A stretch of DNA of 64,000 nt from Dictyostelium discoideum (lineage: Eukaryota). The translations under genes were made by a program, and so were the position numbers. The stretch covers positions 2,976,001 to 3,040,000 of the forward strand of contig CM000152.2 of the NCBI GenBank assembly GCA_000004695.1. Direction: 5' to 3'. Numbering within the stretch: position 1 is the stretch's first letter; each line of letters starts with the position of its first letter. Shown piece after piece: positions 1-64,000 of this stretch. The notes under the pieces were generated by a model. It saw only the letters and a list, made by a program, of their open reading frames with translations. It was not told where the DNA came from and searched no databases.

Positions 1-291
1 TGACGAAGAGGAGGATGATTTTTGTGGTGTTGGTGATATAATTCTACCACTACTTGATACTTTAAAAGGGAAATCTGATGTATCATTAACATCGGTTTCT
101 AATGACCCTTTGCTGTGTGACTTTGATTTTTTAATATCACTTTTATTTTCATTATTATCTTCACTGTTGTTGTTGTTATTATTATTATTATTATTATTAT
201 TTTTTACACTATTTTTTACACTTTTATCGTTATTTTCAATATGGGTTTTTGAAACTCCCTTTGAAATATGGGTTAGTTGTTCTTGGTTCAT
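1..291 (-). CDS. 5' portion of a gene running off the window start (partial); Asn/Ser-rich N-terminus MNQEQLTHISKGVSKTHIEN...
   Basis: Minus-strand ATG at 289-291 opens a frame that stays open to position 1. It is preceded by an AT-rich promoter-like spacer. The plus-strand ORF 110..358 is a low-complexity antisense artefact. Confidence 0.4.
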   Translation of the reverse strand, partial: MNQEQLTHISKGVSKTHIENNDKSVKNSVKNNNNNNNNNNNNSEDNNENKSDIKKSKSHSKGSLETDVNDTSDFPFKVSSSGRIISPTPQKSSSSSS

Positions 292-787
292 TTTCTTTTT
301 TTTTTTTTTTTTTTACTACTATTTACACATGTTGGGAAATGAAATAAACTATTTTTAAAAAAAAAAATAAAAAAAAAAATAAAAAAAAAAAAAAAAAAAA
401 AAATAATAAAAAAAAAGATTTTTATTTTTTTATATTGATAAAATTATTTAATTTAATTTAATAAAATTATTTTTTATTTTTTTTTTTTAAGTTTTATTAA
501 TTTCCTATTTTCATTTATTTATTTTATTGTTTTTTTTTTTTTTAAAAAACAGATAAGCTAATGGACAAAATAAGAATATTTAAATTTAATAGTTTTTTTT
601 TTTTTTTTTTTTTTATTCAAAAAAAAAAAAAAAAAAAAATAGAACTTAAACACAACCAAAAAAGATATTTCCTTTTTTAATTTTATAAAAAAATTAAAAT
701 AAAATAATAATTATTTTTAATAGGTTAATCCTGGAAAATATTTAAACAAAATAAAAAAAAAATTATAATAAATAATAAAATCCATGT

Positions 788-1787
788 TTATTTTGATTTT
801 TTAGTAGTTCCAAAATTTGAAGGTAACCCAAAAGAAGAATAATCAAATTCATCTTCTTCATATTCAACTTTTTCTTTTTCTTTTTCTTTTTCTTTTTCTT
901 TTTCTTTTTCTTTTTCTTTTTCATTTTCTTTTTCTTTTTCATTTTCTTTTTCTTTTTTATTTACATTTACATTTTCATTTTCATTTTCATTTTCATTTTC
1001 ATTTTCATTTTCATTTTCATTTTCATTTTCATTTTCATTTTCATTTTTATTTAAATTGTCTTTACTATTATCATTAGGATTATTAATAGATTCTTGTTGG
1101 TTTGTAGATTCATCATTTTCTTTTTCTTTTATATTTTTTATAATTTTTTCATATTCTTGATCTCTTTTTAATTGTAAATCTTTTTCAGTTACCTTTTTAC
1201 CATCATTTAATTTTGATAATAATTTATCTTCTTTTCCTTTTTTTAATTTATTTTTAACTTGTGATAATGTTGATGTTTCAACTCTCATACTAACACCTTT
1301 TAATCTATTATCTAAATAATATTAATAAATTATTATTTATTTATTTATTTATTATGGAAATTTTATGTTAATAAATTTTGGGGAGGGGAGGGTACCATAA
1401 TTAAAAAAAAAAAAAACTATACATACGTCTTTTAGTATTTACATGAGCTAACATTGAATTTGAATCTTTAAAACTAACATCACAAACATCACAATAGAAA
1501 CCACCATGTTTATCAGTTGGTGTAACACCTTGAACTATTGTAGTTTTACCAACTTTATTAATAAGATTTAAATCTTCATCTCTTGCTTTAAAGAATGATA
1601 AAGGTTTATCTGGATCAATTATATTATTTTGGTTCATTCTTTGTCTTTTTTTTGATATTTCATCTTCCTCATCACCATCACCGTCAACTAATAAACCTGC
1701 TTCTCTATCTTTTGCTCTTTGTGCAAAATATTCTGAATCCCATTTCTTTCTAAATGTTGAATCTACAAAATCTTTTTTTTCACTCAT
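788..1787 (-). CDS. Zinc finger matrin-type protein 2 / SNU23-like U4/U6.U5 tri-snRNP component (U1-type C2H2 finger)
   Basis: complement(join(788..1311,1427..1787)). Exon 1 carries the motif FYCDVCDVSFKDSNSMLAHVNTKR. The GTATGT donor falls after codon phase 1, and the intron 1312..1426 ends in TTTAG. Exon 2 continues H-NRLKGVSMRVETSTLSQVK...GFGTTKKSK, matching the conserved ZMAT2 C-terminus (MRVERSTLDQVK...GFGSTKKSY). Exon 2 holds an (EN)n/(KE)n hexamer repeat. Confidence 0.85.
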
Positions 1788-2016
1788 AATAATTATCCTT
1801 CCTTTTTTAATTATAATGTATAAAAATGAAAGAGAGAGTGTGAAAATTATGATAATAAAATAAAATTAAAAAATTGAAAATTAAAAAAAAAAAAAAAAAA
1901 GGGGTTGGTTTCTTCTCAAAAAAACGAATATCCTTTTGAAAAAAAAAAAAAAAAATGAAAACTTTTTTTTTTTTTTTTTTTTTTTTTTCATATTTTATTT
2001 TTGTATCTGCATTATA

Positions 2017-2724
2017 ATGAAAAAAAAACAATTAAAAGAATTAAATCAAGAAACATTATCACCATCATCATATGAATTTTGGGATGATTTTTATGATAGT
2101 GGTGAAGGTAAAGGTGAATGTTATGAATGGTATGTTAATTTCAATCAATTAAAGAATTATTTATTGAATTTGATAAAAGATGGTGATAAGATTTTACATG
2201 TTGGTTGTGGTAATAGTTTTTTAGCAGAGGATTTAGTTGAAGAGACTGAAAATATTCATATTGAAATTATAAATATTGACGTTTGTGAGAATGCAATCAA
2301 TAGAATGAATGAAAGAAATAAGAAAATTACAAATCAACGTGTTAGAAATAGTTTAATTTATCAAGTTGAAGATGCGACTGAAACAAACTTTAAAGATAAT
2401 CAATTCAATGGTATCTTGGATAAAGGTACTGCTGATGCATTATTATCAACATTAGAGTTGGAGCAAGGTGATAACGAAATGGTTAAATCATTATTAAGAG
2501 AAATGTATCGTCTCTTAAAATATCATACAGGTTGGTTCGTTTGTGTATCAAGAAATGTCTGTTTGGAACCTTATTTTTACAGTGATGAAATGACAAATTG
2601 GGATTTAAAAAGAATTGATTTAACTACAAATTCAACAAAAGGAAAAGGTATAACTCAAGTTAATTATATTTATTTAGCAAAATCATTACCACTTTCAGAT
2701 AATGAGAATGAAAATGAAAATTAA
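2017..2724 (+). CDS. SAM-dependent methyltransferase (EEF1AKMT4/METTL13 N-terminal-like class I MTase)
   Basis: The ORF 1936..2724 begins in a poly-Phe junk stretch, so the likely start is the internal ATG at 2017 (MKKKQLKELNQ). It has the LHVGCGNSFLAEDL SAM-binding motif I, ILDKGTADAL, and the FWDDFY...ECYEWY N-terminal signature of this MTase family. Confidence 0.7.
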   Translation: MKKKQLKELNQETLSPSSYEFWDDFYDSGEGKGECYEWYVNFNQLKNYLLNLIKDGDKILHVGCGNSFLAEDLVEETENIHIEIINIDVCENAINRMNERNKKITNQRVRNSLIYQVEDATETNFKDNQFNGILDKGTADALLSTLELEQGDNEMVKSLLREMYRLLKYHTGWFVCVSRNVCLEPYFYSDEMTNWDLKRIDLTTNSTKGKGITQVNYIYLAKSLPLSDNENENEN

Positions 2725-3380
2725 ATTTATCTAATAAAAAAAAATAAAAAAAAAAAAATCAATTTTAAAAAAAAAAAGTTACACAAAATTGGTGAAGGGG
2801 GTGGAAAAAAAAAAGAAAAAAAGAAAAATGTTGAAATTTCAGGATATGTTAATTTTTAGTTTTTTTGGTTTTTTTTTTTATTTTTGGTTTTTTTATTTTG
2901 TGAATAATGATCGATATTTGTTCAACCCAATCACGCTACTTTTTTGTGAATAGATAATTTTTTATTTTATTTTAAAAATTTTTTTTTTTTTTTTAAAATA
3001 TTGTGCAAATATTACCCAAAATTAATTTCGTGCATGATATTTTTTTTGAAGTTTTTGACCGATGACAAAAAATAATTTCAAACTTTTTGGCAAAACAACG
3101 CTTTAATTTTTTTTTTTTATTTTTTTTTTTAATTTTTTTTTTATTTTTTAAAATTATTTTTTTTAATTTTTTAATTTTTATTTTTTTCTTTTTTTTATTT
3201 TTATTTTATTTTTTTATTTGCAATTGCAATAGATAAATTTGCTTTTCCCTTATTATTTTTTTCTCACTTTTTTTTTTTTTTTATATTTTTTTTTCTAAAA
3301 AAAAAAATTGAAAAAAAAAAAAAAAAAACCTCAAAATAATAATAAATATAATAAACATAAATTAAATAAAAAAAAATAGA

Positions 3381-3848
3381 ATGAGTGGGAAACACTTATT
3401 CCTCATTTATTTCATAATATTTTCATTCCTTTTTATAAATATATATTGCGAAAATAACAACGTTAATGACAATGAAAATAATAATGATAAAACTTTTATA
3501 TTAAATAGAAATAATACTCATAGTATTAACGATAACACTACAAATAAAAATAATAATAAAAATAATAATAATAAAAATAATAATAATAATAAAAATAATA
3601 ATAATAATGGTAATAATGAGGATGATAATAGTTTAAATATAAATAATAATGAGGGAAAACGTTATAAACCCAAACCAACAATAACTATAACACCAATACA
3701 ACATCATACTCCTCATCCACATACACCACCACACCATTCACGACCACCACATTCACAACGACCACCACCAACTCGTCCACCAAATACATTTTACCCAAGA
3801 CCAACTAAAAGCCCATCATTACCAAACGAAAGTAGTGATCCAAATAAA

Positions 3849-3883
<35 letters not shown>

Positions 3884-4217
3884 AAGTAGTAGCAGTAGTA
3901 GCAGTAGTAGTAGTAATAATAATAATACAGATACAGGAGATGTAATACCAATGGATAGTGGTGATAACTCAGAATCAATTGTATATGATAATTTATTCTC
4001 AAAATCAATGAAACAAATTTTAGGAAATTCAAAAACTGATCCAATAACGGCTTATGTAAATTATAAATATGATTTATTTTTAAATAGATATAATATCAGT
4101 AGTGGTAATGATAATAGTAATAGTAATAGTACAGATTTTAATAGTACAAAAAGTAATGGTTTAGAATATTCTTCATTTTTAAAAGAATATATAGAAGAAA
4201 GAAAAATCAATTTTTTA

Positions 4218-4312
<95 letters not shown>

Positions 4313-7277
4313 TAAGAATTTTTTATTTAAAACATCAACAAATATAAATAATAATAATAATAATGAAAAAATTAAATTAAAAGAAAATAATTTAAATTTA
4401 AAAAATTTAACAATAATGAATAAGATTATAACGAATAGTAGTATAGAATCAAGTTCAATTTATAATAGTAGTTTAAGTGATTTTAGTAAGGTAAAGAATT
4501 GTACACTTTTCAATACGGAATTGGTTAATACTATTATTGAAAATAGTGTATTAGATAATTGTATCATTAGAAAATGTATCATTAGGAACAGTGTTTTAAT
4601 CAATCGATCAATGATAACCAATGACACGTTCATTAGTAATAGCACCATTATTGGTGATAGTAAATTTAATAGTAGAGTTAATAACGCCACCATTACCAAT
4701 CATTCAATAATATTGAATACTAAAATCAGTAGAACTATCATTAATGAAAAGTCAACTTTAAAATCTTGTAAAATTATATTTAGTAATTTAAAAAATAGTA
4801 TCTTTCAAAATTCAGTGGTTTTCAATAGTTTAAATGCAAATTGCACTTTTGATAATACAACTGTAATTTTCGATAATTTCAATGGTGGTTCAAATGATGG
4901 ACAGTTTGGTAATACAAACGATACTGATCACAACAACGATTATAATGAAGAAGAGGAAGATAATTACCTTTTTGATGACTATACTGATTGTTTCTCATCT
5001 GTTGTTTCAAATTATTTCAATAGAGATATAATGCATAATATTGAACAAGTTAAACATAATTTTATAATTGATAATAATAATAATAATGATGATGATAATA
5101 ATACTGATCCATTATTTCCACCATCAGATTCAACAAAAACAAGAAATTCAAATTCTACAACAACGACAACATCAACAACTTCAGCATCAGAACCAACACC
5201 ACCTCCACCTCCACCAATTCCCCCAACATCAACATCAACATCAACATCATCAACATCATCAACATCAACATCATCAACATTATCAACATCAACATCATCA
5301 ACATTATCAACATCAACATCTACATTAACATCATCAGAAACTAATGATTCAAATCAAGGTCCAGGACCATCAACACCACCACCAAAATTACAATGGAAAA
5401 AATTAAAAATTAAAGTTGATTATAGTTATTTAACAAAAGGATTTGAAAAATCTTGTAAAGTTCAAGGTCAAAAGATTATTATTGGTAAAGTTGATCAAAG
5501 TATACCAATTGAAAAACAGAGAAATTGTTCAAGTGATATTAAATTAAATTGTAATTATTATTGTGGTAAAAGTGATATATTGACAGATGACCTCATTGAT
5601 TTCATAAAATATTCAGTTGTAACAGATATGGTTTCAATTTTTCAATCACTTTTATCAGTTCAATCTGGTCCAAAATTAGAGATTGATAGATTCATTTGGG
5701 GTACAACTGGTGGACAATGTACAGAGGGTATTAAAATCTCAAGAGAATATGTTGATAAGGGTATAGATGATTATAATTTCCTTTTGTATATAACAGCAAT
5801 ACCAATACCATTAAGAAGTGCATTTGCCTATGGGTTGCCTTGTAATTTCAATTTAAAAAATCCATCTAAAAACATTCGTGGTAGACCATTGGTTGGTACG
5901 ATTAATTTTCAACCAAAATCATTTCAAAGATTAATGAAATGCTCAAAAGATGTAAACGATCATGACTCTAGAAAACAATATAATACAGCTATAAAAATTG
6001 CAATGCATGAGATGGTGCATGTACTTGGTTTCTCTCCATTCTATTTCAATAGTTATATAGATCAAAATGGTAGAGCTCATGCAAGTGTAAACGTTACTAA
6101 AAGTATCGTTGGTGTTAATCCATCGAAAACCTCTGTCAAAAATGTGGTTGCCGTATTAATTACACCTCAATTAAACTATGTAGTTAATAAATATTACGGT
6201 TGTTCAAATAATGATACAGGTATTGAGTTGGAGAGTCATTTAAATCAAAACTTCCCACCCAATATGTTGGATGCTCATTTCTCATCTCGTATTGCCTATG
6301 GTGAATTAATGACTTCTGCTCGTAATCCTACAATGTCACTCTCTGTTTTAACTTTGGCATTACTTCAAGATATGGGTTGGTATCGTGTTGATACTTCAAT
6401 TCCACAAGAATACTTTTGGGGTAAAAATCAAGGTTGTCAATTTCTAACAGGTAGATGTGAACAACGTAATCAAAACTATGGTCATCATTGTGATACTAAA
6501 CCATTGGGTTGTTCAGTGGATCGTAGATCAATAAACAATTGTAGTTACAAAGATGTTGGTACCGTATTGGATCCTTACTATCAACATTTTTCAAATGCTA
6601 GATTCGGTGGTGATCCTGAAATGGAATATTGTACTGCCTATACTTCTTCCATGTCCATCGAATGTGCTACTGTTCTATCAAATGAAAGTAATTCAAGATG
6701 TTTTGATTTCAAATATTCAAATTCAAATAACCATTCTTTCCCTCAATGTATACCTCAACGTTGTTATCAAAATATTTTACAAATATTTTATAATAATACT
6801 TATTTCAATTGTCCATTTGATGGTGGTTCTTTAAATCTTGGTAATAATTTAACTGTTTTTTGTCCAGAATATAATTTCTTTTGTTCAAATTTACTTTTAC
6901 CTTCAATGTTAGTAAGTTTTTTTTAATTTATTTATTATTTATTATTTAATTAAATTTTAACATATTAACTTTTTTTTTTTATTTTTTATTTTTTTTTTCA
7001 ATAGCAACAAGGAAGTGATTCTGGATCAACAAATTTCCAAGATTTTGATCCACCATTTTATAAAAGACATGCATTTTGGATACCACTATCTTTAGCAATT
7101 ACTTTAACACTTGGTTTGATATTTTTAGTTGTTTTCTATAGGAAAAAGTATCCACCAATTACAAAAACATTGAAAATGAAATCTCCAATTTCTGAATTCA
7201 ACAATATAAATTCAAATGATAAAAGTTCTTTAAGGATGAAAAAGTTTAGTAAAGTAATAGAAGATGAAACTGTTTAA
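3381..7277 (+). CDS. Leishmanolysin-like (peptidase M8) zinc metalloprotease; signal peptide, long Asn/Ser/Thr/Pro-rich N-terminal region, C-terminal TM anchor
   Basis: join(3381..6911,7005..7277). Has the HEMVHVLGF HExxH zinc motif within an M8-like catalytic region (GTTGGQCTEG, SRIAYGELM, many Cys). The N-terminal hydrophobic signal is MSGKHLFLIYFIIFSFLF. Donor GTAAGT at 6912, acceptor CAATAG at 7004. Exon 2 encodes the TM helix WIPLSLAITLTLGLIFLVVF plus a basic tail. Confidence 0.75.
4219..4311 (+). repeat. (AAT)n microsatellite (poly-Asn) inside the leishmanolysin-like gene
   Basis: Direct observation. Similar (AAT)n tracts occur at 18196-18330, 37561-37650, 48581-48700 and 63871-63940. 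Confidence 0.9.
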
Positions 7278-7396
7278 TTTGATAAAAAATAAAAAAAAGA
7301 AAAAAAAAAAAAAAAAAAATATCTTTTTTTTTTTTTCCTTTTTTTACCAAAAATAAAAATATCTTTTTTTAATTTTTTTTATTTAAATAAATATTT

Positions 7397-8706
7397 TTAT
7401 TTTGTTAAAATTTCATAACCATCTTTTGTTACTAAAATTGTATGTTCAAATTGAGCAGACCAACCACCTTCTCTTGAGGAAACTGTCCATTTATCATCCC
7501 ACATTTTCCATTCTGCATATGGAGATGTTGATTCAACTAAAACTGGTTCAATAGTAAAAATCATACCTTCTTTCATAACTGAATCAAATTCATTTGCACA
7601 TTGGAATACAAAAGGTGCTGTATGGAAAAGTTGACCTATACCATGTCCTGTAAATTCTGGTGTTACACTTAATGAATATTTATTTGCAACTAATCTATTT
7701 TTTTTTTTAAAAAAAAAAAAAAAATTAATTAATAATTTAAAGTTTGGAAAAATTATAGGTAAAAATATTAATTATTTTAAAATACTTACTGAATCTTTTT
7801 ACCAATTTTATTAAATAAAGCACCATCTTTAACTTCACCAATTGCAGCATATAATGCTTTTTCTGTAGCTTCAATTAAACGTTTTGAAGAAGAATCAATT
7901 TCACCTACTGGAAAAGTTGCACAAGTATCACCATGATAACCATTATAATAGAGGGTTACATCAATTTTTACAATATCACCAAATTCCAAAGGTCTATCAT
8001 CAGGAATACCATGACATAATACTTCATTTATTGAAGTGCAAATTGATTTTGGAAAACCTTTATATCCTAATGGTGATGGATAGGCACCACGGTCTATAAT
8101 ATTTTGATGAACTAATTTATCGATTTCATCAGTTGTAATACCTGGTCTGACTAATGTACCAGCATATTCTAAAACTTCTTTTGCCATTTTACCAACTACT
8201 CTCATATGTTCAATACTTTCTGCTGTATGAATTTCAATTGGATCATCTATTTCAAAATCTATAACTGGTTCACCTAAAACATATTTTGGTTTTTTAATAT
8301 GTGCTGGAATTAATGGTTGAGGTGAAACTATTCCGCCTCTAATTAAATTATCTGGATTTCTATAAAGTTTGGTTGTCATTTTTCTTCTTTCTTTTCTATT
8401 CATTCCTTCCAATGGTGATGCTGTTTTCTTTGTTAATCTTTGTGATCTTACAAAATCTCTAATCTCTTCTGTTTCATTTTCTAAAATCTTTTCTTTTAAT
8501 TTTTTTGGTGATAAATCATCTTCAAATGAAGAATAATATCTTTGTTGTTGTTTTTGTTGTACATTATATGATTTTATTATATTATTATTATTATTTAAAT
8601 AAGATGATGAGGATGAGGATGATGATGAAATTCCACCATTAAATGATGTTTTAAAAACATTATTGATTGATGATTTATTAATAATATTCTTTAAAATTTT
8701 ATTCAT
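7397..8706 (-). CDS. Methionine aminopeptidase type 1 (MetAP1)
   Basis: complement(join(7397..7694,7790..8706)). Exon 1 ends ...GKKIQ(CA) at the GTAAGT donor, and the 95-nt intron ends AAATAG. Exon 2 encodes LVANKYSLSVTPEFTGHGIGQLFHTAPFV...EHTILVTKDGYEILTK, containing the MetAP GHGIG motif and metal ligands. The N-terminal Ser/Asn-rich extension suggests an organellar isoform. Confidence 0.85.
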
Positions 8707-8894
8707 TTTCCTTGTTTCTTTTTTGTAAATTAAAATGAAAAATAAAAAAAAATCTCAAAAAAAAAAAAAAGTTTGTCGTCGTTTTTTAAAATTATTTTTT
8801 TTTATTTTTATTTTTTTTTTTTTTTATTTTTTATTTTTTATTTTTTTAATTTCATTTTCATAAGTATAATCTTTTTCAATCTTTTTCTATCAAA
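8707..8894. promoter_or_regulatory. Compact bidirectional promoter between MetAP1 (-) and the small TM protein gene (+)
   Basis: 188 bp of AT-rich spacer lie between two divergent start codons. Confidence 0.5.
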
Positions 8895-9097
8895 ATGGCA
8901 AAGAAATCATTATTAGTATCAACATTAATACCTATGGTTGGTGTTACATTAGTATCATTTGGGGTTTTACATCATTTTATGCAACATAAATTTGAAAGAT
9001 GGGATCATGAATCTTTGGGCGACCCAAATAAAAAACCAACTACTTTAGAAGAAGAATATGAGGTAAGAAAAATATTATAATATTATATAAATAATAG

Positions 9098-9132
<35 letters not shown>

Positions 9133-9253
9133 TTGATTTTCTATTATCTTCTAATAAATATTATTATTTAATTTTCAGAAAATGTCAAAAAAAATTGATT
9201 TCTCAAATTATGAAAATAAAACTGTTCCTGGAAGAGATGATTATAAAAATTAA
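8895..9253 (+). CDS. Small (~81 aa) single-TM protein; possibly a respiratory-chain accessory subunit (NDUFA1/MWFE-like), unconfirmed
   Basis: join(8895..9062,9179..9253). Donor GTAAGA after ...LEEEYE; acceptor TTTTCAG; exon 2 is KMSKKIDFSNYENKTVPGRDDYKN*. One hydrophobic helix (LLVSTLIPMVGVTLVSFGVL). It shares a 188-bp divergent promoter with MetAP1. Confidence 0.45.
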
Positions 9254-9421
9254 AAATAAATTGTATAAATACAATATATATACATATAAAAAAAAAAAAA
9301 AAATAAGATAATAAAATTGTAAATAGAATTAAAAAAAAAAAAAAAACATGGAAAAAAAAAAAAACATGGAAAAAAAAAAAAGATTCTTATTCAAAAAAAA
9401 AAAGATTTGATATTTATTTTT

Positions 9422-9457
<36 letters not shown>

Positions 9458-9577
9458 CAAGTTTAGTGATATTAAATAAATAATGATTACCATAACAAAA
9501 ACACGCAAATACTGAAAGAAATAAATAGTTTTTGGTTTGTTTTTTTGGATTTTCTTTTTTTCCATTTCCTTTTTTCC

Positions 9578-9706
9578 TTATTTTGATGATACCAACATTA
9601 ATATTTTTTCAACAGCTTTTTGAATTGATGGGTGTGGCGAAGATTTAAGGTATTGAAGTGGTTCAATAATATTTGATGATTTTAAATATGGAATATGAAT
9701 TGCTAT

Positions 9707-9749
<43 letters not shown>

Positions 9750-12700
9750 CTGTTAATATTATTATTATTATTAAAAAAATTAAATAAACATACGATTTAC
9801 AGATAAAACCAAAATGATTTTTAAAGCAGTCATTTGTGGTGCCATTGAAGTTGAATTTGGATCTAAATAAGATAATAATAAATCTACAATATTTGAAGCA
9901 GTTAAGATGAATTGACTATCTTTATTTGAGACTAAACAAGCGATTGCTTCTAAACCCAACATTCTTAATGCTTCGAATTGAGTATCACCCAATAGGGAGA
10001 GATATTTCTTTACAACTCTTTCACGATAATGACCGAGATTAATTTGATCTTGAACGGATTTCAAAGAGATAACTCTTGCAAGTGCAGAAGCGACACGTAA
10101 ATCGAAACCACTATTAATTGAATGTACCATCATATCCAACAATTGATTTACGCCACCCAATTTGACAAATTCAACCTGTACAGAATTTGACTCTAAAAGT
10201 AATGTTAAACACCAAAGAATTTGCAATCTAATCAATTCATTCTGATGAGATAATAGATTGATTAATAGTGGAATACCACCTTTGATGAGGATTTGCTCTC
10301 TATTCTCTTCACGGTCAGCACCATTTGATAATTGTGATAGTAGACGTAGGGTAATGAAGAGGATATTCTCTTTTTGTGAATTCAAAGTCTCCATTAAGAT
10401 ATTGATACCCAATAAATTTCTAAACAAATTCATAATCTCTTCATTGTGTTCAATTAATGTTGAAAATTGTTTTAAACATGATAATTGAATCTCATCATAG
10501 GGCTGATCCATCAATTGGAAGATTAAAGGTACGAAATCTGCCTCCAATAGATATTCAATATTTTCAACATTTTTACAAAGTTGATCAATGGTTTGACTTG
10601 CTCTATGTAAATTCAATAAAGTTGGTTGACTAATTAAATCCTTTACAACATTTGCAATCTTTTCAATTTTTACTCTCTTTTCTGGATCCAATGATTCATT
10701 AAATCTTTTATTTGGATTTAAAAGATTATTCATTTCATTCTTTATTTTTTCTTCAACTTGTTCTTGTGAAACTAATGAATCTTGAGTAGAAGTTGATGAA
10801 GTTGATGATGTTAATTGTTGTTCTGGTTGTTGTTGTTGTTGATCTTGTTGTTGTTGTTGTTGTTGTTGTTGTGTTGGTTTATTAAATCTTTGAATTGTAT
10901 GTAATGGTTGTCTTAAAATTTTTAAAATTGTTGTAAAAGTTGGTCTAACGGATGGATCAGTTGATAAACAAAGTTTAATTAATTTTTCAATTGTGAATGG
11001 ACAATTTGGTAAAGGTGGTCTAAGATAATGAGTATAACCATTGACAGTGTTACTCTTTAGATCGGATAATTTAATATCACGAGCGAACATCTCCCAAAGT
11101 AAAACACCAAAACTGAAAACATCAACCTTTGTATCGTAACCACCCTTTGAACCTGACAAAACATTGAATAGCTCTGGTGCAAGGTATTGGGTGTGTAATA
11201 ATTGATTCTTTAATTGAAAAGACATAAACTTCTTTTTCAAAGTTTCATCCTTCAATGAAGTGAAACCATAATCTTTGATATAGATCTTCAAATCTGAATT
11301 CAATAGAATATTCTTTGGATGCAATGATCTATGAACGATATTAAAAGAGTGAAGGAATGACATGGCCGAAGCAATCTCTTCCGATAGTCTAAGAATTAAT
11401 TGAAGTTCATTCTTCTCATCTAAATTCTTTATGACGATATCTAAATTGCTACCAGTGATATACTCTGTAAAGGTGGTGAATGTTTGATTGTCAAATGATG
11501 CTCCTGCCAATGCTAAAATATTTGGATGTTTAATTGCTACCAATTGCTCAATCTCATTGAATAACATTGGTGTCGCTTGTGATGTTATGAAATTCCATTG
11601 TTTCATCACTATTCTCTTATCCTTATGAATACCTGCTCTTTGTGTTGTACCATTATTACCTGATCCAATAATATCTGATGGTTGTGCTTTAATATACCAT
11701 GATTTATCTGATTGTTGTTGTTCAATTTGATTCTGTTCATCAATTAATTCTTTATTATTATTATTACCATTGCTATTATTATCATTATTTTTATTTGTAA
11801 TATCATCATCTAAATCATTATTACCTAAAATCTTTTGAATAACTTGTTCATCAGGTGTTAATTGTACTTTTACTTTTGATTGTAATGATTGTTCTTCAAC
11901 TGATAATGGATAGAATTGTTGTGATGTATAAACAACTTTTGGAGCTGATGGGTCAAGATTACTTGAAGATGTTAATAGATTTGAATTACTCTCTTTAAAA
12001 TGTGAAATCATATCATCTAATAATTGATCTGAATCTTTGAATGTTGGTGATACAGGTGTTGATACTGTTGTTGTTGGTGGTTGTGGTTGTGATGTTGGTG
12101 TTGGTTGTGGTGCTGCTGGTTGTGGTGCTGCTGATTGTGATGGTGATGGTGATGATAATGTTGGTATTGGTGTTGGTGCTTTTGGTGATGATACTTGAAT
12201 ATCAACTGGTGCACCAAGTTTTGCTGCTGGTCTAGTTGTTAATGTACCATTTGGTGATTTACTAGCATTTAATTTATTAACTGTTGCTGCTGTAGTTGTA
12301 TTAGTAGAGGTAGTGGTTGATGGTGTTACAATTGGTGTTGGTATTGATGTAGTTTTAATCTCTTTTGGTAAACTATTATTACCATTTGGTTCTGGTATAC
12401 CTCCAAATGATTCAATCATTTCATCTAATAAATCTGCTGCATCAATTGCTTCTTTAGTTAAAATAATTGCTCTTTCTGATGAAACTCTCTTTAATATTGG
12501 ATTACCATTCTTTACACTATCTGTTAATATTTGTTCATCTGCTGTTGTTGTTGTTGGTGGTGGTGGTGGTAATTGTAATTCTTCAGTTGATGGTGGTGGT
12601 AATGGTAATTCCTCAGTTGTTGGTGGTGGAGGTAAAGAAATTGAAACAGGTGGTGGTAATTTTGCAATTATTACTACATCATCTTGTTGTGATGGTGGTG

Positions 12701-13510
12701 GTGGTAGTGGTAATGTTGAAGCATTATTATTACTAATTATATTTGATGGATTTGAAGGTGGTGATAAATTTTTAGATAAATATGAAGATGGTTTTCTTTT
12801 ATTTTGAATTGAACTATCTTTCATAAAAGTTTCTTCTAAATCTTTTAAAGTTGATTCTAAATCAAAGGTTGAGGTGAGTCTTAAAGATTTGATTCTAGAA
12901 TTATCAGTTTTAATTGAATTTCTAATTGACTCATCACTCATATCATTTAAGAGTGTATCTAAATAATCAAATCCTCCTTCATTTAAATTACTTGGATGTT
13001 GTGATAATCTTGATTTTCTTTTCTCTGTTGCTGATTGTTGGGCTGCTGTTGTGGTTGTTGTTGAACTATTTCCATTTCCATTTGGCATTTGCTCTTGAAA
13101 TGATATTTTTGTTGCAGAATTACCATTATTATTATTATTATTGTTGTTGTTGCTGTTGTTGTTGTTTAAATTTATTGTTGATTGACCATTTAATGCAGCC
13201 TCTGATTCTGCTAACATCTCATTTAATAAATCATCCAATTCTAATGTGAATTAAAATATAATTCATTTATTTAATTTTTATTATGAAAATAAAATTTTAA
13301 TTTGAAAAAAAAAAAAAAAAAAAAAAAAAAAATTATATAATAAAATAAAATAAAATAAGAAATAGGGAAAAGTAAAATAAAAAGTTTTAAAAAAAAAAAA
13401 AAAATTATTAGATTTTTATCCCATGATTAGGAAAATAAAATTTTAAAAAAAATAATAAAAAAAAAATGGAAAATAAAAAAAAAAAAAAAAAAAATTACTT
13501 ACCAGACATG
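9578..13510 (-). CDS. Protein-kinase-fold protein with C-terminal armadillo/HEAT-like repeats; predicted pseudokinase (HRS instead of HRD, DYG instead of DFG)
   Basis: complement(join(9578..9702,9794..13240,13504..13510)). There is a 7-nt first exon ATGTCTG followed by GTAAGTA; the ORF-track leading M is actually TTG. The kinase core has GSGNNG, VMK, HPNIL, the catalytic loop HRSLHPKN, DYG, and APE. A 3' GTATGT donor at 9793 is followed by a terminal exon ...PIHIPYLKSSNIIEPLQYLKSSPHPSIQKAVEKILMLVSSK*. The C-terminal 450 aa are leucine-rich helical repeats (LLINLL.., GGIPLLINLLSH). Confidence 0.7.
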
Positions 13511-13627
13511 ATTGAGAGTATTTAGTATATAAATAATATCTATTTATAAAGAGTTTGTTTTTCTTTTTTTTTTTTTGTTTTTTTTTTTGTTTTTCTATTT
13601 AATGTGGGGGTGTGTGAGATATTGATA

Positions 13628-13680
<53 letters not shown>

Positions 13681-13895
13681 GCCAAAATAAAAATTTAAAA
13701 ATAAAAAATGAAAAATAAAAAAAAAATTAAAAAAATTAAAAATAAAAAAATGAAAAATAAAATAAAGAAAAAAAAAAAAAAAAAAGGAAAAAGATAAAAT
13801 TCTAGGGATTTGACAGTGATCGTGCCGATTTCTTTTATTTTTTTTAAAAATAAATTTTATTTTTTTATCTTTTTATTTTTTTTATCTTTTTATCT

Positions 13896-14700
13896 TTTTA
13901 TTATTATAAACATTTATTTATTTTTTTTTTATAAAGAAATTAATCAAATATTAATAAATTAAAAAATAAATATTGATTTTAAATAATAAAAATCTCAAAA
14001 TTAAAAAAATAAAAATTAAAAAAAAAAAAAATATATAAATATATATATAAATTAAATTAAAAAAATTATTATTTATTATTTATTATTTTATTTCCTAATC
14101 CCGTCCAAAAAAAAAGAAATCGATTTCTTTTTTTTTTTTTCAAAAAATACTATTACAAAAAAAAAAATGAAAAAAATTAAAAAAAAAAAAAAATTTTATT
14201 TTTATTATTTGGACCGATATTTAAAAAAAAATTCTTTCAACCATATATTTTTTGAAAGTTTTTGGGTGATAACGTCTTTGATTTTGTTCAATGGATATCC
14301 ACAATGGTGTAATTAATTTATTTAGAACAATGCCTATGACCAAGATATTTGTGGATCACCCCCAATCATCACAATTACGACCATGATCTTGACAATATTT
14401 TTTAAAAATGAATTTTATTTTTTTATTTTTTTTATAATTTATTTTAAAAAAAAAATAAAGAAATTAATCATAAAAGAATTAAAAAATTAATAAATAAATA
14501 TTGATTTTAAATAAATATATTACCCAATTTAAAAATTATTATTTATTATTTTTTATTTATTATTATTTCATTTCCCGTCCCGATCCAAAAAAAAATCGAT
14601 TATTTATGTTTTTAAACAAAAAAAAAATTTTTATTCTATTTTTTATTTTTTATTATTTGATCAATCTTTAAAAAAAAAAAAAAAATTCTTTAAACTATTA
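13896..14700. repeat. Two ~270-bp imperfect direct repeats (13896-14230 and 14436-14700) in a divergent promoter region, each containing a CCCGTCC...(A)9...ATCGATT core
   Basis: Shared blocks: ataaagaaattaatca; taaataaatattgattttaaata; ttattatttattatt; tttcc(taat)cccgtcc...atcgatt; ttattattt(g)gaccgatat/gatcaatct...aaaaaaaa...attcttt. Confidence 0.6.
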
Positions 14701-15146
14701 AATCAAATATTTGATTTATAAGTTTTTTTTTTTTTTTTTTTTTTCATTTTTGAAATAATTATTTTATTTTATTTTTTTTAGTAATAATGAACTAAAATAT
14801 TATTTTTTTAACGTTTAAATCAAAAAATTTGTATTTTTTTTATTATTTTTTTTTTTTTATTTTTTTTTATTTTATTTTTTTTTTATTTTTTTTTTTGAAA
14901 ATTTTTATTTTTTTATTTTTTTTTTTTTTTTTTTAATAACATCCACAAGTAACTGCAGTAACCTGATAATTATAAAAATAACAAAATTTAAAAAATAATA
15001 ATAAATAAAAAGTTACAAAAAAAAATATATTTAAAAGAGAGAAAAGACAATAGTTATTATTATCATTATTTGTAATTTTAAATATATATTTTTTTTTTTC
15101 TTTCAACTTCACATATTAAAAAATAAATAAAAAAATTAAAATTTTT

Positions 15147-15178
<32 letters not shown>

Positions 15179-15361
15179 GAAAAATTAAAATTAAAATAAA
15201 AATAAAAAAAAAAAATTATAACAATAACAGATAATAATAGTAACAATAGCAATAATAACAGATAGTAATAGTAATAATAATAACAGATAATAATAAATTA
15301 TAGATTATAATTAAAGATAAAAAAAAAAAAAAAAAAATAATAGATTATATAATATAATTTT

Positions 15362-19227
<3,866 letters not shown>

Positions 19228-19326
19228 AAAAAATTTAAAAAAAAAAGTAATAAAGATAAAAAAAAAAAAATTATAAATTGACTTTATTATTTAAATCTAA
19301 ATATAGCTTTCCAAAAATGTTTTTTT

Positions 19327-19371
<45 letters not shown>

Positions 19372-19454
19372 GTTGTTTGATTAATTTTCAAAAATAATAT
19401 TTTTAAAATATTTATATTTTTTTATTTTTATTTTTTATTTTTTTTTAAGTAAAA

Positions 19455-20437
19455 ATGTCAAAAAGAGATAACAGTTATAATAAAAGAAAGAGTGAAGATG
19501 GAGATAGTTATAAAAAGAGAGATAATCAATCATATGATGATATTCTAAAGGATGAGGGAAATAAAAGGTTAAGAGAACTTCAAACATATAGTGAAGGTGA
19601 TAAATCAAGACAACATTATAATAGAGACAGCAATGATAATAGTAGAGATAATAATAGATATAATAATAGAGATAATAATAATAATAACAATAGTAATAAT
19701 AATAGAGAGAGAGATAGATATAAAAAAAATAAAAATGAAAATTTTGATTATGGAAAATATAAATTTGGTAAATCAAATGAAGATGAAGAAAATAAAGATA
19801 AACCAAATATTGTAAGGGAAAAACCAGATTTTAAACCATCTGGTAGTTTAAAAAATGATAGTAGTAGTAATTATGGTACAATATCAAGTGGTAGAAATAA
19901 TAACAATGGAGAAGAAGATGAAGAAAATAAAATTAAATTAAAATGGCATGAACCTGCCGAAGCAAAATTACCAACTGAAAAATGGATGTTATATCCATTC
20001 AAAGGTAAAGATCAATTGGATACAATTTATTTACATAGAAAGAAATCTTTTCTTTTTGGTAGAAATAGAGATATAGCTGATATACCAATTGATCATCCAT
20101 CATGTTCTTCACAACATGCTGTAATTGTTTTTAGAATTAGAAAAAAAGAAAATCCAAATACTGGTTCAATTAAAACTTTTATTTTGTATGTATTATTTTG
20201 AAATAATATATATTTTTTTTTTTTTTTAATACTAATTATTTTAATTTTAGACCATATATAATAGATTTAGAGAGTACAAATGGAACATTTCTAAAGGGTG
20301 AAAAAATTGAACCTGCAAAATATTTTGAACTAAGACCAAAAGATAAAATTACATTTGGTACAAGCACAAGAGAATATATATTATTATGTGAAGATTCAAT
20401 TGAAGGAGATGAAAGTGAAGAAGAAGATAGTGATTAA
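19455..20437 (+). CDS. FHA-domain protein, SNIP1 (Smad nuclear-interacting protein 1)-like
   Basis: join(19455..20185,20251..20437). Donor GTATGT after ...KTFI(TT); acceptor ATTTTAG. The FHA core is YLHRKKSFLFGRNRDIADIPIDHPSCSSQHAVIVFR...PYIIDLESTNGTFL with an acidic C-terminus. The N-terminal region is RD/RE/N-rich, typical of SNIP1. Confidence 0.75.
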
Positions 20438-20499
20438 AACATTTTAAAATAAAATTTTTTTATTATGATTATTATTATTTATTTATTATTATTATTATT

Positions 20500-21587
20500 T
20501 TAAATTAATTTTAAATCTTTAAAAATTAAAGGTAATTGAACTTCAAAAATTGATAAATGAATTGTTGGATTATTTAAATTCTTTTTAATTGTATCAACAG
20601 TATGAAATATATTTAAACATGCATTATGGGGACGTGGTGCACCAGGTAATTTTTCATTGATAGGTTTGATGATTGATTGTGGATTAGTGATTCCCAATAC
20701 ATTTGCCATATCGATTGCCATATCATATTTGGTTTTCATTTGTTGACCTGAAAAATGATAAATACTATTGTATTGTTTTGAAATCATTAATTCATAGCAA
20801 ACACGTGCAACATCTTCAACACAAGTTGGATATCTAATTTGCCAATTATCAATTTCGATTGGTTGATTTGCATCTCTTGCTTTGATAACTTGTTCTGCGA
20901 CTGCTGTAACTGCACATTCTTTTAAATTTTCAACATAACCATACAATACTGGTACTCTAAGTATGATATACTTGAATGAATCAGATTCTTTGGATGCTTT
21001 GATAATTAATTGCTCAGATTCTTCTTTGGTTTTACCATAAAATGATAATGGGTTGGTTTTGGCATCAATATCATATGGTGGGTTTTCACCATCGAAAACA
21101 TAATCTGAACTAATGTAAAATAGAGTTGCATTAACAGATTTAGATAATTCAATCAATTTTTCAGTGGTACCAACATTTAGTTTTTGAGTTTTCTCTTTAT
21201 CACCTTCACATTGATCTGGTCTTCTTTCAGCTGCTGCATGAATGATAACGTTTGGTTTGAAATCATTAACAAATTCACTCAATTCAGAATCATTGGTAAT
21301 ATCTAATTTTCTTAATTCATTTGGAAATTGATTTACATATTTTTCATATCTACTCCATCCTAATCCAACTAATTTTATATGTTCTAATGGTGGTTGTGTA
21401 AATACTTTCATTAATGCTCTTCCTAATAATCCAGTTGCACCTTTTTTTATTTTTTTATTTTTTATTTTTTTTTTTAATTAGTAAAAAAAATAAAATTTTA
21501 TTTATTTTGTTAAGATTATGTATTTCTATATGATTATTCATTACCAGTAATTAGAACTTTGGTTTTTGGTAATGCAGCATTTGACAT
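20500..21587 (-). CDS. RmlD-like NAD(P)-dependent reductase; methionine adenosyltransferase 2 subunit beta (MAT2B)-like
   Basis: complement(join(20500..21440,21545..21587)). Exon 1 is MSNAALPKTKVLITG followed by GTAATG. Exon 2 begins GATGLLGRAL (Rossmann GxxGxxG), and the ORF-track M is TTG. It has an SDR/RmlD-type Y..K region. Its 3' end lies only ~62 bp from the convergent SNIP1-like stop. Confidence 0.75.
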
Positions 21588-21945
21588 TTTTATTATGTAA
21601 CTAGTTACAAAATTATTTAAATGATAATGAATGTGTGTTTTTGAAAAAATGAAAATGAAATTATTTTTTTTTTTATTTTTTTTTTTGAACTTAATGTTAA
21701 TAAAAAAAAAATAAAAATAAAAATAAAAAAATAAAAAAAATAAAAATTAAATAAATTTTTAATGGAAACCCCTTCTCCAAAAATAAAAAATAATAAAATA
21801 AAAATAAAATAAAATTTTTCCTTTTTTTTGGTATGATATTATTATTATTATTATCATTATTATTACTATTTACAGATACACAAATTTTGTGTATATTTTT
21901 ATTAATGTTGTTTTTTTTTTTTTTTTTTTTTTTTAATTAGGAAAT

Positions 21946-22325
21946 TTATAAACTTAAATTGGATCTTATTATAGATTTAGCCCTTGAAGAAGAAATTCTA
22001 TGGGATATTGCCAAATGAACTAAAATGGATTTTCTGTAATAATGGTTTGAAAGTATTTCATAAATTTCTTCTTTTTCTCTATTTGGTACATCAATTAAAT
22101 ATTGTTGTTCATCTTCTTTTTCTTCTTCATCTTTCTCATTATTTTCTTCTTTTTCTTTATCATCTCCTTCTTGTTGTTGCTCTTCTTCTTCCTTTTCCTC
22201 TTCATCTTCTTCACTAATTTCAATTTGTGGTAAGTCATCTAGTGTATCATGATATTCATTATCATCATCATCACTACTAATATTACTATTACTACTACTA
22301 CTAATACTATTACTTATTATAATAC

Positions 22326-22367
<42 letters not shown>

Positions 22368-22373
22368 TATTAC

Positions 22374-22413
<40 letters not shown>

Positions 22414-22827
22414 TATTATGTGTTGTTGTTGCTGTTCCATTGTTTCATCTTGTATATTACTATTATTATCAGCGGTGGTACTGTTATCGTTACAGTAGTC
22501 ACTGAGTTTTAATTTTTTTATTTTAGTTTTATTTTCAACATCTTGACCATCACTATCAAGTTCATCGTTTATTAATTCATTATTGTTATTATTGTTGTTG
22601 TTGTTCTCGCTATTAATTTCATCATTTATTAATTCATTATTGTTGTTGTTGTTGTTGTTAGTATTGTTTGAGATATCATTATCATCAACAAAATCATTGG
22701 ATATATCATTATTTCTATTAAAGCTTTTGTTGTCATCGTCATCATTATCGTTATTGTTTTTGTTATTTTTATTATTATTATTGTGGTCCATTGTGGAAGT
22801 TTTTTTATCTATCCCTAAATAGTACAA
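21946..22827 (-). CDS. Hypothetical acidic low-complexity protein (poly-N, D/E-rich)
   Basis: Single ORF of 293 aa with no recognisable domain. The real start may be the internal MDHNNNN. Calling it coding rests on ORF length and codon usage only. Confidence 0.35.
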
Positions 22828-23254
22828 AAACTTTAATGAAAAAAAAAAAAAAAATTAAAAAAAAAAAAAAAAAAATTAAAATAAAAATAAAATAAAAATA
22901 AAATTAAAATTAAAAAAAAATAAAAATAAAAATAAAATTAAAAAAACACATTTGGATATTAATCTATAGCTATGTGAATAAATGGTTATGAAAAAAAATG
23001 GCGTTTTGTTTAATGGTGGTTTTGTAAATACTTTCATTAATGCTCTTCCTATAAAAATAAAAAAAAAAAAAAATTAAAAATAAAAAAAAAATAATAATAA
23101 TAATAAAAACAATTGTTTTGCATAAAAAAAACAAAACAATTTAAAAAAAAAAAAATAAAAAAAAAAAAATAAAAAAATGGTAATGAAAACTAAATTAATT
23201 TAAAATTAATTCACTTTGTAAAAATAAATAAAAATTTTTACTTTAATTTTTTAA

Positions 23255-23285
<31 letters not shown>

Positions 23286-23650
23286 TGTTTCTCTTTAAAC
23301 TCCAACAAATACACTCACATATATAAATATATATATATATATATATTTATTTTAAAAAAGAATCAAATTATTTTTTATTTTTTTTTTCTTTTATTTGTAA
23401 AGAGAAAAAAAAATATTTTTCTTTTTTTTTCAAAAAATGTAAGTTTCAGATTTTTTTTTTTTTTTTTTTTGAGGCAGGTGGTTTTTCGAATTTAATTGAA
23501 AATTCAAACTATTTTTGGGAAGTGGTTCACATGTCATCGTAATCAAATCAAAGGAAGTGGTTTGATAATCAATAGTCCAATTTTTTTTTTTTTTAATTTT
23601 TTTTATACAATTATTGTTTTTATCTACTTTCTTTTTTTTTTTAATTAAAT

Positions 23651-23695
<45 letters not shown>

Positions 23696-24588
23696 AAATC
23701 ATTTTTTTCTTATTTTCACTTTTTTTTTTTTGTTTTTTTTTAAAAAAAATTTTCAAATAAATTTGTCTTTTTAATTTCCATATTATTAGAAATTAATTTA
23801 ATATATATTGTTTCACTTTTTTTTTTCTTTTTATTTATTTTCAATTTTTATTTTATTTTATTTTTTTTTTTGCGTTTAAAAAAAAGAAAAAAGTAATAAT
23901 AAATAAAATAAAATAAAATAATATATGTAGTAAAATTATTTAGTCAAAAAAAAAAAAAAAAAAAAAAGAAATTGGTAATTACAACAATAGGAAAAAGGAA
24001 ATTGTTGTTAGAGGATTAATTTTTGTTTTATTGTATGTAATTCTTTTTTTTTTTTAATTTTTTTTTGGTATGGTTTTATTAATAATCATTAATTGTCATC
24101 ATGATTAAAATATTTTATTTTTTTTCAATGGTATAAAACACACACAAAATTTATTTTTTATTTTTTTTATATTAAATGACAAATTTGGGGTTATTTTTTT
24201 AAAAACTAAATGTGGTGTTTGTGGATAAATTTAGTGTGTGTGGTATTAGATATTTTTTTTTTTTTTAATTTCAATTTTTTTTAATTTTTTTTTTTAATTT
24301 TTTAAAATCTTGATATAGTTGATAATTTTTATAGTATGGAAAATATTACTTTAATAATAATAAAAAAGAAATTTCATTCATACACATTGACACGAATTTA
24401 ATTATTATTTTAAAAAAAACTTAAAAAAAGTCCAATGTATTATTTTTTATCACCTCCTCCCCCACAAACTCATTATGTCACCATGAAAATTTCGATTTTA
24501 TCAAAATTAAATAGTATTATATTTGCTTAATAATAATTTTAATTTTAATTTTATTTTTTATTTTTTATTTTCCCCATAACAACAAAAC

Positions 24589-24644
<56 letters not shown>

Positions 24645-24806
24645 AAACTATTATCTACCAACTAAACAATAATAATAATAATAAATAATATTAATAAAAA
24701 TAATAATCATAATATTATTAAAAATCATAGTATAGTTAATGTTTTATTTTATTTATTTTATTATTTTTTAAATAATTTGAATAAATAATTTTTTTTTTAA
24801 AAATAA

Positions 24807-24843
<37 letters not shown>

Positions 24844-26772
24844 CGACATTCAGAAAAAAAAAAAAAAATAGAAAATAATATTATTTTATTTCATCAATTT
24901 CAATTCCATAGTGTTTTTATAAATTAAAAAAAGAAAAAACAATATTCTTTTAAAATCTAGAAATAACTTATTTTTTCAATTAAATTACCATATTTTTTTC
25001 AAAATTATTTATTTATTTATTAATTTATTTATTTTCATTTAAAATTATATCAATTGTTTTTTTTTTTTTTCCATAATAAAATATTTTCTTATATTTTGAC
25101 CCACTCAACTCATTCACTCAAAGTATTAAGTTTCAACTCATAAAAAAAAAATATTTTAAAATTTATCACCCACACACACAATAATAATAAAAAAGAATTT
25201 GTAAACAGACTGTCTGAAAATTTGGTTTTGGAAATCAGTTTTTAGAAAGAATATTTAAACCTATTAATTTATATATTAATATGTAGGTGTTTATTTAGAA
25301 TTTTTTATTTTTTTTTTTAATTTTTTTTTTTAATTTTTTAATTTTTTTTTTTTGTCCCATACAATAATTCGTGGTGGAAGCAGTTATTTGTATTACAAAA
25401 AATAAAAATTAAATTAATTAATAAAAATAAAAAAAATCAAAAAAAAAAAAAATCAAAATTGAATAAATTTCAATAAATATCATAGAAAGACAATCATACA
25501 CACACAAACCAACGCAACCTATGATATTTATTGTAAAAAGATTCATTTAAAATAATTCTTTTGTTCCTTTTTCATTTATTTTGTCGTTTTTCCTTTCATT
25601 TTCAAATCATAATTAATTAATTCATCCATTCGTTGTGTAATTATTGTGTTTTTTTTTTTTTGCTAGATATTTTCTTTTTTTTTTTTTTTTTTTAATAATA
25701 CGATCATCAAAAAATTAAAATAAAAAACGTACAACAATAACAATAAAATTAACACCCAACACCCAAAAACATCTTTTATAAATTATTTTAAAATTAAATT
25801 AAATTTTAAAAATCAAACCCCCCACCCCCACTTATTTTCTAAACACTTTTTTTTTTTTTTTTAATAGACACATAAAAAAAAAAAAAAAAATTCTTGCACA
25901 CTTGTTTTCATGTCATTTAATCATTCACACGTTATTTAGATCTTTTTTTTTTTTGGGTTTTCCATAAAAAACAATCAGCAATATTTTATAGATTATAGCA
26001 TTAGGTTTTTTTTTTTTAATCTTTGCATTTAAAATTATTTTTTTTTTCTTTTTTTTTTTTTTTTTTTTTTTCAAAAAAATTTCACATAAATACACACATA
26101 TATATATATTAAAAAATTGGTTAAAGATATTATGGCAACACCACCGCCATAATAATTATTAATAATAATAAAAACCAGAATTAACGCCAAAAATTATTAA
26201 TTGTTTGAATTTTATTTTTTTATTTTTTAATTTTTTTTTTTATTTTTTATTTTTTGTTATTAATTTAAAAAAAAAAAAGAATTATTATTTTTTCTTTATT
26301 GCATTTATTTATTGTATTAAAAACCTAATTCTTAATTTATATTTTTTATTATTTTTTTCCATAAATTTTTTTTTTTTTTTTTCTTTTTTTAAAAAAAAAA
26401 ATAATAATAATAATAATTTTATTTCTTTCTCCACCATCGACAATTATTTATTTATTTTGTATTTCAATTGTTTAATTTATTTTTTATTTTTTTTTATCGC
26501 CGAATTATTTCAAATAAAATTTAAATTAAAAAAAAAAAAAAAAAATTAAAAAAAAAAAAAATAATTAAAAAAATAAAAAAAAACTAATTAAAATATCGGT
26601 TTATTTATTTTTTTTTTATTAATTAATAATAATATTAATATTAATATTAATAATAATAATAATTTTTTCGAATTTATCAGTGTAATTATTCAAATAATTT
26701 TATTTTTTTTATTCAAAAAAAAAAAAAAAAACTCAAATCCAAATGAATTTTTGGTAAAGAATAAAATAAAAA
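22828..26772. promoter_or_regulatory. Unusually long (~3.9 kb) gene-free intergenic region with multiple CA/GT-rich and C-rich boxes
   Basis: No ORF >60 aa apart from a low-complexity one. Motifs include acacacacaaaat (24141), gtgtgtgtggt (24231), cacacacacaat (25161), cacacacaaacc (25491), caaaccccccacccccactt (25831), and TATAAAA at 24131. Confidence 0.4.
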
Positions 26773-26946
26773 ATGAATAATAATAATAATAATCAAAATA
26801 ATAGGATCAAATTTCCAATGGATAGTAGCGGAAATGGTAATAGATCAAATAGAAATGCACAAAATTTTTATGACCCGCCATTAAATTCCAGTCTTTTACC
26901 ACAGCAACAATCTCAAGAATTTATACAATCACCATCGAATAATAAT

Positions 26947-26986
<40 letters not shown>

Positions 26987-27681
26987 GAAATGAATTACAT
27001 TCACCACCACCAATATTTAATTACAACGAAATGAAAAAACAATTTTTACCACCATCAAATTATAATTTTAATCCAGCAACTACAACTTCATCTTCATCAT
27101 CATCATTAAATAATAGTCAAAATGAAAAGAATATGAATTCATTTTTTAACTCTAATCAATTTAAACAAAGTGATTCAATTTTAAATAGAAAACCTCAAAT
27201 GTTTAGAAGTAAGAGTTCTCCACATGTGCAATCTCCGATATCATATTCACCAATGGATACTTCATTACATAATAAATTAACGACAACAACTACAACTACA
27301 ACAACAACAACTACATCATCTTCAAATGATAACAATAATAATAATAACAATAGTAATAGTAGTGGTAGTAGTAGTATACTATCACCAATGTTAATGTCAC
27401 CAGTTTTTAATAGATTATATCAATCAAAGAGTACTCTATCATTTGATGCCAATGGTTTAGTAAATGGTTTACCAGAGGAAGTTTTAGTAAGAATTTTCAA
27501 AATTTTAAATGTGGAAGATTTATATAAATGTTATAGTGTTTGCAGTTTATGGAAAAGACTTTGTGAAGATGAAGCAATTTTTAGAAAAGTTTGTTTTAGA
27601 AATTATCCATGTTTAAAAACTTATATTAGACCTCCATTTGAAAATTCTTGGAGAAAATATTATAATTTAAGAAAGGTATTT

Positions 27682-27721
<40 letters not shown>

Positions 27722-28711
27722 ATAATTATAAAAACATATATTAATTTTATTTTTATTTTATAGTCATCATTTTTAGTACTAGGTGGACCAACATCACAAT
27801 CATCATGTATGGATGATATTTGTGCCAAATTAAGATCAGTTGGTATTGGTAATGTTGATAGTTTTTATGCACAAAAAAGGTTACCAACATTAGAGGAATT
27901 ACAAAAGTATACAAGTATTTTAATTTATAGTTATAATTCATCAGCATTTTTAGATGGTCAATTAATGGGTGATGTTTTATCAGATTATGTTGATAATGGT
28001 GGTGGTGTAGTGGTTACAGTATTCACCAATTGTAATAATCTTAGAAATGGTTTCCTCAAGGGTAGATTTTTAGATCAAAATTATCATCCAATCATTCCAG
28101 CAAGACAACATGATACCAATGGTAAGAAACCATTGAATTTGGGTAAAATTCATGCTCCAGATCATCCAATTTTACATGGTGTTAAATCATTGGAAGGTGG
28201 CCGTTCATCTTTCTTTTGTTTAGGTGCAATTAATCCCGAAGCTAAATTGGTTGCAGAATGGTCAAATGGTGTCCCATTAATTGCCGATTTAAGAAAGAAA
28301 AAAGGTAGAGTTGTCGCCCTTAACTTTTTCCCACCTTCCTCTGATACTGGTGACCCCAGATTTTGGAACTCAAATACGGATGGTAGTTTAATGATGGCAA
28401 ATTCTTTGGTGTATGTTGGGAAGAGTTCCATCTTTAGAAAAAGTAGATTAGAAGGTGCCTCCTACGTTAATGATTCTAAAAATAAATCATCAAATGATGC
28501 TGAAGGTTCAAACAATCGTAAACCAAGTGATTCAGACTTAAGAAATAGCGAAAATGGGTTTGGTCAATCAAGTTCAAATGGTTCCTCCTCAAAAAGAGAT
28601 AAAAGACATCGATTTCTTTTAGGAAAAAGGTTCTCCTTCTTTAAAAATATGTTTAATTCTAAAAAATCTGTAAATCAACAGTCATCATCATCGTCATCAC
28701 CAAATAATTAG
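26773..28711 (+). CDS. F-box domain protein with uncharacterised C-terminal globular domain
   Basis: join(26773..27675,27764..28711). The F-box is LPEEVLVRIFKILNVEDLYKCYSVCSLWKRLCED. Donor AAG|GTATTT, acceptor TTTTATAG. The C-terminal 300 aa are non-repetitive (GGGVVVTVFTNCNN...GRVVALNFFP). Confidence 0.65.
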
Positions 28712-28845
28712 TAGTAATAAAATAAAAAACAACAACAACAATAACAATTAATTTTATTTTCATATATCTTAATAATAAAATATCTTTAAAAAAAAAAAAA
28801 AAAAATCTTTTTTTTTTTTATTTTTTAAATTAAAATTAAATATTT

Positions 28846-31140
28846 TTATTCTTTTTTTTCGATATCTTTTTCTACCTCTTTTTCTACCTCTTTTTCTTGT
28901 TCTTTTTCTTTTTCTTGTTCTTTTTCTTGTTCTTTTTCTTTTTCTTGTTCTTTTTCTTGTTCTTTTTCTTGTTCAGTTTCAGTTTCTTTTTCATTTTCAT
29001 TTGTAGTTTCAGTTGTAGTGGTAGTAGTGGTAGTTGTAGTTTCAGCCTCTTCGAAATGAATAATATCATCAGCATCTGGAACTTTTTCCAAGAAAATTTG
29101 ACCAGGACAAATTGTTTCAAAAATTTTCTTTGCTTGATTAATTTGGTATTCATAATCGACAGTTTGACCATTTGGTGAATCTGAACAAACTATAATATTA
29201 TTATCATTTTCTTGATGAATTGATTCAACGAAATCAACTGAATAATTAAAATAAGAACCCCAAAGCAATGTTGGCGAAGTACTATCTTTATCATTATCTT
29301 TTTTAGTAGTATTATTATTTAATATTTGTTCGACACATTGTTTTAAATCATTTTCTGCTGTTGAATCTGCTAAAGTTGTAAAATGAATAAGTGCTATAAT
29401 TAAAAAATATTAAAATAAAAATTAATATGTTAATAAAAATATAATTCGAAAATATATAATATATAATATTATTAATATTACTAATGATAATAATTACCTT
29501 TATTCTTATTATATGGAACACAAATTGAAGATAATTGTAAAATGTTAATAACATTTTTATTATTTCCAATTGATTTTGGTGGAATTGTAATGAATGAATC
29601 ATTTTGAGTACCAATAATTTTTGATTCAATGATACCAATAAATCTAGAACTAAAAAATTATTAATTATTAATTATTATTGAGAAAAAAAAAATGAATTTT
29701 ATATTATTATAAATTAATTTTTTTAAAAAAAAAAATATATACTTACTAAGTTTTTCTAATAGTTTTTTGTGGTAAAATTAAATTATTTTGTGATGATGAA
29801 ATTGTATTTAAATATTTTGGAGAAGTTATGAAATGAGTTGTTTGAATAGTTTGACCTTCAGAACAAATGATTGATTTAACTTTACCAGTTTCTTGATTGA
29901 ATTGAATTGAATCGACAGTACGACCTAAAACATAAGAACCACCAAAAACAGCGCATAATCTACAAAAAGCTTGTGGAATATCACCAACGCCATAATATGG
30001 TATTAAAAATGGTGAAACTCCATAAACCAATAAAGACGATGTGTAGAGGAATACAGACTCAATACCAGTTTCCAATGGAATCGATTCTAAATCCTCATGA
30101 ATCAATGATAAACCATATAGAATGAATGATTCAACCAATTGAGTGAATTTAAAACTTTTAATATAGTCAATGAAACTTTTGAATTGTTTTCCTAATTCAA
30201 TGATTGATAATTTGAAATGGGCTTCTTTTTCAGCGTCATCTAAATCTGATCCTTCCTTTTTCAATTCTCTAATTGATTCCATGAATTTCATAATTAAACG
30301 TTTCTCTTTCAAAGAGAATGTACTATCTTTAAAAATTGAACCTTTAGTTGATGGAATTTCATGTACTTTTCCATTTGTAAATAAATAATTTTGATCCAAT
30401 GATTTAAATTCTAAATATCTTGATGCTGATGATGAAATTAATAACTTTACCAATGCACCACGTCCATATAATAATGTTGGTGAAATATCAATTGAAAATA
30501 ATCTACCTAATTCTTCTAAACTTTTATCACTTACTAATGGTACATCAATAACTTGTAATATTTCTGTCGATTCTTTATTTTCTATTGATTTTATATTTTC
30601 TTCTTCTTCTTTTTGTTCTTTATTGTTTTCGTTTGTTGTGGTTGTTGTTGTTGTTGTGGTTTTTGTTGTTGTTATTGTTTCATTTTCTTTATTATCTTGT
30701 TTACTTTTTTTATCTTCTTCTTCCTCATTTGGTTGTGGTGATGGTGTTTTTACAAGTTTATTTATTACTACATTTTCAAAATATGGTGGAACCAAATCAT
30801 TTTTATCAATGATGTTATTTATATTAGATTCTTGTAAAATTTTTGTAAGTTGACCTAAAGTGAATGAACTATCAAAACCACCATAAATTACTTTTTTATC
30901 AAAATGTAAAACTTGTTTACCTGCTCTTGCCAATGCACTGGCAAGTTTTTATTTATTATTAATTAAAAAAAATATTAGAATTATTTTTAATTTAAACAAA
31001 GTTATTGAAAAAAAAATATATGTATATATTTTAACTATTAATTACCCTGCAACTAGTGATTCAACTAAACCAGTACCTAATATTACACAATCGAATTTAT
31101 CATTTTCTAACCAAGTGCTAGTTTTTCTATGTTCTTCCAT
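28846..31140 (-). CDS. Rab escort protein (REP) / Rab GDI family protein (Rab geranylgeranyltransferase component A-like)
   Basis: complement(join(28846..29393,29498..29649,29747..30937,31046..31140)). Exon 1 (MEEHRKTSTWLENDKFDCVILGTGLVESLVAG) plus exon 2 (ALARAGKQVLHFDKKVIYGG) together form the FAD/GDI N-terminal fingerprint. A Thr/Glu-rich insertion is typical of REP rather than GDI. Later exons: ...SRFIGIIESKIIGTQNDSFITIPP and ALIHFTTLADSTAE. All donors are GTAAGT/GTAATT. Confidence 0.75.
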
Positions 31141-31288
31141 CGTAATTCTTTAATTTTATTTTATTTTTACTGATTTATATATTTCTTATTTTTTTATTTT
31201 ATAAAACAAAGTTTTGTGTGTGTTGTGGTGGTGATATTTTAAATTAAAAAAAAAAAAATAAAAAAAATAAAATAAAAATGAAAAAATG

Positions 31289-31322
<34 letters not shown>

Positions 31323-31521
31323 ATGCAACGTTGGTTTGTGGAAAAATTCAACGAAATAATTCTTATTATTTTACATACTAAAAAAAAAAAAGTTTTTTTT
31401 TTTTTTTTTTTATTTTTATTCTTATTTTAATCTAGTTCTAAAAAAAAAAAAAAATTTACATTTTCTAAAATCTAAATTTAATTTTTGAATCGACTCAATC
31501 TAAAGATTTTGAAATTTAAAA

Positions 31522-33399
31522 TTAATTTTTTGTATCAATCCAATCTAAAGATTTTGAAATTGCTTTTTTCCATTCTTTTAATTTTTGAGTTTTATGATTT
31601 TCATCTAATTGTGGAGTGAATTTACCACCAATTTTAAATTGCATAGTTTCTTTCCAAACACCAGTTGCAATACCAGCAGCGAAAGCAGCACCAAAACAAG
31701 TAGTTTCTAAACTTATTGGTTTTACAACTGGTAAACCAAGTAAATCTGATTGAATTTGCAAGAGTAAATTATTTTTAGCCATACCACCATCAACACGTAA
31801 CTCTACCAATTTATTTCCCGAATCTTTTTGCATTGCATCTAAAACTTCAAATGTTTGAAGACAAGTTGACTCCAATACAGATCTTGCTATATGACAACGA
31901 TTGGTATGATGAGTTAAACCAACCATTACACCTCTTGCATCGTCTCTCCAATAAGGTGCGAATAATCCACTAAAAGCAGGTACAAAATACATACCACCAG
32001 TATCTTGTACACTCTTTGCCAAATCCTCAATCTCTTGACTACTCTCTGCAATACCCATATTATCAATCAACCAACGTACACCAGAACCTGCCACAGCTAC
32101 ACCACCCTCCAATGCATAAATTGGTGGTGAATCTTTACCAAATTGATAACAAACCGTAGTTAACAACCCATTTCTTGAATGTACTATATCATTACCAGTA
32201 TTATATAACAAGAAACAGCCAGTACCATATGTATTTTTAGCTTGACCCTTCTCAAAACACATTTGACCAACCATTGCAGCTTGTTGGTCACCTAAAACAC
32301 CTGCAATTGGTATACCATGTAATGGATGCTGCTGCTGCTGCTGCTCATCATCACCCATTGTCACATGACCATATATTTCTGAAGAACTATGAATGTTTGG
32401 TAAAATCTCTATTGGTACTTCTAAGAAATCACATAATTCTTTATCCCATGATAAAGTTTTCAAATTCATTAACATGGTTCTACTTGCATTGGTAACATCT
32501 GTAATATGACATTTACCACCTGTTAAATTCCAAACCAACCAACTATCAATGGTACCCATTAAACAATCACCACGTCCATATGCCTCTCTAACCGATTCAC
32601 AATTGTCAAATAACCATTTCAATTTCAATCCACTAAAATAAGAACTTAATGGTAATCCACATTTTTCACGTAAATAATTCTTACTCTCTAATTTACATTC
32701 TCCTTGAGCACCATCAACTACTGTAGTTGATTTACTATTATTATCTATTATATTATTATCATCAATTAATTTCTTTGCTTTATTATTAAAATAGTTTACT
32801 AAATCTTTAGTACGTGTATCACACCAAACTATGGCATTGTTTAATGGCTTCGATGTCTTCTTATCCCATACGATAGTTGTCTCCCTTTGATTGGTTATAC
32901 CAATTGCTTTAATATCTTCTTTTGTACCAAAATTATTTTCATAGTATTGTTTCATTACAACTTGAATACATTTATTAACAGATTCTAATATTTCATTACC
33001 ATCATGTTCAACCCATCCTGGATGTGGATGATGTTGTGTTAATAATATTTGATGTGATAATACTATATCTCCATTCTTATCGAAAAGTATAAATCTTGTA
33101 CTTGATGTACCTTGATCAATTGCTCCAATATATGGTTTCATAAATTCTATTTTATTATTATTATTATTTTTATTTCTAAAAGTTGTTGAAGTACTATTAA
33201 ATCTAAAGCTATTATTGAAAATAAAATTATCAAAAATTAAAAAAGTTTTATTTAAATTATTATTATTATTATTTTTATTATTATTTTTATTATTATTATA
33301 ATTGTCTAATTTAATGGTATTATTGATATTAATATTTTTATTTATTATAAAGTTCCTTTTTTTAATTTGATGTGTAAAATTTCTAAATAATTGATTCAT
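31522..33399 (-). CDS. Glycerol kinase (FGGY family)
   Basis: Has YIGAIDQGTSSTRF, GTGCFLLYNTG, and full-length FGGY N- and C-domains. There is an ~86-aa Asn-rich N-terminal extension before MKPYIGAID. It is either a presequence or the true start is the internal ATG at ~33141. Confidence 0.85.
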   Translation of the reverse strand: MNQLFRNFTHQIKKRNFIINKNININNTIKLDNYNNNKNNNKNNNNNNLNKTFLIFDNFIFNNSFRFNSTSTTFRNKNNNNNKIEFMKPYIGAIDQGTSSTRFILFDKNGDIVLSHQILLTQHHPHPGWVEHDGNEILESVNKCIQVVMKQYYENNFGTKEDIKAIGITNQRETTIVWDKKTSKPLNNAIVWCDTRTKDLVNYFNNKAKKLIDDNNIIDNNSKSTTVVDGAQGECKLESKNYLREKCGLPLSSYFSGLKLKWLFDNCESVREAYGRGDCLMGTIDSWLVWNLTGGKCHITDVTNASRTMLMNLKTLSWDKELCDFLEVPIEILPNIHSSSEIYGHVTMGDDEQQQQQHPLHGIPIAGVLGDQQAAMVGQMCFEKGQAKNTYGTGCFLLYNTGNDIVHSRNGLLTTVCYQFGKDSPPIYALEGGVAVAGSGVRWLIDNMGIAESSQEIEDLAKSVQDTGGMYFVPAFSGLFAPYWRDDARGVMVGLTHHTNRCHIARSVLESTCLQTFEVLDAMQKDSGNKLVELRVDGGMAKNNLLLQIQSDLLGLPVVKPISLETTCFGAAFAAGIATGVWKETMQFKIGGKFTPQLDENHKTQKLKEWKKAISKSLDWIDTKN

Positions 33400-33654
33400 T
33401 AACTTTTTTTTTTTTTTTTTATATCAGGGAAAAAACAAAAAAGTGGAAAAAAAATAAAAAATAAAAAAATAAAAATTAAAAAATTTTAAAAAAAAAAATA
33501 AAATAAAATAATAAAATAACTGAAATTCGGTAAAAAAAAATACAATTATAGATATTTAATAATATCTGTATTGAAAATATTATGTAATCGATTAGTTATT
33601 TTTACAAAATTTTTTTATTTTTTTTTTTATTAACACTTTTTTTCCAAACACTAA

Positions 33655-34347
33655 TTAATAACAACAATTACAATCAAATGGACATTCAGAAGTTTCTATT
33701 TTTTTTTTTTTTTTTTTATGAAAATATAAAAAAAAAAAAAAAAAAAAAAAAAAATTAGTATAAAATTTTAAACATATGTTTAAAAGAATATAAAAAAAAT
33801 ATTTATGAAACATACCACCATCAGCATATGGTTTATTTAAACCTAATTCTTCTTCACTAAAAACTGGTAAACCATCTATTATTTTTCTTTCTTTGAAATT
33901 AACACCTCTACTATCAAAAAAGTCATCTTTATCATCTACATTTTTCTTTTTCTTTGAAATCTTTGTGGTTGCTTCCTCAATTTCTTTTTCTTTTAATTCT
34001 TGTTGTTTAATAACTTTATTTTCTTTTCTTTTTTGTTTTTTTAAATCAAATAATGAATCTAAATCTATATCTTCTGATGCAGGTGATAATGGTTTTTCAT
34101 CTTTTGTTAATTTATTTGATTTTGTTATTTTTGTTTCTGTTTCTGTTGGTGTTGTTGTTGTTGTAGTAGTAGTAGTAGTAGTTTTTGTGGTTCCTTTTTT
34201 TTTTGATTTTAATGTTTCTGATACAGGTGATAATGGTTTTTCATCTTTTGTTAATTTATTTGATTTTGTTATTTTTTTGATTTCTGTTGGTGCACCTTTT
34301 GAAATGGTTTTAGAAACTTTTTTTGCTTGTTCATTTCCTGTGCTCAT
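33655..34347 (-). CDS. Hypothetical Lys/Thr-rich protein with internal 2x ~40-aa repeat; possible tiny Cys-rich last exon
   Basis: complement(join(33655..33695,33813..34347)). The repeat KITKSNKLTKDEKPLSP(V/A)SE occurs twice. A GTATGT donor after ...NKPYADGG and a 117-nt intron ending AAATAG lead to a terminal exon ETSECPFDCNCCY*. The intron model is tentative because the unspliced ORF is also open. Confidence 0.45.
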   Translation of the reverse strand: MSTGNEQAKKVSKTISKGAPTEIKKITKSNKLTKDEKPLSPVSETLKSKKKGTTKTTTTTTTTTTTPTETETKITKSNKLTKDEKPLSPASEDIDLDSLFDLKKQKRKENKVIKQQELKEKEIEEATTKISKKKKNVDDKDDFFDSRGVNFKERKIIDGLPVFSEEELGLNKPYADGGMFHKYFFYILLNICLKFYTNFFFFFFFFLYFHKKKKKKIETSECPFDCNCCY

Positions 34348-34630
34348 TTTTTTTTTTTTTTTCTGTCCTATTCGATTTTAAGATTGGTTTTTTTTTTTTT
34401 AATTATTTTTTTTTTTTTTTTTTTTTTTTATTTTTTGAAATAATTTAATTACGCCGTTTTAATCGTTCGGCAAATTTTAAAAAATTTATTTTTTTTTTAT
34501 TTTTATTTTTTTTTTACTTTTTTTTTTTTTTACGGAAAAATGGAATTAAAAATAAAAAAAAAAAATAAAAAAAATTAAAACTCGTTGTGTGTGTGTTTGA
34601 AAATAATAAATAAATAAATAAATAAATAAA

Positions 34631-36067
34631 ATGAATATTAAAGAATTAGTATTAAAATTAAATGAAATTGATGCAATTAAATTAGGAGAATTTAAATTAA
34701 AGAGTGGTATTATTTCACCAATTTATATTGATCTTAGAGTTACAGTATCATCACCACCATTGTTAGCAGCAATTGCAGAGATGATGTATCAAAAGGTTTA
34801 TAAATCTGGTAATGCACAAGAGACACCAGCATTAGTATGTGGTGTACCATATACAGCATTACCAATTGCAACAGGTATGTCAATTGCCAACAATATTCCA
34901 ATGGTAGTACGTAGAAAAGAAGCCAAAGCATATGGTACCAAACAATTGATTGAAGGTCGTTTCAAAGAGGGTGACAATGTATTGGTTGTTGAAGATTTAG
35001 TAACAAGTGGTGCAAGTGTACTTGAAACAGTTAGAGATTTAAATTCAGTTGGTTTAAAAGTTACAGACGTAGTCGTGTTATTAGATCGTCAACAAGGTGC
35101 CAGACAAGCACTTGAGAAACAAGGCTACCGTCTTCACTCAGTCTTTACAATGGAAGAGTTAATCAACACCTTAATCGAAGCTGGTAAATTAACCGGCCGT
35201 ACTTTAGAGTTGGTTCAATCATTCTTAGACGCCAATCGTAATGTAGTAGTACCATTACCACCAACCCTTGCCCCACCAGCACCAGCACCAATTGTTATTA
35301 ATAAACCATTTGAAGAGAGAGCTAAACTTGCATCAAATCCAATGGCATCTAAATTATTCACATTAATGTCAAGCAAGAAGACCAATCTTGCAGTTGCAGC
35401 TGATTTAACTGATAAACAACAACTTTTAGATTTAGCAGAATCAATTGGTTCAGAAATTTGTGTTTTGAAGACCCATGTTGATATCATTGATAATTATGAT
35501 GAAGAGTTTATTAAATCATTGAAATGCATAGCAGCAAAACATAATTTCTTGATTTTTGAAGATAGAAAATTCGCAGATATTGGAAACACTGTGAAATATC
35601 AATTTGAGAATGGTGTTTATAAAATCTCAAAATGGGCAGACATGGTCACCGTACATGGTGTCGCAGGTTCATCCATTGTCGATGGTTTCAAATCAGGTTT
35701 GAAAGAGTATGGTTCAGGTTTATTATTATTGGCTCAAATGTCATCAAAAGGTTCTTTGTGTGTTGGTGATTATACAACTCAAATGATTGAAATGGCAAAT
35801 AATAACAAAGAGGAGGTTATGGGTTTAATTTGTCAAGAACGATTACCATCAATGACTGATGGTTTGGTTTTAATGACTCCAGGTGTTCAATTCAATTCAA
35901 CTGGTGATGCTATGGGTCAACAATATAATACTCCAGAATATATCATTAAAGAAAAGAATACTGATGTTATCATTGTTGGTAGAGGTATTTATCAAAGTAA
36001 TGATCCAAAATCTGTTGCAAATAAATATAGAACTGCTGCTTGGGAAACTTATCAATCAAAATTTTAA
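34631..36067 (+). CDS. pyr56: Bifunctional UMP synthase (orotate phosphoribosyltransferase + orotidine-5'-phosphate decarboxylase)
   Basis: The N-terminal OPRTase has the PRPP-binding motif [17 protein letters not shown]. The C-terminal ODCase has [16 protein letters not shown] and the K-containing active site. It is a single exon of 478 aa. Confidence 0.9.
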
Positions 36068-36280
36068 ATTAAAAAAATAAATAAATAAATAAATAAATAA
36101 AAATAAAACAAAATTAAAAAAAAAAAATCTCTGGAAAAAAAAAAAAAAAAAATCTCTGGAAAAAAAAAAAAAAAAACCAGTCGAATGACTTTCAGACCAA
36201 AAAAAAAACCTTTTTTTGATATTTTTTTTTTTTTAAAAAAATGTATTCGAAACTGGTTGCATAATGATGACAAAAATGTC

Positions 36281-36311
<31 letters not shown>

Positions 36312-36332
36312 AACTTTTTTTTTATTTTATAT

Positions 36333-36387
<55 letters not shown>

Positions 36388-36863
36388 CTTCATATCTTAT
36401 CTTACTTTCATTCTTTTTTTTTTTTTTTTTTTTATCATTTTCAAATTTTAATTTTCGAATAATTTTTTCAAATTCATATATTAAATTCAAATAATTCGAG
36501 TCTTTATCTACCAGCCGGAAAAAAAAAAAAATAAAAAATAAAAAATAAAAAATAAAAAATAAAAAAAAAAAAATAAAAATAAAAAAAATAAAAATAAAAA
36601 TAAAAAACACATTAAAGTTTTTTTATTGATTTCACAAACCCGCGCCTCAAGTGTTTCATCATTAAATTTTTATTTTTATTTTTATTTTTTTCAAATTCAA
36701 AAAAAAATAAAAAAATAAAAAATAAAAAAAATAAAAAATAAAAAAAATAAAAAAAAAGTTTTTTGTGAAAAAAAAAAAAAAAAAAAAAAATAAAATAAAA
36801 AAACAAAAAGGTTAATCATCTTAATGTGTCATTTAGTGAAAATATAAAAAACCAAATTATAGA

Positions 36864-37560
36864 ATGAAAAAAATTAATATAATAACATCATCTTTATTAT
36901 TATTAATTTTAATTACATTTTCATCATTAATTAAATCAGATGAAACAACAACAGTGGAGAGTGAAAGAGATGAATCAACAAAAAAAAAAACAGAATCATT
37001 AGATCAAATTCCTATAGGGTTAAATGGTTTAAATGATACATTATACTGGGGTACCTATAGACCTCATACTTATTTTGGTATGAAATCAAGATCAACTTTA
37101 CCAATTAATACAGGTTTAATTTGGTCAACACCAAATATTGGAATGGGAACCTATAATAAATTTCATTATAAAGTAGTTCAAGGTGGTGATAATGGTATCA
37201 AAAGTTATACATGGACAAAACATGATGGTAAAAACTTTGGTTCTCAAGAAATTATTGATGTTCAAGGTCATTTAAATTTAACAACTTCATTTATTAAAAA
37301 TTCTGGTCAAAAAGGTAAAAAAAAAAAAAAAAAAATATTTCCAATTTTATTTTTTTAATTTTCAAAATAATCCAATTCCAATACTAATAATATAACAATT
37401 TCTATATAATTTTTAAAAGGTGGTGATTGGTCAGTTAGAATTAGTGGTAAATCAAATTATACAAATAAAGGAGGAGTACCATTGGTCTCATTAATTTATT
37501 ATATACATGATGAAAGTTTAAAGAAATCATCAGAAAATGGATTAAATATTAATATAGCAG

Positions 37561-37650
<90 letters not shown>

Positions 37651-38030
37651 TACATATAAAAGGTGAACATCCAGAAATTGGAAAATACACTTTACATTTT
37701 AAAGATATAAAATCATCAAATGATAATGATGATAATAATAATAATAATTGTTTAGAAGAAATGAGAAAAGAAGAATATAATTTAGTAGATAGTCAAAAAG
37801 ATTTATGTGATTGGAGATTCTATGGTTCATCAAACTATGATTTAAATTCAAATTGGAATGTTTTTAATAATATTTTTGACCAAGATTTTAATCAACACAA
37901 TGAAGCTGTCTTCCGTACTTGGCATACTCAAAGATTTAAACATTTTATTCCAACTTTACCAAATAAACTTAAACAAAATTCAAATGTTATTGCAGTTCAA
38001 AGAGTTTTAACTGTACCATTTAATGTAAAG

Positions 38031-38061
<31 letters not shown>

Positions 38062-39761
38062 GATATATATAAATATATGTACTAATTTTTATTTTTTATT
38101 TTTATATAGATTGAAATTTCATTTATTTCACATGAATTTCATAATGAAAAAGAATTATCAGAAGAAAAAGTTGAAGAAATTGTTAAATCAATTTTAACAG
38201 GTTCAGAATTTGATAAAACATATTCAAAATTTGAAAAACAATTTGATGATAAATTTAATAAGAAATTCCTTGGTGAAAAATTAAAAAAACATAAACCAGA
38301 AATTTATAAAGTATCAAAAGAGTCACTAAGTAATTTATTAGGTGGTTTCGGTTATTGGTATGGTAGTGGTATTACAAAGAAATCTTTAAAATCTGATAAA
38401 ATTATTAAATCTAAACCAGTTGTAAGTTTAATATTTATTATAAATTAATCAATATATATTAATATATTAATATATTAATTATTTTTATTATTTTAAAAAA
38501 ACAAAATAAAATTAAAAAAAAGGCATTATTTTCAGCAACACCATCAAGACCAGCATTTCCAAGAGGATTTTTATGGGATGAAGGATTTCAACAATTATTA
38601 GCATCAACATTTGATGTTGAATTAACAATTGAATCATTATCACATTGGTTAAATATTATGGATGAAAATGGTTGGATACCAAGAGAACAAATTCTTGGAC
38701 TTGAAGCAGCATCAATGGTACCAGAGGAATTTAGATTACAATTACCAAATATTGCAAATCCACCATCAATCATATTAGCAATTAATAAATTATTAGAGAT
38801 TTCACAAGCATATAAAGAGAGAACAACAACTAATAATAATAATAATAATAATGTTGATAGTAATAATTTTAAAATTAATATGATTAGAGATCTTTCAGTT
38901 ATTATTGAAAATAATAAAGAGTATGATTCAATTCAAAGATTTTTACATTCAGCATTACCAAGAATTGAAAGATTTTATCAATATTATTGGAATACTCAAT
39001 CATCAGGTTTAATTGAAAATTCATTCCGTTGGAGAGGTAGAAAGGTTAATCATACATTGGCATCTGGATTAGATGATTATCCAAGAGCATTGGAACCATC
39101 GACTTCAGAGATACATGTGGATTTAAATAGTTGGGTTGCTTTCTTTGCAAAATCATTATCAACTCTTACAAAATATTTAGGTGGTAGTGATAATAAGAAT
39201 CAAGAGAAATCTGAACTTTATTTCAAACAATTTACATTGATTCGATCAAATATTGAGCAAATGCATTGGGATGAGGAAGAGAATCTTTTCCATGACATTT
39301 TAATTCACAAGAATGGTAGTAAACAGTTTATTAGAACTTATGGTTACATGAATTATTTCCCAATGTTATTGGGTGTGTTGGATGTTGATTCTGCAAAACT
39401 TTCACCACTCTTAACCACTCTCAAAGATGTTAATGGAATTTGGTCAAGATGGGGTATTCGTTCAATGTCTTTAAAGGATAAGAATTTCGGTACTCATGAA
39501 AACTATTGGAAAGGTCCAATTTGGATCAATATCAATTATCTCTTTGTTCATTCTATGAATAAATTCTATACAAAAACTCCTTCAATCAATGAATGTTATC
39601 AAACACTCAGATTCAATCTCATCAATAACATTGGTAATATTTACTCTGAAACTGGTAATATCTATGAACAATATGATCCAATAACTGGTTTAGGTACAAG
39701 AAATCGTCCATTTAATGGTTGGACTGCTTTAGTTTCTTTAATTTCTTCTGAACAATATTAA
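36864..39761 (+). CDS. Mannosyl-oligosaccharide glucosidase (processing alpha-glucosidase I, GH63)
   Basis: join(36864..37314,37420..38024,38110..38421,38523..39761). It has a signal peptide. The GH63 signatures are PSRPAFPRGFLWDEGFQ, the LDDYPRA catalytic region, and WKGPIWININYL. Three introns have GTAAAA/GTAAAG/GTAAGT donors. Exon 2 contains a poly-Asn insert. Confidence 0.8.
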
Positions 39762-39955
39762 AAAAAAAAAAAAAATTTTAAAAAAAATAAAAATAAAAAA
39801 AAGAAAAAAAAATAAAAAATAAAAATAGTAATAATAAAAAAAAAAATAAATAAATAAAATATATATATTTAATTAATTTTTATTTTCTTTGTTTTTTTTT
39901 TACCATATTCCATTATTGAATAGATTGATAAATTTTTTTTTATTTTTTTTATTTT

Positions 39956-41596
39956 TTAATACTTTTTCTTTTTATGAACTTTTTTAATAACTTTTCTTTT
40001 ATTTATATCAATTGAACCTTCAGAATCACCAGAATGTCTATCAGAAGAACTTGAATAATTTTTATCTTTTAATTCATTTGTTGCAATTCTATGAGCTTCT
40101 TGAACTCTTTCTAAAAAGATTAAAACTGTTTCTTCTTGACATGGGAAAGAATCCAACTTTTTCTTTAAAACAAATTCAATACGTTGATACATTTCAACAT
40201 CGTATTGAGTGACGATAGTGATGGCACGACCAGAATTACCAGCACGAGCAGTTCTACCAACTCTGTGAACGTACTCTTTTGAATTGGTTGGTACATCATA
40301 ATTGATGACTAAATCAACTGATGGGATATCTAAACCTCTAGCAGCAACATCGGTTGCCACTAGAATTGATTTTGTACCTTGTTTAAATTTATTTAAAGAT
40401 GCTAAACGTTTACCTTGATCCATATCACCATTGATTGGAATTGCACCAAATCCTAAATTTCTTAACATCATTGCAATCTTTGTGGATGATGCGCAAGTCG
40501 ATGTGAAAATAATGGTTAAATTACCCGCCAATTCATTTAAAATGTATGCTAAATAACAATCTTTATATTTAAATGGTACGAAAAGGTATTGTTGAAGTAA
40601 TGTATCTACAGTTTGATATTTTGATGCAACTTGAACTTTCACTGGATTAACCAATGATGCTCTTTGAAGTTTTGCAACTTTTGATGTCATTGTAGCAGAG
40701 AAAAGGTATGTGTTTCTCTCTTTTGGTATCACTTTTAGAATGTTGTTAACTTCCTCTTCGAAATCTGCAGAGAATAAACGATCGGCTTCATCCATAATAA
40801 AGTATTTAATAGAACGTAAATTGAAACCTTTTGTATGCTCCAAATGATGTAAAACTCTACCTGGTGAACCTACGACCACATGTGGTTTCTTTGCCAATGC
40901 CAATGATTGTGACATTGAATCAATACCACCAACTAATACACAAGTTTTCACACCAATCGTTGAACCGATTGCATTGAATTGATCGGCAATTTGATATGCT
41001 AATTCTCTAGTGGGTGCCAATGCTAAACAGAATAAACCTTGTGGTGCTTCCAATAGCTTTTGTAATACTGGAATTACGAATGCTGCTGTTTTACCAGAAC
41101 CAGTTTGTGCCAACCCAATAATATCTCTACCTTTTAATGCCCATGGAATAGATTCCCTTTGAATCTCTTTTGGTTTATTAAATCCTAATTTATTACATGC
41201 ATCAATAATTTGTGGGTGAACTCCCAATGATTCAAATGTAACATTCTCATATTTCTTTTCCTCTTCTTCTGATTTCTTTTGATTTGTATTATTTATAAAT
41301 TCTTCAATCTCTTTTTCTTCTTCTTCTTTTTCTAATAATGAATCTTCATCTAATTCTTCATTTTTAATTTCTTTTTTAATTTCTTTTTTAATTTCTTCTT
41401 TAACTTCTTCTTCTTCTTCTTCTTTAACTTCTTTTTCCTCTTGTTTTTTAATTACTTTTTTTACAATTTGTTTTGGTTTTTCTGTCAATGTCGATTTCTT
41501 TGGTGCTGCTGCTATTGATGTTGTAGTTGTTTTTTTTACAACTGCACTACCATTACTTTTTAATGTTGGTTTTTTTTTTATGTCTGTGATTGCCAT
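39956..41596 (-). CDS. ddx47: ATP-dependent DEAD-box RNA helicase DDX47/Rrp3
   Basis: Has the Q motif, [21 protein letters not shown], and [10 protein letters not shown]. The N-terminus is K/E-rich. It is a single exon. Confidence 0.9.
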
Positions 41597-42895
41597 TGTT
41601 TTATATTAATAAATAAAAAAAAAAATAAAAAATAAATAAAAAAAAAAAATTTCTCGTTTCATTCGGTTTTTAATTTTTTTTTTTTTTTTTTATTTTTTTT
41701 TTTATTTTTTTATTTTTTTTTTTTTTATTTTTTTATAATTTTTTTAAATAAACATGGATGTGAACAAAAATAGTTTAAGTTAAAATTAAATTGATAATCA
41801 AAACCAAAATAAAATAAAATAATAATAAATTTAAAGGAATTTAAAAAAGAAATAATTAAATATTGATGAAATTATTATTACATATATTAAAGATTAAAGA
41901 GAATCAATTAACAAACTTGGAATAAATTGAAAATGGATGTCCACCTTCAAAAAATTATTCGCTTCACAAAAAAGGAATTAAAATAAAAATAAAATAAAAA
42001 TAAAAATAAAAATAAATAATTGTTCCAATTTTCAAAAAAAAGTTATTAAATGCTCAGGTCATGGTCATTTTCAAGGTGAAACATACAATAAACAAATTAT
42101 ATCTTCCACATTTGTCATTTAAAAATGAAAAAATGTGAAAATCACTGACCAAGTTAGAAGCTACCAAAGTTCAGTTGGCCTTAGCTACAGTTCATCTGTT
42201 GGAATTGCAATTGGAAGTTGCCATTCACTATGCCATTAACTAAACTAATTAATTAATTAATTCAACCAAGGAAATTATTTCCTTCGTCATTTCAAATTGT
42301 ATCAATAAAAAAAATAAATAAATATTACCAATGTAAAATTGTTTAAATTAAATTCAAAAAATAAAAAACACTAAATGGTGTTTTTTATTATTTTTTTTGT
42401 TGGAGCATTAATAAAATTCGTCTTTAGACTTTGATGCCTAAGGTGAATATTTGCAAACAGAGCTCTCACTCCTGCTTTCAATTTTTTTTTTTTTAATTTT
42501 TTTTTTTTTTAAATTAAATTTGTTTAGAAACAAAATGAAAAAAGATTTATTATTTTTCGCACAATAATACATGAAGGGATCATTAACATCAAAACTTGGT
42601 TAGGTTTAATAATATTAGAGGGGTGATTGTAATAGAAATATATGAATAATTAAAAGAATAGGATATTTTGAACAGTTTAGATAAAAAAAATTTAAATAAC
42701 TATTAGTCTGGGAAATCATTGTAGAATTTAAATTTTCACTCTATTACTAAATTTTTTTTTTCAATATTCAAAGAATCAATTGTAAATTTTCAAAGTAATA
42801 GATTGGAAAAAAAAAACGATAAAATTATAAAAAAGAGTGATATTTATGAACTTCCAATTATTTTTTTATTTTAAGATTTAACAGAATTTTTTTTT

Positions 42896-45800
42896 TTAAT
42901 TTTCAGACATTGGTTTTAATTTTGCTGAAAATGTTTTCATTTGTTTAGCAATGACCTTCTTTTTATATATTGTAACAATAGTAGCAAAAGTTATTGCAAT
43001 AGCAGCAACAGAACAACCAACGATAATTCCAGCCAATTGTGCTTTTGATAATCCAGATGATGGTTTTGGTGAGCATATTGAATTTTCATTATCATTTGTT
43101 GTTGATGGATTTGAATTGAGAAGTAATGAGAAATCTGGATCAATTATTACATTTTTGTTATAGATTGGTACATTAATACCAATAAATGATTGAGATGTGT
43201 GCGAATCACTAATTGCACCTAATGATTTATCTAATAATTCATTTGAAATTGTAATTGGAACTGAATCAACCAATGCTCTTTTAATTAATCTACCATATAA
43301 ACTTTTATTTGATATTGATAATTTAATAAAATCTGAACCTTGACTCGTTGTGCTATCAAATTCTTTATTTGAACATGAATCTGAATCTGAATTAATTATA
43401 GCAGTTGCTGATAAAATTAATTGCAATTGGCTCAATCTAGTTGAAAATGGATATTTCTCAATATAAATTGTATATTTAATTGATGATGGTTTCATTTTAA
43501 TTTCTTGACCTGCAAATTCAATTTTTCTTTCATTTTCAAAGTATTCAATACTAACTGAAATTGGTGTTGTTGTTCCATTTTTATTTATAATATTGGATGA
43601 ATATGTTGATAATTTAGAATTATTTGAAATATAATCCCATTTATCAAATGAATACATATGTAAAACTTTATTATTATAATCGATCTCTCTAATTGCTACA
43701 ACACTTACTAAAGCAACAATGCTTGATTCTGAATTGTCTGATGTACCATTTAATATAATTGTTGGAGATGTATTATTGAATTCTGGTTGAGGCACAACAA
43801 TAACTTTAGAATTACAATCTACACCAACCCATGGAGAATTACAAATACAACCTAATACATCATCGCAGGTACCCTGGGTTGGACCACCACAAATTGGTGT
43901 ACCTCTACATTTGGATGTTAAAATTGGTCTAAAGTATTTAATTCTGTATGGTGTGATTGTGTACATGTTTGATCTTGAATTTCCATTTTTAATTGAAATT
44001 GTAAATGGATCATTTGATGGTTTTACATCATCGACTTTAATAATTGAACCAGATTTCTTTGAAGGTGTTAATGAATAACCTTGACTGAATTCAACATTAA
44101 AATCACCATTTATTGGGAATTTACCATATATCAATAATGAACCACCTTCTGTTGATATTAGACTTGTACCTGTAATTAATCCAGGACTCTGAGAATCCAT
44201 TACAGTGAAGCTTGTTTCAATTAAAAATGGATATCCCATGGTTCTTAATGTAGGCGATGAGTAACCAAAGTATTCACCAAATCCAATTAAACCATAAAGA
44301 TTAACCATAATATCTTGTGGTAATCCAAATCCATACGGTATTGTTAATGTACATTTGTATTGGTTGAATGTTGAATTTACTTGTGTCGTAATTACATCAT
44401 TACATTTAATTTTTTGGAAAGTTGCACTTGTTAAATAAACAATTGGATATTCTTTAATACCTGATCCAATTGAAATTTCATATGTAAATGTTACATCTCT
44501 ATTTAATGATCCAACATTAATACTTTTTGGTTCAAAATCAAATGATTTTAATTCTGGTTGAGTGAAAACACCACCTGGACATTCAGTTTCAATTGAGAAA
44601 AAACTTTTATCTTTAATTGGATATAATGGATTGATATTTGGAGTATAATCTATAGCTTTATTCATAAAGAAAGTTGAATTTAAACCATATCTATCATACA
44701 ATACCATTTCTGCAATTGAGTATGTTTGAGACGTACATGTATTATTATTTAATGTTATATTGATTTGATATGTAAGTTCATTTGAATATTCAATTGGTGA
44801 AACAATTGAAACATTATAAAGAATATTATCAATTGAACCAATAACAACAACATAACCATTATTGAAACCTGAATAATCATTAATTGTAACTACCCAACTA
44901 ATATTATAATTTTCATTATCTATTAATGCCACACCTAAACTTGGATTTTTATTCATTGTTGTTACAATTGGTCCCATTAAATCAATACCTAAAATTTTGT
45001 TAAAAATAAAAAATTAATTAATATTGTTTTAATATTGATTAAATAAAATAGGTTTTACATACGATCACATATTACATTCAATTGGTATTCATAAGGTAAT
45101 TCAGTATTTAAAATATAATGTAAACCTGGTGTTCTAATTGCATATTCAAAATCACCTGGAACAATATTTGGAGGCATAAAAAATTTAAATTCATATCTTG
45201 AATTAATCCATTCACCATTAATTGTTATATTATCCCATTGAGGTATTATTTGAAGATATGGATCAAATGACAATGGAGAATCATTTGTTTCAAGATACAT
45301 AATATTATAACCATATGAGTTTGTTAAATTAACATCATTAAATAAGAAACTTATATTTGATATTGATTCAACATTAAATCCTATAAAATATAATTACTAC
45401 GATTAATAAATAAATAAAAAAACAAAAAATAAATATTGTATGTTACATACCAAAATTATTTAAAACAGGATAAGATAGCAATAGTTCGGTGGAAATAGAA
45501 TTTGTATCAGTTAGCAAAATTTCAAAATCAGGTCCACTCATTATATTATATTGATAGAAAAACTCCAATTCACCATTTTTTAAATCACCACTTAATATAT
45601 TGAAATCTGTTGAATAATATTGATAAATACCATTTGATTTATAACCCCCACTATAACTATTTAATATTATACTTGAAATACTAAATTGGGTCGAATATTT
45701 CAAATAAACCCTTCTAACATTGAAAAAATAATCTTGTTCTCTATACTCTAAAATTGTTGGGCCTGATGAATCTTTGTATAATTGTGGTTAGTTAATAAAA

Positions 45801-47239
45801 TAAACAATAAAGGGATATAATAATATGTGATAACATACTTGTATTGGGACCATTAAAATTTATTGTTTCTCCACCAATATCAAATGTATATCCTTGATCA
45901 GATAAATTTAATGTTGTTAAAACTGAAAAATCCATTATAAATTCATTATTATTTCCACTACCATATCCAAATGGAAAACCAGCAACTGATGTGGTATCCC
46001 AAAGAAATCTTTTCCAAGTATATTCAATTTCTTTTCTATTTATTTGGTTCTTTATAAAACAATTAATATTAAATAATCTATTATTGTTCAAAACAATTTC
46101 ATTGGTTGTTATATTTGAAATATTTAATAGAAAATCTAAAGTTTTTTATTTGTTAGTTTTTTTTTTTTTTTTTTTTGTTTTTATATTTCAAAACTTACAA
46201 GTATTATTATATATTTTTTTAATTTTTGATAATTTTGAATAATTTTGATACTGTAATTTAAAGTTTAGACTCCCATAATAAATTGATTTTAGATTTATGA
46301 AATAGTTAAAGGTTCCATCAATATTACTCGAGACTACCTTTGGTTTAAATGGAGATTCCATCACATTGATATATGGATATCTTTCAATTGGTTTAAAAGT
46401 GAACCAGTATTGGGGATAGTCAAAAGAGGAAATCATTTCAAATTCGCTTGGTTCATAATGAAGTATTGTCATATTATCGTAACTAATTGAACCTATGTTT
46501 TATTTATTAGTTTGAAATCCACTACGAATATTGAAAAATATTTTTTTAAATATACATACTTTTTTTTGGGGATGGGAGATCATATTGTTCAGATCCTATA
46601 AATATACTCCAAATTGGTGAAAAATCATCTGGTGCACCCCTAAATGTTAGTTTATATTTATTAAAATCAAAAGAAAGAGATGCACTAAAAACATCAACAT
46701 TAAATGTTGATAACCATGGTGGGTCTGTATTATCTTCCAAACCTGTAATATTAACATATAAACTATATGTTGATTTAAAAAAATTAAATGTATAATTGGA
46801 AATTGGTACAAATTTTAGATTTTTAGGAGTATCTGATATTTTTTATTTTGTTAGTAAATTTTTTATTATTTTTTATTATTTTTTATTAATATTTACCATA
46901 ACATATAATTTTTTGAGGAAATATTTGGGAAGAGCTTGGATTTTTAGAAGTAACATTGACATAAAAAATTATATCTCCAATATTTGCTGAAAAATATACA
47001 GGTGAAGTGATTGTACCACTAAATTTCTCTAACTGGTATTGGAAAATAGTTGTAGTATTATCCAGGGCGACCCAATCAATGTTTTCAATTTCTTCACTGT
47101 CAATGACTATTGAAGTTTCAAAATTACATCCCCCAAATGTTGCATATTTATTTTTAAAATTTGTTTGTAAAACAAAAATTGATAAAGTAAAATTTAAATA
47201 TAAAATAATAATAACAGTACAAATAAAAAATTTATTCAT
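42896..47239 (-). CDS. Large type-I membrane glycoprotein, cluster paralog A (~1,312 aa): signal peptide, >=5 ~100-aa beta-rich repeat modules, EGF-like Cys-rich module, TM anchor
   Basis: complement(join(42896..44988,45063..45380,45451..45771,45839..46135,46199..46492,46560..46832,46897..47239)). All six introns are phase 1, 65-80 nt, with GTAAAT/GTATGT/GTAAGT donors and ACTAAC-like branch sites. Each of exons 2-6 encodes one module with many NxS/T sites. Exon 7 contains CRGTPICGGPTQGTCDDVLGCICNSPWVGVDCNS and the TM LAGIIVGCSVAAIAITFATIVTIY followed by KKK. Confidence 0.7.
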
Positions 47240-48153
47240 TTTGTTACTGAAACAAATGAAAAAAAAAAAAAAAAAAAAAAAGAAAGAAAAAAAATAAAAC
47301 TTAAGAATAAAGAAATTAAAATTTTAGTGGCTTGAAAAGTTCTTTTATTGGTTTTCTAATGTTGTTCTTAGTTTTTAATAATCAATTTAAAAAAATGGGT
47401 TTCAAAAAAAAGATTCAAATAAAAGTATATAAATATTGGAGTAGTAGGCTAAAGTCTTTCCGAAAAATATAAAATAAACATAATGCTCTTAAATAGTTGA
47501 TGGGTGGGATGATTAAAAATACTTTCCTAATAATTTAGTTGGATATTTTAAAAACCAAAAAAATTAAAATCAACCCACTTTTTTCAAATAAACTTTTTCC
47601 AATTTTTTTTTTTTTTTCCCACAAGCCCAATTATTTCAATTTCATTTTAATCTTTTTTTATTAATGTTATCTGAATGTTTTTTTTTTATTGTTCATTTGT
47701 TGTTTGTGATAAATGTGTAGATGATTGTGGTGTTTGTGTTTGTATAATCTTTTCAAATTGTACTCTTTTAGATTGTGGTAATTCAAAATTAATAAATAAA
47801 AATTTTAATGGTTTTTCAACTTGACTCATTATTAATTATTTATTATTATTTATGCACTGTGTTATTGTGTTACTACTATTATAATATTATGGATTTGAAT
47901 TGGATCAATTATTTATTTGAAAAGGAATCTAAATCTGAATCTGAATTTGAATTAATTGAAATTGATTTAATCTTGTTGAAAATGGATATAAATTACATAT
48001 GCTTCAGTTTGTAAAAAAAAAAAAAAAAAATAAAAAAAATTTAAAAATATCAATAATATTGTTTTTTTAATTTTTTTTTTAATTTTTTTTTTTTTTAAAA
48101 TGATTTTTCATAATAAAAAGTGGAACGTTTTCTTGCATTAACGAAAATTTTTT

Positions 48154-48193
<40 letters not shown>

Positions 48194-48228
48194 ATTATCC
48201 TTTTCTGACCCATTTACATTCCAGTAAA

Positions 48229-48918
<690 letters not shown>

Positions 48919-49069
48919 TAGTAAAAATCTTTCATATAATTAATAATTTACAAATGATAATCCTTAGAAAATAATAAAATAAATAATAATATTGGTTATT
49001 TAAAAATTGTTTTATAATAAATAGAAATATTTATTTAATTATTTTTTTTATTTTAGAAATTCCTTTTTA

Positions 49070-50700
49070 TTATTTCATTGCTATTAATTTATTACTAAAA
49101 ACTTTCATTTTTTTTTTAAGATTTCTTTTCTTTTTGGTTGTAACAACAGTTGCAACAGTTATTGCAATAGCGACAACACAACAACCTATGATTATTCCAG
49201 CTAATTGTGCTTTTGATAATCCAGATGATGACGATGGTTTTGGTGAACATATTGAATTATAATTTGTTGTCGATGGATTTGAGTTGACCTGCAAATTCAA
49301 TTGTTCTTTCATTTCAAAGTATTCAATACTATATTAGATGAATATGTTGATAATTTATAATTATTTGAATTATAAATCCATTTATCGAATGAATACATAT
49401 GTAAAACTTTATTATTATAAACGATCTCTCTAATTGCTACTATATTTATTAATGCTACTATATTTGTTTCTGAATTATCTGATGTTGTTGTTTCGTTTAA
49501 AACAATTGTTGGAGAAGTTGTATTAAATTCTGGTTGAGGTACTATAATAACTTTAGAATTACAATCTACACCAACCCATGGTGAATTACAAATACAACCT
49601 AATAAATTATCACATGTACCATGAGTTGCACCACCACAAATTGGAGTTCCTTTACATTTTGATGGTTGAGGCTTGGTAATAACTTTAAAATTACAATCTT
49701 CGCCATCCCATTGCCAATTACAAATACAACCTAATACATGATTACATGTACCATGAGTTGGACCACCACAAACTGGTGTACCTCTACAGTTTGATCTAAA
49801 ATATTTAATTATGAATGGTGTAACTGTGTACATGTATGATTTTGAATTTCCATTTTTAATCGAAATTGTAAATGGATCATTTGATGGTTTCGCGCCATCT
49901 ACTTTAATAATTAAGCCAGATTTCGTTGAAGGTTTTAATGAATATCCTTGGCTGAATTCAACAGTAAAATCTGCATCTGGTGGGAATCTACCATAAATAA
50001 ATAGTGAACCACCTTCTGATGATATTGGACTTGTACCTGTAATTAATCCAGGGCTTTGAGAATCCAATACTGTGAAACTTGTTTCAATTAAAAATGGATA
50101 TCCATTGTTTCTTAATGTTATTGATGAATAACCAAAGTAAGCTCCAAATCCAATTAAACCATAAAGATTGACTAAAATATCTTGTGGTAATCCAAATCCA
50201 TATGGTAATGTTAATTTACATTTGTATTGGTTGAATGTTGAATTTGTTTGTGTTGTAATTACATCATTACACTTCAATGCTTGAAAGAGCTGCGCTTGTT
50301 AAATAAACAATTGGATATTCTTTAATACCTGATCCAATTGAAATTCCATATGTAAATGTTACATCTCTATTTAAAGATCCAACATTAATACTTTTTGGTT
50401 CAAAATCAAATGATTTTAATTCTGGTTGAATAAAGCTTCTTCCACTTGGACATTCAGTTTCAATTGAGAATAAACTTTTATCTTCAATTGGATATAGCGG
50501 ATTGATATTTGGAGTATAGTCTAAACCTTTATTCATAAAGAAAGTTGAATTTAAACCATATCTAACATATAATACCATTTCTGCAATTGAGTATGTTTGA
50601 GATATACATATGCATTATTATTTAATGTTATATTGATTCGATATGTAAATTCATTTGAATATTCAATTGGTGAAATAATTGAAACATTATAAAGAATATT
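49070..50700 (-). pseudogene. Degenerate fragment of the cluster glycoprotein gene (3' half only; frameshifts, internal deletion, duplicated EGF module)
   Basis: ORF pieces 50267..50578, 49309..50277 and 49070..49312 lie in three different frames. Together they are collinear with aa ~95-690 of exon 7 of paralogs A and B. Upstream exons 1-6 are absent. A segment of ~150 aa between the EGF module and the TM is deleted. The EGF module is tandemly duplicated (CRGTPVCGG...DCNFKVITKPQPSKCKGTPICGG...DCNS). Confidence 0.6.
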
Positions 50701-51045
50701 TTAAATCAAAAATAGAGATCACATGAAAAAATAAAAAAAAAAAAAAAAAAGGAAAAAAAAAAAAAGGAAAAAAAAAAATTATGATCCACATAGAAAATAA
50801 AAGTACATTATTTTATTTCTTATTTTTAATTATTTAATTAATTTACTTTTTTTTTATTTTTTTTTATTTTTTATTTTATTTTATTTCTTTTTTTTTAATA
50901 TTCTTAATAAATTTTATTAAATTGTTGTTGTTAAATTGGAAGATGGTTTTAAATTATTATTATTATTTTTTTTTTTTTTTTTTTTTTCCATTTAATAGAT
51001 GAGGAAAAATTTTAAAATGTCGATTTGATTTTTAAAGACAATTTA

Positions 51046-54000
51046 TTAATTATTTATTGCTTGCATTTTTTTCCCAAACACCTTCATTTCTTTTTTTAGA
51101 GCTTTTTTTCTTTTTATTGTGACAACAGTGGCAAAAACAATTGCAATAGCACCAACGGAACCAACAATTATCCCTGCTAACTGGGCTGTTGTTAAACCAG
51201 ATTTGGATTTTGTTGATTTTGCAGAACAAATTGAATTTTCATTTGTTGTTGTTGATGGATTTGAATTGAGAATTAATGAGAAATCTGGATCAATTTTAAC
51301 ATTTTTATTATAGATTGGTATATTAATACCAATAAATGATTGGGATGTGTGAGAATCACTAATTGCACCTAATGATTTATCTAATAATTCATTTGAAATT
51401 GTAATTGGAGTTGAATCAACCAACGCTCTCCTTATGAATCTACCATATAAACTTTTACCTGATATTGATAATTTAACATAATCTGAACTTTCACTTGTTG
51501 TATTATCAAATTCTTTATTTGAACATGAATCTGAATTTGAATTAATTATTGCAGTGGCTGATATAATTAATTGTAATTGACTCAATTTTGTTGAAAATGG
51601 ATATTGATCAATATAAATTGTATATTTAATTGATGATGGTTTCATTATAATTTCTTGACCTGCAAATTCAATTTTTCTTTCATTTTCAAAGTATTCAATC
51701 TCTACTGAAATTGGTGTCATTGATCCATTTTTATTTATAATATTAGATGAATATATTGAAACATTTGAATTAATTGAATTATAAATCCATTTATCGAATG
51801 AATACATATGTAAAACTTTATTATTATAATCGATCTCTCTAATTGCAACTACATTTATTAATGCTACTATATTAGTTTCTGAATTATCTGATGTCGTTTC
51901 ATTTAATATAATTGTTGGTGAACTTGTATTAAATACTGGTTGAGGTACAACAATAACTTTAGAATTACAATCTACACCAACCCATGGTGAATTGCAAATA
52001 CAACCTAATACATCATCACATGTACCATGAGTTGCACCACCACAAATTGGTGTTCCTTTACATTTTGATGGTAATGTTGTTTTAATAAATCCTCTTTTAT
52101 ATGGTTTAATTATATATGGATTTGATTTTGAATTACCATTTTTGATCCAAATTGTAAGTGGACCACTTGATGGTTTTACATCATCGACTTTAATAATTGA
52201 ACCAGACTTCTCTAGAGGTAGTAATGAATAACCTTGACTGAACTCAACAGTATAATAAACATCTGGTGGGAATCTACCATAAATAAATAATAAACCACCT
52301 TCTGTTGATATTGAACTTGTACCTGTAATTATTCCTCCACTATTTGAGTTTATGACTGTGAAACTTGTTTCTATTAAAAATGGATATCCCAATTGCTGTA
52401 ATGAATATGATGAATAACCAAAGTAAGCTCCAAATCCTATTAAACCATAAAGATTAACGATTATATCCTTTGGTAATCCAAATCCATATGGTATTGTTAA
52501 TGTACATTTGTATTCGTTGAATGTTGAATTTGTTTTTGTTGTAATTACATCAATACATTTCAATATTTGAAGAGTTGAACTAGTTAAATAAACAATTGGA
52601 TATTCTTTAATACCTGATCCAATTGAAATTCCATATGTAAATGTTACATTTCTATTTAATGATCCAACATCAATATTTTTTGGTTCAAAATCAAATGATT
52701 TTAATTCTGGTTGAATGAAACTACCACTTGGGCATTCAGTTTGAATTGAATGTAAATTCCTATCACTTATTTTAAATAATGGATTGATATTTGGAGTAAA
52801 ATCTACTGCTTTATTTATATAAAAAGTTGAATTTAAACCATATCTATCATATAATACCATTTCTGCAATTGAGTATGTTTGAGATATACATGTATTATTA
52901 TTTAATGTTATATTGATTTGATATGTAAATTCATTTGAAAATTTAATTGGTGAAATAATTGAAACATTATAAAGAATATTATCAATTGAACCAATAACAA
53001 CAACATAACCATTATTGAAACCATTATAATCCTTAACTGTAAATGTCCAACTAATATTATAATTTTCATTATCTATTAGTGCCACACCTAAACTTGGTTC
53101 TTTATTCATTGTTGTTACAATTGGTCCCATTAAATCAATATCTAAAAACATATGTTTTTTAAAATAAAATTAATAAAACTATAATTAAAAAAATTAAATA
53201 AACAATTTAAAGATACATACGATCACTAATTATATTCAATTGGAATTCATCAGGTAATTCAGTATTTAAAATATATTGTAAATTTGGAGTTTTTATAGCA
53301 TATTCAAAAGCTCCTGGAACAATATTTGGAGGCATGTAAAATATAAATTCATAACGAGAATTTACCCATTCACCTTTAATTGTTATATTATCCCATTGAG
53401 GTATAATTTGAAGACATGGATTAAATGGTAATGGAGTATCATATGTTTCAAGGTACATTATATTATAACCATATGAATTTGTTAAATTTACGTCATTATA
53501 AAAGAAACTAATTTTTGATATATTCTCTGCATTAAAATCTATTAATTTATAATATTAAAAATTAGGAAAAAAGACTTTAAAAATTAATATAAAATAAAAT
53601 TAAAATAATAAACATACCATAATTTTGATCATATAGTTGTGGAAATGAAAGGGTATCTAAAAATGATTGATAATAACTATTTTGTTCTAAAATTGTATAT
53701 TCTGAATTTGAATCATAGATATTTAAAACTATAAAATCATTCTTTAGTAATCCATAAGTATAAATAAATTCAATAATACCATTATTAAGACTACCACTGA
53801 TAATGTTAAAATCTGTTGAAAGATAAACATAGGAATTCTGGAAAGCATTATTGATACTAAAATGGAATAATTCAATTTTAGAAATTCCATTTGGTGTTGA
53901 ATAATTAAATCTAAATAAAAGTTTGTTATCATCTTCTGAAAAAGTATCTAAAATATTAAATTTGGTAATTAATGGTGCTGAAAGATCTATAAATTAATTT

Positions 54001-55543
54001 TATAATTAGGTTAATAATAATTTAAATAAATAATATTAGAAATTTGTAAAAATATAATTTGTTACTTTTAAAATTAGGACCAGAGAATGAATATGAATAA
54101 CTTCCAACTGAAAATGAGTATGAACTATTTGATACATCCAACATTGTAAAAATTGAAATATCTAAATTAAAATTTTTATTATTTCCAGAACCAAAACCAA
54201 AAGGAAATGATTCATAATTTGTTTTACCACCTTCCCAATTATATTCAATTTCATTTCTACTTGTTAAATTCTCTCCTTTATAATTTAAGAATGTTAATAA
54301 ATCATCTAAATTAACTATATTTTTTGAACTTTGTAAATCTGTTGGTTCAAATTTAAAATCTTGATCTATATTTTTAATTAAAATGTTAGAAAAATAATAA
54401 AAATAAAAAAACAAAATTATAATTCTAATTCTTACATTTATAACTATTTTTATCTTGATATACATCTGAATAATTTTGAAGTGATAATGTACATAATACT
54501 TCACCAATAGAAATAATAAGTCTTGCATTAATAAAGTAGTTAAGAGATCCATCATCATAACTTGATACTATCTTTGGTAAGAAAAAAGAATCTCTTAAAT
54601 TAATATATGGATATCTTTCATTTGTTTTAATATTAATCCAAAATTGAGGATAATCAAATTTTGAATTCATATTATGATTAATATTATAGTAATCAATTAC
54701 TGCAGAATTTACATAACTAATTGAACCTTTTTTTTTTTTTAATTAATTATTAATTAACATTAATATTGTAAAGATAATCAAAATGTAAATTATTATTAAA
54801 ACTTACTATTAAATGGTGATGATATATTAAATTTTGGTGAACCATCAATGTATTCAAAAGACCATGTTTTTGGAGCAACGGTTTTTGGTGTACCGAAAAA
54901 TGTTAATTTGTATCTTCCATCATATTCATAGTCAATAGAAACTGAAAAAATACCACTCTCTGAAGTAGTAAGTCTGGGAACATATGAGACATCATCAATT
55001 AACCCACTCACATTAACATAACATGAATATGCTGATGTGAAATAATTATATGAATAACCAGATATTTGTTCAATTGTGAAATCAGTTGGAATTTCTATAT
55101 AATATAAATAAATAGATTTTTTTTTTTTTTTAATAAATGTTTAAAAAAAGGAAAATATATATATATATATTTTAATTACCCTGACACATAGGATAAGTTG
55201 TATGATATAAAAAACCACCATTTTTTGAATATGCTTTAACTCCAATTTCACATTGATTTATTGGACAATATACTCTCGCAGAAAATAACTGTGCTGTTTC
55301 ATTGTGAAAAATAACATTTACATCATTATAAGTTGTGAAAGCATTGAAACCACCCCAAGTTACATTATCCAATCCATTTAAATCTGAAACCAAAATTGAA
55401 AAACTGAATTCACATGAACCACCTATTGCATAAAAAGAAGATCCAAGTGAAAATTTAAATTCTTCAAATTTTAAATCTGAAATAACAAATTGAACAATAA
55501 ATCCAAACACCAATAAAAAATAAAAGTAAATATTAATTTTCAT
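51046..55543 (-). CDS. Large type-I membrane glycoprotein, cluster paralog B (~1,341 aa), same architecture as paralog A
   Basis: complement(join(51046..53141,53221..53538,53618..53986,54066..54365,54436..54726,54807..55094,55180..55543)). The intron positions and phases (all phase 1) are identical to paralog A. It has a signal peptide MKINIYFYFLLVFGFIVQFVIS, the EGF-like module CKGTPICGGATHGTCDDVLGCICNSPWVGVDCNS, and the TM LAGIIVGSVGAIAIVFATVVTI. Confidence 0.7.
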
Positions 55544-55950
55544 TATTCTTTTTTTTTTTTTTTATTCCTTTTTTTTTTTTTTTAATAATAAAAAAAAAAA
55601 AAAAAAAAAAGAAACCAATTATCAAGGGAAATTAAAGGTGTTTAACAAAAACCATTTTGTGGATCAAAAAGATATTATTAAACAATTTTATTTGAAAAAA
55701 TGTTTAAAATGGTTCAAACGATTCTTATAACCAATCTTTAGATTTTTTCTTTTTAAAATTTCCATTTGTTTTTATCGGTTTTTTTTTTTTTTATTTTTAA
55801 AAAAATAAAAATATCTTCCTCTTTCAAAAATCTTAGGGTTTTTTTTTTGTCCATGCATTACAGTTTTTTTTTTTTTTTTTATCATTTTTTAATTTTTTTA
55901 TTGTTAGAGAATTTCTGATTTGTAAAAACCATCCTTAAAATCTTGATTAT

Positions 55951-55993
<43 letters not shown>

Positions 55994-58836
55994 CTATTCA
56001 TTTAAAATTGAAGTTATATAAGAAAGGTCAGATAGTTGCCAATTATTATCCCAAAATCCAAGAGCATTAGCACCCGATACACCTTGATAACCAAAATTTG
56101 GACCTAATATCATGAAATCTGGCATTGGGAAAGATGATTTAGTTGGGAAATTGAAAAGACTATTTTGGAAACCAATAGTATCAGTACCCTCAATAACTGT
56201 AAGCATACAACCTTGTCTAGCTTGAGTATAACGTTCTTTTGGTGTAATTTTCATAATGGCCTCTGGTGAATAACATGATGATAAAAACAATAAACCAACA
56301 GAAGGACCTGAAAACATATTTGAATCATCATTTAAAGAGAATGACATATTATCACTTGAACCATGGAAACCAATTGGTGATGGTAAAACTGATTGAATTG
56401 AGTAAACTGCTTTATTTGTTTGTGGGCCTCCCATAAATATTACATTATAAGTTGTGAATAAGTCATTTGTGAATTGAGTATCCTCTAAAACATTTATTGA
56501 ATATCTCATTTGATACATTAAAACATTTGATAAATAAACTGCAGATTGTTGACGTTGATTGGTTTGTTGTTCACTTCCAATTGTACCATAAACAATTAAA
56601 ATTGGATAATCTAATATTTGTACCATTGGACCAGAATTTAATGGTGATCTTTCACTCCACATCCAATCATTACCATCATTACAAATTGACCAAACTACAC
56701 TTGAACCACTCTTTTTATTATTTTTAACCTTTGTACCATCGGTACAATAATGTGATGGTAGTTGAATATAATTAAATTTTTGACCATCGATAATGACTTG
56801 ATTTGGTTTCTCATTGAATGAATTGAAACCAAATCTTTTTACATTCTCTGTTTGTAGTGACCAAATACCACTTGATAAAGAGTTTGTTTTATCAACACGA
56901 ATTTTTGAAGCTTTGAAATTATTAATGGCTTGTTGAATTGAAACACCACCTTTGCCTTGGAAAGAGCCAGGATTTAAACAATTGATTAAAAATCTGTCCG
57001 GTAATAATGGTATACCAGAGATTGCATATTTGCTAAGGAATGCTTGCATGATTGCATCATCAACCACACCATTGAACCAATGATTTTCTCCTGGGATTTC
57101 ACTAATTAACCCAATACTTGTATTATGTGTTAACTGATCATATAGACGTAGCATACGTCTAAGATGATAGGGTGGCACATTATCATCATCTGAACCCATA
57201 CGAACTATCATTGGTATATTGATTAAATGTGGTGAGTGGAAATCTGCATCATTTTGACTAACTACTGAATCTAGAATAAATCTTATCATTGGATTACTCC
57301 AAGAATAACCAACTCTAAGGAAATTTGGTGAATATAATTTCATATCAATCCAACCTGCTGCAATTGATAATGATACCACTCTATCTGGTGAAATTGCTGT
57401 TGCGAAATGTTCACTACCATGTCCACCCATACTATGACCTAGTACTTGAAGTTGATATGGATCACATTGATATTTGGTTTTCAAATTGTTTGGCACACCA
57501 GGTAATGAATTACATAAATAATCCAATGCCATCAATCCATTCTTTATACCACCCTCTTCCCAATCGAATCCATAATTGGCTCTATTTGTTGGTAATAATA
57601 TCCATGTATAATTTTGAACTTGAAATGCGCCTGTCCACGCCGATGATTTTGCATCAACACCTGCACCATGTAATGCAAATAAAACTGGTGTTGGTGATAT
57701 ACCTCCTTCTATATCATTTGGTGGTATTGCATCAGCATATTGAATTGATAAATCAAAATCTTGAAATGTAAATGTAAATGGTTCACCAAATGATTTACAT
57801 GTAAAATTTAATGTTATTAATTCACCTTTTGATTGTGGGGATTGAGGATAAACCATCATACTAAATGCATAGGTTGTACCTGAAGGACAATTAATAAGAC
57901 CACTACCATTACTAGTTTTAACAATGAAATTGACAGGAATTAATTGACCAGGACCAATGTAATTAATTTCTTGAGGTAATGGTGATTCAATTAATGAAAC
58001 TTGAAACTCATCAGTTAATGGCTCTAATGATATCATGCCACTGATTGGTTGATTCAATATATTCAAAACTGAAATTGAGATAAAAGGTGATGAAAATTCA
58101 TTATCAACTATATCTGGTACAATCGTATTTTCATAGACTATGAAAATTGATTGCTCCTCTTTGGTTGTTATGATTTCACATTGATAACTTGCTGCCTCTG
58201 ATCCAATGATTCTAACTTTTAATTGATGTGTACCACTTGATAATTGAATTGAATTAAATTGTAATCCCAATCCATATGAATCACCTTGCATCACTGTTGA
58301 ATCTATCCAAAACTTTGCAATACCTGAACATGTAACTAAAATGGTTTCACTAGTATTCAATGAAAATGTTGAAATTCCCCAACCACTAAAATATGTGCCA
58401 CTTGATCCTGCCCAATTATTTATTAAATCCCAATTTACATTATTTGAAAAATTTAAATTAACCATACCATCAACATTTGTTGTATAATGATTCCATCCAA
58501 CTCTAAATTTTTATTTATATATAATAAATATAATAAACAAATAAATAAAACAAATAAAAAAAATAAAAAAAATTAATACATTATATATGTTTTTATATTA
58601 ATTTAAAAAAACACATACCTTGCTCCATTAACTAATTCACTAATATATGTTGAATTATCACCTATTGGTATATTATCAATTCCACCATAACAATTTAATA
58701 CATCAACATCTTCTCTTGGTGCACTTGGAAATGGTGCTAATATATCCCATTCTGTTAAATAATAATTTTCACAATTAACTAGGTTTTGGGATATTAAAAT
58801 AATAAATAATGAAAGTAAATATAATAACAATTTCAT
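55994..58836 (-). CDS. Secreted ~908-aa protein with alpha/beta-hydrolase nucleophile-elbow (GHSMGG); putative serine esterase/peptidase
   Basis: complement(join(55994..58502,58619..58836)). Exon 1 is the signal peptide MKLLLYLLSLFIILISQNLVNC...ELVNGA(AG) followed by GTATGT. The acceptor is AATTTAG, and exon 2 begins RVGWNHYTTNVDG. The motifs VLGHSMGGHG and FALHGAGVDA sit in the middle, between large N- and C-terminal beta-rich regions. Confidence 0.6.
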
Positions 58837-59183
58837 TATTTATTTGTAACTATAAAAAAATTAAAAAAAATAAAAAATAAAAAAATTATTGAAAAAGTCA
58901 TTTTTTGTGGTTTGATCTACAATTTAATAACCCCAACACAACTAAAAAAAAAAAAAAAAAATTTATTTTTTATTTTTTATTAATTTCCCAACTTTTTTTT
59001 TTTTAACCCAATATCGGGGTGACAAATAACATTCCCAATATTAAAAAAAAAGGTAATTACTTTTTTTTTTTTTTTTTTATTTCTTATTTATTATCTATTT
59101 TTTTTTTTTAATTTGATAAAAACATTCAAATCTGGTATTAAAAAAAAAAAATAATAATAAAACAATTATTTATTATTTTTTTA

Positions 59184-59458
59184 TCATTGTTTATTTAATA
59201 ATATTCTTTTAGATTGTTCAAAAAATGTAAAAGATAAAGCAGCAGCCAAACCTGCTTTCACAATTCCAGGTGTACCACCTTTAAAGAAAGCTTTTACACC
59301 TCCTTCATTAAAATATAAATCTCTAAAACATGATTTCATTCCATATCCAACTTTTTCATTCACTTGTAATCTCTTTTTAACTACATCAAATGGTAATACT
59401 AAAAACTATAATTAATAATTAATAATTAATAATTAATAAATATATTAGTATTTGATTA

Positions 59459-59499
<41 letters not shown>

Positions 59500-60248
59500 T
59501 TTGAAATTGCACCAGAAAGTAAACCACAAGTAAATTGATTTAAAGGATTATTATTATTATTATTTACAGAAGAAGTATATTTATTTGAAATGAATTTAAA
59601 AGTTTCATAAAATGTGAATTGAAAACCCATTTGTGGTACAATTTGGAAAAGTGATGAATTTATACCACTGAATAAATTTGAATAACCACCATTACGTGCA
59701 ATGATTGTTTTAAAAGTTTGTTTGAAATTAGTTTTGTTATGATTATTTACAATATTGGTACGAATGATATCGAATGGATATGAAACGATAGTTGATAGTA
59801 TACCAGCACTTGCGCCACCAATCATTGTAATACTAGAAGATGGTTTATAATTTGGTTTATCTTTATCAGTTCTTTGTTGATGTTTACGATATTCCGGGTC
59901 GAGAATTCCAATAATTTCATTATATGTTGAGAATTGAATTGCTGCATAGGTCACCCACAATAACTCTGCACTAAAATTACCTTTCCATAATGATCTAATA
60001 CCCTCCTCCCTTATAACCTTACTCATTGTATTAATTATACCTCTATAATTCACATTTTCTTTACCAATAATTTTATTATTATTATTACTATTATTATTTA
60101 ATTGCGTACGTTGTAATTGAAGTCTAATCTTTACAACATCCAATGGTGCAACTATAAATCTTGTAAGTGCTCCTGAAAATGATCCTGCTGCCAATTCAAC
60201 GAAAACATTTGTTTTTTTATCTTCATCATTTGATGTAGTAATTATCAT
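59184..60248 (-). CDS. Mitochondrial substrate carrier family protein
   Basis: complement(join(59184..59405,59499..60248)). It has three Mitocarrier repeats with [14 protein letters not shown], and [10 protein letters not shown]. The donor is AAG|GTAAAA. The 93-nt intron ends AATAG, and the last exon is [14 protein letters not shown]...ILLNKQ*. Confidence 0.75.
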
Positions 60249-60715
60249 TTAATTAAATTATTATTTTTATTAATTATTATTATTTTTTGTGTTTATTTTT
60301 TTTTTTTTTTTTTTTGTTTGAAGAAAAAAAAATAAAATAAAAAAATAAAAAAAAAAATAAAAAAATTAAAAAAAGATTATTGATGATCGAAATGACAATA
60401 TGAGAGTGAAAATGGGTGTTCACACTCCCCAGAGTATTTTTTTATATTTTTAATTTTATAATTTTTTTTTTTTTTTATTTTTTTTTTTTTTTTTTTTTTT
60501 TAATTAAATTTAACAATTATTAATCAAAAATACATTTTTTTTTTTTTTAATATTGATTAATTTAATTTAATTTTAATTTTAATATTTTTTTTTTTATTTT
60601 TAAATTTTTCCAAAAAAACCGAACGACGATTTTTTTTTTTATTTTTTTTTTTTTTTATTTTTTTATTTCCCCAACATAATTACAAATATTAAAATAAAAA
60701 TAAAAATAAAAAAAG

Positions 60716-60951
60716 ATGGAAGGATTAGAAAAAGAAGTTATTGAATTTTTAAAAAAACATGATAAAGATTTTGAATACCAAGAATCAATAAAAAGAATAA
60801 AATGTACAGTAACCAACCATGAAATGTTACCAAGAATAGATATTTTAAAAATTCATTTAGAATCAAAGAAATTTAAAAATGAAAAATCAAAACAATTTGA
60901 TTTTAAAATTTATGAAGAAAAACAAATATATCAATCTAAAAAACCGTATGT

Positions 60952-60989
<38 letters not shown>

Positions 60990-62045
60990 TTTTAATTTTA
61001 ATATTAATATTAATTTATTATTTTTATTATTTTTTTTTTTTTATAAATAATAAATTAAAGAAATAAATTATTTTGTTCAATAACACAAACAGAATTAAAT
61101 AAAGATAGGGATGAAATTGAAAAACACATAAATGGTAGAAAATTTAAATTGGCATTAGAGAAAAAAGATGTAAATAAAAGTAGAAAGAAGAAGAAACAAC
61201 CAGATTATCTTGTTGATGATAATGATGAAAATGATGAAAATGATGAAAATGATGAAAATGATGAAAATGATGAAAATGATTTTATCCCAAATGAAGATGA
61301 AAATGCTGATGAGCAAGATAATGAAAATGAAGATGAAGGTGAAGACGATGATGAAGATGAAGCTAATTTAGATGAAGATGAAAGAGACTTTAGAAAAATT
61401 AGATTTATTGATGAAACTATTAGTACTGATGAAGAACTTTTAGATGATGATGATAATGATGATGATGGTGATGACAACGATGATGATCAAGAAGGTGGTG
61501 ATGATGATTTCGATTTCGAAGGTGAAGGTGAATTTGATGAGGAAGATGATGATCTCATGGAAGATGATGATGATGATGATGATTTTGAAGGTTTTGATCA
61601 TGAAGTTGATGGTATTAGTAGTGATGATGAAGTTAATCAAGAGGAGGAAAAGGAAGAGGAAAAGGAAGAAAAAGTTAAACCAAACCAAAAACAACCAAAA
61701 AATGTTGAAAATCAAAAAAAAGTTGAAACTCAAAAACAAACAAAAGTTGATCAACCAAAACAAACTAAAGTTGATCAACCAAAACAAACAAAAGCTGAAC
61801 AACCAAAACAAACAAAAGTTGAACAACCAAAACAAAATAAAGTTGATCAACCAAAACAAATTAAAAAAGTTGATCAACCAAAAAAAGTTGAACAACCAAA
61901 AAAAGTTGAGCAACCAAAAAAAGTTGAACAACCAAATAAAGAGGAAAAAACAATCAAACAAAAATCTGTTGAGCCAGCCCAAAAAACCCAAAAAAGAAAA
62001 CTTGAAGATATCCAAAATAATCCAAATAAAAAAAATAAAAAATAA
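60716..62045 (+). CDS. Surfeit locus protein 2 (SURF2)-like protein with acidic (DEN)n and basic (KQTKVDQP)n repeat tail
   Basis: join(60716..60945,61109..62045). The N-terminal ...YQESIKRIKCTVTNHEMLPRIDILKIHLESKKFKN matches the conserved SURF2 N-terminal motif. The donor is CC|GTATGT within a (TA)n run and the acceptor is AAAGATAG. Exon 2 has D/E blocks and 8-aa basic repeats. Confidence 0.55.
61726..61935 (+). repeat. 24-nt tandem repeat (caaacaaaagttgatcaaccaaaa-like) encoding (KQTKVDQP)n
   Basis: About 8-9 imperfect copies are visible in the SURF2-like exon 2. Confidence 0.8.
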
Positions 62046-62933
62046 TAAAAAACTAAAATAGAAAAATATATATATATTTTTTATACTATTTTTTATTTAT
62101 AAAATAAAAAAATGAATGTAATCATTCTATTTATTTTTTTATTTTTTTTTTTTATCAGTTGATATTGACTTAAGTCAATATTTTATTATTATTTTTTTTT
62201 TTTTTTTTGATCAAAATTAAAGCGATGCTGATTTTTTTGATTTTTTTAATTTTTTTTGTTAATATTTTATTATTATTGTTTTTTTTGATCAAAATTAAAG
62301 CATGTTGATTTTTTTTTATTTTTTTAATTTTTTTTTTTTTTATTTTTTTTTTTAATTTTTTTTTTATTTTTTATTTTTTTTATTTTTTATTTTTTTTTAT
62401 TTTTATTTTTTTTTTTTCAAAACCCAGTTTTTGTTTATTTATTTATTCATTTCATCCCACAAAAAAAAAAAAAGCCCCAAACTTAAACACACTTTTTTTT
62501 TTTGAAATAAAAAAAAAAAGAAAATAAAAAAAAAAAAAATAAAAAGAACACTGTTTTTTTTTTTTTTTTTTTTTATACCACTTTACTAAAATTAATCTAA
62601 TAATCATATTTATTTATAAAAACATAAACTCAAATAAACACTTATTACAATAACATTAACATTATTTATTCACCCACTTTGAAATTTTTTTTTTTTTATT
62701 CCCAAAAATAAAAAATTCAAAAACATTTGTATATATCAAAAAAAAAAAAAAAAAAAAAAATTCTATTAAAAATATTCAATGAATAAGAATTAACCAAAAA
62801 AAAAAAAATAATAAAAAAAAAAAAAAAAAATAAAAACAAAATAAAAAAAAAAAACAAATTCATTGTTATCAAAAAAAAAAAAAAAAAGAAGGAAAGAAGA
62901 ATATTTCTAAGAGAGAGAGAGAGAGAGAAGAAA

Positions 62934-62970
<37 letters not shown>

Positions 62971-62984
62971 ATAAATTAAAAATA

Positions 62985-63872
62985 ATGTCATCATTTCAAA
63001 ATAGTAGTAGTATTAATAGTTATAATAGTAATAAAAATGAAAGAACGATATTATCAAATTCAATGTCATCATCGACATTATCAATAAATTCACAAACATC
63101 AGATTCAAACTTATCATTATCATCAATTAAATCATCATCATCATTTTCACTTTCAGCACCATTATTACCATCATTGTCAATGATATCCTCATCTCCATCC
63201 TCTTCAGCATCGTCAACGTCATCATCAACATCGACATCATCATTTATTGGATCGCCAAAAACGTCAAGTTCAGCATCATCATTATCATTGAAATCAAGTA
63301 TCAATGGTATCTCATCAGGAGTTGACAAGATATCATTATATTCAAAGGACACACAATGCACATTATCGTGTGATATCGATAGGGAGAGGGAGATTAGAGA
63401 GGCAGAGTTATTGTTTGACTCATTGCCAGAGTTGGTATACTATGTCACAAAGATTAATCAATGGGGTAAGCATCAAAAGCGTACACTCAGATTAACAAGC
63501 AAAGGCATAGAGAATATTCGTGGTGATTTCGTGTCAAGTCTATATTCTTACTCTGCCATTAAATCCATCTACAATAAAGACTCTGAGACATTTGTTCTCG
63601 AATATCATGGTGCATCCCATAGTTATGTATATAAATCATCAGTAGGTTATCAAATCGTTCAAGAGATCTCTTCAAGATTAAAACTACGTAGAACAACCGA
63701 TAAAAAGAAACACAGTTTCGATATAGCATTAGATTATCAAAAGAAATTAAAAGCAAAAAATAGACAATCTGAAAAGGTTTTATTAAATTTTGAACAACAA
63801 CAACAACTTTCTCAAACTATTATAGATTCAAATAAACATTTATCACCAGATTTAAATGAAAATTTAATTAAA

Positions 63873-63942
<70 letters not shown>

Positions 63943-64000
63943 GTGGTAGTGTTAATGTTGGTGGTAGTATTAATGTTAGTGTTGGTCGTACAAATATGAT
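62985..64000 (+). CDS. Ser-rich protein with PH-like globular region; partial, runs off the window end
   Basis: ATG at 62985 in an aaaATGtca context. The frame is open to the window end (not in the ORF track because it is unterminated). The non-repetitive segment is LYSKDTQCTLSCD...VYYVTKINQWGKHQKRTLRLTSKGIENIRGDF...FVLEYHGASHSYVYKSS. The minus-strand ORF 63020..63361 is its acidic antisense shadow. Confidence 0.5.

Follow-up and report, generated by a model that had tools for sequence, protein, structure and literature searches.

DDB_G0280131 of Dictyostelium discoideum, a predicted pseudokinase with armadillo repeats and conserved LD-like motifs

Could a kinase fold that has lost its catalytic aspartate still be a working part of a protein, and if so, in what role? 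This question is raised by a gene in the window, that is, the whole stretch of 64,000 nucleotides of Dictyostelium discoideum DNA analysed here, in which an original prediction, made from the sequence alone, had noticed a kinase-like domain with Ser in place of the catalytic Asp, coupled to armadillo (ARM) repeats. Here, we establish the identity, domain architecture, motif states and motif conservation of this gene, and weigh what they suggest about its function. The locus is the D. discoideum gene DDB_G0280131 (kinome id DDB0230038), which lies on the minus strand and encodes a protein of 1192 aa in three exons (CDS 13509..9578). A start at 13510, as given previously, is one base too far, since the CDS begins at 13509. 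The gene is organized as follows.

13503..13509, minus strand: CDS exon 1 (ATGTCTG; Met1, Ser2 and the first base of Glu3)
13241..13502, minus strand: intron 1 (GTAAGT..TAG, GT..AG, 262 nt, AT-rich)
9794..13240, minus strand: CDS exon 2 (aa 3-1151)
9703..9793, minus strand: intron 2 (GTATGT..TAG, GT..AG, 91 nt)
9578..9702, minus strand: CDS exon 3 (aa 1152-1192 and the TAA stop at 9580..9578)

After splicing, the 1192-aa product matches XP_641260.1 / EAL67292.1 / UniProt Q54VU5 exactly, and the gene model is thereby validated. Plus-strand ORFs within the gene (10258-10488, 12041-12235, 12313-12807, 12467-12736 and 12926-13249) were dismissed as a low-complexity mirror of the coding strand. The protein consists of three parts: a disordered N-terminal half of about 510 aa, a kinase fold of the TKL type, and a Q-rich linker followed by an armadillo solenoid of eight repeats.

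The observation of a kinase-like protein without its catalytic Asp is correct but not new, and the annotation was published in 2006. In the kinome paper (Goldberg et al., 2006, PLoS Genet 2:e38), DDB0230038 was assigned to the group TKL, family ARMK (“armadillo-repeat containing kinases”), and predicted to be inactive; its entry in Table S2 gives the motifs IVMK / HRSLHPKN / DYG with the remark ‘lacks D166’, and both the sequence and the motif calls of this row are the same as those of the gene in the window. The family was termed Dictyostelium-specific and has two members in D. discoideum, of which the sister, DDB0230124, likewise lacks D166 (HRALKLNN, DYG) (Goldberg et al., 2006). In UniProt, Q54VU5 bears the name ‘Probable inactive serine/threonine-protein kinase DDB_G0280131’. 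The gene has been public since 2006 together with its ARM repeats, its HRS and DYG motifs and the prediction of inactivity, and UniProt and Goldberg et al. share with the original prediction the reading of a predicted inactive kinase fold that has no catalytic Asp and is joined to ARM repeats. In the searchable literature, we found no functional study of DDB_G0280131 (no papers under its gene, protein or kinome ids) and no published kinase assay or other biochemical or genetic data on its protein, and ‘ARMK’ occurs in the 2006 kinome paper only.

The kinase motifs listed by the original prediction are all present in the translated product, and their locations are given below together with that of the domain.

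10908..11690, minus strand: protein-kinase-like (TKL group) domain (aa 520-780; Pfam E=3.6e-39)
11649..11666, minus strand: Gly-rich loop GSGNNG (aa 528-533; G528, G530 and G533 invariant)
11601..11603, minus strand: beta3 Lys K549 (invariant; ‘IVMK’ in Table S2 of Goldberg et al.)
11310..11333, minus strand: catalytic loop HRSLHPKN (aa 639-646; S641 for the catalytic Asp, N646 kept)
11265..11273, minus strand: DYG (aa 659-661; metal-binding Asp D659 kept)
11172..11180, minus strand: APE (aa 690-692)

The helix-C Glu is E565, and HPNIL starts at aa 574. The Pfam profile PK_Tyr_Ser-Thr (PF07714) matches, far beyond chance, with E=3.6e-39 and 135 bits (cut-off 23.1) over profile positions 6-257 of 258, and PF00069 matches with 116 bits. 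Among the PDB sequence matches listed, the nearest solved kinase relatives are LIMK1 (2e-27), BRAF, TNNI3K and TYK2 JH2. The placement by profile and relatives that the original prediction had proposed thus gives a full-length ePK match closest to the TKLs, the group also named by Goldberg et al. (2006), and by sequence the domain can be assigned to the TKL group of the ePK superfamily.

According to the sequence definition of Manning and Hanks, a pseudokinase lacks at least one of K72, D166 and D184 (the DFG Asp). Here, K549 and D659 are present, and the D166 position is occupied by S641, encoded by TCA (11327..11325, minus strand), which places the domain within this definition. The catalytic-loop Lys (K168 of PKA) is also changed, to His643. 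In contrast, the DYG motif, which had been taken as a further sign of inactivity, adds nothing to the case, because the metal-binding Asp is kept and the orthologues of Polysphondylium violaceum and Clastostelium carry DFG. ATP binding does not require D166, the catalytic base, and the residues for holding nucleotide and metal are all kept, namely the Gly loop, the beta3 Lys, the helix-C Glu, the catalytic-loop Asn and the Asp of D[Y/F]G. From its sequence, the domain is predicted to be catalytically inactive. AlphaFold was run on aa 512-1192 (7-sequence alignment) and on the full length (9-sequence alignment), and the kinase domain had pLDDT <50 both times. These models being too poor for the pocket to be inspected, its integrity was assessed on the sequence alone, and use was made of the models for the ARM part and for where the N-terminal helices lie, but for nothing else.

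Then, could the Ser simply reflect a gene in decay, or be a mutation of this strain or an artefact of sequencing or annotation? Orthologues with HRD had been proposed as a refutation of the Asp loss. However, HRS is found without exception in 11 dictyostelid sequences, among them a pair of Acytostelium paralogues, and also in the orthologue of Clastostelium (Protosporangiida), so that the claim stands in all 12 orthologous sequences, which come from genomes or transcriptomes. TCA differs from GAY (Asp) at all three positions, and Ser641 is therefore not a base-calling slip; this codon distance and the conservation together rule out a sequencing error. Across nine orthologues, invariant columns make up 49% of the kinase-like domain, 20% of the ARM region, 13% of the N-terminal half and 7% of the linker. 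The low-complexity, poorly conserved N-terminal half and linker lend decay a little support, but the kinase-like domain is the best conserved region of the protein (orthologue identity to D. discoideum 66-84%), which argues that the gene is not decaying, and the ORF is intact, with canonical splice sites and a product equal to the RefSeq protein. A decaying or mis-modelled gene is hardly conceivable in the light of these data, and the comparison of orthologues effectively refutes it. The Gly loop, K549, E565, N646 and D659 are also invariant in the orthologues. The loss of the Asp is ancient and fixed, predating Dictyostelia, and appears to be maintained under strong purifying selection. A loss so old and so strongly selected would mark DDB_G0280131 as a functional pseudokinase in a tractable model organism.

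The kinase-like domain is followed by two further regions.

10683..10907, minus strand: Q-rich, poorly conserved linker (aa 781-855, 75 aa; 7% invariant columns, pLDDT <50)
9581..10682, minus strand: armadillo-repeat solenoid (aa 856-1192, about 8 repeats; interrupted by intron 2)

The Pfam Arm profile matches with 34 bits (cut-off 20.6), and the PDB sequence matches of the region include designed ARM proteins (3e-33), ODAD2 and importin-alpha. In the AlphaFold model the solenoid has about 23 helices with pLDDT 80-93, and Foldseek retrieves 8-repeat designed ARM structures (probability 1.00) and importin-alpha3. The C-terminal domain is thus an armadillo-repeat domain, and the protein belongs to the ARMK family. 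Of the roughly 450 aa of ARM/HEAT-like repeats expected by the original prediction, the ARM repeats hold, whereas the length does not, the folded solenoid being about 337 aa after a linker of 75 aa.

The pairing of kinase and ARM repeats had also been called uncommon. It is not rare in kind, since it occurs in ULK4, in STK36 and in a whole amoebozoan family of kinase-then-ARM proteins. By profile search such relatives were found in Protosporangiida, Protosteliida, Balamuthia and Stygamoeba, the majority of them carrying LRRs at the N-terminus. The ARMK architecture extends across Amoebozoa and is not specific to Dictyostelium. Among 31 further kinase-then-ARM proteins, the catalytic Asp is missing in 28 (G in nine, S in six, T, A and N in four each and C in one at the D166 position, with D in three). 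Those with the Asp include a Balamuthia protein (HLD) and a metagenomic one (HRD). The beta3 Lys is kept in all 25 that can be aligned there, the catalytic-loop Asn in 30 of the 31, and the Asp of D[FY][GA] in every one. A neighbour-joining tree of the kinase domains, built without bootstrap and with at least one misplaced outgroup, served as a rough guide only.

The same pattern of retention could also be read as that of an atypical active kinase, which transfers phosphate without an Asp base, either by substrate assistance or with the help of His643, Lys645 or Ser641. CASK, WNK and haspin, which lack canonical residues and yet have weak or atypical activity, were once classed as pseudokinases too, and an active enzyme would be consistent with the invariance of the ATP- and metal-binding residues and of APE, with H643 and K645 being invariant within the orthogroup, and with the strongest constraint in the protein falling on the kinase-like domain. 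However, the kept ATP-binding residues are equally typical of non-catalytic pseudokinases, for example HER3, and H643 is not conserved beyond the orthogroup, being K in most relatives and S in Clastostelium. Moreover, the D166 position is patternless (G, S, T, A, N, C) across the family, as expected once a position has no catalytic role. We therefore regard residual activity of this kind as quite unlikely. As an observation on its own, the invariant His643 and Lys645 could conceivably support unusual chemistry.

A kinase-like domain that is the best conserved region and keeps all nucleotide-binding residues fits an ATP-binding, non-catalytic scaffold. Taken together, DDB_G0280131 is probably a signalling scaffold of the ARMK family, built from such a domain, the ARM repeats and N-terminal motifs. 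Phosphate transfer would have been lost, while the kinase-like domain would still bind ATP and serve as a conformational or docking module, and the ARM groove and the linear motifs of the N-terminal half may recruit the partners.

Which motifs could these be? The disordered N-terminal half of about 510 aa contains five conserved islands predicted to be helical, four of which match the paxillin-type LD motif in a relaxed form (LDx-phi-phi-xx-phi), and, in addition, a conserved Ser/Thr-Pro island.

13212..13240, minus strand: LD-like island 1 ELDDLLNEML, exon-2 part (aa 3-12; in 8/9 dictyostelid orthologues)
12939..12971, minus strand: LD-like island 2 FDYLDTLLNDM (aa 93-103; predicted helix aa 96-101)
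12828..12896, minus strand: conserved island 3 RIKSLRLTSTFDLESTLKDLEET (aa 118-140; invariant residues; predicted helix aa 130-142)
12402..12449, minus strand: LD-like island 4 AIDAADLLDEMIESFG (aa 267-282; conserved; predicted helix aa 258-279)
12153..12206, minus strand: conserved Ser/Thr-Pro island VDIQVSSPKAPTPIPTLS (aa 348-365)
11994..12029, minus strand: LD-like island 5 DQLLDDMISHFK (aa 407-418; conserved; predicted helix aa 406-418)

Island 1 matches the LD pattern and has a predicted helix at aa 4-17 with low pLDDT. The invariant residues are F93, D94, L96, L99, L100 and D102 in island 2, and V348, D349, S354, P355, P358, T359, P360, I361, T363, L364 and S365 in the Ser/Thr-Pro island. 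Islands 3, 4 and 5 survive in Clastostelium, island 3 as FDLESTLRDLEDTF. The pattern [LIM][DE]x[LMIF][LIMF]xx[LMFI] has four matches in aa 1-511, compared with 0.05 expected from 20,000 shuffles; two islands have the form LDxLLxxM and two LDxMIxxF, and the matches fall on invariant islands, where the N-terminal half also has its only predicted helices, of low pLDDT. The peptides LD1-LD5 of human paxillin, taken from PMC2572193, score best on the islands, with a summed best score of 118 against 82 +/- 9 for shuffled sequences (P ~0.0004). Singly, LD1 and LD2 reach P ~0.002 each, and LD3 (~0.5) and LD4 (~0.4) are not significant. A collinear one-to-one homology of the five islands with LD1-LD5 was rejected, because the best placements are non-collinear and LD3 and LD4 are individually non-significant. 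When the N-terminal half was searched against PDB sequences, only low-complexity noise came back (E of at least 0.2).

Based on these islands, the protein could be primarily a paxillin-like adaptor of adhesion or the cytoskeleton, whose LD-like helices and proline-rich tracts would dock LD-binders, for example helical bundles of the vinculin or talin type, and in which the pseudokinase-ARM module would replace the LIM domains of paxillin at the targeting or effector end. Paxillin-vinculin LD signalling is older than the split of Amoebozoa and opisthokonts, which is in line with such a role, as are the excess of pattern matches on invariant, predicted-helical islands, the retention of three islands in Clastostelium and the summed paxillin score. 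On the other hand, the predictions of LDMF, a program dedicated to LD motifs, for the D. discoideum proteome contain PAXB and STK4L only and do not list the DDB_G0280131 protein, LD3 and LD4 give no individual similarity, the final hydrophobic position is M or F instead of L, the helices are predicted at low pLDDT, and the LD pattern overlaps with that of nuclear export signals. The adaptor role is for the present a tentative and rather doubtful one. It refines the scaffold model and does not exclude it.

A wider form of this proposal can be put forward with similar reserve: a functional LD array, conserved in Eumycetozoa and fused to the ATP-binding pseudokinase-ARM module, might constitute an unrecognised scaffold of adhesion or the cytoskeleton, within an Amoebozoa-wide family of (LRR-)pseudokinase-ARM proteins that lost the Asp early. 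If true, DDB_G0280131 would plug into the ancient paxillin-vinculin LD network, and its family would have been wrongly thought to be Dictyostelium-specific. For the signalling scaffold that we favour, the conserved LD-like helices provide a concrete hypothesis on the partners of the protein, which is a modest new lead.

Compared with known systems, the architecture of DDB_G0280131 resembles that of ULK4 (a pseudokinase) and STK36/Fused (a kinase), in which a (pseudo)kinase domain is likewise followed by ARM repeats; ULK4 is a non-catalytic scaffold that binds ATP and uses both domains in partner binding. However, ULK4 is a member of the ULK family, and the domain described here is instead nearest to TKLs (LIMK1, BRAF, TNNI3K), and the 60 PDB sequence matches listed contain TKL kinases and JAK-family chains only, with no ULK-family chain. 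ULK4 keeps the catalytic-loop Asp and lacks the VAIK Lys and DFG, which is the opposite pattern, and the kinase domain is N-terminal in ULK4 and STK36 but lies mid-protein, behind a disordered region of 510 aa, in DDB_G0280131. Judged by sequence, the protein would not belong to the ULK4/STK36 family, and the likeness is one of architecture only.

With respect to the motifs, HER3 (HRN), ILK and IRAK3 (CGS for HRD) have also lost D166 while a recognisable nucleotide pocket persists. HER3, with Asn at D166, binds ATP tightly, at ~1 uM; IRAK3, a TKL-group pseudokinase, has Ser at this position, as in DDB_G0280131, and no nucleotide binding by it was shown in thermal-shift assays. None of the three is orthologous to DDB_G0280131, and their accessory domains differ (receptor ectodomain, ankyrin repeats, death domain).

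As for the two flanks, paxillin, Hic-5, leupaxin and PaxB carry 4-5 acidic, leucine-rich amphipathic helices along a disordered, proline-rich N-terminus, as is predicted for DDB_G0280131, and the first LD-like helix is located at the extreme N-terminus in both cases (MSELDDLLNEML in DDB_G0280131 and MDDLDALLADLE in paxillin). DDB_G0280131 differs from the paxillin family in having no LIM domains and in motifs that deviate from LDXLLXXL (final M/F, two LLDxMIxxF). Finally, the C-terminal domain aligns with importin-alpha and designed ARM proteins of eight repeats over about 335 columns (TM ~0.7, target-normalised), at about 20% identity and without the importin-beta-binding domain.

The window has a Dictyostelium-like composition, with a GC content of about 10-35% and long poly-A/T intergenic tracts. 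DDB_G0280131 is a three-exon gene, whose middle exon is seen as a 1152-codon ORF (9780..13238, minus strand), and the original prediction of a catalytically dead kinase-armadillo (ARM) protein at 9578-13510 placed it correctly to within one base. The gene model is as follows.

13509..13503, minus: exon 1, 7 nt, ATGTCTG
between 13503 and 13240, minus: intron 1, 262 nt, GT..AG
9793..9703, minus: intron 2, 91 nt, GT..AG, joining 9794 to 9702
9580..9578, minus: stop codon

The spliced product of 1192 aa is identical at every residue to XP_641260.1 / EAL67292.1 / UniProt Q54VU5, the D. discoideum AX4 protein named 'armadillo repeat-containing protein' or 'Probable inactive serine/threonine-protein kinase DDB_G0280131'. 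Several ORFs on the opposite (plus) strand of the gene (60-160 aa; 12041..13249) are not genes, being low-complexity V/L/G/H-rich mirrors of N/Q/T/P-rich codons. The next gene upstream is divergent and encodes a PAS-domain kinase (15402..17213 and 17710..19227, plus strand), in which a pair of PAS domains precedes a protein kinase domain split by an intron (Pkinase profile 1-60, then 136-263). The other flank carries an M8 leishmanolysin-like peptidase ORF of 1181 aa (3381..6926, plus), one exon of a gene resembling M24 methionine aminopeptidases (7786..8706, minus) and a 61-aa ORF whose N-terminal segment is hydrophobic and which matches no Pfam family (8895..9080, plus).

All the kinase motifs cited in the original prediction are found in the product.

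aa 528-533: Gly loop, GSGNNG
K549: beta3 Lys, within IVMK
E565: helix-C Glu
aa 574: HPNIL
aa 639-646: catalytic loop, HRSLHPKN
aa 659-661: DYG
aa 690-692: APE

Pfam PK_Tyr_Ser-Thr matches the domain over nearly the whole profile (E=3.6e-39), and the closest solved structures are TKL kinases (LIMK1, 2e-27; BRAF; TNNI3K) and the TYK2 pseudokinase domain. S641 occupies the position of the catalytic Asp (D166 in PKA numbering), and its codon, TCA, is three substitutions away from Asp. In two AlphaFold2 runs the kinase domain had pLDDT below 50 while the ARM domain reached 80-93; since the alignments were shallow (7 and 9 sequences), this is not evidence for an unusual fold.

The feature is real and was correctly read, and it is already catalogued. 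Goldberg et al. (2006; PLoS Genet 2:e38) called six TKL families Dictyostelium-specific, among them ARMK ('armadillo-repeat containing kinases'). The row of their Table S2 with this exact sequence (DDB0230038, TKL, ARMK, quality 'kd', predicted activity 'i') gives VAIK=IVMK, HRD=HRSLHPKN and DFG=DYG, with the note 'lacks D166'; the other ARMK member, DDB0230124, is also 'i' (TILK / HRALKLNN / DYG). Therefore, both the observation and its interpretation repeat known annotation, which is also present in the UniProt name, and the discovery interest is low. A literature search by all identifiers of the gene found no paper mentioning it, and the term 'ARMK' occurred only in Goldberg et al. (2006).

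Full-length relatives were found in D. citrinum, D. firmibasis, D. purpureum, Polysphondylium violaceum, Tieghemostelium lacteum, Acytostelium subglobosum (two paralogues, P0008 and P0009, each with HRS) and one EukProt entry. Searching 1.84 billion representatives with a profile brought in Cavenderia fasciculata, a second EukProt dictyostelid and one species from beyond Dictyostelia, Clastostelium recurvatum (Eumycetozoa, Protosporangiida; E=4.7e-106, collinear across profile positions 8-648). Two entries, P0022 (2321 aa) and P0023 (Cavenderia, 1910 aa), greatly exceed the others in length, match in one part only, and are probably merged gene models. All dictyostelid sequences and Clastostelium carry H-R-S and none has HRD, so the orthologues do not refute the prediction of inactivity. 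G528, G530, G533, K549, E565, E567, H639, R640, S641, H643, K645, N646, D659, G661 and APE are invariant in 9/9 aligned dictyostelid proteins. Most orthologues have Y in the middle of D-x-G, but P. violaceum and Clastostelium have F; DYG is thus a neutral alternative to DFG that does not point to inactivation.

Constraint by region in nine dictyostelid proteins (invariant columns; identity to D. discoideum)
Kinase-like domain: 49%; 66-84%
ARM domain: 20%; 46-63%
N-terminal half: 13%; 27-49%
Linker: 7%; 15-33%

Judged from this alignment, no other part of the protein is as well conserved as the 'dead' domain, which is under strong purifying selection; this excludes gene decay.

Among the best 150 profile matches, about 30 more proteins have a kinase domain followed by collinear ARM repeats (P0025, P0029, P0033, P0037, P0040, P0042, P0046, P0048 and about 20 metagenome proteins). 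The named ones all belong to Amoebozoa, that is, Balamuthia mandrillaris, Protostelium nocturnum, Stygamoeba regulata and dictyostelid 'leucine-rich repeat-containing proteins' (HRT/HRA/HGT with DYG or DFA), the last taken to be putative counterparts of DDB0230124. Consequently, the family is not Dictyostelium-specific, contrary to Goldberg et al. (2006). Pfam finds LRR, kinase and ARM in most named relatives tested, whereas the DDB_G0280131 orthogroup, including Clastostelium, has a disordered N-terminal region in place of the LRRs. At the D166 position, 28 of 31 proteins lack Asp (G, 9; S, 6; T, 4; A, 4; N, 4; C, 1), and three keep it: P0029 from Balamuthia (HLD), the metagenomic P0053 (HRD) and P0161 (HGD). 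By comparison, beta3 Lys is retained in 25/25 alignable proteins, the catalytic-loop Asn in 30/31 and the Asp of D[FY][GA] in 31/31. A rough neighbour-joining tree (no bootstrap) sets the kinase-ARM proteins apart from generic TKLs, with P0161 among the ordinary TKLs, and is compatible with one or several Asp losses. A drifting D166 position beside fixed nucleotide- and metal-binding residues is the predicted signature of lost catalysis with ATP binding retained. Residual atypical kinase activity is improbable, because the D166 position is unconstrained across the family and H643 is not conserved beyond the orthogroup.

The C-terminal region scores above the Pfam Arm cut-off and matches consensus-designed armadillo proteins (3e-33), ODAD2/ARMC4 and importin-alpha. 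AlphaFold models aa ~851-1191 as an all-helical solenoid (pLDDT 80-93), of which about 335 columns align with 8-repeat ARM structures in Foldseek. A 75-aa Q-rich linker without conservation or order separates it from the kinase domain, so the ARM domain is about 337 aa instead of the ~450 aa first proposed.

The fast-evolving, N/Q/T/P-rich N-terminal half contains five invariant islands (13240..11994, minus strand, aa 3-418), which the original prediction missed, and a Ser/Thr-Pro island.

aa 3-12: island 1, ELDDLLNEML
aa 93-103: island 2, FDYLDTLLNDM
aa 118-140: island 3, RIKSLRLTSTFDLESTLKDLEET
aa 267-282: island 4, AIDAADLLDEMIESFG
aa 407-418: island 5, DQLLDDMISHFK
aa 348-365, 12206..12153, minus: Ser/Thr-Pro island, VDIQVSSPKAPTPIPTLS, invariant across Dictyostelia

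The islands resemble the paxillin LD motif (LDXLLXXL): four fit the relaxed form [LIM][DE]x[LMIF][LIMF]xx[LMFI] against 0.05 expected (20,000 shuffles), and islands 3, 4 and 5 are still recognisable in Clastostelium. Human paxillin LD1-LD5 peptides (PMC2572193) score best on the islands (sum 118 vs. 82 +/- 9, P about 0.0004); LD1 and LD2 give P about 0.002 each, neither LD3 nor LD4 is significant individually, and the best placements are not collinear with paxillin. AlphaFold, run on the full-length protein, predicts six helices within aa 1-511, all with low pLDDT; five lie on islands (H4-17, H96-101, H130-142, H258-279, H406-418) and one lies off them (H466-473). The LD pattern overlaps nuclear export signals, and the D. 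discoideum proteome scan of the LDMF paper reports PaxB and STK4L only, this protein being absent. The islands may thus be described as conserved LD-like linear motifs of unproven function, a lead rather than a claim of LD-family membership. For the Ser/Thr-Pro island, possible roles are proline-directed phosphorylation and docking of the SH3/WW type. At aa ~75-235 (~12980..12540, minus) lie conserved clusters of basic residues (EKRKSRLSQHP, QNKRKPS) and tracts rich in proline (LPLPPPP, LPPPVSISLPPPP, LQLPPPPP); speculatively, the former could serve in nuclear localisation, be targets of basophilic kinases or bind the protein's own importin-alpha-like ARM groove.

What remains new is the deep HRS conservation, the Amoebozoa-wide (LRR-)pseudokinase-ARM architecture and the LD-like array, which provides a testable hypothesis for an uncharacterised gene. 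The best-supported model, drawn from the conservation pattern and by analogy with known pseudokinases, is that the TKL domain would be a non-catalytic, ATP-binding docking or conformational module, with putative recruitment surfaces in the ARM groove and in the linear motifs of the N-terminal half. In the pseudokinase literature, D166 is the catalytic base and ATP binding is possible without it. For example, HER3, with Asn at this position, binds ATP at about 1 uM, ILK lacks D166, and IRAK3, a TKL pseudokinase, has CGS where HRD is expected. As for the architecture, STK36 is a kinase with ARM repeats, and ULK4, which pairs a pseudokinase domain with ARM repeats, binds ATP and engages partners through both domains.

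What the first reader, a model, noticed from the sequence alone, without database searches (positions are those of the whole stretch)
42896..55543. Tandem same-strand cluster of paralogous giant surface glycoprotein genes (two intact + one decaying copy)
Three head-to-tail copies of a ~4.3-kb gene family occupy 12.6 kb. The proteins are ~1,310-1,340 aa and have a signal peptide, a string of ~100-aa beta-rich N-glycosylated modules, an EGF-like 6-Cys module and a single TM with a short KKK tail. This architecture and the tandem arrangement resemble the polymorphic Tgr/Lag-type (IPT/TIG) cell-cell recognition loci of dictyostelids, which also come as adjacent paralogs with pseudogenes. I do not recognise it as a named member. 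Between the two intact copies the 3' exon and exon 6 are ~80% identical, whereas exons 1-5 are only ~30% identical. That mosaic is what one expects from 3' gene conversion plus diversifying selection on the distal ectodomain.
Basis: partly seen in the sequence, partly recalled or inferred. Interest (0 to 1): 0.8.

Follow-up and report, generated by a model that had tools for sequence, protein, structure and literature searches.

The report
Tandem ComC/DPF-family surface glycoprotein genes
Three neighbouring genes of the social amoeba Dictyostelium discoideum (two intact, one broken) encode large cell-surface glycoproteins of the known but little-studied ComC/DPF family, not the Tgr kin-recognition family; their outer halves are very different, while their membrane-side halves are kept alike by gene conversion.

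Summary
The window is D. discoideum AX4-type chromosome 3. On the minus strand lie DDB_G0280157 (copy B, 55543-51046, 1341 aa), DDB_G0280155 (broken copy, about 50706-49023) and DDB_G0280149 (copy A, 47239-42896, 1312 aa).

A and B each have 7 exons and six phase-1 introns. Each has a signal peptide, an all-beta ectodomain, one 6-Cys EGF module, one transmembrane helix and a short basic tail.

The identity mosaic is real. Exons 1-5 are 32-47% identical in protein and exons 6-7 are 78-79%.

Pfam gives DUF7035-DUF7034-DUF7949(EGF)-ComC_SSD. This architecture is shared with DPF, a shed cell-density factor. No IPT/TIG profile hit was found, although one module has a TIG-like predicted fold.

Gene conversion of the 3' half is supported. 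Synonymous divergence there is 2.5-fold lower, and some paralogue tracts within one genome are closer than orthologues.

The 5' half evolves fast (dN/dS 0.4-1.6), but positive selection is not shown. Divergence between strains is no higher than in flanking genes.

The broken copy is the remnant of a third paralogue that is intact in a sister lineage.

Verdict: uncharacterised members of a known family, with a tidy evolutionary pattern. Modest interest.

The parts
42896..47239 (-). Copy A = DDB_G0280149, intact, 1312 aa. Exons: 47239-46897, 46832-46560, 46492-46199, 46135-45839, 45771-45451, 45380-45063, 44988-42896 (stop codon 42898-42896).
   Evidence: Splice enumeration. The assembled CDS has no internal stop. 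The translation matches KAM9949670.1 exactly and clusters with XP_641272.1/Q54VT3.
51046..55543 (-). Copy B = DDB_G0280157, intact, 1341 aa. Exons: 55543-55180, 55094-54807, 54726-54436, 54365-54066, 53986-53618, 53538-53221, 53141-51046.
   Evidence: The model is identical to XP_641276.2/Q54VS9 apart from two acceptor choices (53987 and 53539), which are adopted here because orthologues carry those residues.
49023..50706 (-). Relic of paralogue C (annotated as DDB_G0280155, 410 aa). It is 5'-truncated, has a +1 frameshift near 50284 and a 472-nt internal deletion between about 49331 and 49285. It keeps the duplicated EGF unit (132-nt tandem repeat, 49545-49795) and a C-type TM and tail ORF (49312-49070).
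   Evidence: blastn to A and B. It is 90% identical to the intact C gene of D. cf. discoideum, L003 12529-13895 and 14368-14627. Frameshift. Tandem repeat. Pfam finds 2x DUF7949 and partial DUF7034, with no ComC_SSD.
45451..47239 (-). A exons 1-5: signal peptide (aa 1 to about 22) plus the variable distal ectodomain (aa 23-509). No Pfam family. Predicted as a string of beta-sandwiches.
   Evidence: 32-47% protein identity to B. AF2 mean pLDDT 62.7, all-beta. Foldseek matches titin, CSF1R, LEPR and PTP-delta Ig/FN3 arrays at E down to 8e-8. dN/dS between orthologues is 0.4-1.6.
42953..45380 (-). A homogenised block: exon 6 and exon 7 up to the end of the TM segment. The partner in B is 53538-51099.
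   Evidence: A single blastn alignment of 2512 columns at 85% identity. Exon 6 is 85% and exon 7 is 87% identical at the nucleotide level, while the tail is 58% and the 3' flank 40%. Codons differ at 15% of identical residues here, against 38% in exons 1-5.
44576..44986 (-). A DUF7035 domain (aa 617-753).
   Evidence: Pfam PF23034, 98.6 bits against a cut-off of 27.
44204..44557 (-). A DUF7034 domain (aa 760-877).
   Evidence: Pfam PF23033, 95.6 bits against a cut-off of 27.
43940..44185 (-). A candidate IPT/TIG-like beta-sandwich (aa about 884-965). No Pfam hit.
43802..43909 (-). A EGF-like 6-Cys module (DUF7949, aa 976-1011).
   Evidence: Pfam PF25820, 48.3 bits against a cut-off of 27. Cysteines at 976, 982, 990, 996, 998 and 1007.
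43121..43726 (-). A ComC supersandwich domain (aa 1037-1238).
42899..43042 (-). A transmembrane helix (aa about 1265-1290) and paralogue-specific basic tail (YKKKVIAKQMKTFSAKLKPMSEN).
   Evidence: Hydropathy analysis. AF2 helix at model residues 645-692. The A-, B- and C-type tails are each conserved across species.
48229..48918 (+). Interposed unrelated gene: a 229-aa coiled-coil/poly-Asn protein. It is not part of the family but is a fixed landmark of the locus.
   Evidence: ORF listed. No Pfam family. The orthologue sits at the same position in L001, L002 and L003.

Best explanation
The cluster is a birth-and-death array of ComC/DPF-family genes.

Shown: each intact gene encodes a type I membrane glycoprotein. 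From the N-terminus it has a signal peptide and about 500 residues of fast-evolving beta-sandwich modules, with exons 1-6 each about 90-120 codons and all introns phase 1. A conserved stalk follows: DUF7035, DUF7034, a TIG-like sandwich, one EGF module and the ComC supersandwich. Then come one TM helix and a short basic tail.

Shown: the ancestral locus held three paralogues in the order B, C, coiled-coil gene, A. AX4 has lost the 5' half of C. Other lineages have lost C altogether, duplicated A or frameshifted A. The stalk-coding exons 6-7 exchange sequence between paralogues by gene conversion, which keeps them about 80% alike. The head exons and the cytoplasmic tails stay paralogue-specific.

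Inferred: by analogy with the two characterised relatives, A and B act at the cell surface in cell-cell signalling or adhesion during growth-to-development or aggregation. DPF is a membrane precursor whose 150-kDa ectodomain is shed and acts as a density-sensing, aggregation-promoting factor. ComC is needed for normal aggregation. The variable heads would give each paralogue its own binding specificity. The shared stalk would provide common display, processing or shedding, and possibly carbohydrate contact.
For: Family:
- All four Pfam domains score far above their cut-offs in A and B.
- The same four are found in distant members from Polysphondylium violaceum and D. discoideum.
- In DPF three of the four (DUF7035, DUF7034, ComC_SSD) exceed their cut-offs. 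The EGF module DUF7949 scores 20.7 bits, below its 27-bit cut-off. The sequence was taken from a supplement of PMC6889452.
- BLASTP of A against DPF gives 31.5% identity over 346 aa, E 2e-40.
- The family has 826 cluster representatives at E<=1e-3. Most are 1300-1400 aa, with the match at residues about 650-1350. The members whose cluster names were looked up come from Heterostelium, Tieghemostelium, D. purpureum, D. firmibasis and D. citrinum.

Function of relatives: DPF shedding and activity (PMC6889452). ComC is listed as a signal-plus-TM EGF protein (PMC4931340), and its mutant shows aberrant aggregation (PMC2873529).

Fold.

Locus history:
- L003 (D. cf. discoideum) carries B(1335 aa)-C(1370 aa)-cc-A(1368 aa), all intact.
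- The relic is 90% identical to that C gene.
- L002 has two A copies, and L001 has a 1-nt deletion in A exon 5.

Gene conversion:
- Codons differ at 38% of identical residues in exons 1-5 against 15% in exons 6-7 (Fisher p=3e-10).
- pS along exon 7 ranges from 0.03 to 0.40.
- Some 150-nt windows show paralogues in one genome closer than orthologues: A1/B in ACTFIW 0.013, A/C and B/C in cf. discoideum 0.000.
- Runs of shared polymorphic sites have permutation P of 0.0002 to 0.0006 in those genomes and 0.025 in AX4.
- The N-terminal tree resolves A, B and C clades across species, whereas the C-terminal tree loses the C clade for D. citrinum and D. dimigraforme.

Constraint: dN/dS is 0.04-0.08 in flanking genes, 0.2-0.4 in exons 6-7 and 0.4-1.6 in exons 1-5.
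Against: - No expression or protein data for these genes could be reached. A full-text search for the three gene identifiers found nothing.
- ComC itself was not compared directly. The link rests on Pfam's naming of PF22933.
- Identity to DPF is only 25-31%, so a shared mechanism such as shedding is an extrapolation.
- Both AlphaFold models are of moderate confidence (mean pLDDT 63 and 65, pTM 0.46 and 0.36).
- Introns 5 and 6 of A and B are no more alike than composition-matched shuffles (z -0.5 and 0.6). Introns therefore give no independent support for one long conversion tract.
- In AX4 itself the run test is only marginal (P=0.025).
- In the C-terminal tree, orthologues still group together within the discoideum/citrinum clade. 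Conversion is therefore patchy rather than complete.
Confidence: 0.7

Rival explanations
1. One reading: a Tgr/Lag-like allorecognition locus. The paralogues would be polymorphic self/non-self labels whose distal ectodomain is under diversifying selection.
For: The proteins are large single-pass surface proteins built of Ig-like modules. One module has a TIG-like predicted fold. The locus shows gene gain and loss between isolates. The N/S ratio is higher in exons 1-5 than in exons 6-7 for gene A (Fisher p=2e-8 for AX4 versus ACTFIW A2, where dN/dS is 1.57, p=0.044).
Against: There is no Pfam IPT/TIG hit at lenient thresholds. The Tiger family is defined by IPT/Ig-like/E-set repeats (PMC3188802). 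The genes are arranged head-to-tail. Silent divergence between isolates (0.05-0.10) matches the flanking genes (0.08-0.10). A and B are 92-95% identical between AX4 and the ACTFIR/ACTFIW isolates, more conserved than a neighbouring kinase (90%). Most pairwise dN/dS values are below 1. The one value above 1 involves a recent duplicate, for which relaxed constraint is equally likely.
Confidence: 0.08
2. No gene conversion. The mosaic reflects one old duplication followed by strong purifying selection on the stalk and free divergence of the head.
For: Among orthologues the head also evolves about twice as fast as the stalk (B of AX4 versus D. firmibasis: 56% against 78%). Introns 5 and 6 show no significant A/B similarity. 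Orthologues still cluster in the C-terminal tree within close species.
Against: Purifying selection on the protein does not explain the 2.5-fold lower rate of codon change at identical residues. It also does not explain 150-230-nt tracts in which paralogues of one genome are identical while orthologues differ by 3-7%. For the stalk, paralogue distance (79%) equals the orthologue distance to D. firmibasis (78%). For the head it is far larger (35% against 56%).
Confidence: 0.1
3. A and B are themselves on the way to becoming pseudogenes: a decaying, unexpressed cluster without present function.
For: One of the three copies is already a relic. A is frameshifted in ACTFIR. The head region approaches neutral dN/dS in some comparisons. 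No expression data were found.
Against: Both ORFs are intact across 4 kb with 12 canonical splice sites. Orthologues of A and B are intact in D. cf. discoideum, B orthologues in D. citrinum and D. firmibasis, and a third full-length paralogue (C-type head) in D. citrinum. dN/dS in the stalk is 0.2-0.4 and is below 1 in the head for most pairs.
Confidence: 0.07

Closest known systems
DPF (development promoting factor, DDB_G0289949; PMC6889452)
   Same: Three of the four Pfam domains clear their cut-offs in DPF (DUF7035, DUF7034, ComC_SSD), in the same order as in A and B. Both have a signal peptide, one small EGF module, a single C-terminal TM and a short basic tail. Both have an ectodomain of about 1300-1480 aa with many glycosylation sequons. 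BLASTP E is 2e-40 over the EGF-supersandwich-TM region.
   Different: Identity is only 25-31%. DPF's EGF module DUF7949 scores 20.7 bits, below the 27-bit cut-off. DPF has a Ser/Thr/Gly-rich linker before the EGF module and a longer tail. It is a different gene (DDB_G0289949) lying outside this window. Shedding and density-sensing activity are shown only for DPF.
ComC (communication mutant C), the protein after which Pfam PF22933 ComC_SSD is named
   Same: It has the defining supersandwich domain and is a signal-plus-TM EGF-domain protein (PMC4931340). From general knowledge (Kibler et al. 2003, Dev Biol), it acts upstream of lagC/tgrC1 in intercellular communication. That paper was not read here.
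   Different: ComC's sequence could not be retrieved, so identity and orthology are untested. A and B are clearly separate paralogues with their own orthologues in sister species.
TgrB1/TgrC1 and the Tiger family
   Same: Large single-pass Dictyostelium surface proteins made of Ig-like sandwiches. The family undergoes gene gain, loss, pseudogenisation and intergenic recombination (PMC12745789).
   Different: No sequence-detectable IPT/TIG repeats. A different domain set (EGF plus supersandwich). Same-strand tandem arrangement rather than a divergent pair. No excess polymorphism. No evidence of a role in recognition.
Variable-head, constant-stalk surface gene clusters homogenised by gene conversion (for example MHC class I/II exons)
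   Same: The pattern of partial homogenisation, confined to part of the gene in tandem paralogues.
   Different: This is an analogy of evolutionary mode only. There is no homology, and here the homogenised part is the stalk.

Membership tests
ComC/DPF family (Pfam architecture DUF7035-DUF7034-DUF7949-ComC_SSD) | ComC supersandwich domain (PF22933) above the gathering score | tested here: met
ComC/DPF family (Pfam architecture DUF7035-DUF7034-DUF7949-ComC_SSD) | DUF7035 followed by DUF7034, N-terminal to the EGF module | tested here: met
   A: 98.6 and 95.6 bits. B: 105.1 and 96.4 bits. Cut-off 27 for both. The order is the same as in P0011, P0027, P0028 and DPF.
ComC/DPF family (Pfam architecture DUF7035-DUF7034-DUF7949-ComC_SSD) | EGF-like 6-Cys module (DUF7949) just before the supersandwich (single copy in A, B, DPF and other members; duplicated in C-type paralogues) | tested here: met
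   48.3 bits in A and 47.9 bits in B against a cut-off of 27. Six cysteines. C-type paralogues and the relic carry two copies.
ComC/DPF family (Pfam architecture DUF7035-DUF7034-DUF7949-ComC_SSD) | Type I topology: signal peptide, one C-terminal TM and a short basic tail | tested here: met
   Hydropathy peaks occur only at aa 3-26 and 1265-1290 in A, and at 3-24 and 1286-1313 in B. AF2 predicts a helix at the C-terminus. No dedicated signal-peptide predictor was available.
ComC/DPF family (Pfam architecture DUF7035-DUF7034-DUF7949-ComC_SSD) | Significant sequence similarity to an experimentally characterised member | tested here: met
   BLASTP of A against DPF gives E 2e-40, and of B against DPF E 1e-37.
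ComC/DPF family (Pfam architecture DUF7035-DUF7034-DUF7949-ComC_SSD) | Ectodomain shedding, or a role in cell-cell signalling | not testable with these tools
   Needs tagged protein, conditioned-medium proteomics and mutants.
Tgr (Tiger) family | Repeated IPT/TIG domains recognisable by profile (PF01833) | tested here: not met
   No TIG hit for A or B at E<=1. None for the isolated candidate module of five family members at E<=10. A profile of that module finds no IPT protein in PDB sequences.
Tgr (Tiger) family | IPT/TIG (E-set) fold of the modules | tested here: inconclusive
Tgr (Tiger) family | tgrB1-tgrC1-type arrangement: an adjacent, divergently transcribed pair (from general knowledge of the tgrB1/tgrC1 locus, not checked in the papers read) | tested here: not met
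   All three copies are on the minus strand, head to tail. They are separated by 0.3-3.8 kb and by an unrelated gene.
Tgr (Tiger) family | Polymorphism between isolates well above the genomic background | tested here: not met
   pS between AX4 and ACTFIR/ACTFIW is 0.05-0.10 in A and B, against 0.08-0.10 in flanking genes. A kinase 35 kb away is 90% identical in protein. The isolates are reported as diverged genome-wide. Only 3-4 genomes were compared.
Tgr (Tiger) family | Sequence homology to TgrB1/TgrC1 | not tested
None of the homologue searches returned a protein with a TIG domain.

The most novel reading that the evidence does not exclude
The B-C-A cluster could be a second, Tgr-independent, fast-evolving cell-cell signalling or recognition module of group-4 dictyostelids. 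Each paralogue would display, or shed as DPF does, a different rapidly evolving head on a common stalk. Gene conversion would keep that stalk uniform because it must fit a shared partner such as a sheddase, a co-receptor or a glycan. Lineage-specific loss or duplication of paralogues (C lost in AX4, A doubled in one isolate) would then change the repertoire of social signals between isolates.
Probability: 0.12. Interest if true: 0.6.

Novelty: new member of a known kind. Interest (0 to 1): 0.3.

Why it matters
The ComC/DPF family is one of the large families of surface proteins in social amoebae, with hundreds of 50%-identity clusters. To my knowledge only two members have any functional data, and both act in cell-cell communication at the onset of multicellularity.

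This cluster gives a clean natural experiment on how such proteins evolve. The head is paralogue-specific and fast-evolving. The stalk is homogenised by conversion. Genes are born and die between closely related genomes. If the heads carry binding specificity, A and B are ready candidates for new density, adhesion or sorting signals.

There are also practical gains for annotation. DDB_G0280155 should be treated as a pseudogene. The DDB_G0280149 model lacks 30 conserved residues.

Otherwise the finding is ordinary: the genes were already annotated, and the family is known.

Tried and rejected
- Tgr/IPT membership by sequence: Pfam on the whole proteins, then on the isolated module of five members at E<=10, then a profile search of PDB sequences. 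All negative.
- Internal repeats: profile-profile hhalign of the ten modules (exons 1-6, DUF7035, DUF7034, TIG-like, supersandwich) against each other. All probabilities were below 2%, so the modules are not recognisably copies of one unit.
- Introns as neutral evidence for a long conversion tract: introns 1-6 of A and B are no more similar than shuffles. An earlier impression from the continuous BLAST alignment was therefore dropped.
- Very high dN/dS (12-14) in A exon 4 against ACTFIR and ACTFIW-A2. This was one short exon with a very low synonymous count (0.5 of 59 sites). The pooled exon 1-5 value on a genomic alignment is 1.57. My first check mistranslated that exon because the local alignment had trimmed one base, so it did not test the estimate.
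- Hyper-polymorphism: rejected after calibrating against flanking genes and a distant neighbour, and after finding that the source paper describes the isolates as genome-wide divergent.
- Look-up of DDB_G0280155 in the contig index found nothing. The afdb50 fold library was not installed. A Biopython bootstrap run timed out and was replaced by a hand-written NJ bootstrap.
- Literature searches for the gene identifiers and for comC together with lagC returned nothing.

Full report
ORGANISM AND GENES

The window is very AT-rich, with 16-32% GC. The middle copy translates exactly to DDB_G0280155 of Dictyostelium discoideum AX4. My spliced model of copy A is identical to KAM9949670.1 and sits in the same 90% cluster as DDB_G0280149. 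Copy B equals DDB_G0280157.

All three genes are on the minus strand. They are annotated only as hypothetical or 'EGF-like domain-containing protein'. No paper in the searchable library mentions their identifiers.

CHECK OF THE OBSERVATION

I enumerated frame-preserving GT..AG introns. A and B each have seven exons and six phase-1 introns of 63-85 nt, with no internal stop codon. A is 1312 aa. B is 1341 aa after I adopted the annotated acceptors at 53987 and 53539, which orthologues support.

- Each protein has hydrophobic segments only at the extreme N-terminus and about 25 residues before the C-terminus.
- A has 28 N-glycosylation sequons and B has 24.
- Each has one 6-Cys EGF module and a short basic tail.
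- Protein identity between A and B is 32-47% in exons 1-5 and 78-79% in exons 6-7.
- The middle copy matches the others only from 50706 to 49023. It lacks everything upstream of codon about 670. It has a +1 insertion near 50284 and a 472-nt internal deletion.
- No fourth copy is present in the window.

WHAT THE PROTEINS ARE

Pfam places A and B in the architecture DUF7035-DUF7034-DUF7949(EGF)-ComC_SSD, with scores far above the cut-offs. Distant members from D. discoideum and Polysphondylium violaceum show the same order.

An exhaustive HMMER search with exon 7 finds 826 cluster representatives at E<=1e-3. Most are 1300-1400 aa, with the match in their C-terminal half. Looked-up cluster names include proteins from Heterostelium, Tieghemostelium, D. 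purpureum, D. firmibasis and D. citrinum. A and B are therefore typical members of a large dictyostelid family with a conserved stalk and a variable N-terminal half.

No IPT/TIG profile hit appears, even at E<=10 on the isolated candidate module of five members. A profile of that module finds no IPT protein among PDB sequences.

PREDICTED FOLDS

Both AlphaFold models are of moderate confidence and are all-beta apart from the TM helix (mean pLDDT 62.7 and 65.3).

- The N-terminal half matches multi-domain Ig/FN3 arrays such as titin, CSF1R, the leptin receptor and PTP-delta (Foldseek E down to 8e-8).
- The C-terminal half matches plexin A1/A2 ectodomains and a Met IPT fragment by Foldseek.

I infer that the well-predicted module between DUF7034 and the EGF unit is the TIG-like one. 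The output does not give aligned ranges, so this is not shown. The ten modules are not detectably homologous to each other.

CHARACTERISED RELATIVES

The literature search turned up DPF (DDB_G0289949). [quoted passage not shown] Its 150-kDa glycosylated ectodomain is shed and promotes aggregation at low cell density. The TM/cytoplasmic stub affects adhesion and growth (PMC6889452).

I took the DPF sequence from the paper's supplement. Three of the four Pfam domains (DUF7035, DUF7034, ComC_SSD) clear their cut-offs in the same order, and the EGF module DUF7949 scores below its cut-off. It aligns to A with E 2e-40.

ComC, after which the supersandwich domain is named, is listed as a signal-plus-TM EGF protein that is developmentally essential and conserved only within taxon group 4 (PMC4931340). 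Its mutant shows aberrant aggregation (PMC2873529).

These two proteins are the basis for the functional inference. Nothing is shown for A or B themselves.

LOCUS HISTORY

I fetched the orthologous loci from three newly sequenced genomes.

- D. cf. discoideum (L003) has B (1335 aa), two small genes, an intact C (1370 aa, two EGF units), the coiled-coil gene and A (1368 aa).
- The AX4 relic is 90% identical to that C gene over 12529-13895 and 14368-14627. It also shares C's duplicated EGF unit and its C-type tail.
- In isolate ACTFIR (L001), C is absent and an unrelated 1037-aa ORF lies in its place. A has a 1-nt deletion in exon 5.
- In ACTFIW (L002), only a fragment of that ORF remains and A is present twice.

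The cluster is therefore a small birth-and-death array.

IS IT UNUSUALLY POLYMORPHIC?

No.

- Between AX4 and ACTFIR/ACTFIW, pS in A and B is 0.05-0.10. The two flanking genes give 0.08-0.10.
- An armadillo-repeat pseudokinase 35 kb away is only 90% identical between AX4 and ACTFIW.
- The ACTFI* locus tags appear to be the assemblies reported in PMC12745789; this match is my inference. That paper states that its tropical 'D. discoideum' isolates are genetically diverged from AX4 genome-wide and that some are possible cryptic species.

What does differ is constraint. dN/dS is 0.04-0.08 in the flanking genes, 0.2-0.4 in exons 6-7 and 0.4-1.6 in exons 1-5. The N/S ratio is significantly higher in the 5' part for gene A (Fisher p from 2e-8 to 0.006) and weaker for B. 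The single value above 1 (1.57, p=0.044) involves the duplicated A2 copy. This fits relaxed constraint as well as positive selection.

GENE CONVERSION

Four lines of evidence support it.

1. At residues identical in A and B, the codon differs in 38% of cases in exons 1-5 but in 15% in exons 6-7 (Fisher p=3e-10). pS along exon 7 swings between 0.03 and 0.40.
2. In 150-nt windows, paralogues of one genome are sometimes closer than orthologues. A1/B in ACTFIW is 0.013. A/C and B/C in cf. discoideum are 0.000. Orthologue distances are 0.03-0.07.
3. A GENECONV-style permutation of polymorphic sites gives P=0.0002 for A/C (230-nt tract) and B/C (190 nt) in cf. discoideum. It gives P=0.0006 for A1/B in ACTFIW and P=0.025 for A/B in AX4.
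4. For the stalk, the A-B distance (79% identity) equals the B orthologue distance to D. firmibasis (78%). For the head it is far greater (35% against 56%). The C clade seen in the N-terminal tree (90% bootstrap) dissolves in the C-terminal tree.

The homogenised block ends just before the cytoplasmic tail. The tail is paralogue-specific and conserved across species.

One caveat: introns 5 and 6 are not significantly similar. Tracts are therefore probably short and patchy, or AT-rich introns decay too fast to tell.

CONCLUSION

The observation and the evolutionary reading (conversion of the 3' part, fast evolution of the 5' part) stand. The proposed kinship with Tgr/Lag does not.

The genes are uncharacterised members of the ComC/DPF family of type I surface glycoproteins. 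The most likely role is cell-surface or shed signalling and adhesion at the growth-to-development transition, with specificity in the head. That step is inferred from DPF and ComC, not shown.

Novelty is limited to the description of this cluster's evolutionary dynamics and to two annotation corrections.

Noticed in passing
window 46743-46833 (copy A, start of exon 2): The AX4 reference model DDB_G0280149 (1282 aa) uses acceptor 46743. It skips 30 residues (DTPKNLKFVPISNYTFNFFKSTYSLYVNIT) that are conserved in orthologues and in copy B. The 1312-aa model with acceptor 46833 matches the AX2-type annotation exactly.
   Followed up: partly
window 49023-50706: DDB_G0280155 is annotated as a 410-aa protein-coding gene, with an artificial intron that bridges a +1 frameshift. 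It has no signal peptide, and most of the supersandwich domain is deleted. It looks like a pseudogene.
   Followed up: yes
L001 16211-19324; fragment at L002 7370-8116: An uninterrupted 1037-aa ORF with no Pfam family occupies the position of paralogue C in the ACTFIR isolate. It is degraded in ACTFIW and absent from the AX4 window and from D. cf. discoideum. Its origin is unknown.
   Followed up: partly
L002 10001-14357 and 17587-21945; L001 about 22600 (exon 5 of A): Copy A is tandemly duplicated in ACTFIW. The second copy differs mainly by non-synonymous changes in exons 4-5. The ACTFIR copy has a 1-nt deletion in a G run of exon 5, which could be a true frameshift or an assembly error.
   Followed up: partly
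window 48229-48918 (+): A 229-aa coiled-coil protein with a 38-copy AAT (poly-Asn) tract lies between the relic and copy A. It is conserved at the same place in all four loci examined. The length of the Asn/Thr run differs between isolates.
   Followed up: no
window 42896-47239 and 51046-55543: All twelve introns of A and B are phase 1. Exons 1-6 are each 91-123 codons long. Some exon boundaries coincide with low-confidence linkers in the model (model residues 183-208 and 484-512). This is an exon-per-module layout reminiscent of shuffled extracellular domains, yet the modules show no mutual sequence similarity.
   Followed up: partly
window 9780-13238 (-), 38658-41596: Neighbouring genes are an armadillo-repeat pseudokinase, a GH63 glucosidase fragment and a DEAD-box helicase. 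The kinase is only 90% identical between AX4 and the ACTFIW isolate. This shows how diverged these 'D. discoideum' isolates are.
   Followed up: partly
PMC6889452 supplement (DPF, DDB_G0289949): The DPF paper describes the protein as 'otherwise unique' apart from a small EGF domain. Current Pfam models place it in the ComC architecture (DUF7035, DUF7034 and ComC_SSD clear their cut-offs; DUF7949 is sub-threshold at 20.7 bits). That architecture has hundreds of relatives.
   Followed up: yes

Follow-up and report, generated by a model that had tools for sequence, protein, structure and literature searches.

Conserved phase-1, one-module-per-exon architecture in two tandem ComC-like genes of Dictyostelium discoideum

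Two genes on the minus strand of Dictyostelium discoideum chromosome 3, DDB_G0280149 (47239→42896, paralog A) and DDB_G0280157 (55543→51046, paralog C), present a real and conserved architecture in which each internal exon is symmetric (1-1) and encodes one module. This module-per-exon architecture is probably the relic of an ancient exon duplication, and ongoing module shuffling is not supported. On the basis of their sequences, A and C appear to be tandem paralogs within a lineage-restricted branch of the ComC-like family, encoding predicted type I membrane glycoproteins.

Phase-1 symmetric exons encoding one extracellular beta-sandwich module each are commonly regarded as a signature of the genes of animal multicellularity. 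A conserved case in an independently multicellular amoebozoan means that the architecture is not confined to animals. Furthermore, with an age of tens to hundreds of millions of years and an unchanged number of modules, it separates a structure competent for shuffling from shuffling that is actually used. No earlier description of a one-module-per-exon phase-1 architecture in Amoebozoa was found in the literature searched (gene identifiers, intron phase, and exon shuffling in Dictyostelium).

Gene models and intron phase

The window, i.e., the whole stretch of 64,000 nucleotides that was analysed, carries both genes, and their models were rebuilt from the raw sequence, giving seven exons and six introns each (Table 1). 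The spliced product of paralog A (1,312 aa) is exactly identical to KAM9949670.1, and that of paralog C (1,341 aa) to XP_641276.2 (DDB_G0280157). The AX4 model of DDB_G0280149 (1,282 aa) places the acceptor of intron 1 further downstream, still in phase 1, and drops 30 aa; since these residues are homologous to paralog C, we preferred the upstream acceptor, which yields the 273-nt exon 2, and the AX4 model is corrected accordingly. In intron 4 of paralog A, a second CAG acceptor is possible 9 nt downstream, likewise in phase 1. The truncated third copy is similar to exon 7 only: its frame is shifted, the supersandwich domain is missing and the EGF-like unit occurs in duplicate, and no module exons were found in it in the tblastn map.

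Table 1. Exons and introns of paralogs A and C and the truncated copy (positions in the window)
Feature	Position	Strand	Length (nt)	Details
A exon 1, putative signal peptide and module 1	46897..47239	-	343	ATG at 47239; donor G/GTAAAT; phase 1 end
A intron 1	46833..46896	-	64	phase 1; GT..AG; 7.8% GC
A exon 2, module 2	46560..46832	-	273	91 codons; 38% identity to C exon 2 over full length
A intron 2	46493..46559	-	67	phase 1; GTATGT..AG
A exon 3, module 3	46199..46492	-	294	47% identity to C exon 3
A intron 3	46136..46198	-	63	phase 1; GTAAGT..AG
A exon 4, module 4	45839..46135	-	297	conserved FPFGYGSGNN motif
A intron 4	45772..45838	-	67	phase 1; GTATGT..AG
A exon 5, module 5	45451..45771	-	321	
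A intron 5	45381..45450	-	70	phase 1; border between fast-evolving modules 1-5 and conserved remainder
A exon 6, module 6	45063..45380	-	318	sole module also detected in distant relatives
A intron 6	44989..45062	-	74	phase 1; GTATGT..AG
A exon 7	42896..44988	-	2093	DUF7035, DUF7034, EGF-like DUF7949, ComC supersandwich, stalk, putative transmembrane segment, short tail
C exon 1, putative signal peptide and module 1	55180..55543	-	364	
C intron 1	55095..55179	-	85	phase 1
C exon 2, module 2	54807..55094	-	288	
C intron 2	54727..54806	-	80	phase 1
C exon 3, module 3	54436..54726	-	291	
C intron 3	54366..54435	-	70	phase 1
C exon 4, module 4	54066..54365	-	300	
C intron 4	53987..54065	-	79	phase 1; donor GTAACA
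C exon 5, module 5	53618..53986	-	369	
C intron 5	53539..53617	-	79	phase 1
C exon 6, module 6	53221..53538	-	318	79% identity to A exon 6
C intron 6	53142..53220	-	79	phase 1
C exon 7, ComC-type core as in A	51046..53141	-	2096	
Truncated third copy, partly annotated as DDB_G0280155 (410 aa)	49076..50700	-		from tblastn map, ORFs and annotation

The first-pass annotation of this DNA had proposed that all 12 introns are phase 1 and that every internal exon encodes one module of ~100 aa, and the rebuilt models bear this out. The introns (63-85 nt, GC 7-21%) are all phase 1 with GT..AG borders, and the ten internal exons, each corresponding to one module of ~91-123 aa, all have a length divisible by 3. 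Loss, duplication or skipping of any of them would leave the reading frame intact. The region to which it had assigned this pattern (45063-46832) does cover exons 2-6 of paralog A, but the exon lengths quoted for it (288-369 nt) are those of paralog C, the A exons measuring 273-321 nt.

The introns had also been placed at homologous positions in the two genes. In the alignment this holds for five of the six junctions, while those of intron 3 are offset by two residues in a poorly alignable stretch, both splitting a TAT codon as T/AT. The codons split along the gene are G/AT, A/GT, T/AT, A/AT, G/GA and C/GT, and no common proto-splice motif was found among the exon-junction nucleotides. All six introns fall within the 5' 1.85 kb of the coding sequence. 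Because the paralogs inherited them, the 12 introns amount to only six independent positions, and the probability that six independent introns are all phase 1 by chance is ~0.3^6 = 7e-4 under the generic 5:3:2 phase ratio (PMC2834692), a background not specific to Dictyostelium. The predicted splice junctions rest on identity with annotated proteins and on cross-species conservation.

Modules and ComC-type core

The first-pass annotation had described the modules as repeats, and here it failed by the refuting condition that it had set: no module can be aligned with another, and what remains is a similarity of fold class alone. Sequence homology among modules was tested in three ways and rejected. 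BLAST comparisons gave nothing significant (best BLASTP E ~0.05), hhalign returned a probability of at most 1.2% for all 15 pairs of modules (7- and 12-sequence profiles), and no link was found between the modules and DUF7035 or DUF7034. As no pair presents sequence or profile similarity, the common descent of the modules is unproven.

No match to Ig, fn3, TIG or any other Pfam family was found at E ≤1 in residues 1-616 of both proteins. Each module contains zero to two cysteines, and the conserved Ig disulfide is absent. Among the residues of module 4, F357, P358, F359, G360, G364 and N366 are near-invariant. The AlphaFold2 (AF2) model is all-beta and of medium confidence (mean pLDDT 60.6); in it, each of the six junctions falls in a loop that separates two strand blocks, four of them coinciding with pLDDT dips. 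When this medium-confidence model was searched with Foldseek, the top matches were strings of five to seven Ig-like domains aligned over the whole query, the best being titin I65-I70 (E 2.6e-9), and an earlier model gave the same outcome. This points to a predicted string of Ig-like beta-sandwiches, a shared fold class that depends on the medium-confidence model. The proposed likeness to metazoan Ig/FN3 genes thus stands for the symmetric 1-1 exons and the predicted beta-sandwich string, but not for modules alignable as repeats.

Exon 7, which had been said to hold further domains without introns, indeed encodes four Pfam domains above the curated cut-offs, in the order DUF7035 - DUF7034 - DUF7949 - ComC_SSD. 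The scores in paralog A are 98.6, 95.6, 48.3 and 71.9 bits (cut-offs 27, 27, 27 and 24), and those in paralog C are similar. This full domain set, after which come a stalk, a putative transmembrane segment and a short tail, is shared with the Dictyostelium ComC-like EGF-domain membrane proteins. The N-terminus is hydrophobic, and the AF2 model has a helix there at residues 2-19; a second hydrophobic stretch, AGIIVGCSVAAIAITFATIVTI, is followed by KKK. The two may represent a signal peptide and a single C-terminal transmembrane segment.

The six-module N-terminus is limited to a small subfamily of eight representatives at 50% clustering, all from Dictyostelium. When homologues of the N-terminal region were sought by word index, both the single sequence and the profile retrieved one strain fragment only, the word index being swamped by low-complexity composition. 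An exhaustive HMMER search was therefore needed, and among 1.84 billion representatives it found modules 1-5 (m1-m5) in no other protein context. Module 6 (m6) is always located immediately upstream of DUF7035; its HMM matches three relatives (P0030, P0032 and P0029), and hhalign matches it with 95% probability to P0030, where exon 4 begins.

Conservation and origin of the exon array

The orthologue of D. purpureum has phase-1 introns after residues 80, 176, 265, 368, 502 and 608, i.e., at the m1-m6 boundaries, plus one phase-2 intron near the 3' end, and that of D. dimigraforme has the identical set of six phase-1 introns. In DDB_G0282809, a distant paralog, four of the six boundaries carry a phase-1 intron, with m4 fused to m5 and m6 fused to the core. 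Five module junctions, all phase 1, are present in the D. citrinum paralog P0030 once the unannotated exons upstream of it are included. A seventh phase-1 intron, between IDP and DFSVLID, is common to D. purpureum and D. citrinum genes and absent from exon 7 in the window, which indicates intron loss. The presence of introns differs among the paralogs: D. purpureum P0028 has a single intron at the same position as intron 6 of paralog A, and a neighbouring family member, resembling the N-terminus of DDB_G0282809 over ~390 aa, is intronless. In P0033, a relative with an LRR N-terminus, the intron phases are 1, 2, 2 and 2. As its exons are 2-2 symmetric, symmetric exons of ~100 codons may be a wider trait of these genes, which would need its own explanation.

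In the HMM scan the modules occur throughout in the order m1 to m6, each once. The six modules are the same in every intact member examined, a sample that covers three strains, four species and two distant paralogs; for the two distant paralogs this count allows for truncated annotations, one of which was repaired while m1 of the other was placed by position only. P0030 had appeared as a four-module paralog, a candidate that we rejected: its annotation is truncated at the 5' end, the m1- and m2-like exons having been called as a separate gene of 212 aa, and the models of both P0030 and this upstream 'gene' are now corrected. P0028 and P0029 had at first looked like one-module genes; upstream of P0028 no similarity is detectable, which speaks neither for nor against a lower module number.

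We favour, as the probable account, an ancient phase-1 array of six modules, conserved since and later modified by intron loss and not by module shuffling. The membrane-distal 600 residues would form six Ig-like/E-set-type beta-sandwich modules of ~100 aa, each with its own exon, and the junctions would all fall in the inter-module linkers after the first base of a codon, hence phase 1. This arrangement is older than the split between D. discoideum and D. purpureum and than the divergence of the distant paralogs, with the position, phase, number and order of the junctions kept since. Assembly from single-module exons flanked by phase-1 introns is the likeliest source of the uniform phase. The simplest route would be that a single ancestral exon-intron unit was duplicated in tandem several times and that the copies then diverged past sequence recognition. 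Later evolution removed introns without shuffling the modules: at least one of the ancestral phase-1 introns is gone from exon 7 in the window, and in other paralogs m4 and m5, or m6 and the core, are fused.

Since the modules share no sequence similarity, duplication is unproven, and the introns could instead have been gained independently in the linkers of an already assembled intronless gene, acquiring the same phase by chance or by a local insertion-site preference; the variable presence of introns among paralogs and the intronless neighbouring gene would fit as well. We consider this unlikely. All seven ancestral introns are phase 1 (P ~ 2e-4 under the generic, not Dictyostelium, 5:3:2 ratio), the lack of a proto-splice motif at the junctions does not suggest a preferred insertion site, and the positions shared with D. 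purpureum and the distant paralogs would make all the gains ancient. The absences are more simply explained as losses, coherently with the confinement of the six introns to the 5' part of the gene.

The first-pass annotation had suggested that the number of modules could change by unequal crossing-over. In a reading of active exon shuffling, the 1-1 exons would be a working substrate, with module number and composition differing among genes and strains. Strains do differ in the number of whole genes, the internal exons are all frame-neutral, and the EGF-like unit is duplicated in the truncated copy. Moreover, a D. cf. discoideum strain carries, at an unrelated locus, a lone 480-nt copy of C exon 1, which begins 38 nt upstream of the ATG and breaks off 63 nt into intron 1: copying of single exons with intronic breakpoints does occur. 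Nevertheless, all intact copies in the three D. discoideum strains keep seven exons, with length shifts only in multiples of 3, and the six modules and their order are constant in orthologues and distant paralogs too, so the frame-neutral potential is unused in the sampled history. The confinement of m1-m5 to their own context and the truncated annotation behind the apparent four-module P0030 also argue against shuffling. The sole apparent fusion of a shuffled exon to a new gene, P0016, requires a GC donor and a 644-nt intron and was rejected as a probable annotation artefact, while the stray exon-1 DNA is real. In terms of Patthy-type shuffling, the 1-1 symmetry is present in the window, the orthologues and the paralogs, but reuse in other genes or variable copy number was not found, and we give active shuffling very little credence.

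Lastly, the chance that AT-rich stretches, coding or frameshifted, were mistaken for introns and made regular in phase by gene prediction is practically negligible: errors can be demonstrated in several annotations of the family (the acceptor of intron 1 in AX4, the truncated P0030, the fusion in P0016, and 3' 'introns' that serve as patches in P0022 and P0036), but every intron has in-frame stops soon after the donor, low GC, canonical GTAAGT/GTATGT donors and AG acceptors, intron lengths differ between A and C by 21, 13, 7, 12, 9 and 5 nt, mostly not multiples of 3, exon lengths differ between strains and paralogs only by multiples of 3, and exon frames and junction positions are kept as far as D. 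purpureum.

Known systems, evolutionary rates and selection

As in the metazoan class 1-1 Ig and FN3 genes to which Patthy's exon-shuffling rule applies (e.g., titin, NCAM and the cytokine receptors), each ~100-aa module, a beta-sandwich by prediction in Dictyostelium, has one exon with phase-1 flanks. The products would likewise be extracellular, membrane-anchored strings of modules, and such strings are the structural matches of the Dictyostelium model. Conversely, the Dictyostelium modules are outside Ig, FN3, IPT or any Pfam family and lack the conserved Ig disulfide, they occur in no other gene context, and their number is fixed.

In the sponge Aggregation Factor genes (Amphimedon AqAFs), 154 of 155 introns are phase 1 (PMC5400394). 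These also form a clustered, rapidly evolving surface/extracellular family whose domains respect exon borders despite low mutual similarity, whereas in the Dictyostelium genes each module has an exon to itself and the architecture does not vary. A non-metazoan example with one repeat per symmetric exon resembles them in that its genes are clustered, undergo birth and death, and have repeat exons under positive selection; its exons are short and of equal length (72 or 126 nt), clearly homologous and actively shuffled, while those of the Dictyostelium genes are ~300 nt long, unalignable and unshuffled. The LRR-type ComC relatives differ in having another N-terminus and phase-2 introns.

The per-module identity of m1-m5 is 0.23-0.52 in the A and C comparisons; the orthologues of D. 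citrinum and D. dimigraforme share 0.45-0.80. Among close species, m6 has an identity of 0.78-0.84 and the core one of 0.67-0.81. When exons 1-5 were set against exons 6-7 in Fisher tests, the three paralog-A comparisons gave P = 0.003, 4e-8 and 0.001. Judging from these alignments, the evolution of modules 1-5 is several times faster than that of module 6 and the ComC core, as would be expected of a surface that recognises ligands or partners.

In a strain-specific duplicate pair, dN/dS is 4.7-7.5 in exons 2-4, and between paralog A and the strain-specific duplicate (A') exon 4 reaches 4.7-15; positive selection on exons 2-4 is significant in the A vs A' comparisons (P 0.002 and 0.0005). It is not significant between A alleles (P 0.21) and absent between C alleles, which are under purifying selection (omega 0.35). 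General positive selection on the modules is thus supported only in part, dN/dS >1 being significant for one duplicate pair only.

The locus, with its fast-evolving surface-protein genes of variable copy number, is a candidate for cell-cell recognition. As at the tgrB1/tgrC1 allorecognition locus, genes have been gained, fragmented and lost between strains, and the tgr products are also predicted Ig-like-fold single-pass surface proteins with fast-evolving ectodomains (PMC12745789). The A and C genes have no sequence relationship to tgrB1/tgrC1, and their role in recognition is putative. A further reading, speculative and in our opinion quite doubtful, is that dictyostelids independently reached the 'metazoan' receptor design: a phase-1-flanked Ig-like module would have been serially duplicated into a six-bead ectodomain, and the layout retained since because single modules can then be exchanged, by recombination or gene conversion, between alleles and between tandem paralogs, with the distal modules under diversifying selection. 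If true, the locus would be a second polymorphic recognition system, independent of tgr.

The identity between A and C changes stepwise at intron 5. Gene conversion alone was rejected as its cause, the step recurring in all the close-species comparisons; it may contribute, since dS also falls there, from 0.66-1.18 to 0.28-0.43. Balancing selection, considered on the basis of an allelic dS of ~0.1, was also rejected: in the same two strains a flanking gene is comparably diverged at synonymous sites, with 11 synonymous and 3 non-synonymous codon changes in 209 codons.

Gene models and phase-1 junctions

The exons under study belong to a tandem gene family on the minus strand, in a window that is strongly AT-rich (GC ~22%). 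Gene models were obtained by three-frame translation of the minus strand and placement of GT..AG boundaries. Both spliced proteins are present verbatim in the public annotation of Dictyostelium discoideum chromosome 3: that of paralog C as DDB_G0280157 (AX4 XP_641276.2) and that of paralog A as DDB_G0280149, in the annotation of a strain assembly. The AX4 model of DDB_G0280149 (XP_641272.1, 1282 aa) takes a downstream acceptor for intron 1 and thus skips 30 codons. Since paralog C exon 2 has homologous residues that align with the skipped ones, the longer exon 2 is probably the better model and the AX4 reference probably wrong; intron 1 is in phase 1 with either acceptor. The truncated copy is frame-shifted and has no ComC supersandwich. 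Where the intact genes have a single EGF-like unit it has two in tandem; the doubled EGF is also found in P0018, its D. cf. discoideum orthologue.

Coordinates of the features discussed, in the window or, where a locus handle (L) is given, in a comparison locus from another genomic stretch
Feature	Coordinates	Strand	Remarks
Paralog A	47239→42896	minus	complete, seven exons, 1312 aa
Paralog A exons 2-6	45063-46832	minus	exact outer limits
Paralog A exons 2-4	45839-46832	minus	compared with A'
Codons skipped by AX4 model	46742-46832	minus	paralog A exon 2
Paralog A intron 5	45381-45450	minus	m5/m6 boundary
Truncated copy, between A and C	49076-50700		matches exon 7 only; annotated in part as DDB_G0280155, 410 aa
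Paralog C	55543→51046	minus	complete, seven exons, 1341 aa
Paralog C intron 5	53539-53617	minus	m5/m6 boundary
Neighbour, unrelated	39956-41596	minus	ORF with DEAD-box helicase-like motifs
Neighbour, unrelated	48229-48918	plus	coiled-coil protein with long poly-Asn tract
Neighbour, unrelated	55994-58465	minus	823-aa ORF upstream of paralog C; between-strain divergence baseline
A', strain ACTFIW	L005 17587-21945		extra full-length copy beside A
A orthologue, strain ACTFIR	L006 10001-14359		annotated as two genes, 460 + 835 aa
Solitary exon 1 copy, D. cf. discoideum ACTFIY	L009 9228-9704		480 nt
D. citrinum 'gene' upstream of P0030	L001 1893-3000		212 aa
Gene adjoining DDB_G0282809	L004 6984-8156		1403 aa
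P0033, LRR-type ComC relative	L007 1001-4880		intron phases 1, 2, 2, 2

The internal exons measure 273, 294, 297, 321 and 318 nt in paralog A and 288, 291, 300, 369 and 318 nt in paralog C, every length being divisible by 3. The range of 288-369 nt reported by the first-pass annotation fits paralog C but is wrong for the coordinates it accompanied, which are those of paralog A (273-321 nt). The introns are supported by in-frame stops after every donor and by lengths: between A and C, intron lengths mostly differ by amounts that are not multiples of 3, and exon lengths differ solely by multiples of 3, between strains as well as paralogs.

Cross-species conservation of the junctions is a third support, and the proposed layout of one-module exons with phase-1 introns is real and conserved. 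Placing the introns of relatives by exact protein-to-genome mapping, we found the same phase-1 junctions in the D. purpureum orthologue (after residues 80, 176, 265, 368, 502 and 608, coinciding with the limits of the matches to the six module HMMs) and all six in the D. dimigraforme orthologue. Of the six boundaries, four carry phase-1 introns in DDB_G0282809, a distant D. discoideum paralog in which m4+m5 and m6+core are fused. In P0030, a distant D. citrinum paralog, the annotated model carries them at m3/m4, m4/m5 and m5/m6, and two recovered, unannotated upstream exons add phase-1 junctions at m1/m2 and m2/m3.

The D. citrinum 'gene' that precedes P0030 codes for a signal peptide and m1- and m2-like modules, and its junctions to P0030, which span a poly(AAT) intron, are phase 1; judging from sequence, the two are probably one gene. 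The gene adjoining DDB_G0282809 encodes DUF7743, DUF7035 and further domains, and ~390 aa of it, 45% identical to the DDB_G0282809 N-terminus (aa 1-311), lie in a single uninterrupted frame, so that this part lacks the module introns.

Domain content and relationship among the modules

As the first reading had it, exon 7 contains further domains without introns: DUF7035, DUF7034, an EGF-like DUF7949 and the ComC supersandwich, all four exceeding the Pfam curated thresholds. C-terminal to them come a stalk rich in Ser/Thr/Asn, a hydrophobic stretch and a short basic tail. Where the ComC supersandwich ends, at ...IDP|DFSVLID..., P0030 and the D. purpureum gene both have another phase-1 intron, which the window's genes lack; therefore the intron-free state of exon 7 is at least partly due to intron loss.

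Residues 1-616 (exons 1-6) have no Pfam match. The six-module N-terminus is, as far as sequence can tell, a lineage-restricted invention, because an exhaustive HMMER search over 1.84 billion representatives gave only 8 hits, all in Dictyostelium. In more distant ComC-like proteins, module 6 is the sole detectable module, always immediately upstream of DUF7035.

The modules had also been called repeats, a description not borne out at the sequence level. All-against-all BLASTP of the modules matched A-vs-C orthologous pairs only, and hhalign between per-exon profiles (7- and 12-sequence alignments) gave probabilities <=1.2%, with no link of the modules to DUF7035 or DUF7034. The AlphaFold2 models were all-beta both with 7 sequences (mean pLDDT 48) and with 12 (pLDDT 60.6; modules 1-2 ~75, modules 4-5 ~60-70). 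In the second model, the junctions 114/115, 205/206, 303/304, 402/403, 509/510 and 615/616 each lie in a loop that separates two strand blocks (5-10 strands per block); 4 of these exon junctions fall on pLDDT troughs. Foldseek against the PDB aligned the whole query to strings of 5-7 tandem Ig-like domains, led by titin I65-I70 (E 2.6e-9, probability 1.00), together with S-layer SbsC domains 4-9, CEA, Kit and VEGFR-1 D1-6; the weaker first model gave the same picture. From these predicted structures, the six modules likely share a fold class, and they may be homologous to each other. A canonical Ig disulfide is absent, because each module has 0-2 cysteines.

Module number, rates and selection

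The suggestion that module number is labile was not upheld. In three D. discoideum strains all intact copies have the same seven exons, with lengths 0 or 3 nt apart (6 nt in one case), and HMM matches place m1 to m6 in the same order in all members. P0030 was rejected as a four-module paralog, its annotation being truncated by a poly(AAT) tract. What varies is whole-gene copy number (A' in ACTFIW), gene integrity (A is split in ACTFIR, and DDB_G0280155 is truncated), intron presence and amino-acid sequence. The ACTFIR orthologue, with exon 5 disrupted, is likely a strain-specific pseudogene; the disruption is possibly an assembly error.

The solitary ACTFIY copy of the paralog C 5' end (85% identical) spans 38 nt upstream of the ATG, exon 1 and 63 nt of intron 1, at an unrelated locus adjoining CBM49 genes. 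It is a hint of exon-scale DNA movement; active module shuffling is not supported. The annotation makes the copy the final exon of a 970-aa protein by way of a GC donor and an intron of 644 nt, and this fusion is probably an artefact.

Between A and C, modules 1-5 are 34-47% identical, and module 6 plus exon 7 78-81%, with the step at intron 5. The same m5/m6 step recurs against the D. citrinum and D. dimigraforme orthologues. In close species, modules 1-5 show identities of 0.23-0.52 in pairs that include A or C and of 0.45-0.80 between the two orthologues; in every pair, module 6 lies at 0.78-0.84 and the exon 7 start at 0.67-0.81. Because the step is present in all close-species pairs, it mainly reflects a rate difference. 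The parallel fall of dS across intron 5 (0.66-1.18 to 0.28-0.43, A vs C) is compatible with some concerted evolution in the 3' half.

Exons 2-4 of A and A' show dN/dS of 4.7-7.5 (binomial P 0.002 and 0.0005), with 24-25 non-synonymous versus 0-1 synonymous codon changes in exon 4. The flanking introns are 90-100% identical (introns 2-3 99-100% within ACTFIW). Diversifying selection may have acted on these exons after the duplication. The signal is weaker and not significant among A alleles (omega 1.9) and absent among C alleles (omega 0.35). In the flanking gene the two strains differ by 11 synonymous codon changes and 3 non-synonymous ones; their baseline divergence is genuinely high.

Origin of the phase-1 array

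The architecture works like that of metazoan class 1-1 module genes. In the sponge Aggregation Factor cluster, 154/155 introns are phase 1 and domains keep to exon boundaries though similarity is low (PMC5400394); the Dictyostelium genes resemble it in both phase-1 bias and boundary-respecting dissimilar domains. Outside the metazoans, one repeat per symmetric exon has a precedent in the LRR and TPR receptor genes of brown algae (PMC3341825). Full-text literature searches turned up no account either of the exon structure of this Dictyostelium family or of the two genes themselves, and the conserved layout is mildly surprising for this lineage.

Independent insertions hardly explain the seven ancestral introns, all phase 1 and at module/domain boundaries, because such a set has P ~2e-4 (under a generic 5:3:2 phase ratio) and the nucleotides at the junctions have no proto-splice motif in common. 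The simplest account would be that phase-1-flanked single-module exons were assembled into an array before the divergence of group-4 dictyostelids, most economically by serial duplication. The array would afterwards have been fixed at six modules, with later intron loss mostly in the 3' part.

The phase-1 rule is not superfamily-wide, as the intron phases of P0033 indicate. Its LRR region contains two 2-2 symmetric exons (276 and 303 nt), a second sort of ~100-codon phase-symmetric exon in the ComC superfamily.

Follow-up and report, generated by a model that had tools for sequence, protein, structure and literature searches.

DDB_G0280155 of Dictyostelium discoideum as the probable non-processed pseudogene of a third, double-EGF member of a ComC-family cluster

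The locus DDB_G0280155, entered as protein-coding in databases, lies between two ComC-like genes on chromosome 3 of D. discoideum AX4, and raises the question of whether it represents a shortened working gene or the decaying remnant of a gene, and, in the latter case, of what kind of gene. It was examined here within a stretch of 64,000 nucleotides from that chromosome (the window), on the minus strand of which all features given below by window coordinates are located. A 322-aa open reading frame (ORF) at 49309–50277 exhibits 100% identity to DDB_G0280155 / XP_641275 / Q54VT0, and the region to which it belongs (49070–50706, here designated M) is identified as the truncated last exon of a so-called ‘C-type’, i.e., double-EGF, ComC-family gene. 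The best explanation, as judged from sequence comparison, is that M is very probably a non-processed pseudogene, in which the C-type gene of a ComC-family cluster with three members (B – C – A) is decaying. The comC gene itself is listed in the literature as restricted to group 4, with its product containing EGF domains, a TM helix and a signal peptide (PMC4931340).

Intact neighbours and a broken middle copy

The two neighbours of M, designated A and B, are both intact, as had been claimed in the initial annotation of this DNA. Paralogue A (42896–47239) is a 7-exon ComC-like gene and paralogue B (51046–55543), which is probably DDB_G0280157, is likewise ComC-like, each with a single EGF module, and their last exons occupy 42896–44988 and 51046–53141, respectively. 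GT–AG gene models of ~1240 aa could be built for both, while the ACTFIT annotation, made on identical DNA, assigns them 1312 aa (A) and 1341 aa (B), each with all four Pfam families, i.e., DUF7035, DUF7034, DUF7949 and ComC_SSD. Furthermore, indels between A and its ACTFIY orthologue that are not a multiple of three are confined to introns. The full domain set is also present in the syntenic orthologue of M in ACTFIY (Mo) and in an intact C-type copy of ACTFIZ, a D. cf. discoideum (Cz). DDB_G0280157 is called an ‘EGF-like domain-containing protein’ in a proteome supplement, and no mention of it occurs in the main texts of the literature searched.

M aligns collinearly with A and B over 1.4–1.6 kb at 84–92% nucleotide identity (blastn), with Mo at 91.4% and with Cz at 88.9%, and its descent from the ComC-like gene family is evident at both the nucleotide and the protein level. 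It is syntenic between B and a polyN gene in AX4, ACTFIT and ACTFIY. A genomic, non-retrotransposed origin is indicated by its location within the cluster, by the absence of a poly-A tail and of a target-site duplication, and by the retention of intron 6, together with the end of exon 6, in Mo. While A, B and the intact C-type genes share the full architecture of ComC (comC) and the ComC-like EGF membrane proteins of group-4 dictyostelids, M keeps only part of DUF7034, DUF7949 twice, and the TM tail; it lacks the signal peptide and the N-terminal half, its DUF7034 is split by a frameshift (residues 1–52 matched in one ORF and 53–118 in another), its ComC_SSD is deleted and its TM is out of frame. 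The Pfam search of M returned no match to DUF7035 or ComC_SSD, and the full domain series in one frame is lacking. Certain peptides predicted from M would be unique to the remnant, for example NWQWDGEDCNFK and VITKPQPSK.

In agreement with the earlier claim that the 3' half alone was kept, homology of M to A and B begins at ~50706, 130–150 nt inside the last exon, and the region upstream consists of a T-rich spacer alone, up to the stop codon of B at 51046; no other copy of the 5' exons, and no signal peptide exon for M, was found within the window. When this B–M spacer (50707–51045) was aligned to the ACTFIY sequence L002, only 51099–50836 and 50706–50640 were matched (to 9017–9300 and 10843–10909, respectively). 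The AX4 spacer is without ~1.5 kb that is present in sister strains, comprising an opposite-strand 137-aa Cys-rich ORF, the last part of exon 6, intron 6 and the initial ~135 nt of exon 7; the 137-aa ORF was found in ACTFIY, ACTFIW, ACTFIR and D. citrinum, and not in the AX4 window. An ancestral 5' breakpoint common to M and to M'1, a disrupted copy in ACTFIZ, was considered and rejected, as the two breakpoints are 14–20 nt apart and neither can be derived from the other.

Pairwise alignment to A and B, as had been proposed, allowed the breakpoints of M to be mapped and revealed four frame segments with five frame-breaking indels (+2, +1, −37, −1 and −386 nt). The three ORF pieces reported previously (50267–50578, 49309–50277 and 49070–49312) do reflect a broken frame, but do not lie in three different frames, since the first and third share the same absolute frame. 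The first frameshift is a 2-nt insertion (GC) at 50612–50613 that is lacking in A, B, Mo, Cz, Dd1, Dd2 and Dc1 in a 10-sequence alignment, while the second, an additional T in a T-run at 50284–50286, splits DUF7034 between two ORFs. Mo carries a different lesion (−4 nt, as assembled) ~25 nt upstream of the latter site, and the two are therefore regarded as independent events. The third frameshift is a 37-nt deletion (junction 49331–49332), present in neither Mo nor Cz, which leads into a premature TGA at 49311–49309, and the fourth, also located by alignment, is the loss of 1 nt from an A-run (49312–49314). The fifth is a 386-nt deletion (49283–49287; junction GGTCAA / CTCAAATCC, breakpoint between 49284 and 49283) with a 4-nt TCAA microhomology, which takes out the ComC_SSD domain.

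The three deletions total 424 nt, or ~141 codons, and with them nearly all of the Pfam ComC_SSD, which is kept in A, B and the intact orthologue, has gone, thus substantiating the internal deletion of ~150 aa that had been proposed between EGF module and TM. The tail (49070–49282) comprises a stalk, the TM helix (~49204–49136), a cytoplasmic tail ending in ...KKKMKVFSNKLIAMK and the original stop (49072–49070). Since −1 and −386 sum to 387 nt (3 x 129), this tail is back in its original frame; its frame differs from that of the 322-aa ORF, the TM being located in an 80-aa ORF, and differs by 4.3% from the tail of Mo and by 5.9% from that of Cz, as opposed to 20–27% from those of A and B. The signal peptide and in-frame TM anchor of a type I membrane protein are both missing from M, whose disabling lesions comprise the five frame-breaking indels, the premature TGA, the 5' truncation and the domain loss. 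With these lesions mapped against A, B, Mo and Cz, the proposal of a middle-copy pseudogene with 5' truncation, frameshifts and internal deletion appears well founded.

The architecture of the C-type gene begins with a signal peptide and the N-terminal exons, followed by DUF7035, DUF7034, a tandem pair of EGF-like DUF7949 domains, ComC_SSD, a TM helix and a short tail ending in ...NKLIAMK. In the NC4/AX4 lineage all sequence upstream of mid-DUF7035, including the promoter, the signal peptide and the ~1.5 kb kept elsewhere, was lost, two small slippage-type insertions (+2 and +1) arose in the gene, and three deletions clustered within 50 nt (−37, −1 and −386, the last at the TCAA microhomology) removed ComC_SSD. 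These three clustered deletions may represent a single repair event. Transposon excision was also considered as the origin of the 386-nt deletion, as suggested by a breakpoint which is common with ACTFIW and adjoins a 1037-aa ORF; it was rejected, given that there are no flanking terminal inverted repeats and that the ORF is without a Pfam match.

Sequence accuracy and the annotated protein models

Frameshifts such as these might stem from mistakes made in sequencing or assembling the AX4 reference, the gene actually being open, and two of the five indels in M are indeed located in short homopolymer runs. However, window positions 49000–50900 were found base for base, as an exact substring, in the independent D. 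discoideum assembly GCA_054883475.1, which was generated by Nanopore and Illumina sequencing (PMC12745789) and which over 13.5 kb differs from the window in intergenic homopolymer lengths only; the indels of M are therefore not sequencing errors. Furthermore, such errors do not take the form of the −37 and −386 deletions or of the 5' loss, and with the small indels mended the gene would still be without its 5' half and SSD. The probability of this explanation is practically negligible: the check for errors that had been advised finds all lesions to be real and the same in the second assembly, and restores no single open frame.

M might also be a functional shortened gene, as annotated, in which very short introns skip the frameshifts. 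Two pipelines call a gene at this locus and rescue it as proteins of 410 aa (DDB_G0280155) and 463 aa (ACTFIT_010891), GT...AG pairs are present at fitting places, a 41-nt GT..AG segment (~49331–49291) would bring the TM tail into frame with the 322-aa ORF, and the substitutions in M still look constrained. However, the two models disagree with each other, both start at an internal Met (MVLYVRYG...) and are without a signal peptide, and both split or delete the DUF7034 core and are without ComC_SSD. In addition, all three model introns fall within stretches for which A, B, Mo and Cz have conserved coding sequence, and are 37, 49 and ~68 nt in length (with 62–69% A+T measured for the 37- and 49-nt introns), whereas the genuine introns of A and B are 70–115 nt long and mostly 86–90% A+T; across the genome, introns average 146 nt (PMC3188802). 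For example, the 37-nt ‘intron’ of the AX4 gene model (50272–50308), across which the model protein P0001 reads ...GIKEYPI/CNDV..., has 62% A+T, corresponds collinearly to coding sequence of A, B and Cz (VYLTS..LK), and represents an annotation artefact bridging the +1 frameshift. Finally, ACTFIW and ACTFIR, which are both labelled as D. discoideum, have lost the region almost wholly, and this implies that it is dispensable. A functional gene at M is thus considered highly improbable, and the 410-aa and 463-aa ‘proteins’ are regarded as gene-prediction artefacts because M has no continuous EGF-to-anchor frame and no secretory targeting. DDB_G0280155 is not mentioned in the main texts of the literature searched, and its absence from the accessible portion of one proteome supplement carries little weight.

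Re-annotation of DDB_G0280155 (Q54VT0; ACTFIT_010891) as a pseudogene would therefore be warranted, as the 410-aa and 463-aa entries in reference proteomes can introduce errors into domain censuses, orthology tables and searches of proteomic data. M is ordinary biology and conceptually nothing new, its use being that of an annotation correction. The pseudo-globins and CYP21A1P are classical examples of non-processed pseudogenes in tandem gene clusters. Like these, M is located among functional paralogues, has a genomic structure, carries indels and could provide short donor tracts (as seen in ACTFIY); unlike these, it is annotated as protein-coding, relaxation of its substitutions is so far undetectable, and it exhibits no detectable donor activity in AX4.

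The double EGF module and the C-type paralogue

As initially reported, M possesses two EGF-like modules in tandem. Module 1 (49693–49788, Cys1–Cys6; CRGTPVCGG...NWQWDGEDC) is diverged and diagnostic of the C-type, while module 2 (49561–49656; CKGTPICGG...NSPWVGVDC) is canonical, and Tandem Repeats Finder returned a corresponding repeat at 49545–49795 (period 132, 1.9 copies, 86% matches), in line with the two DUF7949 matches. The nucleotide distance of module 1 is 12–17% to every single-EGF module and 7–11% to the first module of Cz and Mo, while that of module 2 is 3.6% to the EGF of B and 7–8% to the second module of Cz and Mo. The suggestion that the double EGF is unique to the middle copy, and one of its decay lesions, was not borne out, since it is present in every C-type copy of the D. 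discoideum complex, all of which also share the junction ...KVIxKPQP/SKC... and the module 1 signature NWQWEGEDC. An intact double-EGF gene was identified at L001:15530–20124 in a D. cf. discoideum assembly (annotated as 1376 aa), with a last-exon ORF of 738 aa that encodes DUF7035, DUF7034, two DUF7949 domains and ComC_SSD, and the ACTFIY orthologue, whose last exon is nearly intact, likewise bears the double EGF within an open stretch of 545 aa. A working gene therefore already contained the duplication before inactivation took place, and the double EGF defines a third paralogue type, the C-type, which differs from A and B by its second, diverged module.

The intact C-type genes of D. cf. 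discoideum (L001:15530–20124 and ACTFIZ_002333) and ACTFIY_010255 share with M the two EGF modules, the inter-module junction and the C-terminal tail, at 89–91% nucleotide identity. ACTFIY_010255 occupies the same slot as M, between B and the polyN gene, and the intact ACTFIZ copies, which are possible positional orthologues, are located on a contig other than the syntenic locus (JBTAPI010000065.1, beyond ~849 kb), which contains a 1370-aa gene. In contrast to M, with its five private frame-breaking indels and larger 5' loss, these relatives keep ComC_SSD and the ACTFIZ genes also exons 1–6, and none of the lesions of M is shared with the intact C-type relative. The double-EGF ComC-like gene is a distinct paralogue type that has been lost from the laboratory D. 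discoideum lineage and is intact in a close relative, a loss of relevance when adhesion and signalling gene repertoires are compared across the new group-4 genomes.

The C-type may have arisen through exchange between paralogues. Bootstrapped NJ trees support only the C+A grouping for the pre-EGF segment (100%), while the EGF2/SSD segments returned C+A at 34–40% and C+B at 22–25%, and the tail placed the C-type outside A+B (78%); this discordance among segments implies some recombination history. A simple hybrid, with its 5' half from A and its 3' half from B joined by unequal crossing-over at the EGF module, was suggested by raw distances and was not established by the trees. Of note, Dd2 of D. 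dimigraforme also possesses a double EGF, which has a few derived residues in common with the C-type (Q-W-x-G-acidic-D-C) and a different inter-module linker, with distances that do not discriminate.

The middle slot across strains

The cluster in ACTFIY is arranged as B – 137-aa ORF – Mo – polyN gene – A, and Mo possesses the double EGF together with an SSD free of deletions and an identical tail. Its lesions, as assembled, are an in-frame loss of 30 nt, the −4 nt frameshift and the loss of the last cysteine of its first EGF module, and no disabling lesion is common to M and Mo. Only ~215 nt of the tail remain in ACTFIW, and ~85 nt in ACTFIR. The middle slot is thereby an apparent decay series, comprising an intact gene, a gene with one frameshift, a 1.6-kb remnant, and stubs of 215 and 85 nt. 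The distances of the B orthologues from AX4 (4.5, 4.4, 6.6 and 11.7%) would be consistent with the grouping ((AX4,(ACTFIW,ACTFIR)),ACTFIY),D. citrinum. The strain series provides a dated, stepwise record of the dismantling of a tandem paralogue, from an intact gene down to a 200-nt stub, where the genome is AT-rich, and contains one clear instance in which a broken copy has converted its neighbour.

With regard to the timing of inactivation, the M branch carries 16 synonymous and 22 non-synonymous changes (omega ~0.50, CI 0.25–1.01, P(neutral)=0.027, at low power) and no nonsense substitutions, its omega being indistinguishable from those of A (0.39) and B (0.64). The dN/dS between M and Mo is 0.32 (Nei–Gojobori), and M and Mo combined exhibit 47 non-synonymous and 37 synonymous changes (P=6e-4 versus neutrality). 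The substitutions on the M branch are compatible with recent inactivation, which would be recent relative to the split of AX4 and ACTFIY. Such a constrained pattern in M and Mo would be unexpected of a copy dead since before this split, yet all four close strains are without exons 1–5.

An alternative, which concerns the date of inactivation and not the identity of M, is that the copy was dead and 5'-truncated before AX4, ACTFIW, ACTFIR and ACTFIY diverged, the constraint being due to an intact C-type copy, now gone, by which it was converted repeatedly. The absence of exons 1–5 from all four of these strains points to one loss by parsimony, M'1 and Cz in ACTFIZ demonstrate that a broken and an intact copy are able to stay 96–98.6% identical, and the right breakpoint of the 386-nt deletion in AX4 falls at the same position as the left edge of what remains in ACTFIW. 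However, the 5' edges differ, that of ACTFIY being at the end of exon 6 and that of AX4 130–150 nt into exon 7, the lesions of M and Mo are all distinct, as outlined above, and neither the AX4 window nor L002 yielded a second C-type copy. Early death is thus a contender of some weight, although not a likely one, and recent inactivation is the preferred reading.

The initial annotation had also suggested that M matters as a donor, i.e., as a reservoir of variants copied into A or B by gene conversion. In AX4 no conversion tract is detectable: the longest-run tests gave P=0.08 for M–A and P=0.18 for M–B, with ‘impossible’ cross-species pairs scoring better, only 6 of the 32 private changes of AX4 B match M, scattered and unclustered, and the M–Mo differences that match AX4 A or B (30 and 33) are comparable to the reciprocal control (28 and 29), although the test on A, with one orthologue only, is weak. 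The mechanism itself does operate in the cluster, since the B orthologue of the sister strain ACTFIY (Bo) contains two patches of the middle copy, in the direction Mo to Bo. The first (L002 7533–7557) has six private changes in 25 nt, is identical to Mo (permutation P=0.0002) and abuts a 1-nt deletion (as assembled), while the second (L002 8187–8261) includes an AAC insertion specific to the C-type; the near-identity of M'1 and Cz in ACTFIZ is likewise in keeping with exchange. As the one clear tract in ACTFIY adjoins a frameshift, it appears damaging and not useful, and a role of M as a reservoir is considered quite unlikely.

The slot contents differ by strain: the slot contains the gene in intact or broken form, stubs, a 1037-aa ORF unrelated to it or, in D. 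citrinum, three partial duplicates. It is conceivable, if rather unlikely, that the slot between the outer cluster genes is a long-lived local hotspot of birth, death and exchange, in which independent lineages break repeatedly at identical nucleotides and a decaying middle copy passes short patches, some of them linked to a frameshift, to its intact neighbour. If so, the cluster would constitute a second structural hotspot, analogous to that of tgrBC but on a smaller scale, for another developmental cell-surface family. The tgr family on chromosome 3, to which the tgrB1/C1 structural hotspot belongs, consists of developmentally relevant single-pass surface proteins and exhibits many truncated copies (38 genes and 26 pseudogenes in AX4) and strain-specific gains, losses and rearrangements (PMC12745789); ComC and EGF are not mentioned in that paper. 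The M slot resembles this hotspot in that its contents are different in every strain examined, while the ComC-like cluster differs from tgr in encoding another protein family, without TIG repeats in A, B or M, and no evidence ties it to allorecognition. The gene numbering suggests that the M locus lies outside the tgrBC hotspot. As to the D. citrinum fragments, these were rejected as orthologues of M, having a single EGF only; their 5' parts are 97% identical to the downstream gene of that species and the rest ~90% to its upstream gene, and they are therefore regarded as species-specific partial duplicates.

The middle copy of the ComC-like cluster

The window has ~22% G+C; its introns are short and AT-rich, and poly-Asn tracts occur. 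It holds three copies of a ComC-like family, and no more: the flanking paralogues A and B, and a middle copy, M. The last exons of A (42896-44977, minus strand, 693-aa ORF) and B (51046-53151, minus strand, 701-aa ORF) encode, by Pfam match, DUF7035, DUF7034, DUF7949 (an EGF-like module) and ComC_SSD; a transmembrane (TM) helix lies downstream of these domains. comC itself, confined to group-4 dictyostelids, is described as encoding a signal peptide, EGF domains and a TM helix (PMC4931340). A and B are intact, as the initial annotation had it: each allows a GT-AG gene model of ~1240 aa, non-3n indels between A and its orthologue in assembly ACTFIY (Ao) are confined to gaps between exon blocks, and the independent annotation of identical DNA in ACTFIT, a second D. 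discoideum assembly, gives 1341 aa for B and 1312 aa for A. B is very probably DDB_G0280157, since DDB_G0280159 is the gene upstream of it; DDB_G0280157 appears as an 'EGF-like domain-containing protein' in a life-cycle proteome supplement (PMC12821622). A coiled-coil gene with a long poly-Asn tract (48229-48918, plus strand; no Pfam match), hereafter the polyN gene, is convergent with M, the stop codons lying ~150 nt apart, and occupies the same position in ACTFIY, ACTFIW, ACTFIR and ACTFIT; the annotation there gives it 281 aa, so that translation probably begins upstream of the 229-aa ORF. ACTFIY also carries a Tc5/pogo-like DDE_1 transposase gene (L002 14159-16002, minus strand), which AX4 lacks, between the polyN gene and Ao.

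M (49070-50706, minus strand), mis-annotated as protein-coding, is a young pseudogene of non-processed origin that derives from a distinct ComC-like paralogue with a double EGF. It had been placed correctly and, for the most part, described correctly at the outset. Its 322-aa ORF (49309-50277, minus strand) is 100% identical to DDB_G0280155 (XP_641275, UniProt Q54VT0, 410 aa, 'hypothetical protein'), whose record lies on the 6.36-Mb contig, i.e., chromosome 3. Its lesions, all given here on the minus strand, were mapped by three-way and ten-way alignments plus motif coordinates. Homology to A and B runs from ~50706 down to 49035 and begins 130-150 nt inside the last exon, with a T-rich spacer alone between there and B's stop codon, in keeping with the 5' truncation reported initially. 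Two insertions follow, of 2 nt (GC, 50613-50612) and of one T in a T-run (50286-50284). EGF1 (49788-49693) and EGF2 (49656-49561) are the two modules of a 132-nt tandem repeat (TRF array 49545-49795, period 132, 1.9 copies, 86% matches) that leaves M a net 120 nt longer here than A and B. Deletions of 37 nt (between 49332 and 49331, creating a TGA at 49311-49309), 1 nt (in an A-run, 49314-49312) and 386 nt (between 49284 and 49283, flanked by two TCAA tetranucleotides) sum to 424 nt, or ~141 codons where ~150 aa had been estimated, and remove ComC_SSD. The TM tail regains its original frame because the 1-nt and 386-nt deletions add up to 387, and stays out of frame relative to the EGF-bearing ORF. 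The three ORFs first described are real, while the full count is four frame segments and five frame-breaking indels.

Sequencing error does not account for the frameshifts. The protein cluster of DDB_G0280155 includes ACTFIT_010891, from the chromosome-level assembly GCA_054883475.1 (ACTFIT), whose locus matches window positions 56594-43060 (13.5 kb) with zero mismatches and five gaps, each in an intergenic homopolymer; positions 49000-50900 are an exact substring of that assembly. ACTFIT is probably AX2, because AX2-214 is the sole laboratory strain in its assembly set, which was built from Nanopore and Illumina data (PRJNA1300491, PMC12745789). The lesions of M are thus real. AX2 and AX4 are separate derivations from NC4, and the lesions therefore probably date back to NC4 or before.

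The AX4 model (410 aa) begins at an internal Met (50578), ends at the TGA that arises from the 37-nt deletion and spans the +1 frameshift by a 37-nt 'intron' (50308-50272, 62% A+T), while in the ACTFIT model (463 aa) the 'intron' is another one, of 49 nt (50328-50280, 69% A+T), and a second of ~68 nt leads to the TM tail. Every such 'intron' is collinear in the alignment with conserved coding sequence in A, B, Mo (the ACTFIY orthologue of M) and Cz (an intact double-EGF gene of ACTFIZ). True introns of A and B measure 70-115 nt and are mostly 86-90% A+T, and the genome-wide mean intron length is 146 nt (PMC3188802). Neither model has a signal peptide, and both annotated proteins are artefacts. 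M exemplifies a well-known kind of object, and the main use of the finding lies in annotation correction and in a clean picture of how a gene dies step by step within a structurally restless cluster. Of note, a large protein search matched the artefactual protein of M and never the AX4 proteins of A (42896-47239) or B (51046-55543), which may reflect an index gap.

Origin of the double EGF module and age of inactivation

Cz, from ACTFIZ (D. cf. discoideum; L001 15530-20124), encodes 1376 aa, and its last-exon ORF (738 aa) contains DUF7035, DUF7034, two DUF7949 domains, ComC_SSD, a TM helix and the tail ...KVFNNKLIAMK. Its EGF modules (CIGTPVCGG...NWQWEGEDCNSKVISKPQPS and KCKGTPICGG...NSPWVGVDCNS) pair module for module with those of M, and the double EGF recurs in ACTFIZ_002333 (1170 aa) and in a third, disrupted copy on the same contig. 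The gene order in ACTFIY (L002), B, 137-aa ORF, Mo, polyN gene, (Tc5-like transposon), A, makes Mo the syntenic orthologue of M; it is 91.4% identical to M, shares its tail (...KKKMKVFSNKLIAMK) and both EGF modules, and retains an SSD without deletion. EGF1 diverges by 12-17% from all single-EGF modules and by 7-11% among copies of this double-EGF type (C-type), while EGF2 is close to B's module. Since intact and orthologous copies carry the same modules and EGF1 is distinct from single-EGF modules, the duplication is old and was part of a working gene from which M inherited it. The two tandem modules had been correctly recognized; their attribution to M uniquely, as part of its decay, is contradicted by Cz, ACTFIZ_002333 and Mo.

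A long D. dimigraforme gene also has two EGF modules, whose homology with the C-type duplication is uncertain, and the three middle fragments of D. citrinum were rejected as orthologues of M, being species-specific partial duplicates with a single EGF. Trees place the C-type pre-EGF segment with A (bootstrap 100%) and the tail outside A+B (78%), nearest to a short D. dimigraforme copy; they do not resolve the EGF2 and SSD segments, whose raw distances are smaller to B. This discordance implies past exchange of sequence among paralogues; a simple A/B hybrid from one unequal crossover was not demonstrated by the segment trees. A last-exon-only D. dimigraforme copy (L003 2770-4869, plus strand) has a fully open 696-aa ORF (P0008) and a C-type-like tail (...KVFNNKLEKMK); its upstream exons are absent from the contig, and it is 5'-truncated yet looks undamaged.

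Nei-Gojobori dN/dS was 0.32 for M-Mo (dS 0.134), 0.27 for A-Ao and 0.41 for B and its ACTFIY orthologue, Bo. With branch changes polarised by outgroups and a neutral non-synonymous fraction of 0.73, calibrated on the empirical spectrum, the M branch carries 16 synonymous and 22 non-synonymous changes (omega ~0.50, CI 0.25-1.01, P(neutral)=0.027), compared to omega values of 0.43 (Mo), 0.39 (A) and 0.64 (B); for M and Mo pooled, neutrality is rejected (P=6e-4). No nonsense substitution occurs in M's homologous codons, and none of its disabling lesions is present in the aligned Mo or Cz. Mo bears a separate set of lesions: it has lost 30 nt in frame, a further 4 nt ~25 nt upstream of M's +1 and the final cysteine of EGF1, and it is truncated 5' at the end of exon 6. 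Read most simply, these comparisons put the C-type gene still under constraint at the AX4/ACTFIY split, each lineage then disabling it independently and fairly recently; 'caught mid-decay', as M had been described, is fair wording. A difficulty is that exons 1-5 are missing from all four close strains. The 5' losses may be separate events, and their edges do differ. The alternative, a copy truncated beforehand that remained under constraint or underwent repeated conversion by an intact one, we consider less likely.

Strain-specific erosion and sequence exchange

AX4 lacks ~1.5 kb found in ACTFIY between B and exon 7, which holds a Cys-rich ORF of 137 aa shared with ACTFIW, ACTFIR, ACTFIZ and D. 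citrinum, the last of which has five copies. This ORF (minus strand; L002 9390-9803, L006 18117-18464, L007 18112-18417, L008 18184-18594) has a signal-peptide-like N-terminus, several cysteines and no Pfam match. All relatives examined carry it between B and the middle copy, and it is absent from the AX4 window and the AX2-like assembly; the D. citrinum copies (L004) are interleaved with partial middle copies. ACTFIW and ACTFIR, labelled D. discoideum, ~92% identical to AX4 at the locus and presumably CR116C and OT3A, retain ~215 and ~85 nt of C-type tail, respectively. An unrelated, uninterrupted 1037-aa ORF precedes the ACTFIR stub at the middle-copy position (L007 19502-22615, plus strand), and a 239-aa 3' fragment of it precedes that of ACTFIW (L006 19638-20357, plus strand); it has no Pfam match and no counterpart at the AX4, ACTFIY, ACTFIZ (L001), D. 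citrinum or D. dimigraforme loci, and no inverted repeats were found around the ORF adjoining the ACTFIW remnant. B-orthologue distances suggest the grouping ((AX4,(FIW,FIR)),FIY),D. citrinum. The contents of the slot between B and the polyN gene differ strain by strain and thus form a decay series: intact (ACTFIZ contig), one frameshift (ACTFIY), multi-lesion remnant (AX4/AX2) and stubs (ACTFIW, ACTFIR).

The right breakpoint of the 386-nt deletion in AX4 (49283-49284, GGTCAA/CTCAAATCC) coincides within 2 nt with the left edge of the ACTFIW tail remnant (L006 ~20406, ...ATAACG/TTCAAATCC), suggesting either an ancestral break common to both or a hotspot of breakage. One segment of ~30 nt (GIKEYPIVYLTS..LKC; window 50284-50310) has taken three independent frameshifts: +1 in M and, as assembled, -4 in Mo (L002 ~11237) and -1 in Bo (L002 ~7532). 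An ACTFIZ partial copy has independently lost 260 nt, spanning intron 6 and the start of exon 7; the right breakpoint of this deletion (L001 10384) lies only 14-20 nt from M's 5' homology edge (50706).

M had also been proposed as a reservoir for gene conversion into its neighbours. No conversion involving M was found in AX4 by difference counts, run tests or a private-change test: 30 and 33 M/Mo differences match A or B, no excess over the reciprocal control (28 and 29); over variable sites, neither the longest mismatch-free run of M with A (P=0.08) nor that with B (P=0.18) is significant, and cross-species pairs incapable of conversion score higher; and 6 of the 32 private changes of B match M, scattered. 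The test for A, having a single orthologue, is weak. The proposal holds in part, in that a conversion mechanism exists in the cluster, since two patches of Bo match Mo, leaving the B-type state common to AX4, ACTFIW, ACTFIR and D. citrinum. Patch 1 (L002 7533-7557) packs six private changes into 25 nt, and Mo shares five of these where Ao does not (permutation P<=0.0002), and patch 2 (L002 8187-8261) includes the C-type-specific AAC insertion. Patch 1 adjoins a frame-breaking 1-nt deletion (as assembled) and the Bo gene model is split, with a bridging intron; this sole clear case of conversion looks harmful.

An ACTFIZ partial C-type copy contains a ~2-kb AT-rich insertion (L001 ~11523-13519) with 15-nt terminal inverted repeats (CACGGGAAAAAAAAA ... 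TTTTTTTTTCCCGTG), which looks like a non-autonomous DNA transposon, as its flanks rejoin precisely against the intact copy. This interrupted copy is 96-98.6% identical to the intact gene, reflecting either recent duplication or homogenisation. The syntenic ACTFIZ locus holds, after B and a 136-aa ORF, a full-length gene (L008 21270-22872, plus strand; annotated 1370 aa) whose exon 1 is merely 30-45% identical to exon 1 of A, B, Cz and the double-EGF D. dimigraforme copy.
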